Assembly (NCBI GenBank): GCA_963847445.1
Contig: CAWJZV010000042.1
Span: forward strand, 96,001 to 160,000
Source: an uncultured delta proteobacterium
GTDB lineage: Bacteria; Desulfobacterota; Binatia; UBA9968
Direction of reading: 5' to 3'
DNA: 64,000 nucleotides
Under the pieces are notes generated by a model. It ran no database searches, was not told the DNA's origin, and saw nothing but the letters and a program-made list of their open reading frames with translations. Shown here piece after piece: positions 1 through 64,000 of the stretch (position 1 is its first letter; the number at the start of each line of letters is the position of its first letter). Made by a program: the position numbers and the translations under genes.

Positions 1-230
1 CCCTCGCATCCCGTCGGAATGACGGGCCTGGCCCGTCACTTTGCGACCTTTGCGACCTTGGCGCGAGGAATATCCGAATCCGAGACGATCTGAGCTGAGA
101 AAATTTGCGCGAGCCGGGCAAATTGTCAACTATAGTGGTACGAAGGACACGGAGTTCGAAATAGTTATCCGAACCCTTCGTGATCTTCGTGGTGAGATAG
201 ATCATTCGCATCGACACAACAAAGACAAAA

Positions 231-1089
231 ATGACAGCAATTCCAACCCTCGATCATTGTCCACGGCGGCGCCGGGCCGATTAAAGACGATAGTCTGCCG
301 GCGCGGCTTGCCGGTTGCCAGGCAGCGGCGCTTGCGGGTTGGGAAATGCTTCGCGCGGGCGGCAACTCGCTCGATGCGGCTGAAGCCGCAGTGATCGTCC
401 TTGAAGACAATCCTCTCTTTAACGCCGGTACCGGTTCGACCCTCAACAGCTTAGGCCAAGTCGAAATGGACGCGGCGATCATGGCAGGCGACGGGCTGCG
501 CGCCGGGGCTGTGGCGGCGGTCACGGGTATCAAAAATCCAATTGCGCTGGCGCGGCGCGTGCTCGAAGATGGCCGGCATGTCCTGATCGCCGGCGAAGGC
601 GCAGCGTTGTTCGCCCGCGCCATCGGATTTCCCGAGTGCGCTCCCGCCAGCTTGATCGTCGCGAGCGAAAAGCAGCGCTGGGACAACAAGCATGGCACCG
701 TCGGTTGCGTCGCCTTCGATCAGAACGGCAAACTCGCCGCCGCGACTTCCACCGGCGGTGTCTTCAACAAACTACCCGGCCGGGTCGGCGACTCTCCGCT
801 CATCGGTTGCGGCACTTACGCGAACAGAGTCGGCGCGGTCTCATGCACCGGATACGGCGAAGCGATCATCCGGGCAACGCTGGCGCGCGACGCGGTGCAG
901 TTGCTCCAGGGCGGCAGCGAACCCAGCGAAGCCGCCGGTTTGGCACTGGCAAATCTAGCAGAGCTGACCGGCAGCAGCGCCGGCCTGATTCTCATCGACA
1001 GTCGCGGGCGAGTCGGCTATGCGCGTAACACGACGCATATGCCGGTATGTTATGTCACTCTTGGAAGCGACCTTAAAACGGCTGTGTGA
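231..1089 (+). CDS. iaaA: Isoaspartyl peptidase/L-asparaginase (Ntn hydrolase); 1-nt indel near the start
   Basis: SIIVHGGAG in frame upstream of ORF 346; LEDNPLFNAG, GTVGCVA, ATSTGG, GRVGDSP, CTGYGE. ATG at 231 is one base out of frame. Confidence 0.9.
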
Positions 1090-1270
1090 AGGATCACAGT
1101 CGGCAGTTTGGAACACTGATGATTCTAACGGTAACCGCTGTCCTGGAAGCTTTCGTCTTGGGAACAACCCGCCAAGTGTTTTCATTGCCTGCTCGAATGA
1201 AAAATATTTACATCGATAGTATAGTAGCCGCTCGTCGCTTGGTATTTCGGTAGTTGGTTTAACCACGCAA

Positions 1271-2206
1271 ATGGCTCAAACCCGGATAATTTGTCTTGTC
1301 GGCATGCATCGCAGCGGTACGTCGATGATCGCGCGTCTGCTCAATATTTGCGGTTTGGATCTGGGGCCGCCAGAGCGCTTGCTCAAGGCTGACAAGGCCA
1401 ATCCGTTAGGCCACTTCGAGCATCGTGGATTTCTCGACATCGACCGCAAACTGCTCAAACACTTTCACGCCACCTGGCATAATCCGCCGGATTTGCCGCC
1501 AAGCTGGGAAACCGATCCGGGCTTGCTCCCGCTGCTGCGCCAAGCGCGCGCATTGGCGGCGAGTTTTCCACAAGAAAAGTCATGGGGCTGGAAAGAGCCG
1601 CGGGCGTCTTTGTTCTTGCCATTTTGGCGCCAAGCGGTTCCCAACATGAGATTTCTTTTCTGCCTGCGCAATCCTCTGGAGGTCGCCGAGTCATTGCAGA
1701 AGCGCAACCGGATGGCGATCGAGCATGGCGCCTGGCTTTGGTATTTGTATACCTTGTCCTCCTTGCGCGACACGCAGCGCTGCCCCCGGCAGTTTTCTTT
1801 TTTTGACGATTATTTCGCGCGTCGGGATGAGGAAATCGCGCGGGTGCTCGACTTCTGCGGTCTCGGCAACTTCAACGATGCCGCAGTCCTTGAATCCGCC
1901 ATCGCAGGCGAATTACGGCATCACGACAGCGGCGATCGGCGATTGCGCGACGAGCCTGCCGTTCCTGCCCAATGCAAGGATCTTTACTTCGGTCTCCGGT
2001 CGATTCTCGCGGCCCAGGATCCGCACAGCGAAATTTCCGACGCAGCTAACGGGGCGGTGGGATCGTCAGCGCTAGATTCCTTTATCGCGACATTCACCTC
2101 TCAAGCTGGATTTCAGTATTTGGCACAGCGCCACCTTGCCGCTGCCAAGAGTCTGGGTAGCGGTCAAAGGATTAAAAAGTTCTTGAATTCCATGCGCGGA
2201 CGTTGA
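1271..2206 (+). CDS. Sulfotransferase family protein
   Basis: PAPS-binding motif VGMHRSGTS, plus WGWKEPR and LRNPLEVAESL. Confidence 0.8.
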   Translation: MAQTRIICLVGMHRSGTSMIARLLNICGLDLGPPERLLKADKANPLGHFEHRGFLDIDRKLLKHFHATWHNPPDLPPSWETDPGLLPLLRQARALAASFPQEKSWGWKEPRASLFLPFWRQAVPNMRFLFCLRNPLEVAESLQKRNRMAIEHGAWLWYLYTLSSLRDTQRCPRQFSFFDDYFARRDEEIARVLDFCGLGNFNDAAVLESAIAGELRHHDSGDRRLRDEPAVPAQCKDLYFGLRSILAAQDPHSEISDAANGAVGSSALDSFIATFTSQAGFQYLAQRHLAAAKSLGSGQRIKKFLNSMRGR

Positions 2207-2581
2207 CTTAGCGTGCAGAAGGTCGCGGCGCCGGAAGAGACCTGCCGTGGTCGTCTCTAAGCGCGCGACGCGGTGTCTAGACCGATCCGACTTCGCTCTT
2301 GCCGTTGAATAATTCTTCGTGAATTGCGCCAGGATCGTCACGCGGCGGACCGCTTGAATCCCGCGGGCGCCGCGCCAAGCAATGCTTTCTGAAACCACGA
2401 TAGCCAGAGGCCCAGTGCGCGGCGAGAAGGTGGGTGTGACGCCGACAAAAGATTTGTGCTACATGTCGTCGAGGTATACTCAGTAGGGACTTCGGTTTGG
2501 AGTCGCAGGCAGGGTTGGCGGATAGCGCGTCTACGTCTTAAGGCGGCTGTCGCTAAAGGCAGTGTATCCTAGGAGGAAAAC

Positions 2582-3541
2582 TTGGTTATTGATTTTGAAC
2601 ATCACTATATTCCGCCGGAGCTCGGACGGAAGCTCGGCATGGACCCGACGCGAAAAGATGCGGTGCGTACCGGCGATGCGTCGATTCATTCGCAGTTGTT
2701 CGATCTCGACGCGCAGATCGCCGATATGGATCGCGCCGGTATCGATATCGCCGTGCAAAGCTCGATACTCGGTTGGGATACGACGTTGGAGAACTGCCGG
2801 CTGTTAAACGATTGCACGGCGCGGGCCCAGCGGGAATACCCCGGCCGCTTTGTCGGCCTGGCCCATCTGCCGCCGCTTGACGGCGCTGGGGCGCTGAGCG
2901 AGCTGGAGCGCGCCGTCAGCGAATTGGGCTTGAAAGGCGTAACCATCTCGTCGCAGGTCAACGGCTTGTCGCTCGACGCCAAGGAGTTCACGCCGTTTTA
3001 CGATGCCGTGAACCGGCTTAAAGTGCCGATCTTTGTCCATCCGGCGTTGGGGCCCAAGGGCTACGATCTGATGAAAGATTATATGTTACCGGTGATTCTC
3101 ACCCGCGAGTTCGATCTCGGTGTGGCGGTGACGCGCATGATCGCCGGCGGTGTGGTCGAGCGGTATCCGGATTTGCAGTTTGTCTTCGCCCACTTCGGCG
3201 GCGGCTTGGCCGGCTACAAGGAGCGCATCTCGCGCTCGTCCTATCGTTTCAAGTTACCGCGGTCTTTTGACGACTATTTCAACCAGCTCTATTTCGACAT
3301 GGCGGGGTTCGAAGGCAGCCTCATCGCGTTGCGTTGCGCGCTGGAGGTGATCAAGCCCGAGCGCATGGTATTCGCCACGGATTATCCGCAGAATTTCAAC
3401 GCCAGCGATCCGAAGCAGGGGAAAAGCATCGATGGTGTCAACGAATATATTGCGGAGATCCGCCGCTTGCCGTTGAATGCACAGGCGAAGGAAAACATGC
3501 TCGGCGGCACGGCGGCGAAGCTGCTAAGGCTCGGAGTGTAA
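2582..3541 (+). CDS. Amidohydrolase_2 family protein
   Basis: IDFEHH, IFVHP, AHFGG, FATDYP; AGGAGG RBS before TTG. Confidence 0.88.
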   Translation: MVIDFEHHYIPPELGRKLGMDPTRKDAVRTGDASIHSQLFDLDAQIADMDRAGIDIAVQSSILGWDTTLENCRLLNDCTARAQREYPGRFVGLAHLPPLDGAGALSELERAVSELGLKGVTISSQVNGLSLDAKEFTPFYDAVNRLKVPIFVHPALGPKGYDLMKDYMLPVILTREFDLGVAVTRMIAGGVVERYPDLQFVFAHFGGGLAGYKERISRSSYRFKLPRSFDDYFNQLYFDMAGFEGSLIALRCALEVIKPERMVFATDYPQNFNASDPKQGKSIDGVNEYIAEIRRLPLNAQAKENMLGGTAAKLLRLGV

Positions 3542-3694
3542 ATCGGCATTATGCAGGATGGGTGGAGTCCTTCGGCCTGGCTCAGGATAGACTCTGCGAT
3601 ACCGATCATTCAGGAAGCGGCGAAAATCAACTGGGACGATGGGTATCGGCGCGGCGCCTCCACCCATCCTACAAGAACGCGGAGGGATGTAGCC

Positions 3695-4285
3695 ATGTTG
3701 CGAATCACAGGGGCATCGAAAGAAACGGCGCCGAACGAAGTACAGGAAGTCTTCGCGGCGCAGGAAAAGCAATACGGTACGATCTTGAACACGGCGAAGG
3801 TCTATGGCCTGCGGCCGACGATTCAGCAGGGCGTGCAGGCGCTCCAAGCCGGCATCGTGGCGTCGGGGTTGATCGGCGCGGAGCTACGCCATCTTTTGTG
3901 CATGAAAGCCGCCAGCATCAACGGCTGTCCCTATTGACTGGACATCAACGCGTCCAGTGGGATGCAACATGGGGCATCGACGGAAAAGGTTGAGGCGGCG
4001 CTGGGTGATTACAAGAAGAATGCGCTATTTTCTGTACGGGAAAAGTTGGCGCTGGAGCTGTGCGAGCGCATGACCTACACCAGTAAACGTGTCACCGATC
4101 GCTTTTTCAATCGGCTCAAGAAGCAATTCTCCGAAGAGGAACTCGTCGAGTTGGCGGCAGTCATCGCGCTGGAGAATTTTCGCAGCAAGTTCAATCCGGT
4201 GTTCGCCGTCGAGGCTCATGGGTTTTGCCCGGTGCCGTTGGTCAAAGAAATCGCCGCCGAGGCTACGAGCAAGTTTCACGAATGA
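3695..4285 (+). CDS. AhpD/CMD-family selenoprotein (Sec at TGA 3935-3937)
   Basis: ORFs 3551..3937 and 3962..4285 are in the same frame; read-through gives INGCPY-U-LDINA (CxxU). GGAGG RBS before ATG 3695. Confidence 0.82.
3938..3982 (+). promoter_or_regulatory. Candidate bacterial SECIS element
   Basis: Hairpin just 3' of the TGA: CGTC..GATGC-AACATGGG-GCATC-GACG; alternative stem CTGGAC/GTCCAG. Confidence 0.55.
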
Positions 4286-4509
4286 CTCATCAAACGGAAT
4301 GATGAATTCACCACGAAGACCAGCGCGGCGAAGCCGCAACGGAAGAGAAGAATGGCCGCAAACGAACGCAAAGGGCGCAAATCCGAATCGGGAATCGTAG
4401 GGGCGGGTTTGAAACCCGCCGTTTCCAATCGTCCGCGCCCTTCGTGTCTGCGTGATCTTCGTGGTGAATCAGAATTTTTTCATGAACGCGAGAGAGGTTA
4501 GGTAAGCCG

Positions 4510-5482
4510 ATGTACATACGAAATGTTATTCGCAATACGTTGATCGTTCTGGTGCTGTTGTTGCCATTGCAAACGGCCCATGCCGCGGCCGCGCCGACCA
4601 AGGTGACGATTCATGTGCCGTCGAAGAGTCTGTCGATCATGCCGTACTACTTCGGCAAGGATAAAGGCTTCTTTGCCGCGGAGCAGATCGAGCCGCAGTT
4701 GATCATGATGGCGCCGCCGACGGCGATCGCGGCGATGGCCGCGGGCGAGTTGGATTTTTCCTCGACCACCGGCGCGGCGACCTCGGCGATCATGCGCGGG
4801 TTGCCGTTGCGGCGCGTGTTCTACGTTCAGCAAGACCCGGTTCACGTGCTCTTGGCTCAGCCGGAAATCAAATCGGTTCAAGAGCTGGTCGGGAAGACCG
4901 TCGGCGTCAACGCATTGACCGATGCCACGGGCATGTCGACCAATGCGATTCTACGCGCGCACGGGATCGATGCCGGCAAGACGACGCTACTCGCGCTGCA
5001 GGTCACAGACAATATGATCAAAGCCCTCACGAGCAAAAGGGTAGCCGCAGTCATACTGCCGCCGCCCTACGTAGAAGAGCTCGAAGCCAAGGGCTATGTC
5101 AAAATCGCCGAAGCGCGAACCTATGCGCCGTTGAGCTTCATCGGCTTGGTTAGTTCGCAAGAAACCATGAAGAAAAGCCCGCAGAAAGTTCAGGGCATGG
5201 TCGCCGCGCTGCACCGGACCATGAATTACATTCTCAATCCGGCGAATCGCAACGAAGTGGTGCAATATGTCTCGACCTACCACAAGATCGACCTGCCGCT
5301 GGCCGAAAAAGCGATGGCGGCGCAGATGCTCGGCTACAGCAAAGACGGCACCAAACCGCGCGCCGCTGTCGAAAAGGAAATCGAGATTTACCGCGAATCG
5401 CTGAAAGTCGCGAAGAGCTTTCACGCCGGATGATCTGGAAGATATGAGTTGGTTGCGGAAGGCGCAGGGACGTTCGAGTTAG
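4510..5482 (+). CDS. ABC SBP, NMT1/SsuA-like; indel near 3' end
   Basis: Signal peptide, KDKGFF, ELVGKTVGV; C-terminus TPDDLEDMSWLRKAQ in the shifted frame, stop 5480-5482. Confidence 0.85.
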
Positions 5483-5952
5483 AGGTTCAAAAGGTTCAAG
5501 CCGTTCAATCGCTGCGCTCCGTTCAAACCGTTCGAATCGAACCAATGGAGACGCAGGTCAGGGCTGCCACTGGGACTCCGGCTTCGATGTCCCGTCTAGT
5601 CTTTCCGTGTTACTTCCAACCGTCGTGCCGCATTCGGGAGCGAGCTACCTAGCGTCGGGAATAGTAATCGATCAGCTGAACTTGAAAGATGGTCGCGTCG
5701 TCGGCGATTCGCCGCGAGGCCGCATTTAACTGCGCATGGCTCTTATGGAAAGTTTTCCGACCTGGGCAAATGATTGCGGCTGATTGACCGCCGCTCCGCC
5801 GCCACCGGGCGTATGCCATACGCCCCTACATGTGGATTTCTCTGGGCCATTCTTGGCGTGGCGCCAAGTTCCTTCGCATGCGCTCAGGACAAGCTTTGCG
5901 GCTGATTCTGCGCTTCCGAATCGTCTTTCATTGCGGCTCTGCCGCGCCGCTC

Positions 5953-6975
5953 TTAGCGCCGGTAGTTTTCGCTGCCCCAGAGCTCTTTGAGAAAACCACT
6001 CTTCTCCAGATTGATGACGAAGCTGTTGTCGAAGATCTCTTCCGGTTTGCGGCGGACCGTGGTGCCGCTCTCGCGGGCGCTTTCGACGGCTTCGGCGACC
6101 GACTTGGCAGGGACTAGCATGGTGCGGTCGACGATTTCTTTGGCGTAGACGTTGTAGGAGGACTGGAGCGCGTCTTCGTCCTTTAGGTTCATGGCTTTGG
6201 CGATGGAAGCTTTGGCCTTGTCGGGATTTTTTTCGACGAAGTAGACCGATTCGGCAAATGCGGCGACCGCGCGTTGGACGATCTCGGGACGGTCGCGCAG
6301 CATTTTATGGCTGGTGTGGAGGGTGCTGTAGATGAACGGCAGTTCGAGATCGATCAGGCGATAGAGCACGTTGAAGCCGGCGTTCTTGGCGCGTGCATCC
6401 AACGGCGGTGTGACGGTAACAGCTTGGACGATGTTGGCCGCCATCGCCTGGTAGCGCTCTCCCTGGCTGCCGCCGATGGGGCGGATCGAGACCATGTCAG
6501 GCGTCAAGCCGAACTTCTTGATCACCGCACGGGTGAGCTTATCGCTCAAGTCTCCGGCGCGGGCGATGCCGATGGATTTACCTTTAAGATCTTCGCCGCG
6601 CCTGATTTCTTTGCGTGAGATCAATACATAGGGGAGCTTCACCAACGGTGACGCCACGAGTTTGACATCGATGCCGGTGGCCAACCCCGGGATCGTCCCG
6701 TCGGCGGCGCAAAATATAAACTGAAGCTCGTCGCCGGCGAGGGCGGCCAACGCCGGACCGCTGCCGCGGATAAAAATAGACTCAGTCTTGAGTCCGTACT
6801 TTTCGAAAATGCCGTAGTCCTGACCGGCGTAGAGATGGACGAAGCCGCCGGTGATGGCGCAAGTGCCGATTCTAATATTGATCGGCTTTTCACCCGGCTT
6901 CGGCAGATAATGGCTGGCGAAACTGGGCGCCGTGCAAAGGAGCACTAGCAGTATCGCAGGGATTCTGATCTTCAT
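5953..6975 (-). CDS. ABC SBP, NMT1/SsuA-like (paralog 1 of tandem trio)
   Basis: Signal peptide, GIFEKYGL, DLKGKSIGI, C-terminal LEKSGFLKELW. Confidence 0.9.
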   Translation of the reverse strand: MKIRIPAILLVLLCTAPSFASHYLPKPGEKPINIRIGTCAITGGFVHLYAGQDYGIFEKYGLKTESIFIRGSGPALAALAGDELQFIFCAADGTIPGLATGIDVKLVASPLVKLPYVLISRKEIRRGEDLKGKSIGIARAGDLSDKLTRAVIKKFGLTPDMVSIRPIGGSQGERYQAMAANIVQAVTVTPPLDARAKNAGFNVLYRLIDLELPFIYSTLHTSHKMLRDRPEIVQRAVAAFAESVYFVEKNPDKAKASIAKAMNLKDEDALQSSYNVYAKEIVDRTMLVPAKSVAEAVESARESGTTVRRKPEEIFDNSFVINLEKSGFLKELWGSENYRR

Positions 6976-7022
6976 GGCAATGTTCCGTGCCTTGCGCGTG
7001 GGTCGATGCCGGCGCGCCGTCT

Positions 7023-8044
7023 TTACCGCCGATAATTTTCGTTGCCCCAGATCTCTTTCAAGAAGCCGCTCTTTTCAAGATTGTTGACGAAGCTGTTGTC
7101 GTAGATTTCTTCCGGTTTCTTTCTGACCGGGCTGCCGCTTTCGCGGGCCATCTCGACAGTTTCCGCGACCGCTTTTGCCGGGACTACCATCGTGCGATCG
7201 AGGATCTCCCTGGCGTAGGTGTCGTAGGCGGACTGTAATGCTTCGGGGTCCTTGGTGCGCATGGCTTTGCCGACCGACGCCTTGGCCTTGTCGGGATTTT
7301 TCTCGACGAAGTGGATGATCTCGGCAAAGGCGGCGACCATGCGCTGGACGATCTCGGGGCGTTCGCGGAGCATTTTATAACTGGTGTGGAGCGAGCTGTA
7401 GATGAACGGTATATTCAGATCGATCAGGCGATACATGACGTTGTAACCTTCGTTTTTGGCGCGGACATCGAGCGGCGGCGTGATGATCACACCGTGGACG
7501 ATACCGGCGGCCATCGCCTGATAGCGCTCGCCCTGGCTGCCGCCGATGGGCCGGATCGTGACCGCGTCGGGGGACAGGCCGAGCTTCTTCACCACCGCCC
7601 GCGACAGCCGGTCGCTCAAGTCTCCGACGCGGGCGATTCCCAAAGATTTGCCCTTAAGATCTTCCGGCCGTCTGACATCTTTTCGCGTCACCAAAACATA
7701 CGGCAGCTTTACCAGGGGGGACGCGACGATTTTCACTTCGAGCCCAGCCGCCATTCCTGGAATGATTGCGTCCGATGCGCAGTAAGTGAACTGCACTTCG
7801 TCGGTTGCTAGAGCGGTCAAGTTTTGGGCGCTGCCGCGGATAAAGATATTCTCCAACTTGACGCCGTACTTGTCGAACAGGCCGTTGTCGAGAGCCGTGT
7901 AGAGATGGATGAACCCGCCCGACACGGCGCAGGTAGAAACGCGCATCGAATGCGTCCGCTCGCCGGGTTTCGGGCAGATAAGGATTGGCGTAGGCGTTAG
8001 CGCTGAAGATCGACAAGCAGGAATGGCAGGATTCTCAATTTCAT
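7023..8044 (-). CDS. ABC SBP, NMT1/SsuA-like (paralog 2); N-terminal indels
   Basis: Highly similar to both neighbours; ANPYLP segment lies in another frame. Confidence 0.85.
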
Positions 8045-8046
8045 AT

Positions 8047-9075
8047 TTACCGCCGGTAATTTTCATTTCCCCAGAGTTCTTTCAAGAAGCCGCTCTTCTC
8101 TAGATTGTTGACGAAACTATTGTCGTACAGCTCTTCGGGTTTTCTTCTCACAACGGTTCCGCTGTCGCGAGCGATGTCGACCGCCTCACGCACGGTATTT
8201 CCCGGCACGACCATGGTGCGGTCGACGATTTCTTTGGCGTAGACGTTGTACGACGTTTGCAACGCGTCTTCGTCTTTGACGCGCATCGCTTTGGCGACGG
8301 CGGCTTTGGCCTTGTCGGGGTTTTTCTCGACGAAGTAGACAGCTTCGGCGAGTGCCGCGACCATCCGCTGGACGAGATCCGGCCGCTCGCGGAGCATTTT
8401 GTAGTTGGTCATCAAAGAACTGTAGATAAACGGGATATCGAGATCGATCAGCCGGTAGATGATATTAAAGCCGTCGATTTTGGCGCGGATATCCAAGGGC
8501 GGAGTCACCAGGATCGCTTGCACGACGTTGCCGAGCATTGCTTGATAGCGCTCCGATTGGCTGCCGCCGATAGGATGGATGGTTACGTCATCGGCGCTCA
8601 AGCCGAACTTTCTGACGACTTGCCGCGATAATCGCGCGCTCAAGTCGCCCGGCCTGGTCACGCCGATGGACTTTCCTTTAAGATCCTCGGGACGGCGTAT
8701 GTCTTTACGCGCGATCATGACGTAAGGAAGCTTGACGAGAGGGGATGCGACAAACTTGACATCCACCCCAGCTGCGATGCCGGGAAGACTGCCGTCGGCT
8801 GCGCCATAGTTGAATTGGAGCTGGTCGGCCGCCAGCGCGGCGAGCGCCGGCGATTGGCCGCGGATATAGATATGTTCAATTTTGAAGCCATACTTTTCGA
8901 AGATTCCGTAATCGAGCGCCGAATAGAGATGAATGAAGCCGCCGGACACCGCGGATGTGGCGATGCGCAATGAAACCATGCGCTCGCCGGGCTTGGGCAG
9001 GTAGGGATTGGCGGAGGCGTTTAATGCGAGCGGCGCGGTGAGCAGGAATAGGGCGATTGCCAACCGCAACTTCAT
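8047..9075 (-). CDS. ABC SBP, NMT1/SsuA-like (paralog 3)
   Basis: Signal peptide, ANPYLPKPGE, DLKGKSIGV, ENYRR C-terminus. Confidence 0.9.
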   Translation of the reverse strand: MKLRLAIALFLLTAPLALNASANPYLPKPGERMVSLRIATSAVSGGFIHLYSALDYGIFEKYGFKIEHIYIRGQSPALAALAADQLQFNYGAADGSLPGIAAGVDVKFVASPLVKLPYVMIARKDIRRPEDLKGKSIGVTRPGDLSARLSRQVVRKFGLSADDVTIHPIGGSQSERYQAMLGNVVQAILVTPPLDIRAKIDGFNIIYRLIDLDIPFIYSSLMTNYKMLRERPDLVQRMVAALAEAVYFVEKNPDKAKAAVAKAMRVKDEDALQTSYNVYAKEIVDRTMVVPGNTVREAVDIARDSGTVVRRKPEELYDNSFVNNLEKSGFLKELWGNENYRR

Positions 9076-9290
9076 GGCGCTGACTCTAAGCGGAATCGCC
9101 CAGGCTTGTAAAGCAGAAAATTATTGCGCCTTGACCTTTCGAATCAGGCTGGCTTATTTAGGCAATACGGGCGTTAGTCTGGCGCGCCGAGATGCGATGG
9201 CGATAATCGGCGAAGAGTTATTTTATCCTAAGCCAACGACTGGCGGACTTTTCAAGATAACAGGAATTTCTCGGCAGTGAGGAAATAAGA

Positions 9291-10253
9291 ATGATTGTAA
9301 ACAATTGGCAAGGGTGGATCGGGATACTCGTCGGCGTGGTCGCGCTGTTCGGGCCTTGGCCAGCGGCCCAAGCGCAGACGCAGAAGATTCGCATCTCGCT
9401 GTCGAGCCGGAGCAATACCAACACAAGCTATTACGTCGCTCAGGCTAGGGGAATGTTTAGAGACGAAGGGTTGGAGGTGGAGTTCGTCCAGATCAATCCG
9501 CGCCTCGGGGCGATGGCGGTGCTCAACGGCGACGTGACTTTTACCACATCGTTCGTCAGCACTTTTCGCGGCGTCGTTCAGGGCTTGCCGATGAAGACCG
9601 TGTTTATTTTGCTCAAGAAAGGGCTTTACTATTTGATGGTGCGCCCGGAGGTCATCAAGGATGTCCAAGAGCTCAAGGGAAAAAAGCTCGGCGTGACGGC
9701 GATCAATGGCGGCGATCATATCATCGGCCGCGAGCTCCTGCGCATGAAAGGGATCGATCCCAGCACGGTGCAAGCGATCGCGGTGGGCGATCCGTCGCTG
9801 CGCTTCCAAGCGGTGGTGACCGGAATTGTCCAGGCGGTGTCGGTGCCGCCGCCCTATGATTTCCAACTCCAGAGCATGGGGTTGAAGGCGGTTTCCGGTC
9901 CGCCGGAGATCGGCGTGCCGTCCTCTGGGCTCTTCGCCGCCGATCGCGTCATCAAGGAGAATCCGCAAGTGCTGCGAAGCACGATCCGCGCCTTGTTGAA
10001 GGCCAACCGTTTCCTTGAAGCCAACCGGGAAGAAACCATTCGCATCATGTCGCAATATGTGCCGCAGAAATTGGATCTGGCGGGGCGTTCCTACGATGTC
10101 GAGCTCAAGACGCTTGCCAAGGACGGCACGATGACCGATGCCGAGATCGAAGGCCAGATGGAACGGCTCGCCGACAAGAAGCGGCCACTCGATGAAGTCA
10201 GGGATTTTTCATTTGCCCGGGCGGCGTGGAAGGAGCTGGAAGCGGGGAAGTAG
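9291..10253 (+). CDS. ABC SBP, NMT1/SsuA-like
   Basis: Signal peptide, RGMFRDEGLEVE, ELKGKKLGV. Confidence 0.9.
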   Translation: MIVNNWQGWIGILVGVVALFGPWPAAQAQTQKIRISLSSRSNTNTSYYVAQARGMFRDEGLEVEFVQINPRLGAMAVLNGDVTFTTSFVSTFRGVVQGLPMKTVFILLKKGLYYLMVRPEVIKDVQELKGKKLGVTAINGGDHIIGRELLRMKGIDPSTVQAIAVGDPSLRFQAVVTGIVQAVSVPPPYDFQLQSMGLKAVSGPPEIGVPSSGLFAADRVIKENPQVLRSTIRALLKANRFLEANREETIRIMSQYVPQKLDLAGRSYDVELKTLAKDGTMTDAEIEGQMERLADKKRPLDEVRDFSFARAAWKELEAGK

Positions 10254-10279
10254 GAAGAATGGATAATGGAGAATTGAGA

Positions 10280-11253
10280 ATGGAGAATCGCCGCCGCAAG
10301 GCCCGAAACGTTCGCTCGGTCTGCTTGATCGTTCTACTCGCCATCGTTGCTGATCAATAGGGGATGGCCTGGCGCAGACCCAGAAGGTGCGCATTTCGTT
10401 CTCGAGCCGCAGTAACACCAGCGTGCCGTACTACGTTGCGGTGAGCAGAGGCTTCTTTCGCGATGAAGGCATGGACGTGGAGATCATTCAGGCCAATCCG
10501 CGCCTGGGCGTGATGGCGCTGATAAACGGCGATGTCTCGTTTACCGGGACGTTTGTCAGCACGGTGCGCGGGATTCTTTCCGGCTTTCCGATGAAGATCG
10601 TGCTCGTCGCGTTCAAAAAAGGCGTTTATTATTTGATCGCCCATCCGAGCGTGAAAGACGTGCAAGACTTGCGGGGCAAGAAGCTCGGCGTGTCGAGCCT
10701 CCGCGGCGCGGATCATTTGGTCGCCGAGGAGTTGCTCAGATCCAAGGGGCTCAATCCGGCGCTGATGCAACCAGTGGTGCTGGGTGATACATCCGTGCGG
10801 TTACAATCCGTCATCACCGGCGCGGTGGAAGTGACGACGCTGTCGCCGCCCCATGACCTGATGGCGCAGAAGGCCGGCGTCAAAGTGCTTGCCGGGCCGC
10901 CGGAGATCGGCATGCCGGCCTCGGGAATGATTACTTCCGAGCGCTTGATCAAGGAGAATCCGGCGTTTGTCAGGCGCGGTGTGCGAGCGATCCTGCGCGC
11001 CAACCGTTTTATCGACGAGAATCGCGCCGAGACGATCAAAGTGTTGTTACAATGGGTCAAGCAGACTCCGGAGATCGCTGGGCGCTCTTACGACGTGGAA
11101 CTCAAATCGATTCTGCGCGACGGCACTATGACCGACGCCGAGATGGAAAGCTTCATTGACCGATTAGGAAATGAGAAAAAACGATCGATTGATGAAGTGC
11201 GTGATTTCTCGTTTGTCCGCCAAGCGTGGAAGGAATTGGAAGCGGGGAAATGA
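10280..11253 (+). CDS. ABC SBP, NMT1/SsuA-like, paralog of 9291; signal-peptide indel
   Basis: Same C-terminus (DEVRDFSF..AWKELEAGK); signal-like MENRRRKARNVRSVCLIVLLA out of frame. Confidence 0.85.
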
Positions 11254-11349
11254 GTTTACAGCGCCGGTTTACCGGTAGGCAGTGAAAATGGATTGCCCCT
11301 TTGCCGCTGTGGCCAATCATGTAGTCCAAATTTTTGGCTTGCCACGGAG

Positions 11350-12310
11350 CTAGAAAAGCCATGTTCGCCAATTGAAAAACGTATTGTCCGTATCCAGTTC
11401 CGGCCTAAGTTTTTTTCTAACGATAATCTGATAGTCCTGATGGACGACGTCAACGTAGTGGCGGAATACTTTCAAAAAAGCATCAATCGCCGGTTCTGGA
11501 ATGAGCGCGTCGGACTGACTATCCCTTGGACTCCTTCTGAGTCCGTAGTCGTCGAAAATAATCATTCCACCCGGTTTGAGAAGATCCCATGCCATCACCG
11601 CGTCCACAAGGACGTCCTTGGCTACATGAGAGCCGTCGATGTAAACAAAATCAAAATTATTTTTGAGAGACCTTATTGAGATTCTTGATTCTCCCTTCAG
11701 CTTGGTCAGTTTGTGGCCAAGTCCGGATGCTTTCACGTTCCGATCGAACGTTGCCTCAAAGTCTTCTTCAAAAAGATCGATACAGGTGATGGTTGCGCTG
11801 TGATGGGTCAAAATATTCTCCAGAAACCAAACGGCAGACCGCCCCTCGAAACTGCCGATCTCTAAAGCGTGGACGGCGGGTTTGGCGGCAAACTCCTCTA
11901 AATACTTCAACCAGACTGGCGCGTTGGCGCTCACCCCATCGGTGCTGAATTTGTACTTGGCATCGATAGGCAGAGGTTCGAATTGGAGCTTCTTGTGAAT
12001 GTCGAGAATGGACTGGGCAACGAAGGTGGCCGACAACAGTAGAAACAAGTAACTCGTCATCTGCAGCAAGAATGCCGCGTCGAGCCACGCGGTCGCGCGT
12101 GAAGCGCTTGACCAGCAGCGCAAGCAAGACCAGTGTGGCACTCAAAATCAGAGCCCGGTGTGTTCTCGTGTGGAGAAATACCCATTGGGTCTGCATGCCC
12201 CAATAATTCTGCAAAATATACGCAGTGGCCACCGCGGCGACTGCCAAGCCACTGCCGGACAGTGCCAATAGGCTCGCGAGCGCATTCCGTGGTTTGGCGT
12301 TGGGTGTCAT
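11350..12310 (-). CDS. Class I SAM-dependent methyltransferase (Methyltransf_24-like) with hydrophobic N-terminus; frameshifted
   Basis: LEIGSFEGRS, FDFVYIDGSH, LKPGGMIIFDDY; TM-like N-terminal part in ORF 11768..12310. Confidence 0.8.
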
Positions 12311-12492
12311 TTTACCACCTATGACTTGAGCTGTGTCTAAACTGGTCAGAGAGTGTGTGGGAAAATCCGTTCATGTTTGGTGGGCGTAGCACGAATGGAA
12401 GATCGTCAATGATATCAATGGAACTCATTTCGCCCTGACCCTAGTCGAAGGCGCGGCCCTTATTTCTTGCACACTATGAGCGGAACGCACGA

Positions 12493-13560
12493 TCACTGCG
12501 ACAGCTTCATAACCCGTTCGATCACGTCCTTCGGTTGGCCCATGACGTCGCGCAACTGGGCCTCGACTTCGGCGCCGCTGAGGAGTTCGAGGTCCATCCT
12601 GGACTTCTTCGCTTCTTCGACCACCATCGGATCTTTAAAGGTTCTCAGGTAAACTTCGCGCAGCAGCGTCACCCGGTCCGCTGGCGTGCCCGGCGTGGTC
12701 ATCATCGGCCGCCCGACGGTCGCCGACACCAGCAAAACTTTGGCGACGTTGCGCGGTAGCGCCGGGGTTTTCTTTTTCTCCATCAGCTCGGCGAGCGTGG
12801 GCGCATCGGCGATGCGCGGATCTTTTTTCGCGCCGGTCTGCACGATGTGGCGGTCGAAACCGGTCTTGTGCCAGGTGAAATAAGGCTCGCGCGCGAAGTG
12901 GGTGGTGATGCCGGTGCCGCGGCAATGGATCTCCCCTTTTTCTAGAGCGAGATCGATCTCGATGCCGCCGGGATAGCCGCGTACTTCATGAAACTTGGCA
13001 CCTAGGCTGTCGTTCAAAATATTCATCATAATCGTGGTGAGATCCGAGGTTCCCGTGGAGCCGCACTTGGGCGGCTCCTTGGCGGCGAGAATGTCTTCGA
13101 TGGATTTCCACGGCGCGTCTGCCTTCATGTAGAGCAACAGATCGCGCTGATCGACGCTGCCGAGCCAAGCGAATTTCGCCACGTCGAACCTCGCCTCTGG
13201 GCGGCCGAGCAGTTGGTCGAGATAGATGCCGCTGCCGATCATGCCGAGCGTGAGGCCGTCCGGTTTGGCGACGCCGTAAATATAATTGGTCGCGCTGAGC
13301 GAGCCCGCGCCCGGCATGTTTTGCACGATGATGGTCGGATTGCCGGGAATATATTTACCCATGTGGCGCGCCAGCAAGCGCGCGTACTGATCGTACAAGC
13401 CGCCGGGGGTGAAACCGACGATAATGCGGATGGTCTTGTCTTTGTAGAACGGGGCGGGCTGGCCGAAGACGTTCCCGCCGATTAACAACTGACACGACAG
13501 GAGCAGCCAGCCGATAATAAAGCTCTTGCGCGCGCCGCGGGAATTGATTCGGGATGCCAT
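12493..13560 (-). CDS. Tripartite tricarboxylate transporter substrate-binding protein (Bug/TctC)
   Basis: IRIIVGFTPGGLYD, IPGNPTIIVQNMPGAG, KPDGLT, RGYPG; start could be 13584. Confidence 0.88.
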   Translation of the reverse strand: MASRINSRGARKSFIIGWLLLSCQLLIGGNVFGQPAPFYKDKTIRIIVGFTPGGLYDQYARLLARHMGKYIPGNPTIIVQNMPGAGSLSATNYIYGVAKPDGLTLGMIGSGIYLDQLLGRPEARFDVAKFAWLGSVDQRDLLLYMKADAPWKSIEDILAAKEPPKCGSTGTSDLTTIMMNILNDSLGAKFHEVRGYPGGIEIDLALEKGEIHCRGTGITTHFAREPYFTWHKTGFDRHIVQTGAKKDPRIADAPTLAELMEKKKTPALPRNVAKVLLVSATVGRPMMTTPGTPADRVTLLREVYLRTFKDPMVVEEAKKSRMDLELLSGAEVEAQLRDVMGQPKDVIERVMKLSQ

Positions 13561-13637
13561 GTGAAACTCCTTAGAGTGATTCATGGTCCGTTTATACGGA
13601 GTTTGACGATCTTCTGCAAATTCCGACTAGCCCAGGA

Positions 13638-13654
13638 TGGCAAGCTCATTGCCA
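13638..13654. promoter_or_regulatory. Palindrome TGGCAA-N5-TTGCCA; sigma54-like -24/-12 site on both strands, or a TF operator
   Basis: TGGCAAGCTCATTGCCA between divergent tctC and tcuA. Confidence 0.45.
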
Positions 13655-14115
13655 ATTTTTAAGGTTTTGGCTTATAAGTGTTGAGCCTCAAGATCGCCGA
13701 GGCGATGAAACGCGGCGGTTGATTGCGTGGCAACTTACTTATCGGATATTTTCATCACGAAGGACACGAACAAGCACGAAGGTGAGAATTAAACACCAGG
13801 GACGATTGGATTCGGAATATTAACCGTAAAGAGCACAATATGCGGGGTTCCGTCATGCCGGCGCAGGCCGGCATCCAGACCCAGCATCCACCTGGATACC
13901 GTTTTTCAACGGTATGACGACTTGTCCGTCACCTGGTTCCCGCCCTTCGGCTTTGCTCAGGACAGGCGTGCGCGGGAATGACGAATTGAGGGAGATCATG
14001 TTCTAGGAATGCCAACCATTTTCATGCTCGGTAGGCGAGCGTAAGCTCGTGAGCACTTCGTGGTGAAGATTCTGCTCCGTCGATAAGGCGACAATTCACA
14101 CGGCCTGATTTCTCA

Positions 14116-15513
14116 ATGGTAAACGCCAATCATCCTTATGACGTGCTTGTCGCCGGCGGCGGCAATGCGGCGCTGTGCGCGGCGATCACGGCGCGGCGCG
14201 CCGGCGCCCGGGTGATTGTGCTCGAAAGCGCGACGAGAGACTTTCGCGGCGGCAACAGCCGCCATACGCGCGATATTCGTTACATGCATCGGGCGGCCAG
14301 CGAATTCGTCACCGATGCTTACGGCGAAGAGGAGTTTTGGCAGGATCTGCGCGGTGTCACCGGCGGCGCGACCAACGAGCGGCTGGCTCGATTGGTGATT
14401 CGCGAATCGGAGACGCTGGGCGATTGGATGGCGGCCAACGGCGTGCGCTGGCAAAAGCCGCTGCGCGGCACGCTCCATCTGACCCGCAGCAATCTGTTCA
14501 TGCTCGGCGGCGGCAAGGCGATGATGAATGGCTACTATGACACGGCGGCCAAGCTCGGCGTCGAGATTCATTACGAAAGCGAAGTGCAGGAGCTGAAAAT
14601 TCGCGACGGCGAATTTGTTTCCGCTGTGGCGCTTCACGACGGCGCGGCGCGCGCCATCGAAGCGAAAACGATCGTCGTCGCTGCGGGCGGCTTCGAAGCG
14701 AATATTCCGTGGTTGAAAGAATACTGGGGCGAGGCGGCGGAGAATTTCATCATCCGCGGCACCAAGAACAATCAGGGAGTGCTGCTCAAAGCGTTGCTCA
14801 AACATGGCGCCAAACCGGAGGGCGATCCGCGCGGCTGCCATGCCGTGGCGCTCGATGCGCGCGCGCCGAAGTTCGACGGCGGCATCGTCACCCGTCTCGA
14901 CAGCGTGCCCTTCGGCCTGGTGGTCAATAAAGAGGTGAAACGTTTTTACGATGAGGGCGAAGATTTCTGGCCCAAGCGTTACGCGATCTGGGGCAAACTC
15001 ATCGCCGAGCAACCGGGACAGATTGCCTATTCCATCGTCGACGCCAATGCGCTGCCTCGCTTCATGCCGTCGGTATTTCCCCCGCTGCAAGCGGGCTCGA
15101 TCGCCGAGCTGGCGACCGCGATGGAAATTGACCCGCGGGCGTTGGTTGCCGTCGTTGCGGAATTCAACCGCTCGGTACGCGTTGGCAAGTTCGATCCTGG
15201 CAGCTTGGACGATTGTCATACCGAAGGGCTCACGCCGCCGAAGAGCCATTGGGCGAAAGCAATCGACACGCCGCCTTACTATGGCTACCCGCTGCGGCCG
15301 GGCATTACTTTTACCTATCTCGGCGTTACCGTCGATGAGCAGGCGCGGGTGATCATGCAAAACGACCAGCCGGCGAAAAACATTTACGCCGCGGGAGAGG
15401 TGATGGCGGGGAACATTCTTGGCCGAGGTTACCTGGCCGGCTTCGGCTTGACCATCGGTTCCGTGTTCGGCCGCATCGCCGGCAGAGAGGCGGCGCGCCA
15501 TGGCCGGGCTTGA
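14116..15513 (+). CDS. tcuA: FAD-dependent tricarballylate dehydrogenase
   Basis: GGGNAALCAA, RGGNSRHTR, FDGGIVTRLD, WPKRYAIWG, GITFTYLG, GYLAGFG. Confidence 0.93.
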   Translation: MVNANHPYDVLVAGGGNAALCAAITARRAGARVIVLESATRDFRGGNSRHTRDIRYMHRAASEFVTDAYGEEEFWQDLRGVTGGATNERLARLVIRESETLGDWMAANGVRWQKPLRGTLHLTRSNLFMLGGGKAMMNGYYDTAAKLGVEIHYESEVQELKIRDGEFVSAVALHDGAARAIEAKTIVVAAGGFEANIPWLKEYWGEAAENFIIRGTKNNQGVLLKALLKHGAKPEGDPRGCHAVALDARAPKFDGGIVTRLDSVPFGLVVNKEVKRFYDEGEDFWPKRYAIWGKLIAEQPGQIAYSIVDANALPRFMPSVFPPLQAGSIAELATAMEIDPRALVAVVAEFNRSVRVGKFDPGSLDDCHTEGLTPPKSHWAKAIDTPPYYGYPLRPGITFTYLGVTVDEQARVIMQNDQPAKNIYAAGEVMAGNILGRGYLAGFGLTIGSVFGRIAGREAARHGRA

Positions 15514-16609
15514 TCTGCTCAACGAAGGCGCGCGGCAGATGACGATCTGCAATGCCTGCCGCTACTGCGAAGGCTACTGCGCGGTGTTCCCGGCAATGGA
15601 GCAGCGGCGGATTTTTACCAAGGCCGATCTCACTTATCTGGCTAATCTTTGCTTCGATTGCCGTGACTGTTATTACGCCTGTCAGTACGCGCCGCCGCAC
15701 GAGTTCGCCGTGAATGTCCCCCAGCTCATGTCCGAGCTGCGCGCGGATACTTACCGCGAGTTTACTTGGCCGGCGCTGTTAGCCGGCGTATTCAAACACA
15801 ACATTCTGGCGGCCGGCGTCATCACGGCGGCGTCGATGACGATCATCCTCGGCCTCGTGCTGGCATTCCAAGGGGCACCCGTATTGTTCGCCGTTCATCT
15901 TGGCGAAGGCGCGTTTTACCGAGTGGTTCCATTCATCGCCATGACCGTGCCGCCGTCGCTGATCGCGCTTTACGGTTTGGCGGTTTTCACCATTGGCGCG
16001 ATTCGATTCTGGCGCGAGACCCAAGGGAACGTAGTCGAGCTGATAGATTTTGCCGCGCTCTGGCGCGCTACCAAAGACGCCTTCGGCTTGGCCTACCTGA
16101 AGGGCGGCGGTGCCGGCTGCAACTATCCGGGGGAGAGTTTCTCGCAGTCGAGGTTGTGGTTGCACCATGCGGTTTTCTTCGGCTTTCTGCTCGACTTGGC
16201 GGCGACCACGATCGCCGCGTTCTACGATCATTTTCTCGGCTGGCAGGCTCCCTATCCTTATTTCAGCGCGCCGGTGGTTCTCGGCACGGTTGGCGGGATC
16301 ATGTTGGTTGTCGGCACGATCGGTCTGCTTTACTTGAAATGGCGAAGCGACCGCGGTCCGGCGCATGCGAGCATGTTCAGCATGGACGTGGCGTTTCTGC
16401 TCTTGTTGTTTCTGACCAGCTTCACGGGACTGCTGCTGCTCGGCTTTCGCGAGACGACGGCGATGGGCAGTTTGCTGGTTATTCACCTGGGAGTTGTCGC
16501 CGGTCTGTTCATCACGATGCCGTACGGCAAATTCGCCCACGTGGTTTACCGTTATGCGGCCTTGGTGCGATTTTCCATCGAACAGCGCCGCGTCGAGGGC
16601 AACGGTTGA
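15500..16609 (+). CDS. tcuB: Tricarballylate utilization 4Fe-4S membrane protein
   Basis: ICNACRYCEGYCAVFPA, CFDCRDCYYACQYAPPHEF, TM helices, PYGKFAH; overlaps tcuA. Confidence 0.93.
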   Translation: MAGLDLLNEGARQMTICNACRYCEGYCAVFPAMEQRRIFTKADLTYLANLCFDCRDCYYACQYAPPHEFAVNVPQLMSELRADTYREFTWPALLAGVFKHNILAAGVITAASMTIILGLVLAFQGAPVLFAVHLGEGAFYRVVPFIAMTVPPSLIALYGLAVFTIGAIRFWRETQGNVVELIDFAALWRATKDAFGLAYLKGGGAGCNYPGESFSQSRLWLHHAVFFGFLLDLAATTIAAFYDHFLGWQAPYPYFSAPVVLGTVGGIMLVVGTIGLLYLKWRSDRGPAHASMFSMDVAFLLLLFLTSFTGLLLLGFRETTAMGSLLVIHLGVVAGLFITMPYGKFAHVVYRYAALVRFSIEQRRVEGNG

Positions 16610-17308
16610 AAGCGCTTCCTGAAATCATCCGCATCCCTGAAGGATTTTTTCTGATGGGTTACGAGCAGGGCCAGGACAACGAGCGGCCGGTTCATCGCGT
16701 CGGGCTGGATCGCTTTGGTTTGGCAAAGTTTCCAGTCACCAACTCGCAGTACTTGTTGTTTCTCGATGCCACCGGTGCCGCGCCGCCGCCCTTTTGGTCC
16801 GAGCCAATGTTCACCGATCCGCGAAAGCCGGTGGTGGGCGTGACCTGGGACGAAGCGGTCGCGTATTGCCGCTGGCTCGGTGGCCGCGAAGGGCCAGCAG
16901 TATCGTCTGCCGACCGAAGCTGAATGGGAGTATGCGGCGCGTGGCGGCCGCGAAGGTGCGCTCTTTCCTTGGGGCGATGAGGCGCCCAGCGTGCGCGCGG
17001 CTATTGGCTTCGATGCGGCCACCGGTGGCCCGGCACCAGTCGGCGTTAACCCGCCCAACGACTTCGGGCTTCACGACATGAGCGAAGGCGTGCACGAGTG
17101 GTGCAGCGACTATTACGACTACAACTACTATCGCTACTCTCCCGAGCACAATCCCCAGGGCGCGGTTTCAGGCGAGCGCCGGGCGTCGCGCGGCGGCTCG
17201 TGGCGCCATCAGATCAAGTTCACCCGTTGCGCGGCGCGCAGTTCGCTGCCGCCGTCGTTCCGTTACGCCGATTATGGTTTTCGCGTGGCGATGACAATGG
17301 CGCGATAG
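16606..17308 (+). CDS. Formylglycine-generating-enzyme (SUMF1/FGE-sulfatase) domain protein; frameshift near 16885
   Basis: NERPVHRV, PVTNSQY, PVVGVTWDEA, RLPTEAEWEYAARGG, RGGSW, GFRV. Confidence 0.85.
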
Positions 17309-17499
17309 TTTGCCGACCCGCTCGAAGGGTTCCCTCCATGCAAGCGCGGCCTGCCTGGCGAAGAGTCCGGCGCGGCTGGGCTGTTTTTGGCGAAATGTTT
17401 TTGTTTGACCGAAGTCATCGATAAAGATAAATAGCGAAGACCGAACTGCGCGCGCCGAGAGCAAGGCAAATTAACCTGGACGAGGAAAGGAGCTTTAGC

Positions 17500-18486
17500 A
17501 TGACACGCTGGAAAATAACCTATGGGTTTTTCATTTGCTCGGTCGTTTCTCTCTTCATCGTCGCGCCGTCGCGCGCTATTGACAATATCCGGGTGGCTTG
17601 TCCTTCGCTGAGTAGTACTTCGGTATTTTCCCTGGTCATTGCGCAAAAGGAAGGTTACTTTCGAGAAGAAGGTCTTAACGTCGAGCTGCTCAGCATCCGC
17701 GGCGAGATCGCGATCCGCACGGTGCTGGCCGGGGACGTCGATTTTTTTACCAATGCCGGCAGCGCGTTGGCGGCGGGGGTCAGAGGCATTCCCGTCAGGA
17801 TTGTTACGGTTTTTCAGGATAAGCCCAATTGGGATTTGATCGCGCAACCCGAGGTCAAGTCGATAGCCCAGTTGCGCGGTAAGAACATCGCGGTGATGTC
17901 TCCGGAAGGGTCGCTTGCGGTGGTCGCGCGCGAAATGTTGCGTAAAAACGGCTTGGACCCAACGAAGGATGTCAATCTTGTGACGATGGGAGGTGACGAG
18001 GTCCGCTTTCCAGCGCTCCAGACCCGATCCATACAAGCGACGTTGTTCAACACGGCCATGAGCATCAAGGCGCAAAAGGAGGGCTTTATCAAGCTCGGAA
18101 ACGCGAGCGAGTATGCCAACTTGATCGAAGGCGGATTGGCGACTTCGCAAGACAAGATCCAGCAACAGCCGGAAAAAATCCATCGCTTCGTCCGCGCCGC
18201 GCTGAAAGGGCTGATTTTTTACGTCAGCAAACGGGAAGCGGCGGTCAAATACATGATGGACACGTTGCGCATGAAGGACCAGGAGTTGGTCAGTTCGATC
18301 TACGACATTCTCACGCCGCTCGCGCTCCGGGCGGGATTCAGCGACGAGAAGGTGCTGCAAACCATGATCGATGAGATGAAACGAACTACCAAAGTACAGC
18401 GCGACATCAAAGTCCCCGACATCTTCTATCTGAGCTTCGTGAAAAAAGCCAATGACGAGATCAAAGCGAGCGGCTGGAAGCCATGA
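17500..18486 (+). CDS. ABC SBP, NMT1/SsuA-like
   Basis: Signal peptide, EGYFREEGLNVE, QLRGKNIAV. Confidence 0.9.
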   Translation: MTRWKITYGFFICSVVSLFIVAPSRAIDNIRVACPSLSSTSVFSLVIAQKEGYFREEGLNVELLSIRGEIAIRTVLAGDVDFFTNAGSALAAGVRGIPVRIVTVFQDKPNWDLIAQPEVKSIAQLRGKNIAVMSPEGSLAVVAREMLRKNGLDPTKDVNLVTMGGDEVRFPALQTRSIQATLFNTAMSIKAQKEGFIKLGNASEYANLIEGGLATSQDKIQQQPEKIHRFVRAALKGLIFYVSKREAAVKYMMDTLRMKDQELVSSIYDILTPLALRAGFSDEKVLQTMIDEMKRTTKVQRDIKVPDIFYLSFVKKANDEIKASGWKP

Positions 18487-18579
18487 CGCGGCGCCGCCGC
18501 TAGCAGGTCGTTCGATGTCGTTCAGTAGTTCAAGCCGTTCAAAACGCACGAATCGCGTTTCGACGAACTTATCGCACTT

Positions 18580-19551
18580 TCATTTTGCCGCGACCGGGAG
18601 AAATCCCGCGTCGACGAAGGTTTCCCAGGGTTTGCGTTCGGGGATTAGATTATCCATCGCGAGCAGGCGGATCATTTCGTTCAATCCAACCGGGTCGACC
18701 AGGCCCTCGCCGCGGAAGGAGTGGTTTTCCGGGACCATGAATTTGAACGTGCGCGCGGCGATGGTTTCGTCGATCTTCAGGCGGTCCATCATGATCCGCA
18801 CGGCTTCTTTTTCGTTGACTGGATCGTTCAACCAGCGCATCGCTTGGCCGATGGCGCGCATGAAGCGGGTAATCACCGGGCGCATTTGCGTTAGCGATTT
18901 GTTCGAGGCGAAATAGGAGCCGTACTGCAGGTTTTTGATCTCGTCGGAATAGTTCAAGAGAACTTTGCGGCCGGCGTCGATGGAGCGAAAATTAAACGGC
19001 GGCGCTTCGGCGAGGGACGCGGCGACCTGGCCCGAGGCGACCGCTTGAAATCTTTCTCCGCTGCCGCCGAGGGAAAGGATCGTGTAGGCCGACGGCGGGA
19101 TGCCCTGGCGCTGCATGACATCCTTGAAGATCGTCGTCGTGATGCTCGCCACAGACGCGCCGGCGATCTTCTGTCCTTTTAAATCGCCGAGGGTTTTGTA
19201 CTGCGGCTGGCCGATTACCTGATAGGCGTAGCCATACGTCGAGCCGCCGATGACTTTTAACTCGCCGCCGCGCGTCGCCGCGATCATGCCGAAGTGGGTG
19301 CCCGATCTGGCCAGATCGACGGTGCCGGCAAGCAGCGCTTTGATCACGAGGTCGGGCGTCATGTAGGTGACATCGACCTCGAGATTTTCCCTAGCGAAAT
19401 ATCCCTTGTCCCGCGCCACCATTTGATCCATTTCCAACGCGGTCGGGTTGGTCGAGCTCATGGTGATTTTATCGGCGGCGAAAGCTAGCGCCGCCGGAAC
19501 GAAGAAGCCGAATACCGCGATTAAGATGAACTTGGCTATGAATCGTTTCAT
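18580..19551 (-). CDS. ABC SBP, NMT1/SsuA-like
   Basis: MKRFIAK signal after GGAGG RBS; KGYFARENLEV, DLKGQKIA. Confidence 0.88.
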   Translation of the reverse strand: MKRFIAKFILIAVFGFFVPAALAFAADKITMSSTNPTALEMDQMVARDKGYFARENLEVDVTYMTPDLVIKALLAGTVDLARSGTHFGMIAATRGGELKVIGGSTYGYAYQVIGQPQYKTLGDLKGQKIAGASVASITTTIFKDVMQRQGIPPSAYTILSLGGSGERFQAVASGQVAASLAEAPPFNFRSIDAGRKVLLNYSDEIKNLQYGSYFASNKSLTQMRPVITRFMRAIGQAMRWLNDPVNEKEAVRIMMDRLKIDETIAARTFKFMVPENHSFRGEGLVDPVGLNEMIRLLAMDNLIPERKPWETFVDAGFLPVAAK

Positions 19552-19731
19552 TGTCCTGTCCTCCGTTTTTGATTTTCGATTGCCGATTTGTCGGACCTGT
19601 GTAGGGGCCGACCTGCGTGTCGGCCCTCCGAACGGGCGGACATTGGAGCGCGGCCATTCTTGTCCGCGGTTAATCGCGGGTTGGAAAACCCGCGCTCCCA
19701 TATCCGCCCCTACCATTGCCTGATGTCTTTT

Positions 19732-19920
19732 TCATCGAATCACCCGGTCCGCCCGCACCAGCACATTCGGCGGAATCGTAAGACCGATCTGCTTGCGGTC
19801 TTTAGATTGACGATGACATTCGCAACTTGATCGGCTGTTCAACGGGTAGGTTGCGGGTTGACTTCAGGATCATATGGTCCACTTAGTAGCGGCACGTCGG
19901 TAACAAATCGGTATAAGTAC
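19732..19920 (-). pseudogene. Decayed 3' tail of a COG2984-type ABC SBP gene
   Basis: Reads ..LPVEQP..KQIGLTIPPNVLVRADRVIR*, matching 58777-58990; many indels. Confidence 0.8.
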
Positions 19921-19946
19921 GGTGGTGTTATCCGCCGGTCCACGCA

Positions 19947-20187
19947 ATACGCCGTTTCAAAGCCGGAAGCGGCACGCAGATCGAAATGCTTCGGAAGGAA
20001 CTGGGGATAGCGACCAAATCGGCGCTGATCCGCACTGCCTTAAACGCGCTTGGAAGCAGACCAGCCAGGAAGAAAAACTACGGCGTGACATCCGGGAATC
20101 CGTGAGCCGCTGCGGCGCTGCGGACCGAGACGAGAACCAAGAGCTAGTTCGATGGCCGGCGTCGCCCGAGCGAACCGTGGTGAGTGA
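19947..20187 (+). pseudogene. Decayed ribbon-helix-helix antitoxin-like gene
   Basis: Fragments TKSALIRTAL and EEKLRRDIRESV directly upstream of the MazF-like remnant. Confidence 0.45.
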
Positions 20188-20557
20188 ATGCCCATTACAC
20201 GCGGGCACCTAGTACATTGTCCGACTTCAATCCGGACGCATAAAAACCAAACCCGGCGAGTTCCGCCGGCGCGCAAGCTGGCGAGAGTCCGTTCCAATCG
20301 GATCGTCGTCAATGATGCGGGACCCGTCGACATCGTCATCCCGACGACGACCCGGCTCGTGGAAAATCCGGGACGATATGTCTTCGGTTGATCGCCTCAA
20401 GAAGGGCCAAGGCGAGCGTTTCCCGCGATAGCGATCTGCTTTTCGGGCCAACTAATCGCTGTGGCTAACGACTCCTTCCGCCATGAGATTGGTTCCTTGC
20501 CAAATCCAATAATGAAAGAAGTGGAAAATCGCATCCGCATGCATTTTGAGTTTGTGA
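20188..20557 (+). pseudogene. Decayed PemK/MazF toxin gene
   Basis: Fragments in different frames: MPITRGHL, IVIPTTTRL, ANDSFRHEIGSLPNPIMKEVENRIR. Confidence 0.6.
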
Positions 20558-20600
20558 CGTCGGGTCACCGTTTGTTCACCGTTCCGGCATGCCGAATCTT

Positions 20601-20733
20601 TCATCGAACTACCCGGTCCGCCCGCATACCCATTTTAGATTTTAGATTATTGCATTGAAGCCAGCCGAATTGCATTACGACGTGTTCCGGTCATGTCCTA
20701 GTCCCTTCAATCCAAAATCTAAAATCTAAAATA
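20601..20733 (-). repeat. Miniature internally deleted COG2984 unit: last codons (RADRVVR*) fused to heptamer inverted repeats
   Basis: TCATCGAACTACCCGGTCCGCCCG, then CCCATTTTAGATTTTAGATT..AATCCAAAATCTAAAATCTAAAAT, mirroring 58777 and 59756-59880. Confidence 0.6.
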
Positions 20734-20736
20734 GAT

Positions 20737-21826
20737 TTACTTCTCCTCAAACTCTTCGAGCGCATCGAAGCGCGGTTCGAGTCCCAAGCCCGGTGTCTCC
20801 GCCAAGCGTCACCCAGCCGTTTACCGGCGCCGGCGGTTCCTTGTAGATCTTGTCGCCGACGCCCCACATCTCGAAGTGAAACTCGACGCGCCAGCCGTTG
20901 GCCATGGCGGCTTGCAGGTGCATGTTGTGATGCGGCCAGCCGCCGCCGTTGGCGATGGGCAGGTTAAACGCTTGCGCCAGCGCGGCGACTTTCACCGCTT
21001 CGGTGTAGCCGCCGACCGAGCAGACATTGGGCTGGGCGATGTCGACGGCGCGGTTGGCGATCAATTCTCGATGGCGAAAGCGGTGGCCTTCGTTCTGGCC
21101 GGCGGCGATGGGAATGGAGGTGTGGCGGCGCAGATCGGCGAGCAGCAGGGCGTCGTTTTGATACACCGGCTCTTCGAACCAGGTGATGTTCAGGGGCTCG
21201 ACCATCTTGCACAGCTCCAAAGCGCGATTGTACGAGAATAAATAATTGGCATCGATCATGATCTCGACGTCGTCGCCGACGGCTTTGCACACGGCTCTGA
21301 CGCGCTCGGCGTCGACTTTGGGATTTTCCGGGTCGACGGCGACGACCATCTTCAAGCGCTTCTCGCCTTGGGCGACCAGCTGCTTGGCGACTTCGACCAA
21401 CTGCTCTTTCTGATATTGCTTCAGTCCGAAGGTGACGTAGGCTTGCACCGGGTTTTGCGCGCCGCCAAGCAAACGCCACACCGGTTCCTGGTAGTGTTTG
21501 CCTTTGATGTCCCACAGCGCGATGTCGATGGTGCTCACCGCCGAGCTCCACATGCCGGTTTGCACGCGGGCGTTGAACTGTTTCAACAGGTCATTCCAGA
21601 CGCGCTCGGTCTCCAGCGGGTTCTTGCCGCGCAAGAACGGCGCGACTTCGCGGTTGATGAATTCCTTCATGCCGAACCGCTGTCCACCGCGAGTCAGGCC
21701 GTAGCCGGTGACGCCCATGTCGGTCTCGACGGTGGTGAAGACGATCGGCGTGACAATTTTTTCCTTGAGCAGCGGCACCTCCACCGGCACGCGGTGAATG
21801 GATGCTTTTACATTCGTGATCTTCAA
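20737..21826 (-). CDS. Mandelate racemase/muconate lactonizing enzyme family; C-terminal indel
   Basis: AVSTIDIALWDIKGK, IMIDAN, WFEEP, AAGQN; PGLGLEP in shifted frame; TTG start after GGAGG. Confidence 0.88.
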
Positions 21827-22036
21827 AGAGATACCTCCAGGATTCGGCTGACAGTTAGCCTGGAACGGAACGGAACTGCAAGTCAAAAAGGGTCGGATGA
21901 GGGGAGTCAGTAGTCAGAAGTCAGAGGTCGGTAGTCAAGAGTTCGGATGGATCAATACAATTTCACCTCGGCAGATTGTTCTTGACGTGGATGCGTAACG
22001 GCTTTATGGAGATTCGAAGAGAACGGAGGCGAGTTT

Positions 22037-22984
22037 ATGTGGCGACTGGCGTTAATTTCACTGATCGCTGTTGTCGGTAACTTCACTGGTGCGCAGGCCC
22101 AGCCGGTGCGCGGGGCGTTTCCATCGCCGAGCGTGCAGATCCTGCCGATGATGGTGGCGCAGGAGCGCGGCTTTTTTAAACGCGAAGGGTTGGATCTAGA
22201 GCTGATTTTTGTCCGTGGCGCGACGACGGCGGTGCAGGCGCTGATCGCCAATCAGATCCATTTTATTTTCTCCATCGGGCCGCAAATGCCGGCGGTGTGG
22301 GAGGGCAATGATATCATGCTGCTCGCCCAGCAGGTCGGCCGGCCGACGTTCTCGCTGGTGGTGACGCCGGATATTCAAAAGATCGCCGATCTCAAAGGCA
22401 AGAAGATCGGCGTGACCTTCGGCGGCTCGACGGCGGCGGGAACCAAGGCGTTGCTCGAACTCAACAAGATCAATCCCGACAAAGATGTCGAGTATATCGG
22501 CTTGCCGGGCAACGAGCCCAAGATCGCGGCGATGAAGCAGGGGATTATCTCGGCGGCGTTACTGGCGCCGCCGGCGGATTATTTGGCGATGAAATCGGGG
22601 CTCAAGCGGCTGGTGAGCTTGGCGGATATTTTCAAGGACACGGCGTTCACCGGTCTGGCGGCGAACCGAAAAACGATCATCGAAAATCCCCAGATGGTCA
22701 AGCGCATGGTCCGCGCCATCGTCCGCTCGGTGCTGCACACCCGCGATAATCCGGAAGACGCGCTGCAAGTCTTGACCAAACGCCTCGGCCTGGAGCGCGA
22801 CGCGGCACAGGATGCCTACCAGATGATCAAAGACGCGCTGGTGCCGGTGCCGACGGAAAAAGGCGTGGAGCTGATGGCGCAGTGGCAAGCGATCGCGTTG
22901 AACATCAAACCGAAGCGCAAGCCGGCGGAGTACATGGACCTGCGCTTCGTCAATGAAGTGATGGCGGAGCTGGGGCAGAAGTGA
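22037..22984 (+). CDS. ABC SBP, NMT1/SsuA-like
   Basis: Signal peptide, ERGFFKREGLDLE, DLKGKKIGV. Confidence 0.9.
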   Translation: MWRLALISLIAVVGNFTGAQAQPVRGAFPSPSVQILPMMVAQERGFFKREGLDLELIFVRGATTAVQALIANQIHFIFSIGPQMPAVWEGNDIMLLAQQVGRPTFSLVVTPDIQKIADLKGKKIGVTFGGSTAAGTKALLELNKINPDKDVEYIGLPGNEPKIAAMKQGIISAALLAPPADYLAMKSGLKRLVSLADIFKDTAFTGLAANRKTIIENPQMVKRMVRAIVRSVLHTRDNPEDALQVLTKRLGLERDAAQDAYQMIKDALVPVPTEKGVELMAQWQAIALNIKPKRKPAEYMDLRFVNEVMAELGQK

Positions 22985-23217
22985 CTGAGCGGAAATTCGG
23001 AATATCTCCCGCAAAGGCGCCAAGGCGCAAAGGTGACGGGCCGCATCCGTCATACCGTTGGAAAACGGTATCCAGGTGGAGGAATGGGGATGGATTCCGG
23101 TTTTCACCGGGGTGACGATAAGGCCGGAATGACAAGAATGAGAGTCGAGTTTCATAAGACGAATTCAGAATCATTCGGCTTAGAGCCGAGGGTCGATCGC
23201 TGGTCAGCGATTGCGCG

Positions 23218-23246
23218 TTGACATTCCTTTTGCCGAGGCCTAGCCT
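23218..23246 (+). promoter_or_regulatory. Sigma70-like promoter, possibly leaderless transcript
   Basis: TTGACA-N17-TAGCCT, ending 8 nt before ATG 23255; no SD. Confidence 0.45.
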
Positions 23247-23254
23247 TTGATCCT

Positions 23255-23914
23255 ATGAAGCTGACAAAGAACCTCGCATGGGTCTCGGTGATTGTTCTTC
23301 TCGCCGGCTGCGCCGCTTACAACACCGCGGGCCAAGTTCAGTCCGGCCGGCGCGCGCTCCTGGTGAACGATCCCGAACTCGCTCTGCCCTACTTTCTCCA
23401 AGCGGCACAGGCTGATCCCAACTTCGTCTACCAATCGGTTTATTTCCGCGAAGGTATCTGGACTTACGTCGGCCGTTCGCAATACGCAACCAAGCGCTAT
23501 GTCGAAGCGCGCCAGTCGCTGGAACGCGCACTTAAGGTCGATCCGAACGATCAACTGGCGCGGCTTTACTTCGGTCTTACGCTGGCGCGCAGCGGCGAAG
23601 CCGCGCGCGGTACCAAGGAGATACTGAGCGCCATGCGCGGGCTTCACGATTGGCTCGAATATATTAACCGGAGCCGGCCCTTCGAGGCTTATTGGGATCC
23701 GCTGCGGGAAATCCGCAAGGCCATCGAGATTCATGTGCCGGGCGGACCGGGCAACGACGCCGTTACTTCCGAGCAGCTCATCCCCGACGCCGAGTGGCTC
23801 GGCAACAAGATGGAAGATGAAATCGAGCGCGTGCGCCAGGACGAGCGACGCCTATACGAGCGCAACTTCGACCGGGGCCGGGGCTCGTCGGTGGGCGTCG
23901 GCATCGGCTTCTAA
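23255..23914 (+). CDS. TPR-repeat lipoprotein
   Basis: Lipobox LLAGC; TPR-like VGRSQYATKRYVEARQSLERALKVDPND. Confidence 0.8.
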   Translation: MKLTKNLAWVSVIVLLAGCAAYNTAGQVQSGRRALLVNDPELALPYFLQAAQADPNFVYQSVYFREGIWTYVGRSQYATKRYVEARQSLERALKVDPNDQLARLYFGLTLARSGEAARGTKEILSAMRGLHDWLEYINRSRPFEAYWDPLREIRKAIEIHVPGGPGNDAVTSEQLIPDAEWLGNKMEDEIERVRQDERRLYERNFDRGRGSSVGVGIGF

Positions 23915-23957
23915 GTCAAATGGCTCGTTGGGTATTGGTGTGGATATTCGCCACCGG

Positions 23958-25114
23958 TCAACGTGCGGCGAGTTCGGCGCAGCGGTTGAATGGATTTGAC
24001 ATGCTGTTGGCAGTCCTTGGCGAGGTCAGCCGGGGTTTTGCCGAATGTGCCTTTGAGATAGGCGATAGTTTCACGGTAACAATCGAGTTGATCGCCGTCT
24101 TCGCCGAGGGCGGCGCAAAACGGCATGGCGTAACGGCCGTCCCATGTATTATCGATAAGCGCGTAGACCACGCCGCGGATACAGGCGCGCTTGGAGTCGC
24201 CGCCGGCGGCTTGGCATTTTTGCGCGGTGGGCTGGAGCTGGCCGAGGCGCACGTAGTTCGACAGGTCGCGTCCGGCCGACAGCGCACATTGAAAACGATA
24301 CTCGCCGCTCTTGTCGCATTCCTGGAAGATCTTTTCCGTCGTCAGTCCCATTTCACTCATGCGCGAGGTTTGCATGACGTAGCAGTCGCTGCGGTACTTG
24401 GCCGCGAGTTTGTTGCAGGGGTAGTGGTAATCCGTCGGGCTCAAGTCGCGCAGCTCTGGGGTGGCGTTGGAGACGTTCTCCATGAAGACCCCGCCATAGC
24501 AGGACGATTGGCTCCAGCCATTGGGTAGGGCGTCGCAGGCTTCCAGCGTGGAGACCAGCTGGTAGCGGTTAAAAAACAGCAGCGCATGGCCTAGACCATG
24601 CAGGCATTGAAAACGAAAGCGGTCGGCAAGCTTGGGATCGCAGGCGAGGGCGGCTTTTTGCTTGAGCTCGGCGGCGCTCGGATGCTTGTCGGTCTGGGTG
24701 TAAATATCTTCACCGCGCAGAAAGCGCTCCACCGAGCCGTGATAGCAACCGGAATGACAGGTCTGGTCGCAGGCACTGAAGGATTCGTGAATCGTGCCTT
24801 TGACGCGATAGGTCTCCCGGCCGATGGCGTGGACCACTGGATGGCAGTCGCGGCGCAGTTCGGCGTCGTCCTTTTCATAGCGCTGGATCAACTGGAGGGT
24901 TTCCAGCGTGGTGTGTTTCTTTAGCGCGTCGCGGAACAGTTTGTCGAGACATTCCGCACTATTGGGCAGGCTATTGCAGGCCTTGATCGCCGCCAGGGAC
25001 GGCAAGCCGCCATCGGTAGTGTGCACTCGATTGTTTGACTTCCTGGCCGTACAGCGCCGCGGCGCCGAGCAGGCAGGTAAATATTCCGATCAATAACGAT
25101 CTAAGCTTTTTCAT
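23958..25114 (-). CDS. Secreted Cys/His-rich hypothetical protein; indels near both ends
   Basis: Signal MKKLRSLLIGIF..; motifs CHPVVHAIG, CHSGCYHG, CLHGLGH, CYGGVFMEN, YPC. Confidence 0.75.
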
Positions 25115-25296
25115 CGACGAAGGTATCCTTGAGTCCGGTGGAGTGTAGCCCAGGCGTAAGTCGACTGCAATATTTTCAGCTACTTGGAGTGATGCTCCAG
25201 GCGTCACGCCAGACCAGGTTCGGAGTGTCGGAACCGACGGATTCATGATAATTTAGGGTTAAACTATTTTTGTTCTGCTACGTCTAAAGGTCTGAC

Positions 25297-26160
25297 ATGG
25301 AAAAACCAAAATTTACTTTGCGGTTGGCGCTCCTCATCGTCGTCGGATTGCTCGCCGGCTCGGCCTCCCAGGCCGGTGAAGCGACGATCAAGCCGGAAAA
25401 CCTGCCGATCTACAGTCCCAAATTCTATCCCTTCGAAAGAGGCGAGAAGGGAGTTTACCGCGCCACCTGGAATGGTCTGTTCTCGGTGGCGACGGCGGAA
25501 GTGACGACGACATCGAGCATGGTCGACGGTAAGAAGGTCTATCAAGTGCGTGTCGATGCCAAGACTTCCAAGGCCCTCGATCTGATTTGGAAGATGCGCG
25601 ACGTCATCAGCTCGACTTTCGACGCCAAGTCATTGGCGCCGAGCCATTACCTGTTTAACCAGCGGGAAAACTCGCGGATCATCGACACCGAAGCCAAACT
25701 CGACCTGACACACCAAACGTTGGGCGGTCAACCGCCAGCAGAACGGCAAGCGCACCAGGATCTACGAGTTCGACTCGCAGAACACCTTCGATCCGGTCAC
25801 CGCGGTCTATTTGGCGCGCAGTGTCGACTTCAAGGTCGGCGATAAGCTTTATTTCAAGGTCTTCGGCGGCCGCTATCAGTATTTGCTCGAATTGTTCGTC
25901 GAGAAAAAAGAACCGGTGGAGCTGCCGTCCGGCAAAACCGTCGAAGCCTTACAAGATCGTGCCGCGGGTGCAGAATCTTAAGAAGCGCGGCTACGCCAGC
26001 AGATTGACTGAAGCGGCGATCTGGATCTCGACGGATGAGCGGCGCTTACCGGTAAAGCTGAGCAGCAAGATCGCCTTCGGCAGCGTGCAGCTCGATCTGA
26101 TGGAAGACAAACGGCGGCATCCAAGCGACCGCGATCAAAAACGATCAGCCTGGGTCCTAA
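25297..26160 (+). CDS. DUF3108-like secreted protein; several frameshifts
   Basis: Signal peptide, FERGEKGVY, IWISTDERRLPVKL; pieces lie in three frames. Confidence 0.7.
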
Positions 26161-26195
26161 GGATAGGCGTGAAAGTATGGCTACAAGTGGAGACG

Positions 26196-26930
26196 ATGAC
26201 ATTTTCCGTTGCCAATAGCCCGTTGCCAGCAAAATTCCGCCGCTCGAGCATCGGGCGGTGCTGGCGATTGCTTTCTTGGCTGCGTTGGGACTCTCAGCAT
26301 GTTTCACCACCGCGTCGCCGCCCAGCCGGCGCGCGCCGCAGGACTATTCGCAAACACGGACGCAAAATTATGCCTCTCGTGGCTCGGATGGCAATGACTC
26401 CGAGCGTCTGCGCCGGGTCATGGTGCCTTTGATTCAGGCCATGGACCAGCCTTGCCGGCTCGATCAAACCAAGGTCGGCATCATCAATCAGAACGAGATC
26501 AACGCCGCCAACGCCGGCAACTGTCAGTTTTACGTCACCACAGGTTTGTTGCGGCGCGCCTCGGATGACCAGCTGCGCGGCGTTCTCGCCCATGAGCTGG
26601 CGCACCAAGATTTGGGCCATGTCGCCAAGGCGCAGGTTCTTGGCGCGACGATCAATGCCCTGAGCGCGGGTTTGCAGCAGTTATTTCCCATCGCCGGCGC
26701 CGTGGCGCCCGTCGCCGGCGAACTGGTGGCGCGCAGTTACGGGCGCAAAGAAGAATTCAGCGCCGACACGCATGGCTGTCGATATTCTGCGCCGCGCGGG
26801 CTATCCCAAAGAGGTTATGGTCGACTCCCTCGCCTGGATTCGCCGCATATCCGGCGACAAAGGAGGCGGCTTTCTCTCCACACATCCGGGGCTCGACGAC
26901 CGGATCGCGACGATTCAGCGGCTGCGTTAG
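26196..26930 (+). CDS. M48 family zinc metallopeptidase lipoprotein; frameshifts
   Basis: Lipobox LSAC, EINAA, LRGVLAHELAH, EEFSAD, FLSTHP in shifted frame. Confidence 0.85.
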
Positions 26931-26986
26931 CGCCAACAATACGAACCCTTCGGTGTAATTCGCTATATCCCCTTCGTTACATCCCA

Positions 26987-27011
26987 GTAGGGGCGGGTTT
27001 GAAACCCGCCC
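26987..27011. repeat. GTAG-family REP; identical core at 4397-4420, variants at 19601-19627 and 44416-44477
   Basis: GTAGGGGCGGGTTTGAAACCCGCC. Confidence 0.75.
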
Positions 27012-27097
27012 TCGTCCCTAAATTCCCTGAAAAGTCCATTCTTTGCAGTAAACATTTTCTCGAAGCATCCGTCTAAACCAGCAAGGAGGCGGAGACC

Positions 27098-27440
27098 ATG
27101 AAAAACACTATGAAATCGATATCGAGTTTGGCGCTAGTCGGCGACTTTGGCAGCGGGTTGCGCCGGGGGCGCGATCACCACGCGCGAAAAGGGTATCGGC
27201 ATTGGCGCCTTGGGTGGCGCGACTGCGGGCGGTTTGATCGGTACCGCCGTACGTAAACCGTTGGCAGGCGCAATGATCGGCGCGGTTCTCGGCGCCGGCG
27301 CCGGTGGCTTGATCGGCGACGGCCTGCAGGGCCGGGATATTCAGGGCAACGAGCAGGACCAGGCGATCCAGCGCAACGAGCAGGAAATCCTGCGCCAGCG
27401 CCGCGAGCTCGAAGAACTGCGACAGCGGCGCGAATATTAA
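27098..27440 (+). CDS. Glycine-zipper lipoprotein; signal indel
   Basis: LAAGC lipobox, GALGGATAGGLIG, GAVLGAGAGGLIG; GGAGG RBS. Confidence 0.8.
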
Positions 27441-27558
27441 TCGCGCAGACTGACTAGAATTGCAGAAACGGGGGGCTTCGGCTCCCCGTTCTATTTCTTG
27501 GACATGTTGCATCATTAGCGACAAAGTCGGCGTAGGACGGAAAAAAGTGCTGCGGGCG

Positions 27559-28603
27559 ATGTTCGTGCTGCTACTGCTGCTTGTCTCCGTCGCACCGCAA
27601 GCTGGTCGCTCTCCGCACGCTCAGTCCCGGCGATCATACGGCGACGCTGCAATTCGCCGGGCGCGAGCGTAGCGCCATCGTTCATGTACCGCGGCGGGCG
27701 GCGGAGCGGCAGCTGTTGCCCGTTGTTCTCAACTTTCACGGTGGCGGCGGCCATGGCGCCAACCAACAAGAATACTCGCTGCTTGACGCGGTGGCGGAGA
27801 GCGAAAATTTTATCACGGTCTATCCCAACGGCACCGGCCGATTGCCCGGGCGGTTGCTGACGTGGAATGGCGGCACTTGCTGCGCTTACTCGATGCTTAA
27901 CAAAATCGACGACGTCGGTTTTGTCCGGGCGCTGATCCACGAGCTCGCCGAGAAGTTTCCCGTCGATCGGCGCCGAGTCTACGCCACCGGCATGTCCAAC
28001 GGCGGCATGATGGCCCATCGTCTGGCGGCGGAAGCGAGCGATGTCATCGCCGCGGTAGCGCCGGTGGCGGGCGGCTTGGTGCTGCCGGCGATCAAATCCG
28101 ACCGCGCCGTGCCGGTGATGCATATCCACAGCGTCGACGATCCGCGCGCGCTTTATACCGGCGGCCTCGGTCCGCCGTTCCCGATGACCAAGAGCCAGGT
28201 CTTTCATCCCAACGTCGACGAGATGATCAAGCGCTGGGTCGAGCATAACCGTTGCGCTGCCGAACCGACGGTCGTTGACCGGCGCGTCGATCGCAGCGCG
28301 CGCGGCCATCGCGCAACCAAATACGTTTTTGCCAACTGCCGCGACGGCGCGGAAGTCGCGCTCTGGAAGCTCACCGGCGCGGGCCATGTGTGGCCCGGCG
28401 GCAAGCAGAAAGTTCTCGAGCGCATCCTCGGTCCATCGACGGATATCATCGATGCCAACCGGGAGATGTGGGAGTTTTTTAAGCGCTTTGCGCTGTATAA
28501 AAATCGCTCAAGGTTCCAATCGTTCAAGCCGTTCAAAACGTTCAAATCGTTCTTCGGATTCGCGAGCGTTCGACGTGCGGCTTCTCTTGCCGCAGCGTCA
28601 TAA
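27559..28603 (+). CDS. LpqC/PHB-depolymerase-like alpha/beta esterase; N-terminal indel
   Basis: NFHGGGG, VYPNG, DDVGF, TGMSNGG nucleophile, GAGHVWPG. Confidence 0.85.
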
Positions 28604-28625
28604 CTCGAATTACATGTCGACAGTG

Positions 28626-29486
28626 ATGAAAATTCTTATCACCGGCGCGGCGGGGTTGGTCGGCAGTCATTTGGCGCGGCGTTTGGCGCGCGAGCATGAG
28701 GTGCTGGCGCTCACGCATGGCGATCTCGATATTACCGATCGCGCTGCAGTGCAGCGTTGCGTCGCGCGATGCGAAACCGGCGTTGATCTTCAATTGCGCG
28801 GTGCTGCAAGTCGACGAGTCGGAACAGCAGCCGGCGCAAAGCTCAAGCCGTCAATGTCGACGGGCCGCGTTACTTAGCCGAGGCGGCGAATGACATTGGC
28901 GCTGAGATCGTTCACTTCAGCACGCAGTACGCGTTCGACGGCGAGCCGGTGGGGCGCTTGCCTTACACTATTCACGACGAGCCACGACCGGTTAACAATT
29001 ACGGCCGGACAAAAGTTGCCGGCGAGGCGGCGGTGCTCGCTGCGTGCGCGCGCAGTTTCATCGTGCGCACTTCTTGGGTCTACGGCAGCGGCAAGAAGAG
29101 TTTTCTCTGCACGGTTGCACAACGATCTCAAGGCCGGCAAGACAGTGCGCGCCATCGATGATATCTGGTCGAGCACGACCTATGTTGCGGATCTGATCGA
29201 GCGGGTGCTGGTCATTCGCTGCGACCGGCAAGTACGGCACCTATCACGTCGTCAACGACGGCGTCTGCACGTATTACGAATTCGCCCTCGAAGCCGGGCC
29301 GCGTGCTCGGGCTGACGCGCGAGCAAATCGATCTCACTCATCGAAATCACCCATGAGCGCGACATGAAACGAGTCGCTGCGCGGCCGCGCTACACGCCGC
29401 TGCGCTGCTTGCTTTCGGAACAACTCGGTTTGCCGCCGATGCGCGATTGGCGCGCGGCGTTGGCGGAGTACGTCAGGAGTGGATGA
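28626..29486 (+). CDS. rfbD: dTDP-4-dehydrorhamnose reductase-like; multiple frameshifts
   Basis: ILITGAAGLVG, LDITD, PVNNYGRTK (YxxxK), IVRTSWVYG, ARPRY. Confidence 0.8.
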
Positions 29487-29487
29487 G

Positions 29488-29603
29488 TTGGAGTAATGGA
29501 GTATTGGAGTGATGGAGTACTGGGCGAACGGAATTCGGAGTTCGAACTTCGTCCGAAGTCCGGCTTACTCCGACACCCATTACTCCATCACTCCAGTACT
29601 CCA
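29488..29603. repeat. Octamer (TGGAGTAN) tandem inverted repeat; weaker copy at 34063-34135
   Basis: TGGAGTAA-TGGAGTAT-TGGAGTGA-TGGAGTAC..TTACTCCA-TCACTCCA-GTACTCCA. Confidence 0.75.
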
Positions 29604-29683
29604 ATTCGTCTCTCCCGGCATTGACAGCCGGCTTCGCACCGGACTAGAAGAACTAAGTCTGAACTCGCGAAGGAGGCTATTCC

Positions 29684-30729
29684 ATGTCGAACTTTCCGGT
29701 CATCGATACCGACGGTCATGTGCTCGAACGGCAATCGGATATTCGCAAGTATCTCGAAGAGCCCTGGGCAAAGCGGCCTACTGGTTTGTGGCCGGGCGAT
29801 CAGCCCTGGGACAACGACATGATGGACGGCTTCGAGATGGCGCGCACATGGAAGGGTTTGAGCGCGGCGCAGCAGGTCGACAACTGGCACAAGATCATGG
29901 ACGAGTACGACATCGAGAAGGCGGTCTGCTTTCCCACCGGCTCCGGCAACATCGCCAAGAACCAGGAAGTGCCCTATCAAATCGCCGTGACGCGCGCCGC
30001 CAACACGCAGTTCGCCAAAGAGTACAACGCGCGCTCCGACCGGCTGTTTTGCGTCGGCTGCTTGCCGATGCGCTCGCCGAAAGCGGCGGCCGAGGAGTTG
30101 CGCCGCGCGGTGACTGAGCTGGGCCTCAAAGGCTTCGAGATATTGCCGACGGGTTTGCCGCTGGCGCTGGGCGATCCGTTCTACGATCCGATCTATGAAG
30201 AAGCCGAGAAACTCAACGTCGTTCTCGGCATCCACGGCACGCGCAACACCTCGCGCGAGCTGGGAACTTCCGGGTTGTCGACCTTCGCCGAGGTTCATTC
30301 CTATGCCTTTCCCGTCGGTATCCTGCTGCAGTTCACCAGCATCGTCTGCCAGGGTTTGCCGGTGCGCTTTCCCGAAGCTAAAATTAGCGTTCCTGGAAAT
30401 CGGCGCCACCTGGCTGCCCTATTATCTTGGACCGGCTCGACGAGCATTGGGAAAAACGCGCCGAAATTGAAATGCCGCTGCTCAAAAAAAAGCCCAGCGA
30501 AATGGTGCGCGAGTCGAAGCTGTATTTCAGCGTCGAGCCGGGCGAGTCGCAATTGACTCACACCGTCGACTACGTCGGCGCCGAGCATTTTCTCTACGCC
30601 TCGGACATTCCCCACTGGGACAACGAGTTTCCGCACAACCTGCTCGATTTGCAGAATCATAAGCAGCTGTCGAACGAGACCAAGGAAAAGATTTTGTATA
30701 AGAACGCCAAGGAATTGTTTTCGTTGTGA
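29684..30729 (+). CDS. Amidohydrolase_2 family protein; frameshifts near 30375-30425
   Basis: IDTDGH, LGIHG, AFLEIGATW, YASDIPHWD. Confidence 0.87.
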
Positions 30730-30811
30730 GCGCGCTTGCGCCAAGTTTTCGGAATCACCGCGGAGGCGCCGAAGACGCAGAGGTGGAAATAGAACCTTAA
30801 TTCGATGACCG

Positions 30812-31823
30812 GTGAAATTCTTGACGGTGCTAGCTCAGAACATTGTTTCTGATACGAGTCTCTGATTACTGTTCGATGCTACTGGGCCGGATAGGCGCAG
30901 CGCGCGCCGACACCATTCGCATCGCCTACAGCTCGGTCAATCCGCACGCGCTGTTGGTTTCGCTGGCCGAGAAGCGCGGGCTTTACGCCAAGTATGGACT
31001 TTCTTCGGTGGTGGTTTACATTCCCGGCGGCAGCACGGTGATTCAGGCGATGGTCTCCGGCGATATCGACTTGGGACAATTGACCGGGCCGCCGGGTGTG
31101 GCGGCGAATCTGCGCGGCGCCGATATTCTCTACGTTGCCATGACCGACGACCGCATGGGCTATCAACTGGCGACCCGTCCGAGATCAGAAGCGCCGGTGA
31201 TCTGAAAGGCAAGCGCTTCGGTATCAGCCGTTTCGCGTCGTCGTCGGATTTCGGCCTGCGCACGCTGCTGCGACGGCTTGGCGTCGATCCCAAAGACGTG
31301 ACGATCTTGCAGATCGGTAACGAGTCCGAGCGGCTGGCGGCGCTACGCTCCGGCAGCATCGACGGTTCGGTCTTTAACGCGCCGTTCGGCGTCGATGGCG
31401 AAGAAATTCAACTTCAATGTTTTGGCGGACGCCGACGCGTTGGGGATTCCCTATTTCAACACCGGAATGTGCGGCAGCGCCAAATTGATTGCAGAAAAAC
31501 GAGAGGCAGGATTCTAAACTTCCTGCGCGCCTACGTCGAAGCGATCAAGATTTTCAAGACCGAGCCGGAATATACGTTGAAGGCGCTGGCGCAGTTCAGC
31601 CGGGTGAACGATCAGGAGCTTTTGAAAGAAGCCTACGAGTACAACAAGAATAAGATCCCCGACATTCCTTATCCGTCGGTGAGCGCCATGCAAGCCGTGG
31701 TCGATCCGCTGGTCGCCGCGGAACCGAAATTGGGCAAGATCGACGCGAAGAATTTCGTCAGCGGATCGGTATTTAAAGAAACTGGAAGAAGAGGGGTTCG
31801 TGCAGAAGTTGATGGGGCGGTAG
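30812..31823 (+). CDS. ABC SBP, NMT1/SsuA-like; multiple frameshifts, start approximate
   Basis: RGLYAKYGL, DLKGKRFGIS, GVDPKDVTILQIG, LEEEGFV. Confidence 0.8.
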
Positions 31824-32072
31824 GTATCGCTTCGACTGACTGCGCAGTCGTGAAGCCTAGGCCGCGCTGGACCTGCATGTCGGCGGCATACGAGCAACGG
31901 CATCTGAAAGATACTTTCTTCAGGTTGGGCGTTGGCTGGCGGCTCTACCTCCTATCCATAGTTCGGCCAGCGGGCTTTAATATCGGCTAGCCGTGCGATA
32001 GATAAAAGCTCAGGTGGTTTGCTTTGCTTCGACGGAAAGCCGAAGGGCGCGGGTCAATTGACAGGGCCGCAC

Positions 32073-33016
32073 ATGAAGAGAGTCACGCTTTACAGTTCCA
32101 GCCGTTCATCGATTACCGGTCGGTCAGCGCCGACGGCCAATCCGCATCCCGCCACAGGTCCGGATCAATCCGGACAACGGTTCCTCGGCGAAAGTTCCGA
32201 GTCAAAAACCCCGCGCGCGCTGGCGCAACCTATGCGCGCGCTACGAACGCCCGCTTTGGCTGGCAGCCGCCGGGCTGCTCTCGTTACTGGTGGTTTTTAC
32301 CCACGGGTTATTCGCGCCGGCGCCGCGTCCGGTCACTCAGGAAGATATTAGCGCCGCAGTGCTGCACACGCTCGAGACGCAAGGTTCTGCCGTCCGCGGC
32401 GGCGAAAGCGTACGAGATCATTCGACCGTCGATCGTCCGGGTGCGTCGAATGGAACCGAACAAGAACGGCGAAGAGAGCGAAAAGGGCGTCGGCACCGGG
32501 GTCGTGATCGTCGACAAGGGCGTGATCTTGACCAATCTTCATGTGGTGTTCGGCGCCAAGCGGGTGCAAGTCGTGTTCGCTGACGGGCTCGAATCCGACG
32601 CCACGGTGACCGGTATGCAGCCTGAGCATGATTTGGCCGTGCTTCAGGCGCATAAGATTCCCGACGATTTGACCGCGGCCACCATGCGCTCCACCGCGGA
32701 CCTTGCCATAGGCGATCAGGTTGTCGCCGTCGGCTATCCTTTTGGTATAGGTCCTTCGGCGAGTGCTGGAGTAGTCTCCGGATTGCGCCGCGAGTTCTAC
32801 TCCCCGAATGGAAAACGCTTGCTGACCAATCTCATCCAGTTCGATGCTGCGGCTAATCCCGGCAGCTCCGGCGGGCCGCTGGTAACCGCCCGGGGCGAGG
32901 TTGTCGGCATCGTCACCGCGATTCTCAATCCGACGAACCAGCGTTTTTTTGTCGGCATTGGCTTTGCGGTGCCCATTGAAAATGCCGCAACCGCTGCCGG
33001 CATGCCGCCGTTCTAG
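32073..33016 (+). CDS. Trypsin-like (S1C/HtrA-type) serine protease without PDZ; frameshift near 32380
   Basis: GTGVV, ILTNLHVV, DLAVL, IQFDAAANPGSSGGPL. Confidence 0.87.
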
Positions 33017-33047
33017 CGTAATCGCTATCACCACCAAAAAGGGGCTT

Positions 33048-34061
33048 ATGGACAGAGAAACAAACCACAAAGAAGTTGCTTCGCTCATGGAGCGCATCCT
33101 CTACGAGGTGAAGAAGGTCATCGTCGGCCAGGATCGTTTCCTCGAGCGCGTGCTGGTGGCGGTACTGGCGCAGGGGCATCTGCTCGTCGAGGGCGTGCCG
33201 GGTCTCGCCAAGACGCTGACGGTCAAGACACTCGCCAGAACCATTCGCGGCTCGTTCAAACGAATTCAATTCACCCCGGATCTCGTGCCGGCGGATCTGG
33301 TGGGCACGCGCATCTACAATCAGAAGACCGGCGAATTTACCACTTCATTGGGACCGGTTTTTACAAATCTGCTGCTCGCCGATGAGATCAACCGAGCGCC
33401 GGCGAAAGTGCAAAGCGCGCTGCTCGAAGTGATGCAAGAACGCCAGGTTACCATCGCCGGTGAGAGCCATCGTGTGACCGAACCGTTCTTGGTGATGGCG
33501 ACGCAGAACCCCATCGAAACCGAAGGAACCTATCCGCTGCCCGAGGCGCAAGTGGACCGGTTCATGATGAAGGTGCTCGTCGGCTATCCCACCGAAGAAG
33601 AAGAGTTCGTCATCGTCGACCGAGTGACCGGCACTCCCAACGACGTCGTGCCGCTGGCCACCACTGAGCAACTGAGCGCGCTACAGCGCGAGTGTCAGCG
33701 CGTCTACGTCGATCCGGCGCTCAAGCAATATGCGGTGCGGCTCGCCTCGGCGACGCGCGACCCCGATCGCTTCGGGGTTGCCGAAGTGGCCAAGTACGTA
33801 TCTTTCGGCGTCAGCCCGCGCGCCTCGATTAATCTTATCGAGGGCGCGCGGGCGCTGGCGTTTCTGCGCGGGCGCACCTATGTTTTGTCAGACGACGTCA
33901 CAGATCTGGTTCTCGATGTATTTCGCCATCGGCTAGTGCTGACCTATGAAGCGCTGGCCGAAGGCATGACGCCGGATCACTTGATCCGCCGTATCATGGA
34001 GCACATACCGGCTCCCGAAAAGCCGTTGGAGACCCATGTTAGACTTGGCGCAAGCTTGTAA
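33048..34061 (+). CDS. MoxR family AAA+ ATPase
   Basis: EGVPGLAKT, RIQFTPDL, LADEINR, ATQNP, LPEAQVDRF, SPRA. Confidence 0.93.
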   Translation: MDRETNHKEVASLMERILYEVKKVIVGQDRFLERVLVAVLAQGHLLVEGVPGLAKTLTVKTLARTIRGSFKRIQFTPDLVPADLVGTRIYNQKTGEFTTSLGPVFTNLLLADEINRAPAKVQSALLEVMQERQVTIAGESHRVTEPFLVMATQNPIETEGTYPLPEAQVDRFMMKVLVGYPTEEEEFVIVDRVTGTPNDVVPLATTEQLSALQRECQRVYVDPALKQYAVRLASATRDPDRFGVAEVAKYVSFGVSPRASINLIEGARALAFLRGRTYVLSDDVTDLVLDVFRHRLVLTYEALAEGMTPDHLIRRIMEHIPAPEKPLETHVRLGASL

Positions 34062-34233
34062 AATTGGAGTGTTGGAGTGCTGGAATATTGCAGTGGTGGG
34101 TTCCATCCATCATCTCATAACTCGGCAACTCCAGTAAGCCAATGATCTGCCTTGAGCCAACGGAGATGCTTTTCAACGGCGTGAAATTTTTGAACGGTTT
34201 GACCCCTTTCCCCATGCTTGGAGCAATCAGCCG

Positions 34234-35197
34234 ATGAGTCCCGTCGCAAGAATCTGTTCATACGGCCGGCGCCGAGAACATCCTGCGCCGTCTCGAGTGG
34301 ACGGTGCTTCGACGCCTGGACGGGCTGCTGCATGGCAACTATCAGACCCTGTTTCGCGGTTTCGGGCTCGATCTCGCCGATCTGCGCGAGTATCAGTATT
34401 ACGACGACGTTCGCTACATCGATTGGAACGTCACCGCTCGTCTCCAGACGCCTTACGTGAGGGTCTACAACGAAGACCGGGAAGTGATGGCCTGGTTCCT
34501 GCTCGACTTGAGCCCGTCGGTGGACTTTGGCGCCCGCGTGAAGAAGCGTTCCGTCTCGACTGAATTCGTCACCGTGCTGGCGCGGCTCCTGACTCGTCAC
34601 GGCAATCGCGTCGGCGCGCTCTTCTACGGCGACAGCGTGGATACGGTGATTCCGGCGCGCAGCGGCCGGCGCCACGCGCTGCATATTTTGCACAGAATCC
34701 TTTCCCGGCCCGAGCCTTCGCGCTCGGCGGCGACCAACCTGGGCGATTTTCTCCAGACCGCTCTGCGCGTCATGCAAAGACGCTCGCTGGTTTTCGTCGT
34801 CTCCGATTTCATCAGCACGCCCGGCTGGGCCAAGCCGCTCGCGCATCTCGCGCAGCGCCACGAGATCATCGCCGTGCGGCTCTACGACCCATTGGAGATG
34901 GAGTTGCCCGACCTCGGACTGATCACGATGCGCGACGCCGAGACCGGCGAACAATTATTCGTCGACACCCACGATCGCACTTTCCGCAAGCGCTTCGCGG
35001 CTTTGGCCGAGCGCCGCGAGCAGGAGCTGCGTTCGGCGTTCACCCAGGCCGGCGTCGACGCGCTGGAGTTGTCGACCAACGATGATTTGGCAAATGCGAT
35101 TCTCCGCTTCGCCGATTTGCGCAAGCGGCGCAGCCAGTTGGCCGGCGGCGGCCTGCCGCAGCATTTAAGAGGGAGCCATGACGTTTCTCTGGCCTGA
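34234..35197 (+). CDS. DUF58 protein; N-terminal indel
   Basis: LREYQYYDDVRYIDWNVTAR, DLSPS, VVSDF. Confidence 0.88.
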
Positions 35198-36222
35198 GAT
35201 GCTCTGGCTGCTGCTGGTCGTGCCGGCGCTCGTGGCCGGCTATTTCTATCTATTGCGCCGCAAGCAGCAGAGCGCGCTCAAATATGCGAGTTTGAGCATG
35301 GTGAAAGAAGCGATGGGCGCGGGCCAGAGATTTCGCCGCCACATCCCGCCGCTGCTGTTTTTGCTGGCACTGATCGCAATGCTCGTCGCCGTCGCCCGTC
35401 CCGCCGCCGTGATCACCTTGCCGTCGCAACACCAAACCATCATCCTCGCCATGGACGTCTCCGGCAGCATGCGCGCCGTCGACGTGCAGCCCAATCGCAT
35501 TAGCGCGTCCCAGGCCGCGGCCAAAGCCTTCGTCGCCGAGCAACCCTCCAACGTACGCATCGGCGTGGTGTCCTTCGCCGGAACGGCGGCGGTCGTGCAG
35601 GTACCCACGCATAATCGCGAAGACATCATCGGCGCCATCGATCGCTTCCAACTGCAGCGCGGCACCGCCATCGGCAGCGGCATCATCGTTGCTCTCGCGA
35701 CCATTTTCCCCGATGCTGGTATTGACGTGAGCTCGTTGATCTACGGGCGTTACCCGCCGCGCGGCATGCCGCTCGACCAGACCGGCAAAGCGGAAAAGAA
35801 AGAGTTCAAACCGGTAGCCGCCCGGCTCCTACGCCTCTGCCGCGATCATTTTGCTTACCGATGGCCAGCGGACCACAGGCCCCGACTCCATGGAAGCGGC
35901 GCGGATGGCCGCCGACCGCGGCGTGCGCGTCTTCACCGTCGGATTCGGCACGAAAGGCGGCGAGACCATCGGCTATGAAGGCTGGTCCATGCGCGTGCGC
36001 CTCGACGAGGACACGCTCAAAGCGATCGCCGACTTGACCCGCGGCCAATATTTTTACGCCGGCACAGCTACCGATCTAAAAAAAGTCTACGAGTCCCTCA
36101 ACTCCAAATTCTTGCTCGAAAAGAAGGATATGGAAATCACCGCCCTCTTCGCCGCCGCAGCGGCAGTCACCGCGCTGGTCTCCGCGCTGCTCTCGCTGCT
36201 ATGGTTCAACCGAATCCTGTAG
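35178..36222 (+). CDS. VWA-domain membrane protein (BatA-like); frameshift near 35820
   Basis: FLWPEMLWLL, MIDAS DVSGSM, GTAIG, LLTDG, C-terminal TM. Confidence 0.88.
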
Positions 36223-36260
36223 GCCGCCGCGAAAAAATGTTATCGACGACCGTTTCTTAA

Positions 36261-36515
36261 CCCGACTTCGCGGATTCGCGGGGGTGAAAGCAGTTAAGTA
36301 GTTGAAAAATCAACCTGTGGGGTATCAAGGTCTGCACTACAGAGCCACAGCTGAGGTGACTTGGGTGGTGGTAATCTTTGGTGGTGGTTGCGCTGGGAGT
36401 TGCAGCTTGAGTTTGTCTAAGAGCAGTTGCAGTTCGGGCTCAGGCTGGGTGGTGCGGGTCAGGATGAGCTCGCGACCGTCGGTAGTAGGCAAGTGTACGT
36501 CGATCATCTGCATGG
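36261..36515 (-). mobile_element. IS1634-like transposase C-terminal remnant with IS end
   Basis: MIDVHLPTTDGRELILTRTTQPEPELQLLLDKLKLQLPAQPPPKI*; end CCCGACTT next to TTAA; family recalled, not searched. Confidence 0.65.
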
Positions 36516-36696
36516 CAGGAGGGCGGAAGTTGGGGTCAGGTCTAGATCGGTAGCGCAAGGCCGAGATAGAACAAGCGCCAAGCCGGTTATTGGTAATTTA
36601 AATGCTGTATTGAAAAAGAAAAAACTAGTCAAAGGCCACTCTTCGCTCACTAGGCATTGTTTGGACCATCAGTAAGTTGCAGTTTCTGATGAAATT

Positions 36697-36972
36697 ATGG
36701 CAAAGAAGAAGCGAAAATTGACGGCGCGCGAAAAGGCCGAAAAGGCACGGCGAAAGCGCGAGTTTATGACAATCTTTATTCACGGGAAGATGAAACGCGT
36801 CCGTAGACCGCAGCAGATTGACGGGATCGACGCAGACGAATTCATTCGGCGCAATGCAGATCCATTATGGCTGCATCAGAATGAAATGTGGGAGGACATT
36901 GAGGAACGCGGTGCGGGACTCGAAGAAAACTCGCGGCCCGTGAAAACTACACCGGACAAGGATCCATTTTGA
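36697..36972 (+). CDS. Small basic hypothetical protein
   Basis: Clean 91-aa ORF with FIRRNADPLWLHQNEMWE. Confidence 0.7.
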   Translation: MAKKKRKLTAREKAEKARRKREFMTIFIHGKMKRVRRPQQIDGIDADEFIRRNADPLWLHQNEMWEDIEERGAGLEENSRPVKTTPDKDPF

Positions 36973-37072
36973 TTTGAGCACCTGCGGGCTTAACCATGCT
37001 CGATCAGACGGCAGGCAAGCCGCCTTGGCCGGCGAAGTTCGAAGCGAGCAATAAAGGAGCAAACAAACGGTC

Positions 37073-37702
37073 ATGGCGGCAAAATCAATAAACTCCGGCC
37101 TCTGTGCGCTGTGCGGACAACGCGCGATGAAATCAAAAATGATCGCCCACTTGGAGGCGTGCGTCCCTGCGCACGACGAAACCGGCCCGCCACAGCCGCT
37201 GGTCATCCTCCGTTTCGGGCAAGCGGGTGAGCCTCGCTACTGGCTCATTATTGAGGCAAAGGCGGACGCACCATTGCGTTACGTGGATAAGCTGCTGCGC
37301 CAACTGTGGCTGGAATGCTGCGGACACATGAGCGCGTTCCGCATCGGCAGGCGCGAGCTGGCGATGAGCACCGCGACTGCCAACGCCTTCGCCAGCGCAG
37401 CGAGTAAGGTGGAATACGAGTACGACTTCGGCAGCACGACTGCGTTGACAGGCGAACTGGTAGGCAAGCGACATGGTTCGATCGGCCGCGCGTCGGTTCG
37501 GCTGCTCGCGCGCAATGAACCGCTCGTGTGGCCATGTGACGATTGCCAAGCCCCCGCGACAGTGGTGTGTCCATTTTGCATCGATTCCGGCGACGGGCTC
37601 TTCTGCGATGCCCATGCCGATGCGCACGAACATGCCGGCGAGGAAGTCTACCTTCCAGTGGTCAATTCACCGCGAATGGGCGTTTGCGGCTACACCGGCT
37701 GA
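37073..37702 (+). CDS. Zn-binding hypothetical protein, pRiA4b ORF-3-like core
   Basis: CALC, WLECCGHMSAF, YEYDFGSTT, CDDC/CPFC, NSPRMGVCGY; AAGGAG RBS. Confidence 0.7.
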   Translation: MAAKSINSGLCALCGQRAMKSKMIAHLEACVPAHDETGPPQPLVILRFGQAGEPRYWLIIEAKADAPLRYVDKLLRQLWLECCGHMSAFRIGRRELAMSTATANAFASAASKVEYEYDFGSTTALTGELVGKRHGSIGRASVRLLARNEPLVWPCDDCQAPATVVCPFCIDSGDGLFCDAHADAHEHAGEEVYLPVVNSPRMGVCGYTG

Positions 37703-37735
37703 GCGACGCGACAGGTTTCCCATTCGGATTCTGCA

Positions 37736-37856
37736 CCGCCTAACCTCGCCTTCGGTGAGGGGATAAAAGCACACCGAGTTGTCGTGCAGCTTTTGATTTC
37801 TGAATTCATCCTTCGGGTCATTGCGCGCTTTTAATATCGGTAAGTCGCCACCGAAT
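37736..37856 (-). repeat. Amidohydrolase 3'-tail copy 4 (most decayed)
   Basis: TCGCCTTCG..GAGTTGTCG..TTTCTGAATTCATC..TTGCGCGCTTTTAATATCGGTAAGTCGCCACCGAA aligns with 42060-42173. Confidence 0.75.
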
Positions 37857-37884
37857 TAATCGCTCAGTGAATTCAAAGGAGCGA

Positions 37885-37913
37885 TTGACAGAATTCTGTA
37901 CGTTATTTAAGAT
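37885..37913 (+). promoter_or_regulatory. Sigma70 promoter with overlapping operator palindrome for the TA operon
   Basis: TTGACA-N17-TAAGAT; palindrome ACAGAATTCTGT overlaps the -35. Confidence 0.65.
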
Positions 37914-37933
37914 ATCTCAATGGAGGCAAACCG

Positions 37934-38215
37934 ATGGCTATTTCATCAAAAGACATAATTTCGCTTACGCGTGCGCGAGCTACGCTGACGGAACTCTGTG
38001 CTCAAGTCCAACGCGAGCATGGCGAGAAAATTCTTACCAAGAATGGGGAAAGTTGCGCGGCCCTCATCGATGCCGAACGGTTGGATTATTATCACCGCCT
38101 GGAGCGCGAGCATATCCACATCAAGCTGCTTGAGGAGGCGGTTCGCGGGTTAGATGACGTGAACGCCGGAAGGGTTATCAGCGTCGCAAAACTGAAAGGC
38201 CGGTATGGCCGGTAA
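37934..38215 (+). CDS. Phd/YefM antitoxin
   Basis: ISLTRARATLTEL, ILTKNGESCAALID; GGAGG RBS. Confidence 0.85.
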   Translation: MAISSKDIISLTRARATLTELCAQVQREHGEKILTKNGESCAALIDAERLDYYHRLEREHIHIKLLEEAVRGLDDVNAGRVISVAKLKGRYGR

Positions 38216-38576
38216 GTCGCCGCTTTTCTTCACTGAGAACTTCACGGCAAATTTAGACGAGGTTCAAAGTTTTCTTTCTGTTGAGGGGCAGTCGGCATTT
38301 CAACGTTTGGTCAAGCGCTTATTCGAGGAAATGTGCCCGCAAGTGTCCCAATTCCCGTTGTCAGGCCGTTCATTCATAGCTCACCATGCTGGTTCGGCTG
38401 AAGCGAAGAAACTGATGGAACGTGTTCAGGATAGGCTTCGGACCGGAGACGATTTGCGCGAATTCGTGGTCGATGACTATGTCGTGCTTTACCTCGTCAG
38501 GCGAACGCGAATCTATTTCATAGCGATCAAACACCACCGGCAGCTATCGTTCGACCTACGCCGCTTCTGGTCGTGA
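38205..38576 (+). CDS. RelE/ParE-family toxin
   Basis: Overlaps the antitoxin; FTENFTANLDEV, FPLSGR, LREFVVDDYVVLY, IKHHRQ. Confidence 0.8.
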   Translation: MAGKSPLFFTENFTANLDEVQSFLSVEGQSAFQRLVKRLFEEMCPQVSQFPLSGRSFIAHHAGSAEAKKLMERVQDRLRTGDDLREFVVDDYVVLYLVRRTRIYFIAIKHHRQLSFDLRRFWS

Positions 38577-38593
38577 CCATTGACGCAGCCGCG

Positions 38594-38787
38594 TCAGCTT
38601 CCCTTCGCCTTCCGTGCCGCGGCGATGTCAGCTTTCGCTGCGCAGATGTAAGCGCACAGGGTTGTTGTGCGGTATGTTCTTTCTGAATTCATCGGTCAGG
38701 CGTTGGCGCGCTTTTAACATCGGCAGGTTGCCGCCGAATGGTGACGAAGATGTTGGCGCTTTCGAAGCAATGGCTGGGCGGATGCTC
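38594..38787 (-). repeat. Amidohydrolase 3'-tail copy 3 with internal deletion
   Basis: Ends AARKAKGS*; aligns with 42030-42175, then jumps to 42275-42322. Confidence 0.88.
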
Positions 38788-38840
38788 GTTTTATTCCTTC
38801 TACACTTTTGCACTGGGTGTGCTCTTTGGACTTTAGTAAA

Positions 38841-38960
38841 GAGCGCGGTTATGGCGGCTTGGGCATTGGGCTTACGCTGGCACGCAGAATCGTTGAGACT
38901 CACGACGGCCGAATCGAGGTAAATAGTGAAGGCGTCGGCAATGGCAGCGAATTAGATCGT
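38841..38960 (+). pseudogene. Histidine kinase HATPase_c C-terminal fragment
   Basis: GGLGIGLTLARRIVETHDGRIEVNSEGVGNGSE. Confidence 0.75.
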
Positions 38961-39119
38961 GCGGAGCGCTGAACAAATATCTGGCCGACGCCGCCAAAAC
39001 AGCCAGTCCGCATTCGACGCTTTGGTCGAAATAAGTGTTAGTTTTCGACGATATTCAATCCACTTTGAGGTATCGCGTCGTTTGGGAGGGAAATACCGAG
39101 GGAATTGAGGTTTTCATAC

Positions 39120-39135
39120 TGGTACGGACTTTGCT
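39120..39135 (+). promoter_or_regulatory. Sigma54 -24/-12 promoter
   Basis: TGGTAC-GGACT-TTGCT, 45 nt upstream of ATG 39181. Confidence 0.65.
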
Positions 39136-39180
39136 CATACAAAAGTCAGTCGGAACACTAAATTGGGAAGGGTGCAAACC

Positions 39181-39432
39181 ATGGGAAAAATTTCTAAGCT
39201 TCTTGTCATAGCATTTTTATTAAGTGTGGGTAGCGGATGCGCTACTCAGACACGGACCGTCACTACGGAGACCCGCGATGCGCCATCAAACACTGTGGTT
39301 GAAACCAAGACGGAAACAACCGAAACCGGGAGTGAATCCGGTGGCGTGTTGAGCAGCACTGTGGACGTTGTCGGCGAAGTTCTTTCGCTGCCATTTCGCG
39401 CGGTCGGTGCCTTGATCCGCGGAATTTTCTAA
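39181..39432 (+). CDS. Small Thr-rich lipoprotein
   Basis: Signal ending GSGC; C-terminal amphipathic VLSLPFRAVGALIRGIF. Confidence 0.75.
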   Translation: MGKISKLLVIAFLLSVGSGCATQTRTVTTETRDAPSNTVVETKTETTETGSESGGVLSSTVDVVGEVLSLPFRAVGALIRGIF

Positions 39433-39591
39433 TTCAGTTCGTGCGGGAGATCGTCACCGGGCTCTTGCTTTGGAACATGGAGATGACTTTATCTGGGTTT
39501 GGATTGGGCCACACGATGAATACGAACGGCTGATCAAGCAACAAAGTTAACGAAACGGCTTCTCGTCAATCTAGCTGTAATTTTACTTGCC

Positions 39592-39630
39592 AAAAAAAAC
39601 GGCGCAGTGAAAACTCACTGCGCCGTTTTT
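39592..39630. terminator. Bidirectional intrinsic terminator
   Basis: A8-CGGCGCAGTGA-AAAC-TCACTGCGCCG-T5. Confidence 0.85.
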
Positions 39631-39653
39631 AGCGTTAGTTTGAATATCTAGGT

Positions 39654-39846
39654 CTAATTTCCCCTCGCCTTCCGCGCCGCGGCGATGTCGCCTTCACTCA
39701 GGCGATAAAACCGTACCGAATTATCGCAGAGCATTTTCTTTTAGAATTCATCGGTCAGGTCTTTGCGCGCTTTTAACGTCGGCAGGTCGCCGCCGAATTG
39801 GTCGCGTTCGCGTTCGTTCGGATAATCGGCGCTCACATGACGACGA
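39654..39846 (-). repeat. Amidohydrolase 3'-tail copy 2 (least decayed)
   Basis: Ends AARKARGN*; close match to 42030-42225; AGA changed to in-frame TAA at 39741-39743. Confidence 0.92.
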
Positions 39847-39870
39847 CAGTCATTTACCATCATTAGACGT

Positions 39871-41571
39871 TCAAAAGTTATTCGCACCGGATTGTTCGTT
39901 GTCGCAGCGCTCGCCCGTGATCATGTCACGATTGGCCCCGCCCGGCGGCACCATGGGGTAAACATTTTCATCGCTGGCGATCGGCACGTTGATGAGGCAA
40001 GGGCCCGGATGGCGCAGCGCTTCGGCGATGGCCGCGGCCGGGTTCTCTGTTTGTCCGAGATCCACGGCGCGCACGCCAAATCCACGGGCGATCGCGGCGA
40101 AGTCCGTATGGCTTTTGAGGTGAGACGCATGATAGCGGCCGCCATAGAAGAGTTGTTGCTGCTGGCGCACCATTCCCAAGTGAGAGTTGTTGAGCAGGAT
40201 AATTTTGACCTCGACGCCTTCTTCCGCGGCGGTGGCAAGCTCGTGCAGGTTCATGAGCAAGCTGCCGTCGCCGCTGAAACAAGCGACCGTGCGGCCGGGA
40301 CAAGCGAGTGCCGCGCCGATGGCGGCGGGCAGGCCAAAGCCCATGGTGCCCAGGCCTCCCGAGGTCAGCCATTGGCGTGGCCGCTTGAATGGATAGGCTT
40401 GCGCCACCCACATCTGGTGCTGCCCCACGTCAGTCGTGACGATGCTGTCGTCGGGCAACAAAGAGGCGACGGTGCGGACAATGCCATAAGGCCGCAGAGG
40501 ATCGTCCGCGCCGGGCATCGCCAACGGGTAGCGCGCGCGAACCGTGTCAATATGTTGCTTCCACTGGCAACGCCTATTCGCCGCGATCATCGGGGTCAGA
40601 GCGGCCAGCGCATCACCGACATCGGCCACCAGCCCCAAGCTCGGCTGCTTGATCTTGCCCAGCTCGCTTGGATCGATGTCGATGTGGAGGATCTTGGCGC
40701 GGGGACAGAACTCCGCAGCTTTGCCAGTAGCTCGGTCGTCGAAGCGTACTCCGAGGCCGACCAGCAGATCGCATTCGTCGAGCAGCATGTTGGTAAAGCG
40801 TGCCGCATGCATGCCAACCATGCCAAGGAAGAGGGGATGGTCATGAGGCAACGCGCCGAGAGCGAGCAAAGTGGCGGCCGCCGGAATAGTAGCCTTTTCC
40901 ATCAAGCGACGCAGCTCTTTCGATGCGCCCGCCGCGATGATTCCGGCGCCGATCAGCAGTAGCGGTTTTTGCGCCGCATTGATCATGGCGGCAGCGCGAT
41001 GCAGATCGTCGGCGGGGCACAGCGGCGGCGGTTCGGCTCGTCCAGGCTCGGGAAGCAAATCCACGTCGACCAGTTCGGTCTGCACGTCCTTCGGAACGTC
41101 CACCAGCACGGGCCCCGGTCGGCCGGACGCCGCGATACGAAAGGCATCGGGAATGACGTCGAGCAATTCCAGGGCGGAACGGACCAAAACGTTATGTTTG
41201 GTAATCGGCAAGCTGAGCCCAAAGGTGTCGACCTCTTGGAAGGCGTCGGTGCCGATCATATTGCGGGGAACCTGGCCGGTAATCGCCACGAGCGGAATCG
41301 AATCCAACTTGGCATCAGCGATGGCTGTGAGCAGGTTGGTGGCGCCGGGCCCCGAGGTGGCAAGGCACACCGCCGGCCGGCCGGTGACCCGTGCCATTCC
41401 CTGTGCGATGAATCCCGCGCCTTGTTCGTGACGCGCCAATATATGGCGAATCGAACTGGCTTGCAGCGCATCGTACAGGGGTAGGTTCGCGCCGCCGGGG
41501 ATGCCGGCAATTGTTGTGACGCCTTGGCGCTCGAGGAGCGCGGTAATGAGTTGGGCACCTGTTAGTTGCAT
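39871..41571 (-). CDS. ilvB: Acetolactate synthase large subunit
   Basis: GIPGGANLPLYD, RHEQGA, TSGPGATN, RFDDRATG, DVGQHQMW, GLGTMGFGLPAA, GDGS..NN. Confidence 0.93.
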   Translation of the reverse strand: MQLTGAQLITALLERQGVTTIAGIPGGANLPLYDALQASSIRHILARHEQGAGFIAQGMARVTGRPAVCLATSGPGATNLLTAIADAKLDSIPLVAITGQVPRNMIGTDAFQEVDTFGLSLPITKHNVLVRSALELLDVIPDAFRIAASGRPGPVLVDVPKDVQTELVDVDLLPEPGRAEPPPLCPADDLHRAAAMINAAQKPLLLIGAGIIAAGASKELRRLMEKATIPAAATLLALGALPHDHPLFLGMVGMHAARFTNMLLDECDLLVGLGVRFDDRATGKAAEFCPRAKILHIDIDPSELGKIKQPSLGLVADVGDALAALTPMIAANRRCQWKQHIDTVRARYPLAMPGADDPLRPYGIVRTVASLLPDDSIVTTDVGQHQMWVAQAYPFKRPRQWLTSGGLGTMGFGLPAAIGAALACPGRTVACFSGDGSLLMNLHELATAAEEGVEVKIILLNNSHLGMVRQQQQLFYGGRYHASHLKSHTDFAAIARGFGVRAVDLGQTENPAAAIAEALRHPGPCLINVPIASDENVYPMVPPGGANRDMITGERCDNEQSGANNF

Positions 41572-41629
41572 GGGAGCTCTCCTATCTGGATTTGCTCCCT
41601 GCGCGGCTTACGGAGACGGTGGGTGGGCC

Positions 41630-41672
41630 AAAAAAACAAAACCCCCGTCGGCCATCGCGCCGGCAGGGGTTT
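41630..41672 (-). terminator. Attenuator terminator upstream of ilvB
   Basis: Minus strand AAACCCCTGCCGG..CCGACGGGGGTTTTGTTTTTTT. Confidence 0.85.
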
Positions 41673-41696
41673 AAAAAATTGTTTACAATTTTCCCG

Positions 41697-41795
41697 CTAC
41701 GACGCGAAAGCCTCGTTTACTAAGACGACTACGACTACGAAATGCAAAGGCCGCGCCTTTAACGCAAGCGGCTTGTAAGTCTCAGCGGTAAACAT
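41697..41795 (-). CDS. ilvB leader peptide (IvbL-like, 32 aa)
   Basis: MFTAETYKPLALKARPLHFVVVVVLVNEAFAS*; Val run precedes the terminator. Confidence 0.85.
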   Translation of the reverse strand: MFTAETYKPLALKARPLHFVVVVVLVNEAFAS

Positions 41796-42029
41796 GATTG
41801 GAAACTAGCATCAAATGGATCGCGCCGCAAATCGGAGTGATTTATTCGGGCTCAGCTCTTGTCCGGTAGTGTAAGTTCGAGACGGAACCAATCTCCACGA
41901 TCTCTATTGGCAGCCATGAAAAATAATGGAGACGGCGGCAGTGCAACGCTAATTCAATCTGTCTTGGCGATTCACGCGGTCAAGATGTAGGCGGCTGTCC
42001 CCGGTGGCTTGACCGCGCAAATCATCGAT

Positions 42030-43104
42030 TTACGTTTGCCTAGCTTTCCGTGCCGCGGCGATGTCGCCTTCGCTCAGGCGATAGAACCTTACCGGGTTGT
42101 CGCAGAGCATTTTCTTTCTGAATTCATCGGTCAGGTCTTTGCGCGCTTTTAGCGTCGGCAGGTCGCCGCCGAACTGGTCGCGTTCGCGCTCGTGGGGGAA
42201 GTCGGAGGCCCACATGATGACGTCGTCGCGCAGCAGTTTGACGACGTAGGGGGCGGTGCGTTCTTCGACTTCCATGGTGACGAAGATGTTGCCGCTTTCA
42301 AAAAAATGGCTCGGCGGATGCTTCAAGCTGCGGCGCCAGGCGGGCGGCGAATTTTTCGTAGTCCTCTTCCATGCGATCCATCATGAACGGCACCCAGCCG
42401 GCGCCGGCTTCCAAGTAGGCGACGCGCAGCTTGGGAAATTCCTGGAATACGCCTTGAAACATCATGTTGGTGATGTGGAGAAACAGGCCGACGGGATGCT
42501 CCAGCATATGGGCTTCGAGAAAACTGGCGACGCGGTCGAGGCCTAAGTTTTGGCTGACGCCGCCGTGGATCGTCAGCGGCACGTCTAATCTCTGCGCTTC
42601 GTCGTAGATCTCGTGAAACAGCGGCGAACCGTAGAGCGGCGTGCGGTTGTTGGTGGCCGACGGCAACAGGCCGGCGACAAAGCCAAGTTCTTTGACGCAG
42701 CGGCGCAGTTCCAGCGCGGCGGCTTTGGGATCTTGCGGCGCGAGCAGGGCGACGCCTTTCAAGCGCGGCGATTGACTCATGAAGCGATCGTAGAGCCAGT
42801 CGTTGTAGCCCTGCGCCAGCGCGGAAGCCCAGGCGGGCAGTTGGATCATGCCCAACGCCAGCGCCGAAGTCGGGTAGAGCACCGCCATGTCGATGCCATG
42901 CTCGTCTTGAAATTTTATCCAGCGCTCGGCGTCGGGATCTTCGCGCTTGCCTTTGCGCGCCAAGCCGCGCTGCCAGCCGTCGGCGTCGAACATCGGCCAA
43001 GTCGAGTGCCAGTTCATCTCGGCGAAGTTGCCTTTGATGTGGGCGAAGATGTCTTTGTGGTCTTCCATGATGTGGCCGTCGGCGTCGATGATGAATTCTG
43101 CCAT
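42030..43104 (-). CDS. Amidohydrolase_2 family protein; frameshift near 42325; parent of the tail array
   Basis: IDADGH, LTIHG, AYLEAGAGW, WASDFPH. Confidence 0.88.
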
Positions 43105-43159
43105 GTGTCGTTAGTCTCCTAAGGTTTCTGTTATGTCGGTGTAACGCGAAAATCCTGAT

Positions 43160-43246
43160 TCACCACGAAGGCACGAAGGACACGAAGTTCGGAGAAGTTT
43201 TCACTGTCTTTTACTTACCTTCGTGATCTTCGTGCCTTCGTGGTGA
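43160..43246. repeat. CACGAAG / CTTCGTG inverted-repeat family; also near 137-195, 4307-4470, 13755-14068, 48795-48872
   Basis: CACCACGAAGGCACGAAGGACACGAAG..CTTCGTGATCTTCGTGCCTTCGTGGTG. Confidence 0.75.
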
Positions 43247-43277
43247 GATGTCTCCTGTTCCGAATCGTTGGTTGAAC

Positions 43278-44298
43278 TCACTGCATGAAGATCTTCTGAT
43301 ATTCCTTCTTCTTGGTTTCGTAGTCTTCTTTGGTGAACTGGTACATCTGCACGAACTTGATCTTGTCGGCGTCTTGGAGCGGCGGATAGACGCCTTTGCG
43401 GTTGACGAATTCGCCGGTGTCGGCCTGAATTTTCATGCTCTCCTCGTCGAGAAAGAAATCGATAAAGGCTTTGCCGGCGTTGGGGCGCGGCGCTTTGGCG
43501 CCGATGTTGATGTACTGCCCGTCGCCGAGCATGTTGTAGTCGCGCATGTAGTCGAGATTGGCGCCTTGTTTGTTGTAGGTCAAAACGAAGCGCGCGAAGG
43601 TGATGCCGATGGGCGACTTCGCCGCTGCCGACTTTGTCGGCTGCCGGCACGATCGACTCGGCGAAGATCGGTTTGGCGGCGGCCAGATCGCGGATAAATT
43701 TTTCTGACTCGTTGCTTGGGCATGATTTTGTCCAGGCTGCGCGAGCCATTGGGTCGTCAGTGTGTGGTTCGACCGGGTGGGGCATGACCAATTTGCCGCG
43801 ATATTCCGGCTTGACGACGTCTTCGAGGGTCTTCGGCGATATTCGCCGGCCTTGATGCCGGCTTTGTTGAAGATCACGCCGTACAGGACGTTGCGATAGC
43901 GCGCGCCCAGAACAGGATCGATGGCTTCTTTGGCGAAGGCTTTGAGCGAGGGAGATTCGTATTTGCGCAATGACACCCTCGTTGGCCATCAGTCGCATGT
44001 GATCGCCGGTGATGGCGACCACGTCGAAGCCGGGCTTGCCGACGCGATGTTCGCTCAGCACGCGGTCGAGGACTTCGGTGGAGCCGCCGCGCCAGTACTC
44101 CATCTGGATGCCGGTCTTTGTTCTCGAAGGCGGCTTCTTCAGGGCGTCGGCGGTGAAGGTTTCCATGGAGGTGTAAAGAATGACCTTGCCGCCTTCTTTC
44201 TTCGCCGCGGCGATCGGACTGCGCCGATTGACCGAAGGCAGGTTGACTCGTTTGTTAGGACGAAGCAACCGATAATTAGCGCTAAAATCTGTTCGCAT
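43278..44298 (-). CDS. Extracellular solute-binding protein (Fe3+/thiamine-type); many frameshifts
   Basis: AAAKKEGGKVILYTS, PKTLED..YRGKL, APRPNAGKAFIDF. Confidence 0.8.
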
Positions 44299-44493
44299 CG
44301 AAAATTCCTTTCCCATGACAAAATCACTGCTCGACAGGGAGATTTATATGGTACGGGTCGCGGTGGAGTCAAGGTCGGGAAGTGGTTCATGTTTGGCTTC
44401 TGACGACGCGTTGCCGTAGGGGCAGGATCTTGGGTGTCTGCCCGCTCGGACGGGCGACCGCTCAGGGTCGACCCTACAGGAATCGCAACGGAA

Positions 44494-45530
44494 TTATTTG
44501 CCCGCTATGCGTTTGAAGAAGCCTTCGCGTTCGAGTTCGTCGATGATGCTTTCGTCGAGGTAGCGGCTAGATGGTCATGTCGACTTTGACACCGGGGTTG
44601 CGCTGGGCGGTGATTTCCAGAGTGTTGCGCAAGCCTTCGTGGGAGACCCGGGTGGGGAAGGCGAAGCTCTTGCCGAAGTATTGATAGGTTTCTTCGATGG
44701 CTTTGGGGTTTTTGAAGCGAAGCCACTTGGCGAGCACGGCGACGGCTTTCTCCTTGCTGTTCATGAACTGGTAGACGCCTTCGGCGTAGGCCTGTTGAAA
44801 ACGCTTGACGGTGTCGCGATTTTTTTCGACCCAGCTGCGGCGCGCGACCATGACGTTCATCGGAAACGACGAGCCTTTGACATCGCTCATCTTGGCGAAT
44901 TCATGCATGCCGTGGCGGAACGCTTCGTTGATGTCAGGGTAGGAGAGCATGGTGCCGTCGATCGCTTTGGCGGTGAGCGAAATGATCCGCGAGGCCGAAT
45001 CGCCGGCGGGGAAGATGGTCACCGCCTGGCGCGGGATGTTCCAGGCTCGTCAGCGCCAGAAATGTCGCTGTCTCGGTGGCGCCGCCGACGGCGAGGACGC
45101 CGATCTTCTTGCCGACTAAGTCCTCCGGTTTACGGATCTCTTTCTGGGTGATGAAACTATAGGGAAACTGAATTGAGCGTGCCCGAGATCATTACCAGAT
45201 CGGCGCCTTGATTGATCGCATTGACCGCCGTGGCGGCGTCGACCTGGGCGAGCTGAATGCTGTTGCCTAATAGGGCCTGAAGCTGGCGCACCGAGCCGGA
45301 GAGAAAAACCAGATCGCCGTTGAAGCCATATTTTGTAAACAAGCCGAAGTCTTTCGGCGCCCAGACCGGCGCTTGAAAGCCGGCAAAGCCGGCGTAGGCT
45401 ACCAGATGAGTTTCTTGGGCGCGGGCGGAAAACGGCAAGAGCAGGACAAGTAAATAACCACGGTCAACAGTTTGCTTCCAGGTCGATGTACCTGCGCTCC
45501 AATCTCGCTGAGATGGTTTCGACTCAGATG
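44494..45530 (-). CDS. ABC SBP, NMT1/SsuA-like; many frameshifts, start approximate
   Basis: APVWAPKDFGLFTKYG, GADLVMI, C-terminal IIDELEREGFFKRIAGK*. Confidence 0.78.
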
Positions 45531-45535
45531 CAGTT

Positions 45536-46279
45536 CTACGTCCAGCCGCGCGTCCAACGCTCGCCCTTCTTGATCTTGTCGGCGAAATAGTTCCACTCGG
45601 CCGAGTGATACATCTCGTCGCGCGGCCGGCGAAAAAGTTTTTCTCTGCTGCCGGTGAGAGTTTGAATCGACTCCTGGGTTGGCCCTTGATAGCCATGCAG
45701 GCCAGCGATGGCGACGATTTTCGCTGTGCGCTCCATATAGAGTGCGTTGATGCAGGCCTCGTCGATACTTTCGCCCACGGTCACGATGCCGTGGCCGTTG
45801 ATCATCATGCGCTGAAGCGTTCCCCAAACTCTTAGCGAGTTCCGCGCCTTCGGATTCATCGAGAATGTAAATCGGCCGCGGAAAGATCGGCGTGCCGCCT
45901 TTGAAGCGCGAGGATTGCATGTGGACCCAGTCGATGGGTTTTCCGCCAAGCTCAAGGCGACGCACATGGACGCGTGGCAATGGACCGCGGCGTTGACATC
46001 GGGCCGCGCCTTGAAAATCTCGCTGTAGATGACCGCTTCGCGCGGGATCGTGCCGACACCGCGCAGTTTCTTGAGAGAATAGTCAAAGTGAACTAACCAG
46101 TCCTTTTTCACGCCCTCGGCGCGGCGAAACATCTGCACAGCGATGCCCTTGTCGTCTGGCAGACGGACGCCGACATGGCCCCAAATGTCGCCGATCTCCC
46201 ATTCCAAGATCTTCGCGGCGATGCGCAATTCTTCTTCGGCGGTTTTGATCACGGCGCGAGTCGGTGTTTTCTGTTTCAT
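45536..46279 (-). CDS. Class II aldolase/adducin family protein; internal indels
   Basis: WGHVGVR, FKARPDVNAAVHCH, NGHGIVTVG. Confidence 0.82.
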   Translation of the reverse strand: MKQKTPTRAVIKTAEEELRIAAKILEWEIGDIWGHVGVRLPDDKGIAVQMFRRAEGVKKDWLVHFDYSLKKLRGVGTIPREAVIYSEIFKARPDVNAAVHCHASMCVALSLAENPSTGSTCNPRASKAARRSFRGRFTFSMNPKARNSLRVWGTLQRMMINGHGIVTVGESIDEACINALYMERTAKIVAIAGLHGYQGPTQESIQTLTGSREKLFRRPRDEMYHSAEWNYFADKIKKGERWTRGWT

Positions 46280-46311
46280 TGAATATTCCTAGCTGTCGAT
46301 TGAGTTGGCGA

Positions 46312-47596
46312 TCACGACGCGGCTTTCTTGCGCGCGGCGTAGGACATCGGGTTTTCTTTTTGCGCGGTTCCGGTCAAAAACTCAAACTTCTTTTGCCAAG
46401 GCAGATTGCGCGGCACCAAGTGGGCGAAGCAGTCGATATGCGGGAACCAATTCCTTTGCGCGTCATATACTAAATGCGGCGGCTCTTTGCCGGTCTGAAG
46501 CTCCTTGGCGGTGGTGAGCAGGAATCTGCGCACGGCGATGACCGCCTTGTCGCTGACGCCGAGATGTTCTTTGGTGCGGTCGAAAATTGCGCCCATGCTC
46601 TCGGTGGCGCAGCCATCGTGATTTAAAAAATCGTCGATGCCGGTAAAGCTCAAGGTTTTCTGCTTGTGCCGGTCTTGCAAATAATTGTTTCGCGCGTTGC
46701 GCACTTTCGTGTAATCCGGGATTGATCTGTTTGCGCCGGTGCACTTCGTCGTCGCGCACCGCACGGCCGCGATGAAAGCCGATATCGTAGCGCCAGCAGT
46801 GGGTATCGTCGGCCGGCACATAGGTGTGAATCTCGTAACCTTCGAGCTCGTTGGTCTTGCGGCCGGCCGGGACGCAGCCGTAGACCGGCATGACGAATGC
46901 CGAGAAGCGGACGTAGTGCTGCTCCTCGAAATTGCGCGTGGCGATCAAGCGCACGCCAAAGTCGGTGTCTTCGGTATCATAGACCGGCGCGGGATCGCCT
47001 TTGTAGACCGGCTGGTTGCTCTCGTTGGTAAAGCTGCGGTGTAGAAACGACAGATGCGACGAATCGCATTCGCCTTCGAGACCCTGGAGATAGTTGCATT
47101 CCAACAAACATTTGGTCACGTAGGAATATTCCAGCGGCACCTGGGTCCATTCGTAATTGGGAAACAACGGCAGCTTTTCGCGCGGGCCGAGATAGGCGTA
47201 GATGACGCCGTTGGCTTCGTGGGTCGGATAGGCGGTGTGATGGAGCTTCTTGGCGAAATCGCTGCCGCCGGGCTCGGCGGGAGTTTCCAAAACGTTACCG
47301 TTCACGTCGTACTTCCAGCCGTGATAAACACAGCGCAGGCCGCACTCTTCGTTGCGGCCAAAAAATAGCGAAGTGCCGCGGTGGGCGCAGTGCTCGCCGA
47401 TCAGGCCGATGCGGCCCTGGCTGTCGCGGAAGGCGACCAGCTCCTCGCCCATTAATTTTACTCGCACCGGCGGGCAGTCGTTTTGCGGAATCTCTTCGGA
47501 CAACAGGGCGGGCACCCAATAGCGCCGGATCAGATTGCCCATCGGCGTGCCGGGGTTGGTTTGGGTGATTAAATCATTATCCTCTCGGGATAGCAT
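46312..47596 (-). CDS. Rieske oxygenase, phthalate 4,5-dioxygenase/LigXa-like; frameshift near 46720
   Basis: GTPMG..RRYW, CAHRG..CVYHGWKYD, NYLQGLEGECDSSHLSFLH, EHLGVSD. Confidence 0.9.
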
Positions 47597-47741
47597 TCTT
47601 AGCTCCTCAGATATTCGTTCAAGGGTTCAAGGTTCAAAAGTTCAATCGACGGATGTTCAAATGGTTCCAGCATGTTCCAAAGGTTCCAATGTCAGCTGTC
47701 CAATGGTCCGAGATTCGCGCAACGATTCCTGCTGATTTCCA

Positions 47742-48716
47742 TTACGTGTCGAGTGTGCCGGCGGCGAAGATGTCGGCGTAGGTTGGGGCTTTGCGGATCA
47801 TGCCTTGCTCGACGTTGTATTTGATAAAGGCGTCGATGGTCGTCTGGTTGGCTTTGATGCCGTGCTTCCACGGGTCGCCCCACTTGGCCATTTGCTCTTT
47901 GAGTTGTTCGCGCAGGTAGACGACCGAAAAGCCGCCGCGGTCGCTCAAGATATCGTCGTAGGCCAAGGCCTTGGCCTTTTCAAAAGCGGCGTAGAATTTG
48001 GCTGCAAGCTCCGGGCGCTCGCGGTCGAGTGTGCGGCTCATGACGATCATATGCACCGGGGTGTAAATGCCGGTGTCGTTGTAGAGGTCGAGATCTTCCT
48101 GGACGTAGTCGGGAAAGAGCCGCTTGATCTTTGGATGGTTTTCCAGATTCTCGAACATCTTGGTGTCGGAAATGTCGGTGATCAGCGCGTCGAGCTCGCC
48201 GGCGATCAACCGCTGCGCCATGTTCTTGGTTTCGTCGACATAGTCAATCTTGACCTCGTTGTCGTGCACCGGAAAAACTTCTTTGGCTTGCAGCACCCAC
48301 TGGACGTTGGAGAAGTCGACGCCGTGACGTTCCTTGAGCAAACCGCGCGTCCAGACGGTCAGCGCGGTGCGATAGGTGCGCGAGCCGATGCGTTTGCCGG
48401 CAAGATCTTTGGGCGTGCGGATGGCGGCATCGGCGTGACAGAAGATCAGCTGATAGGCCGGCTTGCGCTTGGAGAAAACCGGTAAGCCGATTATTTCCCA
48501 GCCCGCTTCGATGGCCGGCAGGAAGTAGCCGATGTTCAAATCCATCAGGCCGAAGTCGCCGGCTTTGAGCTTGGGATCTTCTTTGTTGATCATCGACGAG
48601 GATTTGACCGGGTTGAGCGTGACGCCGTCGATGGGAACGCGGCCTTCGAGCAGCGGCAGGGTGATGTCGTAGCGCATTACGGGGAAGTCGATTGTGATAG
48701 GTGAATAGGTGGTCAT
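47742..48716 (-). CDS. 4,5-dihydroxyphthalate decarboxylase-like protein (SBP fold)
   Basis: YDITLPLLEGRV, LPVF, TALTVWTRGLL, GELDA, RLFPD, TGIYTPVH, GDPW. Confidence 0.75.
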   Translation of the reverse strand: MTTYSPITIDFPVMRYDITLPLLEGRVPIDGVTLNPVKSSSMINKEDPKLKAGDFGLMDLNIGYFLPAIEAGWEIIGLPVFSKRKPAYQLIFCHADAAIRTPKDLAGKRIGSRTYRTALTVWTRGLLKERHGVDFSNVQWVLQAKEVFPVHDNEVKIDYVDETKNMAQRLIAGELDALITDISDTKMFENLENHPKIKRLFPDYVQEDLDLYNDTGIYTPVHMIVMSRTLDRERPELAAKFYAAFEKAKALAYDDILSDRGGFSVVYLREQLKEQMAKWGDPWKHGIKANQTTIDAFIKYNVEQGMIRKAPTYADIFAAGTLDT

Positions 48717-48912
48717 GACGAATTCATCCATGGCTCGAAGGTTGCGGTCTGTCAAGGGCTCGTGGGCGCGCTGCGCTCTATGCGAATATCCTATGCACCA
48801 CGAAGGCACGAAGCACGAAGGGTTCGGAAGGCTAAGTCTCCGAACTTCGTGCTCTTCGTGCCTTCGTGGTGAAAAATCTTTCCCAATCGGTTGCGGCTGT
48901 GCCGCGCTGAGA

Positions 48913-50055
48913 TCACTGTCGTGGCGCGAGGGTTTCGAGCTTCGCTCTCAAGAGCTCCGGCTGGCCATGCTGCTTCGAGAACAACCGGTTTAGTTCCGTG
49001 GCATTGACTTCGGCCAAGGTGGGCGGATTCCAGCGCGGTTGTTGATCTTTGTCGATCAAGCGCGCGCGCACGCCTTCGCGGAAGTCCGAGCTAGCGCAGA
49101 AATTGAGCGCCATGTCCCATTCACGCAGGAAGACATCTTTCAATGGCAATCCTCGGCCGCCGGTGATCTGTTCGAAGATTGCCCATGCTGAGGTCGGCGA
49201 GCCGGCGCGATAGCCGTGAATCGCCGCGCTCATCCATTCGTCGTCGCCCTGCCACAGGCGCATGGCGGCGTCGACGGCTGCGATGTCCGGCTGCAGGGTA
49301 ATTTCCTTGATGACGGAATGGCGCTTCATGACCTCGGATTGGTCTGGCTCGACAGTGTCCGCGAACTGCCGCAAATAGTCGCGCAATATTTCGCGGTCCT
49401 TGGCCATCTCCCGCGTCCATGGCAAATGAACTAGGCCGTCGAGAACTGCGCGCTTGCGCTCGGCGCGGATGAGCAGGTCGGCCATGCCGATGCTGACGGC
49501 GTCGGCGCCGTTGAAGCGCGCCGAGGTGAGCCCCAAGAACATGCCCACTCCCTCCGGCATGCGATTCAAAAAATAACTGCCACCGACATCGGGAAACAGG
49601 CCGATGGCGATCTCCGGCATCGCCATATGGGTGCGCTCGGTGACGACGCGGCAAGTGGCGCCGTTCATGATGCCGATACCGCCGCCCATGGTGATGCCAT
49701 CGGCCCAACAGAGCAGCGGTTTCGGGTAGCTGTGGATTAGATAATCGACGAAATACTCATGGGAGAAAAAATCGGTGCCGATTCGGATATCCGCACTGGC
49801 GTTCAGTTGCGTCACCAATGCCTTGACATCGCCGCCGGCGCAAAAGGCTTTTTCCGAATCTGCGTGCAGCACGACACAGACGATATCGGCGCGTTCGCGC
49901 CATTCCAGGAGTTTGCGCTCCAGTACCTGGAACATCTCCAAGGTCAGGGCATTGAGCGCCCTCGGGTTATTCGGCGCTAGCAATCCAATGGCGCCGGTAG
50001 CGGTTTGCTGCTCAGTGATCGATACGGCGGCGATCTGCGGGGTATGCTCGGTCAT
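48913..50055 (-). CDS. 3-hydroxyisobutyryl-CoA hydrolase-like (crotonase family)
   Basis: [50 protein letters not shown]. Confidence 0.9.
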
Positions 50056-50209
50056 GGCGGTTACTCTCAAAGTCAGGTGGAACAAAATTGTTAGACAATG
50101 CCCAGGGCTTCATCTTTTGTGTCCGGTCGGCACCTGGGCGGTTTTGACACGCTATCGTAATTCGGTGACAATTCAACCACTTGCCTTAGCCACACGCCGC
50201 TCAACAAGC

Positions 50210-50225
50210 TGGCATATTGATTGCT
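50210..50225 (+). promoter_or_regulatory. Sigma54 -24/-12 promoter
   Basis: TGGCAT-ATTGA-TTGCT, 44 nt upstream of ATG 50270. Confidence 0.7.
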
Positions 50226-50269
50226 GTACAGAGCAATCGAGCCGTAATTCTAGGACAGAGAGGGACAAC

Positions 50270-50512
50270 ATGGAAGCTATGGAATTGGAAGCTGTGGAAG
50301 TTTTGGAACCTGTCGTCACCAACGAAGTAAGCGCAGTCTATGACATTCACTACGAAAACGCGACTTTCCAGGCGGCGGTGTGCCACCGTTGCGGCGCCAA
50401 GATGTTCCCAGTGGAGCTGCTCGAAGCGCATATGGATCGCCACCAACTTAAAGATATGTTCCTCGAGAGCGAGCTCAAGAAGCTCCAGTACGCAATGAAT
50501 CGAATGCGATAG
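50270..50512 (+). CDS. Small protein with C2H2-type zinc finger
   Basis: 80 aa; CHRC-x12-H-x3-H; GAGGG RBS. Confidence 0.75.
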   Translation: MEAMELEAVEVLEPVVTNEVSAVYDIHYENATFQAAVCHRCGAKMFPVELLEAHMDRHQLKDMFLESELKKLQYAMNRMR

Positions 50513-50602
50513 GCTGACGATTTCGCCGGCTCCGGCCGGCAACCTGTGTTCCCAGGCGCAGGCGTGGATTCCTCCTCGGTTCACGCTTGCGGTATCATCC
50601 CC

Positions 50603-50634
50603 AGGGTGTCCCCGATAAGGGGACACCCTTCCCT
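50603..50634 (+). terminator. Strong hairpin, probable terminator
   Basis: AGGGTGTCCCC-GATAA-GGGGACACCCT; weak U-tail. Confidence 0.55.
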
Positions 50635-50789
50635 TAAAAAATCTCCCATATTTCAAGTTCTTTGCGATTGCGCCACTGCGTTGGCTGATTTGCCATCGGT
50701 ATGGCGATGCGTGTGACGGCGTCTGTGGCCCGTCAAATTGACTTCAAAGTTTCGCCTTGTTAACCAATGATGTCCTGGGAGAATCACTA

Positions 50790-51828
50790 TTGAAAGCCGT
50801 TCGCATGCATGGTTACGGCGGCGCGGAGCAACTGTTTTACGAAAGCTGCGAGCCGCCGAAGCTAACCGAACCCAACGAAGTCATCGTTAAGCTCAAGGCC
50901 GCTGCGCTCAATCACATAGATATCTGGAACCGCATGGGCGCGACGGGGATCGACGTCGCGATGCCGCATATTCTCGGCGCCGACGGCGCCGGCGTAGTGG
51001 TCGAGACCGGCGCTAAGGTTGAGAACGTCCATGTCGGCGACGCGGTCTGTCTCTATCCGCCGACCGGCTGCGGCCAGTGCGAATTTTGCCGCACCGAGCG
51101 GGATTTTATGTGTATCCGGCTGCGCGTGCTCGGCGAGCGGCTCGAGGGCACCTACGCCCAATATGTGAAGCTGCCGGGGCAAAACTGTTTTCCGATCCCC
51201 AACGGTTATTCATTCCACGAAGCCGCGGCGTTTCCGCTGGTGTTCATCACGTTGTGGCGCATGGCGATTACCAACGCGGCGCTTCAACCGGGCGAGACCA
51301 TGCTGATTATCGGCATCGGCGGTGGTGTGGCGAGCGCAACTCTGCAAGTGGCCAAACAGATCGGCGCCCGGGTGATCGTCACCTCAAGCAGCGATGCCAA
51401 GCTCGAGCGCGCCAAGAGTCTCGGCGCCGATCACGGCGTCAATCATCACCGAGAGAGTTTTGTCACGGCGGTGCAGTCGCTGACCGATCGGCGCGGCGTC
51501 GATGTCGTGCTCGATTGCGTCGGCGGTGCAAGTGTGGCGGCAGAGTCTGGCTTCGCTGGCGCGCGGCGGCAGGTTGGTCACCTGCGGCGCCACGGCGGGC
51601 GGCCAGCCGCAAGACGACATCGCGGCGATCGTTGCCAAGCAGTTGAAGATTTACGGCTCGACGCTGGGCAGCCGCCGGGAATTTTTTCAGCTCATCAGTT
51701 TTCTCAATGCGACTAAGATCAAACCGATTATTGACAGCGTATTCCCGCTCCGTGAGGCGGCCAACGCGCAGCGCTATCTCGAAGCAGCGAAGCAGTTCGG
51801 TAAGGTGGTGTTGGAGATGCCGGACTGA
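50790..51828 (+). CDS. Zinc-binding MDR dehydrogenase; frameshift near 51530
   Basis: ALNHIDIW, PHILGADGAG, CGQCEFC, GIGGGVA, GGRLVTCG, QFGKVVL. Confidence 0.88.
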
Positions 51829-51909
51829 GAATTGGCGCGGCGCGGCGCAGCGATTGTTCCTCTGATTCTAATCGATTGGCGGCGCCGTGGATTGGCGCCG
51901 ATCCGCGTC

Positions 51910-52221
51910 TCAATCAGTCTCGCCGTCAAAGCGATTGCGGTAGCGCCGGTAGTCTTCGCGCTGGCGCATGACCTCCGCTTTTCCCAACGGGTCGTAATTA
52001 CAGGGTCCGTAGAAGTCGATGATATCGCCCTCGCTGGGATCTTTCAGCTGGGGACGGTCAAAATGAAGGGTATTTTCACGGATCGCCGGGAACTTGAGAT
52101 GGCAAGATTGTCCCGAAGCATCGGGGCTGCGCGAGATGACGCCGTCGGCAGCCCAGAGCACCGAACTGGATAGCAGCAGTGTGCCAGCGAGAAATTGAAT
52201 GGATCGAATTCGACTGTTCAT
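51910..52221 (-). CDS. Small secreted hypothetical protein with two Cys
   Basis: Signal peptide; CHLKFPAI..IDFYGPCNYDP; AAGGAG RBS. Confidence 0.7.
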   Translation of the reverse strand: MNSRIRSIQFLAGTLLLSSSVLWAADGVISRSPDASGQSCHLKFPAIRENTLHFDRPQLKDPSEGDIIDFYGPCNYDPLGKAEVMRQREDYRRYRNRFDGETD

Positions 52222-52317
52222 AAACCGCTCCTTTCAGACAGCGAAACAATTGATCGCGATGTCAGTTATCCTACATCAGGACTTGCCCAGGTGATAGACC
52301 CCCCGGTGCGCTTACGA

Positions 52318-53280
52318 TCACTGCGCAAACAAGCCGCGGCGTTTGAGCGCTTCGGCGCAAGCTTCGAGAGTGCGTAGTTGGTCGTTGGCGGCGAAGCGCA
52401 AGACCACAGTGCGGGCGCCGGCCTCGACATATTTCTCGGTCCAATCGATCACTTCATCCCAGGAGCCGGTGACGCAGAGCATGGCATTGGCCACCGCTTC
52501 ATAGGAGCGATTATAGTACTGCGCCAAGAACTGTTGCCCCTCTACCACCGCGTCCTTGCCGCCTGCCGCCAGGGTGAAATAAATTCCCGGATGGATCGAC
52601 TCGGGCTTGCGCCCGGCGGCTGCGGCGTATTCTTGAATCTTTTGCCAACACTCGCCAAAGAGTTCGGGGCTTTTGATGTTGTTGAGCCAGCCGTCGGCGA
52701 GCCGGGCGACGCGCTTCAGGCCGGGCTCTACGGCGTTCGACGCCAGCCAGATCGGCACCCCGCCAGGTTGGCTCGGTTTCGGTTCGAGGGTCACGTGATC
52801 GAAATGGCTGAACTTGCCGGCATGGGTGACGTCGTTTTCGCGCCAGAGCCGACGCATGACTTGGACCAGCTCTTCGCTCATCTTCATGCGCGCGCTGGGA
52901 TCGAGGCCGAGGATTTCAAATTCATGTTCCGCCGCCGGGTCCTTGGGCCGGCCGTAGCCGACGCCGAGATCGACCCGTCCGCCGGTCATCCAGTCGAGGC
53001 TGGCGAGCTGGTAAGCGAGCAGGATCGGATTGCGCAGCGCGGCGAGAAATATCGCCGTGCCCAAACGGACCCGCTGCGTGCGCGCGCCGATGGCGGCCAA
53101 GGTCGTCAGCGCATCGATGCGCGGCCGCGCCGTCAAACTATCGCCGACCCACACCGAGTGAAAGCCCAATGCCTCGGCGCGTTCGGCAATTTGAAACAGA
53201 GCCGACGGATCGGCGCGTCCGGACATGATCGCTTCGCGGGTGGGTAATAACACACCAAAGTTGATTTTTGCGTTCTGCAT
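52318..53280 (-). CDS. LLM-class flavin-dependent oxidoreductase
   Basis: AEALGFHSVWVGDS, RLGTA, GGRVDLGVG, PIWL, ADGW. Confidence 0.9.
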   Translation of the reverse strand: MQNAKINFGVLLPTREAIMSGRADPSALFQIAERAEALGFHSVWVGDSLTARPRIDALTTLAAIGARTQRVRLGTAIFLAALRNPILLAYQLASLDWMTGGRVDLGVGYGRPKDPAAEHEFEILGLDPSARMKMSEELVQVMRRLWRENDVTHAGKFSHFDHVTLEPKPSQPGGVPIWLASNAVEPGLKRVARLADGWLNNIKSPELFGECWQKIQEYAAAAGRKPESIHPGIYFTLAAGGKDAVVEGQQFLAQYYNRSYEAVANAMLCVTGSWDEVIDWTEKYVEAGARTVVLRFAANDQLRTLEACAEALKRRGLFAQ

Positions 53281-53380
53281 TGGATCGCTCGCTGTATTTC
53301 CCTTTAAGTTTATTGAACTCGTAAAGGGTGAAGGGCAAGGCGTCAGGATCGGAAACGCCTAACCCTTTACCCCTCACGCC

Positions 53381-53836
53381 TCACGAGTTCTCCGCGCCGC
53401 GAATCAATCGCGCGACATCGTACTCCATGATCGTTTCGCCGTGCTGATTCTTGACCCACTGGCGGTAGCGGACGATGCCGCCGCCGCGCGCCGGGACGGG
53501 CTTGGTATCCAACACTTCGATTTCCACTTGGATGGTATCGTTGACTTTGACCGGGCTGAACAGGCGCATTTTGTCGAGTCCGGCGAAGGCCATGCCGGTG
53601 CCGTGAATTAGACCTGTCTGCACGGTCAGCCCCTCGGCCATGCCGAAGGTGAGACTGCCCGGCGCGATGCGCTCGCCGTAGAGACTTTCCTTGCGAATGT
53701 ATTCCATGTCCAAAAACAGCGGCTCGGTGAGGCCGACCAAGTTCACAAAGGTCAGGATGTCGTGCTCGGTAATCGTCCGCCGGCCGGTGCTGTAGCGCTC
53801 GCCGGCATGGAACTCTTCGAAAGTCTTACCAATCAT
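53381..53836 (-). CDS. MaoC-family dehydratase
   Basis: RTITEHDILTF, RIAPG, PVKVNDTI. Confidence 0.85.
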   Translation of the reverse strand: MIGKTFEEFHAGERYSTGRRTITEHDILTFVNLVGLTEPLFLDMEYIRKESLYGERIAPGSLTFGMAEGLTVQTGLIHGTGMAFAGLDKMRLFSPVKVNDTIQVEIEVLDTKPVPARGGGIVRYRQWVKNQHGETIMEYDVARLIRGAENS

Positions 53837-55035
53837 AGGACGCTCTTTCTTTTTAATCGTTCGATCTCTTCGATACTCATTCCGAGCCAGGATGACAAGA
53901 CATCTGCGCAATGCTCGCCCAGTAGCGGCGGCGGCAGCCGCACCGATGCCGGGGTGGCGGAAAACTTTACCGGAATGCCGGCGAGTTTCACCTTGCCGGC
54001 GGTGGGATGGTCGACTTCGACGAGCATATTGCGGTGCAGCACTTGCGGCGCGGCAAAAACTTGATCGATGGTTTGCACCGGCGCGCAGGGGACGTCGGCG
54101 GCGGTGAGCGCGGCGACCCAGTCGTTTGTCGTGCGGGTCAGAAAAATGGTTGAGAGCCTGGCGATCAACTCTTTGCGATTCTCGACGCGGTCGGCGTTCT
54201 TAGCGAAGCGCGGATCGTCGGCGAGTTCGGCCCGTCCCAGCGCCGGGCAGAGGCGCTGCCAGATCGTTTCGCTGGCGGCGCCAAGCACCAAAAAACTGTC
54301 GGCGGTCTGAAAGCTTTGGTAGGGCACGATGGTCGGATGGGCGTTGCCCCAGCGGCCGGGAACTTGGCCACCGATGAGATAGTTGCTGCCGGCGTTGATC
54401 AGCGCGGCGACTTCAGCTTCCAAAAGTGAAGTGTCGAGCTTTTGGCCGACGCCGAGTTTTTCTCTGGCATAAAGCGCGGCGACGATCGACTTGCCGAGCA
54501 TCAAACCCGCGACCAGGTCGATGATCGCGACGCCGACCTTGAGCGGTCCGCTCTCGGCGCTGCCGGTGACACTCATCAAGCCGCCCCAGGCTTGGACGAT
54601 CAAATCATAGCCCGGTATGTCCGCCATCGGCCCATCGGCGCCGAAACCCGATAGCGAAGCGTAAACCAGCCGCGGATTTTTTTCGCGTAACAGTTTTTCG
54701 CCCAAGCCCAAACGCTCCATGGCGCCGGGACGAAAGTTTTCGATCAGCACGTCGGCGCGCTCGGCGAGCTGGCGGACAAGCGCGATGCCATCGGCCGACT
54801 TGAAGTCGACGGTGAGGCTTTTTTTGTTGCGATTGGTACAGAGAAAATAAGCGCTCTCGCCGCCGGCGAAGGGCGGCCCCCAGCCGCGGGTGTCGTCGCC
54901 GACGCCCGGCTGCTCGATTTTCACGACTTCGGCGCCGAGATCGCCCAAGAACATGGTGCAGTAGGGGCCGGCGAGGACGCGGGTGAGGTCTAGGACGCGG
55001 ATGCCGTGCAATGCGCCGTTATTCGCTTCGCTCAT
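53833..55035 (-). CDS. Family III CoA-transferase (CaiB/BaiF)
   Basis: VLDLTRVLAGP, DLGAEVVKIE, NRNKKS, ENFRPG, GYD, PPLLGEH. Confidence 0.92.
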   Translation of the reverse strand: MSEANNGALHGIRVLDLTRVLAGPYCTMFLGDLGAEVVKIEQPGVGDDTRGWGPPFAGGESAYFLCTNRNKKSLTVDFKSADGIALVRQLAERADVLIENFRPGAMERLGLGEKLLREKNPRLVYASLSGFGADGPMADIPGYDLIVQAWGGLMSVTGSAESGPLKVGVAIIDLVAGLMLGKSIVAALYAREKLGVGQKLDTSLLEAEVAALINAGSNYLIGGQVPGRWGNAHPTIVPYQSFQTADSFLVLGAASETIWQRLCPALGRAELADDPRFAKNADRVENRKELIARLSTIFLTRTTNDWVAALTAADVPCAPVQTIDQVFAAPQVLHRNMLVEVDHPTAGKVKLAGIPVKFSATPASVRLPPPLLGEHCADVLSSWLGMSIEEIERLKRKSVL

Positions 55036-55119
55036 AGGATTGGGACTCGTTCAAACGGTTCAACCGCTGTGCTGCCGTTCAAGCCGTTCAAGCAAAGGGC
55101 GACCGCGATCGCCCCTACG

Positions 55120-55494
55120 CTATTTGAATTCGATGCCTTTGGCTTTGAGAATGTCGTTCAACGTTTCGACGCCGAGCCAGAGGCCGGGCATGCCGCCGGG
55201 GATGGCCGCGACTTCGACGGCTTCCAGGACTTCGCGCGGCGCAGCGCCCAAGGTCAGCGCGCGTTCGCTGTGCAGTTTTACTCCGCGCGGGCGGTTGAGC
55301 GCGCAGCAGATGCCGACCATGATCAGCTCCTTGGTCTTGCGCGGCAGCGCGCCTTCGCGGCCGAAGGTGCCGTCGACGTATATGCCTTTGAGCTTCTCGA
55401 AATACTCCGGGTCCATTTGCGCGATCAAGTCGTAGGCCTTGTTCTGCGCGCCCAACGCGGTTTTTTCAAAAGCGTCTTTTGCATCTTGAGCCAT
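55120..55494 (-). CDS. Carboxymuconolactone decarboxylase family protein
   Basis: LPRKTKELI, HSERALTLGA, EVLEAV; AGGAGG RBS. Confidence 0.85.
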   Translation of the reverse strand: MAQDAKDAFEKTALGAQNKAYDLIAQMDPEYFEKLKGIYVDGTFGREGALPRKTKELIMVGICCALNRPRGVKLHSERALTLGAAPREVLEAVEVAAIPGGMPGLWLGVETLNDILKAKGIEFK

Positions 55495-55520
55495 GGTTGC
55501 CTCCTTATGAGTTCGCACCG

Positions 55521-55685
55521 TTAAGATTATTCTCTCGCAAAGGCGCAAAGACGCCAAGTTCGGAATCGTTGTCATTTCGACCAGAGGGAGAAATCTTTCT
55601 TAGATTCCTTGCCTTCGCTCGGGATGACGGGCACCGGCCCGTCACCTTTGCGCGCCTTGCGCCTTTGCGGGAGATATTCCGATTT
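55521..55685. repeat. Intergenic REP/MITE-like element; related copies at 15-80 and 22995-23055
   Basis: CGCAAAGGCGCAAAG / CTTGCGCCTTTGCG arms around a GACGGGC..GCCCGTC hairpin and a GATATTCCGA end. Confidence 0.7.
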
Positions 55686-55693
55686 CTCTAGCA

Positions 55694-57376
55694 TCAATCC
55701 TTCCGGGTGTTCTGGCTGATCACGACGTCGACCAGCGCTGGGCCGTTTTGATCCAAGGCGCGTTTGAGCGCTGCTTCGATGGCGTCGGGATGTTCGACGC
55801 GCTCGCCATGGATGCCGAAGGTTTCGGCGAGCCTGGCGAAGTTGATTTCCGGACCGGTGATCTCGGCGCCCATGTCGGCGGCGATGCGAATGCGCTCCTC
55901 TGAACCACGGAACTGATTTTTAACCGCCATATAGGCGCGATTGTTGAAGACGATGACGACCAGGGGAATGCGGTACCTGGCAAGCGTCCATAAACCCTGG
56001 AGGCCGAACATCGTGCTGCCGTCGCCCAAGCAGGCGACAACGCGCCGTTTCGGCGCGGCGAGCTTGGCGCCGATGGCGGCGCCCAAGCCCCAACCCAAGT
56101 AGCCGCCGGATGAGTTGGAAAAATAATCCCGTCCCGGCGAAAACTGAAAGTTGGACATCAAAAGATCTTTACTGGTGGGGCTCTCGTTGACGATCAAGGC
56201 ATCTTTCTCGACCAGCCGGTCCATGGTGCGGGCGACCCTCGCGGCGTTGATCGGCGTGGCGTCCCAACCTTTGCTGACACGGCTATCGATCTCGCCGGTG
56301 GCTTGATCCTTGGCTTTGCGTAGACATTCCAAACGCTCGGATTTCACTCCAGTTGCCGGCTCGACTTTCGCGTAGCATTCGATCAGCGACTTGAGTGCGC
56401 TCTTGGCGTCGGCGACGATGCCGATGTCGACGGGAAAAACCTTGCCGATCTCCCAGGGATCTTCTTCGATGTGAACGATCTTCGTCGACGGTTTGATTAC
56501 CGGTTCGGGGATATAGCGGTACTCGCGGATCAGGCGGCAACCGATGGCGATGATGACGTCGGGTTCGCCCCATACGGGAAGATCGAAAGAGGGTTGGCGC
56601 TCGGCGATTTGAAAACTCTGCGGGTGGGTGGTCGGAAAGGACAGAAATGAATAGCGCGGTTCCATCACCACCGGCGCGGCGACCAACTCGGCGAATTTGA
56701 TCAGTTCCTCGGTGGCGCGTGCCCTGGCGATGGCGCTGCCGGCGACGATCAACGGCCGCTTGGCGTGGGCGAGCATTTTGGCGGCATCGGCAAAGGCTTC
56801 GGGATCGCCCGCGATGCGCGGCGAGACGCGCGAACGCTCAGCGTCGGGATTCTCTACATTGATCGGTTCGCCCAGCAGGTTACTCGGTAGCGCGAGATAC
56901 ACGGGTCCGGTGGGCGCCGACGATGCGACTTTGAAGGCGCGGTTCAAATACTCTGGAATGCGGTCGGCGCGATGGACTTCGGCGCTCCACTTGGTGAATT
57001 GCTTGGTCATCTCGACCAAGTTCTTACCCTCGGTGTGTGAGTCGCGGCCGTCGATGCGGGTGTCGACATTCGTCGAGGTCACGATCACCGGCGAGCGATC
57101 GCGGTAGGCGTCGTAAAGGGCCCCCACCGAGTTCGCCGAACCCGGCAGTGTGCTCACTTGCGCCAGTTGCGGCCGACCGGTGACGCGGGCGTGACCGTCA
57201 GCCATGGAGACCACGCAGGTCTCGTGCATCGCCAGGATGAAGCGGATCTTTTCCTGATCGGCGATGGTGCCGATGAATTCCTGGCCGCTGGTGCCGGGCA
57301 GACCGAAGACATATTCGACGCCATGGGCGGCGGCGACTTCTAAATAAGCTTGCGAGGCGATTTTTTCTGCGGACAT
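55694..57376 (-). CDS. ThDP-dependent enzyme (benzoylformate decarboxylase-like)
   Basis: FGLPGT, MHE..MADG, GGYLGWG, GDGS..FNN. Confidence 0.88.
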   Translation of the reverse strand: MSAEKIASQAYLEVAAAHGVEYVFGLPGTSGQEFIGTIADQEKIRFILAMHETCVVSMADGHARVTGRPQLAQVSTLPGSANSVGALYDAYRDRSPVIVTSTNVDTRIDGRDSHTEGKNLVEMTKQFTKWSAEVHRADRIPEYLNRAFKVASSAPTGPVYLALPSNLLGEPINVENPDAERSRVSPRIAGDPEAFADAAKMLAHAKRPLIVAGSAIARARATEELIKFAELVAAPVVMEPRYSFLSFPTTHPQSFQIAERQPSFDLPVWGEPDVIIAIGCRLIREYRYIPEPVIKPSTKIVHIEEDPWEIGKVFPVDIGIVADAKSALKSLIECYAKVEPATGVKSERLECLRKAKDQATGEIDSRVSKGWDATPINAARVARTMDRLVEKDALIVNESPTSKDLLMSNFQFSPGRDYFSNSSGGYLGWGLGAAIGAKLAAPKRRVVACLGDGSTMFGLQGLWTLARYRIPLVVIVFNNRAYMAVKNQFRGSEERIRIAADMGAEITGPEINFARLAETFGIHGERVEHPDAIEAALKRALDQNGPALVDVVISQNTRKD

Positions 57377-57404
57377 TATTTTAGTCGCTCCTTTCAGTCG
57401 CTCC

Positions 57405-57502
57405 CGTTCAAAAGTTCAAGCGTTCAATCGTTCAACGTTCGGAATTCGGTCGTCGCAGCTTCTGTCCGAATCCTTGAACTGTTGAACCTTGAACCTTGAA
57501 CG
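57405..57502. repeat. GTTCAA short tandem repeat family; also near 5484-5536, 18510-18545, 28508-28553, 47616-47690, 55048-55092
   Basis: GTTCAA units spaced 7-9 nt apart, here with an inverted TTGAAC arm. Confidence 0.75.
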
Positions 57503-57512
57503 GCTATTTTCT

Positions 57513-58505
57513 TCATCGATACAAGCCGTCGATGAAACCGCTGTCGTCCAACTCTTTTAGCAGAGTTGCGTTAATAAAGCGCTCCGGTGCCGCTTTGGCG
57601 GCCTCGGGGCGTTCCTTGGCGGCGAGGTCGAGGAGCGCTTTGACGCCTTTTACCGACGGATAGGGTTTGCGTGGCACAATTTTCGCCGCGAAGTATTCCC
57701 AGGTGGCGCCGACCGCTTCCAGGTTGTCCGTGCGCATGTAGCGGGCGATGATCTTTTCGCTCTCGCGGCGCTGGGTCTTGAAATAGTGAATGCCTTCGAC
57801 GAAGGCGCGCATTAATCGAGTTGCGGATGGTTTGTTCTGCGTCAAGAACTTCTGGCTGCTCGCCATGCCGGTGATGAGGAACTCGCCGCCCAACTCGGAC
57901 ATGTCGAGCAAGACGTTCATGCCGTCTTTCTGGGCGATGGTGGTGATCGGCGGCAAGAGAATCGCCGCGTCGAGCTGGCCGGCTTTCATCGCTTCCAACC
58001 GGGTCGACTGTTCGCCCAACTGCAAGATCGTCACTTCGCGCGGGTCGATTTTGAGATGATTGAGCGCATAGCGCGCCGCGACATCGGGCGCGGCGCCGAA
58101 GCGGTTGACGCCGATGCGTTTGCCCTTGAGCTGGTTCGCTGACGTGATGCTTTTGACGGTGACTAACTGGAAAGCAAAGGTGTTGACGATACCAGCCGTC
58201 ATCACCAGATCCGAACCGGCAAGATTGCTGCTGACGATCGCCGGTCCGGCCATCGCCATCGCTTGCACTTCGTTAGCGATCATCGCCGCCGCCGCCGTCG
58301 GCCCGCCGGGAATGAAAACTAAATTCACGTCCAAGCCGTTTTTTCTAAACAGCCCGGCTTCTTTGGTGATCCAGATCGGCGCGTAAGCGCCGGCCTGGGC
58401 GCTGTAGCCGACGATCATTTTTTCTTGTTGGGCGCTGGCGGCGGAGATGAAGCAAGTAGAAGAAGTAACCAGGTCGATGCGCAGAGTCGAACGCCCGAGT
58501 GACAT
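57513..58505 (-). CDS. ABC SBP, NMT1/SsuA-like
   Basis: EAGLFRKNGLDV, QLKGKRIGV, LDDSGFIDGLY; start uncertain. Confidence 0.87.
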   Translation of the reverse strand: MSLGRSTLRIDLVTSSTCFISAASAQQEKMIVGYSAQAGAYAPIWITKEAGLFRKNGLDVNLVFIPGGPTAAAAMIANEVQAMAMAGPAIVSSNLAGSDLVMTAGIVNTFAFQLVTVKSITSANQLKGKRIGVNRFGAAPDVAARYALNHLKIDPREVTILQLGEQSTRLEAMKAGQLDAAILLPPITTIAQKDGMNVLLDMSELGGEFLITGMASSQKFLTQNKPSATRLMRAFVEGIHYFKTQRRESEKIIARYMRTDNLEAVGATWEYFAAKIVPRKPYPSVKGVKALLDLAAKERPEAAKAAPERFINATLLKELDDSGFIDGLYR

Positions 58506-58776
58506 CGTCGCAAGCAACTGCATAGCGTCATCCCGGCCAAGCGGAGCGCGAGCGGGGATCCAGGCGAGACCGGTTAACCCGGATTTCCGCCCTTTAGCCT
58601 TGCTCTGGACCGGCTTGCACGGGAATGACGATTCAGGGAGGGATGTTGTCTTCATTGCGACTTTGCTGATCGCATTCGAAAGTTCATGGTCATACGTACT
58701 TGACGAATTCTGCCGCATCTCAACTCGTCGATCGAAAATCGGCACGCGATTCTGCCCTCGGAGCAAAATCCAAAAT

Positions 58777-59790
58777 TCAGCGAATCACCTTGTCCGCCCT
58801 TACCAGCACATTCGGCGGAATCGTCAGGCCGATCTGCTTTGCGGCTTTCAGATTGACGATGAACTCAAACTTGTTCGGCTGCTCGACCGGCAGATCGGCG
58901 GGCTTGGCGCCTTTCAAAATCTTGTCGACATAAGTAGCGGCCCGCCGGACCAGGTCGTTGTAGTTGACGCTGTAGGTCGATAAGCCCACCGTCTTCTACA
59001 TATTCTTGTCATGTCGTACATGACCGGGAGCCGGTTCTTTACCGCGAGCTTCGGCAGTCTCTGTTCGGTGACCAGAGGCGATGCCGCCCGCCACCAGTCA
59101 CAAGGACTGCGTCAGCACGCCCCTTGCTCGCGGCTCGGAATGCGGTCTCAATATCCTTGAGATCTAGTACGTCTAGGTATTGAAGCTGTACCTTGAACGC
59201 CGCTGCGGCGAGTTCCGTCTCTTTTAACGATTTGGGCGTTGCCCGGGTCGGTTGAAGTACCCGAGGACAGCCACACGGGAGACCTTAGGAACGATCTCCT
59301 TCAGAAGCTCCAGTCGCTTTCCGCTTAGCTCCGGCGCAAGGGTCGACAATCCAGTGATGTTCCCGCCAGGCCGCGCCAGGCTGGCGACGAACCCACGAGC
59401 CAACAGGGTCGGCGATCAACTGCGCCATGACAATGGGAATGGTAGAAGTTGCTTCCTTGGCGGCACGGGTTGCTATCGGACCGGCGGTGACGATGACGTC
59501 TACTTTAAGACGCACTAGCTCGGCCACAAGCGCGGGAAAGCGATCGAGTTTTCCCTCAGCGGATCGCCACTCAATGACAATGTTTTTCCCCTCCACGTAT
59601 ACTCAAGCTCGCGCAGCCCCTGCCGGAAGGCCTCGGTGAGGGCGGAGACAGCGGAAGGGGGGCACCTTGTAGGTTTCCTATCAGGGGGATTTTCGTTGGC
59701 TGTGCCCCCACAACGCCGCAGAATGCAGAAGCGATAACGTAAGGGATAATCCCCACCCATTTTGGATTTGCAATTTTGGATTTTGGATTG
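58777..59790 (-). pseudogene. COG2984-type ABC SBP gene, heavily frameshifted
   Basis: AFRQGLREL, EGKNIVIEWR, VRLKVDVIV, TIPIVM, RRAATYVDKILKGAKPADLPVEQP, PNVLVRADKVIR*. Confidence 0.82.
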
Positions 59791-59880
59791 CCGGAATAAG
59801 AGAGACCAAACCGTATTCGAATTTTCTTGTGCAATTGTCTTGCTCCCTAATCCAAAATCTAAAATCAAAAATCCAAAATT
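59756..59880. repeat. Heptamer (TCCAAAA/TCTAAAA) inverted repeat
   Basis: TTTTGGATTTTGGATT..AATCCAAAATCTAAAATCAAAAATCCAAAAT; similar at 20631-20733. Confidence 0.75.
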
Positions 59881-59882
59881 CC

Positions 59883-60875
59883 TTACGGCCACACCGACTT
59901 GATGAATCCCGTTGCTTCCAGCTCATCCATGAAGCTGGAGTCCATGAATTCTTCGGCTTTGCGGCCTTTGGCTTTGGGGTTGTTCTCGGCGATCAGACTC
60001 AAAGAATTCTCGACGCCTTTGGGGTTGATCTTGGGAATTTTTTTAATATAGCGCGAGGCGAACAGGTCGTGGGTGGTCGCCAGCATGTCGCGGTCGGTGA
60101 CGCCGCCGTATTTTCTCAGCGCGCGGATGCCGAGCTCGCGGTCGGTCAAAAGTCGCTTGGTGCCTTCGATATAGGCTTTGAGAAAGCGCAGCACGGCGTC
60201 GCGGTTGGCGTTGGCGTAGCGGCGGCTCACGACCACGGTTGACGCCGGGCTTTCGAATCCCGACTCGGAGAAGTCGAGCAGAGTTTTCAAATTAAACTTT
60301 TCCGCGTGGACGGAAGTTGGAAACGACACCATGCCGCCGTCGACGGTTTTTTGCGCGATCGCGATGGCGATGTCGGGCATGCGGCCGATCTGCACTATCT
60401 TCACGTCTTTTTGCGGCTCCAAGCCCCAATTTTTCAGCGCCGGCCGCAGCAGCAAGTCGGTCAGCGAACCGAAGCCTGTGACCGCGAGGGTCTTGCCTCT
60501 GAGATCCTGCGGTTTGGCGATGCTCGGGCTGACCATCAGCTTCATGATTTGGTTGTCGATGGAGCTGGCGACTTGAATCAAGTCGGCGCCGCCAACCGAC
60601 GCTTGCAGATAAACCACCGATGACACCGTCGAGATGTCGAGCTGGCCGGAGACATGAACCTGCACCAGCTTCACGCCTTGGACGTAAACCATCTCGCTGT
60701 CGAAGCCGTATTTTTCCAACAGCCCGGCTTCTTTGGTGGCGAACAGCGGATAAAACGCCGCGCTCGGCGAGGGATAGCCGACGCGCAACTTTGATAGCGT
60801 GGCGCCGTCGGCAGCCAACGAAGTAAAAATTGAAAATGCAAAATTGAAAATTAGAAAAACTTTCCACGGTTTCAT
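59883..60875 (-). CDS. ABC SBP, NMT1/SsuA-like
   Basis: Signal peptide, EAGLLEKYG, DLRGKTLAV, DELEATGFI. Confidence 0.9.
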   Translation of the reverse strand: MKPWKVFLIFNFAFSIFTSLAADGATLSKLRVGYPSPSAAFYPLFATKEAGLLEKYGFDSEMVYVQGVKLVQVHVSGQLDISTVSSVVYLQASVGGADLIQVASSIDNQIMKLMVSPSIAKPQDLRGKTLAVTGFGSLTDLLLRPALKNWGLEPQKDVKIVQIGRMPDIAIAIAQKTVDGGMVSFPTSVHAEKFNLKTLLDFSESGFESPASTVVVSRRYANANRDAVLRFLKAYIEGTKRLLTDRELGIRALRKYGGVTDRDMLATTHDLFASRYIKKIPKINPKGVENSLSLIAENNPKAKGRKAEEFMDSSFMDELEATGFIKSVWP

Positions 60876-60942
60876 TGCTTAACCTCCGTCTCAATGGCCG
60901 GCAATGGAGCCGGTCAGACCCGTCGCCGACTGCGCTTAGCAG

Positions 60943-61773
60943 CTAACTAAATAGTTGCTGTGCGTTGGCGAACAAGAGTTTGTCCTTCACCGCTGGTTTG
61001 AAGTTCATCTTGTCAAAGCTCGCCAGGGCTTTTTCCAAATCGACGTAAGGGAAGTCGGTGCCGAAGAGCGCTTTGTCTTGCAGTCGGCCGCCGATGGCCC
61101 TTTGAAATAGTTCGGGAAGCTGTTCCGCGAGATATCCGGAGGTGTCGACGAAGAGATTCTTTTTGTGCGTCACCACGCCGATAAGCTCTTGCTCCCAGGG
61201 CCAGCCGGGATGGGCCGCGATGATTTTCATCTTGGGGAAATCGCGGGCGAGAGTGTCCAGGTAAATCGGCCGGCCATAATCGAGGGCAATGCCGCTGCCG
61301 CCATCGGTGTCGGCGCCCAGCACCGTGAAGCCGACATGGAACAATGCCGGCTTGCCGCTTGCCTGGATAATTTCCCAAATGTCGTAGAAGCGCTTGTCGT
61401 TGGGATAAAAGCCTTGATCGGGCGGATGAAATTTGAAGCCTTTGACCTTGGGATTTTTCACCAAGTCCTCGGCGTAGCGGGCGACGACGGTCAAATCAGC
61501 CGCGCTGGTGTCGAGGGCGGCGAGGATGCCGGGAAAGGTCTCGGGAAACTGACTGGCCAGATCGAGCACATGTTCGTTGCTGTTGCGCGCGCCTTCGTTG
61601 ACCGTCGACGGGTGCCAACCGATCAAGAGCGCTTGCACATCGTTCTTGGCATAGAGCGCGGCGAAGCCTTCAGGGGTCTGCGGGATGTCGTTCAGGTTTC
61701 TACGAAAATAGCCGCAGGCGTGATGGTCGAGGCCGCGGGTGCTTGGATGGACGTGAACGTCAAAGGCTTTCAT
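60943..61773 (-). CDS. Amidohydrolase_2 family protein
   Basis: DVHVH, KFHP, FHVG, AHPGWPW, FGTDFP. Confidence 0.9.
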   Translation of the reverse strand: MKAFDVHVHPSTRGLDHHACGYFRRNLNDIPQTPEGFAALYAKNDVQALLIGWHPSTVNEGARNSNEHVLDLASQFPETFPGILAALDTSAADLTVVARYAEDLVKNPKVKGFKFHPPDQGFYPNDKRFYDIWEIIQASGKPALFHVGFTVLGADTDGGSGIALDYGRPIYLDTLARDFPKMKIIAAHPGWPWEQELIGVVTHKKNLFVDTSGYLAEQLPELFQRAIGGRLQDKALFGTDFPYVDLEKALASFDKMNFKPAVKDKLLFANAQQLFS

Positions 61774-61791
61774 GAAAGCTCGCTCATTGAT

Positions 61792-62943
61792 CTAGATGCG
61801 TGGGTAAAAAGTCTTGTTGCCGCCGGTCGTCTCGGCGAGAATTGCTGGAATTGCCAATGGGTTCCGGCCGAGCATTCGATTGGTTTTCTCTAGCTCTTCT
61901 CGCAGCGCCGCCGCGCCGGTGGCATCGATCAGTTTCAATGGCGGCTGCGGCATCTTGATCCCCTCGGTGGCGATCAGATCGACGGTGGCGGAAGCTTCCC
62001 CCAGCTCGGCAACGCGGGCGGCGGCGACCAACATCGACGTCATGAGCGCGCGCTTGACGTTTTCGTCGTCGAGGGATTTACCCTGGGCGTCGGCCAAGTC
62101 ATAAATCTTCGGATTGGCTTTCTGATCGACGTAGAATCTCGGGTTGTCTTTGGCGAGCCGGTTGAGCAATTGCGATGAGCGCAGGAAGGTGTCGCCGCGC
62201 AGTTCCGCCATGATGCGCGTGACATCTTCGACGATGGCCGGCTTCCAACTGTCGAAGCTGATAAACGGCGGGAGCAGTTTTAACTCCTTCGCTGCTTGGT
62301 CAACCTGGTCGATGCGCGCGCCCTGTTCGAGTAGACGCACCGCCATCACCGCGTAAATCATCAGGATGCCGTTGGACACGAAGCCGGAGATATCTTGCAC
62401 CGGCACCGGATCGCGGCCGAGAGTTTTCACAAAAGATAGGATCGCTTCCCGGTTCGGCGCCGTCATGTCACCGGTGACAATTTCGACCATCTGGGTGTAG
62501 AGGACGGGATTGAAAAAGTGCGTCAAAGAAAACTTTTTGCTGTCGACGGTGCCCTCGTTCAATAGTGTCGCGCGGGTGACCGACGATGTGTTGGTCGTCA
62601 GCAGGCCGGCGAAACCGGCGTCGCCGAGAGACTTGTAGACCGCGAGTTTGACCTGGGTTTTTTCCGAAACCGCCTCGGTGACCAGGTTTGCTTGCGCCAG
62701 CGCGGCTACGCCGTCGGCAGGCACAAGCAGTGTTCGCAGATTGTCGATCTCGCCATCCGCAATGCGCTTGCGCTTTTGCAAGCGTTCGATGGTCTGCTCG
62801 CGCCGGTCGGCCAGCGAATCCATGGCCGCCTTGGAGGCGTCATAGGCCAGCGTGGGAAAGCCCTTCATGGCGTAGAGAAAGGCGATGTCGAAGCCCATGA
62901 CGCCGAGGCCGATGACACCGGTAGTCTTGATTTGAGTTTCCAT
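61792..62943 (-). CDS. 3-hydroxyacyl-CoA dehydrogenase family protein
   Basis: GLGVMG, EAVSE, TNTSS, HFFNP, GFVSN. Confidence 0.88.
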   Translation of the reverse strand: METQIKTTGVIGLGVMGFDIAFLYAMKGFPTLAYDASKAAMDSLADRREQTIERLQKRKRIADGEIDNLRTLLVPADGVAALAQANLVTEAVSEKTQVKLAVYKSLGDAGFAGLLTTNTSSVTRATLLNEGTVDSKKFSLTHFFNPVLYTQMVEIVTGDMTAPNREAILSFVKTLGRDPVPVQDISGFVSNGILMIYAVMAVRLLEQGARIDQVDQAAKELKLLPPFISFDSWKPAIVEDVTRIMAELRGDTFLRSSQLLNRLAKDNPRFYVDQKANPKIYDLADAQGKSLDDENVKRALMTSMLVAAARVAELGEASATVDLIATEGIKMPQPPLKLIDATGAAALREELEKTNRMLGRNPLAIPAILAETTGGNKTFYPRI

Positions 62944-63188
62944 GTGAACGTTGCTGGAGCGAGTTGGACTCGACCGGAAATATCATAGGCGTTGGGGCAA
63001 CACAATGTGCGATGAGTGGGCTGCGCGGTGGTCCGGCGAGATTTCTCGCTGCGCTCGAAATGACAGTTGCGTGGCAGTGAGCACCAATGCCGGTGACACA
63101 CCGTGGCTGAAATCTTGCCTTGACTTGGTTTGGTCCCTTCTCTAAGTTCAGCCTCGGCAGGCTGCGACGCGGCAATGACGGAGGTTCG

Positions 63189-64000
63189 ATGAAGCTTGTG
63201 GGATTCTTCCTATCGCTCGCCTTGGAATTTTGGCTCGGGCTAACGTCTGTCCAGGCCGCGCAGGTCGCGGAGTTGGAGAAGCTCAACGTCTGCTATTCGT
63301 CCATCGCCGCCACGTCGATCACCACGTGGGTGCCGCAGGAAGCCGGCATCTTCAAAAAACACGGCCTCGATGTCAGCGTCATTTATGTCGCCGGCGCGCA
63401 GGCGATCACGACCTTGCTTTCGGGTGACGCGCATATCGTCCAAGGTTCCGGCGCGGCGGCGGCGCTGTCGCGGCTGTCCGGTTCGGATGCGATCACCATC
63501 GGCACGACCATCAACGTCATACCCATGAGCTTGGTGACCACTCCGGATATCGCGACGGCGCAGGATTTGAAAGGCAAGACCTTTGGCGTCAGCCGCTTCG
63601 GTTCGCTGACCGATCTGGGTTTGCGCAAGGCGGTGGCGGAGTTCGGTCTCGACCCAAACAAAGACATCAAGATGATTCAAACCGGCGGCGTGCCGGAGAT
63701 CTTGCTCTTCATGCAGCAGGGCGTGATCAAAGGCGGGTTAATCTCGTCGCCGACCTTGGAGAAGGCCAAGGAAGCGGGCTACAGGGAATTCTTGAATTTG
63801 AGCGAAGTGAAGTTTCGCTACCCTGGCACCGCGCTGGTGACGACCGATGCGTTCATTCGCAACCGGCCACAGACGCTTAACCGCTTTCTCAAAGCTACCC
63901 TCGAAGGCATCAAGTACGCCAAGGCCAACCCCGATTTTACCGTGCGCGTGCTCGGCAAATACACGCGTAACACAGACACCAAGCTGCTAATGAGCGCCTT
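63189..64000 (+). CDS. ABC SBP, NMT1/SsuA-like; signal indel; runs off the window end
   Basis: EAGIFKKHGLDV, DLKGKTFGVSRFGS, GLDPNKDI. Confidence 0.85.
   Translation, partial: MKLVGFFLSLALEFWLGLTSVQAAQVAELEKLNVCYSSIAATSITTWVPQEAGIFKKHGLDVSVIYVAGAQAITTLLSGDAHIVQGSGAAAALSRLSGSDAITIGTTINVIPMSLVTTPDIATAQDLKGKTFGVSRFGSLTDLGLRKAVAEFGLDPNKDIKMIQTGGVPEILLFMQQGVIKGGLISSPTLEKAKEAGYREFLNLSEVKFRYPGTALVTTDAFIRNRPQTLNRFLKATLEGIKYAKANPDFTVRVLGKYTRNTDTKLLMSA

Follow-up and report, generated by a model that had tools for sequence, protein, structure and literature searches.

How could small accessory gene sets have been inserted serially at the end of a single conserved enzyme gene in a soil bacterium, with no integrase nearby? 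The question is raised by a window of 64,000 nucleotides (contig CAWJZV010000042.1, here C42) from an uncultured delta proteobacterium (genome G000), in which an Amidohydro_2 gene (minus strand, stop at 42030) is followed downstream by three same-orientation copies of its final 120-290 bp, with different cargos between the copies. Such an array offers a way to study the movement of toxin-antitoxin genes.

The Amidohydro_2 gene, the conserved anchor of the array, occupies 42030..43104 on the minus strand. It is split into two overlapping ORFs, 42298-43104 (268 aa) and 42030-42326 (98 aa), because of a 1-nt frame change near 42322, and both pieces match Pfam PF04909 (1.9e-21 and 8.3e-08). Two short-read contigs from the public runs X1 and X2, covering 42054-42489, carry one base fewer than the window, so that an assembly error or a strain difference may lie behind the frameshift. 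Orthologs within the genus are open frames of 359-370 aa with amino acid identities of 88-96%. The tail still within the gene (T0, 42030..42322, minus strand; BLAST, MAFFT and nhmmer) served as reference for the repeats.

The segment 42025-42330 (minus strand) was compared with its own 7.19-Mb genome using BLAST. Copies were retrieved at 39663-39845 (T1; 88%, E 4.1e-59), at 38607-38742 (T2; 80%, E 3.3e-27) with a detached 5' piece at 38738-38786 (90%, E 1.4e-11), and at 37746-37863 (T3; 77%, E 3.4e-19), all on the same strand of the same contig, the next-best match in the genome being only at paralog level (69%, E 2e-9). A direct-repeat search of the window and a MAFFT alignment agree with these results, and nhmmer places the limits at 39660-39848 for T1, 38600-38786 for T2 and 37723-37863 for T3 (E 1.8e-31). 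The stop codons of T1 and T2, read off the sequence, end at 39654 and 38594. T1 (39654..39848, minus strand) spans HMM columns 102-291 and ends with an in-frame stop. T2 (38594..38786, minus strand) lacks about 100 nt between its 5' piece and its 3' piece (38594-38742); its local alignment score is 78 against a shuffle maximum of 36, and the 5' piece reaches 292 nt before the stop. T3 (37723..37863, minus strand) is the most decayed. Identity to T0 over the HMM columns drops with distance in this genome, from 0.87 (T1) to 0.78 (T2) and 0.72 (T3). The initial annotation had described four same-orientation copies of the gene end with decay growing away from the gene, and the copies are confirmed; the limits that it gave were 39654-39846, 38594-38787 and 37736-37856, and the three C-terminal alleles that it listed (AARKARQT, AARKARGN and AARKAKGS, each followed by the stop) read as it had given them. 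An intrinsic terminator lies behind T1 (39590..39633, minus strand; 12-bp stem and U run, -29.4 kcal/mol, z -7.6). T1 and this terminator are collinear with the intact gene end and terminator of the relative G014, and it is probably the original terminator of the gene.

The cargo next to the gene is an ilvB-like acetolactate synthase large subunit (39871..41571, minus strand; Pfam TPP_enzyme_N, _M and _C), a paralog of the other ilvB in the genome; a further copy, at roughly 70%, lies on G000:C15. Its leader region (41633..41834, minus strand) has the form of an attenuator, with a Val-rich leader ORF of 32 aa (41697-41795, translation MFTAETYKPLALKARPLHFVVVVVLVNEAFAS) followed by a terminator hairpin (-28.2 kcal/mol, z -2.3), and is conserved together with the gene in G004, G045 and G018. 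The same cargo is found at the same locus in the closest relative G003 (97% identical), elsewhere on the same contig in G004 (95%) and in a third context in G045 and G018 (82% and 78%). A donor with ilvB beside the Amidohydro_2 gene is not known. Homology to the other ilvB loci begins at 41907 (G004) or 41834-41836 (G045, G018), and exactly where the homology to G004 ends, a stretch of 10 nt is common to the ilvB 3' end and the tail. A spacer (41908..42029, minus strand) separates gene stop and cargo; homology with G003 ends at 42043, inside T0, and the two sequences differ between 42042 and 41981.

Between T1 and T2, a TGGYAC-N5-TTGCW motif of sigma54 type at 39120-39135, the sole match in the window where 0.09 would be expected by chance, precedes an 89-aa ORF (39163-39432; the motif and ORF together span 39120..39432, plus strand). 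The ORF encodes a putative lipoprotein, its lipobox being judged by eye from the N-terminus, and a Pfam search found no family for it. The same interval contains the C-terminal fragment of a histidine kinase (38808..38972, plus strand; HATPase_c, 7.6e-06, profile positions 66-100 of 111), whose gene breaks off at a distance of about 20 nt from the T2 5' edge. Between T2 and T3 lies a type II toxin-antitoxin pair with its promoter (37885..38576, plus strand): a sigma70-like site at 37885-37913 (promoter scan), a Phd-like antitoxin (37934-38215) scoring 26.2 bits, under the Pfam cut-off of 29.8, and a toxin of ParE/RelE fold (38205-38576, 35.5 bits). The three cargos are thus those initially proposed, namely ilvB with attenuator, kinase fragment with sigma54 lipoprotein and terminator, and Phd with a ParE/RelE-fold toxin and promoter.

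Beyond T3, a variable stretch (36258..37702) comprises a Zn-ribbon-like ORF of 209 aa (37073-37702, plus strand; weak DUF7455 match), an ORF of 91 aa (36697-36972, plus strand) and a dispersed repeat (36258-36518) with two other copies in the genome. Neither G003 nor G014 has this stretch, and other genes take its place there. Synteny with both relatives resumes at 96-97% in the conserved far flank (33003..36227), which contains vWA, DUF58-like and MoxR-like genes, named by their sequences.

The tail is matched in 26 of the 31 genus genomes searched, and extra tails follow the ortholog in six of them (G000, G014, G015, G021, G006 and the unpublished G005). Among named species records, 40 loci were scanned, of which 32 have 1 kb or more of downstream sequence; extra tails were found at 5 of these 32, probably in the genomes already counted. 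A comparison of related genomes for variable cargo order had been suggested initially, and the five other arrays carry mostly other toxin-antitoxin pairs. The tails enclose MazF with RHH and Phd-ParE in G015, Phd-ParE and VapB-VapC(PIN) in G021, an HTH_3 protein in G014 and DoxX in G006. Inserts without tails also occur at this spot, including TIR-DnaB_C (G007) and malate synthase with isocitrate lyase (G008), among others. The site may also be empty: about 60-80 nt separate gene and flank in G012, against 3.77 kb between the same two flanks in G015. The Phd-ParE cassette of the window is present at the same locus in G021 (82%), G015 (81%) and G005 (70%), as a remnant in G018 and as a 15-nt scar in G019. 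In three genomes its distance from the stop codon is about 17-22 nt, and the tails flanking it in different genomes are only 0.61-0.77 alike.

Several signs in the sequences point to the gene-proximal tail as the incoming allele and to the displaced distal tail as the old one, because T0 is derived, distal tails keep the consensus and T1 retains the native terminator. T0 of G000 departs from the clade consensus at columns 276-290 (its last 15 nt or so), where T1-T3 have kept it. In G015, 19 columns differ between the distal tail and T0, and the consensus is kept by the distal tail at 11 of these and by T0 at only 4, such counts being drawn from 110-220 columns and few sites. The tails themselves are of the local lineage type: for all 10 secondary tails the T0 of the same genome ranks 1st to 4th of 15, and for six it ranks first. 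The serial, homology-driven capture proposed in the initial annotation, with a new tail and cargo at each event, agrees with the array, its variation and the newer proximal tail. Its further reading as a time-ordered record was overstated, since the identity gradient holds in only two of four multi-tail arrays (G000 and G021), runs the opposite way in G015 (0.73, then 0.86) and is level in G006, and G003 has the ilvB cargo next to the gene without the more distant block T2-Phd/ParE-T3; nor does the likeness to integrons stand.

The account that we favour, with somewhat more than half of our confidence, is accretion by host recombination, an 'insertion with long target duplication' for which a Campbell-type crossover is the most likely route. 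The space behind the Amidohydro_2 gene would be an insertion hot spot in this genus of Candidatus Binatia, entered serially and without a dedicated recombinase by small accessory modules, mostly type II toxin-antitoxin pairs and, in G000, also the ilvB paralog with its attenuator and the sigma54 lipoprotein gene. At each entry the gene would keep its 3' end whole, and beyond the insert a truncated, non-functional copy (110-290 bp) would be left, repeated entries producing a tail-cargo-tail-cargo array. The donor may be DNA of a related strain in which the gene end lies next to the cargo, either circularised or bridging two sister chromosomes. It would integrate by one RecA-type crossover in the gene tail, bringing in the new proximal tail and shifting the old tail and old terminator downstream. 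Among the public contigs, neither a circular molecule of tail and cargo nor a crossover was seen. The far junction, between the cargo and the 5' edge of the old tail, would be illegitimate and could therefore cut genes; the truncated kinase next to T2 and the 10-nt identity of ilvB and tail are read in this way. A tail crossover alone cannot explain the first capture of ilvB, as no known donor has it beside the gene; for such a cargo end joining at both ends would be needed, and the genome has two Ku genes together with two ComEC homologs. Once in place, the direct repeats would permit deletions, reshuffling and gene conversion. Addiction would protect toxin-antitoxin cargo from being lost in this way, and this could be why such cargo dominates the arrays.

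A distinctly less probable alternative dispenses with the donor tail: foreign DNA would be ligated by Ku/LigD between staggered or sister-chromosome breaks, and both tails would be the recipient's own. The Ku genes, the ilvB cargo with its missing donor, the cut kinase gene and the 10-nt microhomology all agree with such pure target duplication, as do the duplications found at gene 5' ends (see below) and the published descriptive class (PMC2853133). The two tails that flank the shared Phd-ParE cassette belong to the local clade type, which could equally be explained by this process or by gene conversion. End joining, however, predicts that the copy borne by the gene should be the nearest to consensus, and it is the distal tail that is nearer in G015 and T0 that is derived in G000. 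The nearly constant distance of Phd-ParE from the stop codon argues for a shared junction and not for independent random breaks.

Decayed site-specific accretion appears more doubtful still: small elements whose att site copies the gene 3' end would have entered in tandem through a tyrosine recombinase that acted in trans or has since disappeared, as with cis-mobilizable elements beside ICEs. Gene 3' ends are well-known sites of tandem accretion. That a single gene end has been used repeatedly in six species also has the look of targeting; the stop codon is where nearly all tails end, and the start, or resumption after deletion, of 6 of the 10 secondary tails at columns ~132-163 is what site-specific integration would lead one to expect. 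Seven PF00589 (tyrosine recombinase) matches exist in the genome. None of them is on the 226-kb contig C42, however, and the array contigs of G014, G015, G021 and G006 have none; on that of G003 the nearest is 206 kb away. As the array was described from the outset as integrase-free, this part of the description is upheld, the genome having no PF00239 (serine recombinase) match either and none of its five rve matches being on C42. A scan of 20 cargo ORFs at the relatives' loci found no recombinase. In the 10 secondary tails the 5' limit ranges from HMM column 71 to 173, with repeat lengths of 110-292 bp, and some inserts start at the stop codon, others beyond the terminator; because both tail limits and insertion points vary, there is no fixed att site. 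Across the 31 genomes no tail copy was found on a separate element, save a stray 121-bp match on a small G022 contig, and unrelated sequences are duplicated likewise at other loci.

It is very improbable that the tails descend from complete paralogs once lying in tandem, or from tandem duplicates of the gene, that subsequently lost their 5' portions. The genome does hold a very large family, at least 63 matches having been scored, and the detached piece of T2 extends far into the gene; yet the likeness of a tail to the T0 of its own clade is 72-92%, against 69% for the best paralog match, a second full-length copy follows the gene at none of 40 related loci, and empty sites exist. The variation among relatives likewise speaks against this origin, which had been raised initially as one outcome that would overturn the proposal.

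An assembly artefact, in which strain variants were joined into a chimera, is harder still to credit. The genome is metagenome-assembled with 6.9% contamination, the Amidohydro_2 gene contains a likely 1-nt error, and public contigs break within repeats, none of those listed spanning the whole array. Every tested cargo-to-tail junction nevertheless falls inside public-run contigs: X1 and X2, both from study P1, supply contigs that run from the kinase fragment through T2 into the toxin-antitoxin pair, and X1, X2 and X5 (studies P1 and P2) supply contigs that join ilvB and T1, X5 coming from another study. These bridges over unique junctions, made by contigs and not by raw reads, contradict the misassembly considered initially, as do the arrays in six genomes and copies too unlike (77-88%) for collapse or chaining by an assembler. 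Another X5 contig joins the toxin-antitoxin cassette and the 3' part of T2 to T0-like sequence (joint 38634>42086), a gene-tail-toxin-antitoxin variant. Equally remote is an integron or integron-like array (CALIN) with the tails as attC sites: toxin-antitoxin cassettes do occur in chromosomal integrons, and the cassettes here are small (0.7-2.2 kb), include several such pairs and are accompanied by lineage-specific repeats, but the reading is contradicted at its defining features, as no IntI-type gene is nearby, the tails fold as single-stranded DNA of either strand no better than shuffles (z -0.5 to -1.75), an Rfam search of 35500-43500 gave no match, no fixed repeat unit was found, the repeat consists of coding sequence from the gene next to it and the cargos have their own promoters and lie in both orientations.

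The same form recurs elsewhere in the genome. A PIN_3 pair lies between 230-bp copies of a gene 5' end (C30:533016-534320), the site being empty in G014 and G021, and a Phd+PIN pair between 94-bp copies of a gene tail (C30:569805-570666), where G007 has one copy and no cargo. The initial annotation had proposed a genome-wide scan, and these are two further toxin-antitoxin insertions. Of 92 local direct-repeat sets, 39 still count as local-only once dispersed repeats are removed, and toxin-antitoxin cargo was shown for only three of these, the collection being heterogeneous and many of its repeats not gene ends.

A fitting published class, missed in the initial annotation, exists for such insertions. 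Restriction-modification systems are described, in Furuta 2010 (PMC2853133) and in PMC3874152, as inserting with long target duplication that varies in length, and without mobility genes; PMC3784515 reports that transformation yields duplications through interchromatid integration. With the restriction-modification insertions the array behind the Amidohydro_2 gene has in common a long, variable target duplication and the absence of mobility genes.

The array is anchored by an Amidohydro_2 gene located at 42030-43104 on the minus strand, with PF04909 matched on both of its ORF pieces. The last 306 nt of this gene were compared to its own genome (G000; 7.19 Mb in 48 contigs) using BLAST. Besides the 3' end of the gene itself (T0), three copies were retrieved, all of them on the same strand as the gene and on the same contig (C42, of which the window covers 96001-160000). 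These secondary tails are T1 (39663-39845, 88% identity, E 4.1e-59), T2 (38607-38742, 80%, E 3.3e-27, with a detached piece of 90% at 38738-38786) and T3 (37746-37863, 77%, E 3.4e-19), and they were recovered alike by repeat finding and by MAFFT alignment. The next best genomic match to the tail is a paralog at 69%. Close tail copies are confined to the array and the repeat is therefore not a dispersed multicopy element; no dispersed repeats were found within 36519-42079. An in-frame stop is present in T1, T2 displays an internal gap of about 100 nt and T3 is the most decayed copy.

The Amidohydro_2 gene is split into its two ORFs by a 1-nt frame change near 42322. The closest relative, G003, carries identical letters at this place. 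Two contigs from public sequencing runs covering this place lack one base relative to the window, and the frame change is therefore read as a probable error or variant. A common 5' limit of T0, T1 and T2 at about 42322 was considered and dropped: the alignment upstream of T1 scores 22 against a shuffle maximum of 30, and only the limit of T2 holds there. Upstream of the amidohydrolase, a solute-binding protein gene (43201-44316) is laid out in two overlapping frames, with ORFs of 371 aa and 232 aa, while its orthologs in relatives are single ORFs of 335-379 aa; this is either a second frame change or a second assembly error. A palindromic element of repeated CTTCGTG-type units occupies 43129-43270, just upstream of the amidohydrolase gene, and contains an inverted repeat (43160-43187 and 43219-43246, 93% complementary). 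It has more than 100 partial copies in the genome, its contig depth is very high in all four runs, and it looks like a dispersed repeat of the REP or MITE type.

The cargos agree with those described in the initial annotation, namely ilvB with its attenuator, a kinase fragment with a lipoprotein and a Phd-RelE pair. The T0-T1 interval encodes an acetolactate synthase-type TPP enzyme of 566 aa (Pfam), ahead of which are found a 32-aa leader ORF with five consecutive valines and a terminator hairpin. The terminator behind T1 is very strong (z -7.6). Between T1 and T2, on the opposite strand, the sole sigma54-type motif of the window precedes an 89-aa ORF, a putative lipoprotein whose N-terminus was judged by eye, followed by the final 54 residues of a histidine kinase (HATPase_c in Pfam). 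This kinase fragment stops about 20 nt short of the 5' edge of T2. The T2-T3 interval holds a Phd-like gene (37934-38215) and a ParE/RelE-fold gene (38205-38576) with a sigma70-like site, the antitoxin coming first with an 11-nt overlap. The ParE_toxin match reaches 35.5 bits for a Pfam cut-off of 23, and the PhdYeFM match 26.2 bits, below its cut-off of 29.8; the two genes have the make-up of a type II toxin-antitoxin (TA) pair and are predicted to be one. The GC content is 49-55% over 37.6-39.8 kb versus 62-64% in ilvB and the flanks. The stretch that separates T3 from the flank contains a 209-aa ORF (37073-37702) whose two ends are rich in Cys; it gives a weak, sub-cut-off match to DUF7455 and is not present in G003 or in G014, another genome of the genus. 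A repeat of about 180-260 bp (36258-36518), with two further genome copies at about 82% (on C14 and C34), is placed exactly at the junction of the variable stretch with the conserved vWA-type flank.

The junctions of the array were evaluated on public contigs rather than raw reads. The kinase fragment/T2/TA junction is bridged by contigs of X1 and X2, two runs of one study, and the ilvB/T1 junction by contigs of X1, X2 and X5, the latter from another study. The lipoprotein stretch up to the T1 stop is covered by an X1 contig. X1 and X2 are possibly the source of the G000 genome and are thus not independent of it. The contigs break off within the repeats, as unitigs do; the window stretches without contig cover and the absence of one array-spanning contig were counted neither way. 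In one contig of X5, the TA cassette together with the 3' portion of T2 is fused to T0-like sequence, and a gene-tail-TA form therefore exists in nature. Misassembly is ruled out by the junctions lying inside public contigs and by the arrays seen in six genomes; with three same-strand copies in the window, the gene-tail array first proposed from the sequence is real.

Orthologs of the amidohydrolase at 88-96% amino acid identity were found in about 21 genomes of the genus, and the tail was matched in 26 of 31 by DNA search. Extra copies on the same contig, behind the ortholog, are present in six of them: three in G000, two each in G021, G015 and G006, and one each in G014 and in the unpublished G005. 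A profile search returned the same copies together with their limits. Among 40 loci scanned, extra tails occur at 5 of the 32 named loci having at least 1 kb downstream, probably those of the same genomes as in the DNA search. The cargo differs from one array to the next. MazF with RHH, then Phd-ParE, separate the tails of G015, where an unknown ORF and an Mrr nuclease lie behind the last tail; Phd-ParE is followed by VapB-VapC (PIN) in G021; G014 carries an HTH_3 protein with a 74-aa ORF, and G006 an unknown ORF, then DoxX. Inserts without a detectable tail occupy this spot in other genomes: malate synthase with isocitrate lyase (G008), a cyclase (G004), a metallo-beta-lactamase-fold protein (G018) and a 448-aa TIR-DnaB_C fusion, a candidate defence gene (G007, L023:3692-5038). 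The empty and occupied states of the site can be compared directly, since the same two flanks are separated by about 60-80 nt in G012 and by 3.77 kb in G015. No fully empty genome was found in the window's own clade, which has the vWA cluster as its flank. In one relative, a tail-like fragment (L072:3312-3486, HMM columns 74-251 of the tail profile) is located ahead of the amidohydrolase gene and not behind it, at a distance of about 2.5 kb and on the same strand.

The Phd-ParE cassette is found at the amidohydrolase locus of G021 (82%), G015 (81%) and G005 (70%). A 240-nt remnant of it persists at this locus in G018, and in G019 15 nt identical to the ParE end stand directly behind the stop codon. 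The cassette is therefore old at this locus and was lost many times. The ParE-tail joint has a shared position in three genomes. The conserved Phd-ParE ends were also considered as the ends of a defined element and this was dropped: the limits of conservation are the gene end and the promoter in three copies, and they say nothing on element ends because selection alone accounts for them.

The ilvB cargo occurs in more than one context in the genus. It is 95% identical in G004, at 185 kb from the amidohydrolase gene and 2.7 kb from the same vWA-type flank, and is found in a third genomic context in G045 and G018. The homology with the G004 copy breaks off inside the 3' end of ilvB, at a 10-nt stretch also present in the tail, a microhomology of the kind found at illegitimate joints. 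The Val-leader ilvB of the window (39871-41834) is an accessory paralog, present in only 5 of the 31 genus genomes and in three contexts, and no ilvN adjoins it in the window. A copy of about 70% identity, presumably the regular ilvB, exists elsewhere in all the genomes searched (G000:C15:266821-267027 in the window's own genome).

The 5' starts of the ten secondary tails fall at HMM columns 71, 102, 105, 141, 143, 146, 153, 156, 163 and 173; six of these cluster at columns ~132-163, crossover points being unreadable in decayed copies. Nine of the ten end at columns 287-292, which correspond to the stop codon. In the last tails of G015 and G006, the similarity to T0 continues through the terminator for about 90 nt more. 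Inserts start at one of two points, the stop codon or the far side of the terminator. The secondary tails are nearest to the T0 of their own genome or clade; their own T0 is top-ranked in 6 of the 10 cases and holds rank 2 to 4 in the others. Across genomes, the tails on either side of Phd-ParE show a likeness of only 0.61-0.77, below that of each to the T0 of its own clade. Tails therefore do not move far together with a cargo.

The polarity of the tail differences was assessed by scoring each difference between T0 and a secondary tail against the consensus of five related T0s. In G000, the consensus is kept by T0 at 15 columns and by T1 at 10, five of the latter falling within the final 15 columns, at which the consensus is also retained in T2 and T3. 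The corresponding counts are 4 for T0 and 11 for T2 in G015, 10 for T0 and 9 for T1 in G021, and 8 for T0 and 1 for T1 in G014. Since a copy that no longer codes is expected to diverge faster than one that does, an excess of derived states in T0 leads us to infer a replacement of the tail borne by the gene, or at least of its extreme end. T1 and its terminator are also collinear with the intact gene end and terminator of G014, which fits an old end being displaced and a new one arriving with the cargo. The mechanism put forward in the initial annotation stands as far as it is integrase-free, linked to homology and pushes the old tail downstream, and is overstated where a time-ordered, integron-like record was claimed. 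Identity to T0 does fall with distance in G000 (0.87, 0.78, 0.72) and G021 (0.90, 0.86), but the gradient runs the other way in G015 (0.73, 0.86) and is flat in G006 (0.82, 0.80), so that decay with distance does not hold as a general order. A comparison within the closest pair is given by G003, 93-97% identical to the window in this region. Both genomes have in common T0, ilvB, the initial 27 nt of T1 and 67 nt of the kinase fragment (84%). G003 is devoid of the lipoprotein, T2, Phd-ParE and T3, and its stretch leading to the vWA-type flank common to both is filled by other genes, one of which also occurs in G014; no Pfam family was found for its c61 ORF. Around the T0 stop codon the two genomes differ over 62 nt (G000) and 188 nt (G003).

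The window's own genome was scanned for the same form using a self-BLAST search for local direct repeats of 70-399 bp, with at least 75% identity and less than 8 kb apart, longer pairs being set aside. This search yielded 92 sets, 39 of which are local-only after a copy-number filter, applied since the unfiltered scan was contaminated by dispersed repeats. The 39 sets are heterogeneous and some of them are presumably tRNA genes or neighbouring paralogs. The ORF-based assignment of repeats to gene tails is noisy because the genome is GC-rich, and was used as a lead only. Thirty cargo ORFs, from 18 of 20 fetched loci, were scanned. At C30:533016-534320, the initial 230 bp of a gene are present twice, on either side of an 88-aa ORF and a PIN_3 protein; the complete gene adjoins the cargo, the truncated copy retains the native upstream sequence, and the site is single-copy without insert in G014 and G021. 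At C30:569805-570666, Phd and PIN genes lie between 94-bp gene-tail copies, and in G007 this site has a single copy with the distal sequence directly after it. Both are, on the sequence evidence, clean insertions of predicted TA pairs with empty sites. A third local-only set (C48:64017-64655) contains a CopG/BrnA-like antitoxin. Three other loci, C24:29607 (PIN), C48:109219 (MazF) and C27:46443 (DUF2442), were rejected as target duplications and not counted, their flanks being dispersed repeats. The genus is rich in small dispersed repeats, often located beside inserted cassettes, which can be mistaken for target duplications. Examples are a 69-bp unit (L045:2815-2883, i.e. G000:C30:534514-534582) repeated at 93-100% identity in dozens of places in G003, G007, G014 and G021, and a 42-bp unit at 95-100% identity (L044:1190-1231). 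A free-standing 84-aa ORF with a GIY-YIG nuclease domain (L060:1515-1769, i.e. G000:C13:5514-5768) lies between two 100-bp dispersed direct repeats.

The favoured route for the array is that tail-plus-cargo DNA from related strains would enter via homology, the far joint being illegitimate. Homology entry is preferred because of the tail polarity, the native terminator of T1, the shared tail-ParE joint and the gene-tail-TA variant of X5. First captures such as that of ilvB would need end joining. Homologs of Ku and ComEC, two of each, are present in G000. Transformation is not known for Binatia. The dominance of TA pairs between tails may be a matter of survivorship, since direct repeats favour deletions that addictive cargo would resist.

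A site-specific enzyme acting in trans is a less likely alternative; in its favour speak the clustering of six of the ten tail starts at columns ~132-163 and the recurrent choice of a single gene end. Seven Phage_integrase (PF00589) and five rve matches are present in G000, none of them on C42, and no Resolvase (PF00239) match was obtained in this genome. No recombinase was identified by Pfam among the 20 cargo ORFs scanned at the relatives' loci, and the nearest Phage_integrase of G003 is 206 kb away. The linked tyrosine or serine recombinase expected for ICE/IME/CIME accretion was not found on the array contigs of G000, G014, G015, G021 and G006, Phage_integrase having been searched without result on the four relatives' contigs. 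An integron is disfavoured by the lack of PF00589 on C42 and by the presence of a coding gene end at the position of attI. The tails were rejected as attC sites or other RNA/DNA structures: they give no Rfam match and their single-strand DNA folding is not above shuffles (z -0.5 to -1.75; both strands for T0 and T1, minus strand for T2 and T3). A diversity-generating retroelement (DGR), considered for a variable repeat at a gene 3' end, was dismissed, as the mismatches of T0 with T1-T3 are of all kinds and not confined to adenines, and no RT-like ORF was detected by Pfam among the window cargo ORFs scanned.

Within homology-driven entry, a wider reading is offered tentatively and is, in our estimation, rather unlikely: the locus could be a recombinase-free counterpart of an integron, in which the 3' end of a housekeeping gene serves as a homology-based attachment site and tail-plus-cargo units circulate among related strains. 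Such units, as circles or linear fragments, would home to the gene end by means of host RecA and Ku, and addictive TA cargo would lock them against loss through tail-tail recombination. Preferred crossovers would take place at the two best-conserved blocks of the tail (about HMM columns 146-165 and 255-280), which would account for the clustered tail limits. Should the other gene-end duplications of G000 obey this rule, it would amount to a general, overlooked mobility route for chromosomal TA and defence genes.

These arrays touch on the longstanding question of how chromosomal TA modules and small accessory genes move without an attached transposase or integrase. The locus constitutes a readable record of serial insertions, each leaving a dead gene-end copy as a footprint, and occupied, differently occupied, scarred and empty versions of it are available among relatives. 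The polarity of tail differences provides sequence evidence for which copy is incoming. For annotation purposes, tails give rise to short spurious ORFs and to dead gene ends resembling pseudogenes.

Among known systems, integrative and cis-mobilizable elements accrete in tandem at gene 3' ends, e.g. the ICESt1/ICESt3 family at fda, by way of a short, invariable att core and a tyrosine or serine recombinase that one or more of the units encode. The present arrays resemble them in that direct repeats of a 3' end separate the inserts, the gene is kept intact and old ends are displaced downstream; some units of ICE/CIME accretions also lack an integrase. They differ by the absence of a linked recombinase in six genomes, by repeat limits that vary on the 5' side, apart from the cluster at columns ~132-163, and by units of 0.7-2.2 kb. 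With integron/attC arrays they share serial small cassettes in one place, frequent TA cassettes and lineage-specific repeats. Unlike integrons, they have no IntI, attC hairpin or attI, their repeats belong to the coding region of the anchor gene, and their cassettes possess their own promoters and lie in either orientation. Insertion with long target duplication is said to have been reported for restriction-modification (RM) systems by Nobusato et al. in 2000 (Gene 259:99). In later reports, RM systems of several bacteria are described as inserted with a long, variable target duplication and no mobility gene (Furuta, Abe & Kobayashi 2010, PMC2853133; Mruk & Kobayashi 2014, PMC3874152). The repeats measure 46 to about 420 bp, occur once where a related genome has the empty site and, in Haemophilus cases, overlap the 3' end of the neighbouring gene; the authors leave the entry mechanism open (PMC2853133). 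The amidohydrolase locus fits this published, descriptive class. Its defining features are all found here: flanking repeats that exceed 30 bp (118-195 bp, with 77-88% identity, around the window inserts), an empty site between the same flanks in a relative (G012 against G015), inserts shorter than 20 kb (0.7-2.2 kb) free of PF00589, PF00239, rve or any Pfam-detected mobility gene, and a repeat that is not dispersed (PMC2853133).

Both cases involve small addictive modules, no mobility gene and direct repeats of variable length, from tens to hundreds of bp. The cargo here nevertheless consists of type II TA pairs and ordinary genes, the events are serial at one gene end, with up to four tails and in several species, and the polarity of tail differences favours an entry driven by homology. 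TA mobility is thereby linked to a mode of insertion previously described for RM systems. Two host routes studied in the laboratory are also comparable: the duplication by transforming DNA through interchromatid integration (Johnston et al. 2013, PMC3784515) and homology-facilitated illegitimate recombination (PMC3240628). Both involve homology at one end or repeat-bordered duplications without any mobile-element enzyme, but produce duplications of 100-900 kb or replacement with deletion, whereas duplications of 0.1-0.3 kb surround cassettes in natural genomes here. No description of long target duplication for TA pairs or as serial arrays was found in the full-text searches made here. Within this known, little-studied kind of insertion, the new side of the finding lies in the serial arrays, the TA cargo and the recurrence across species.
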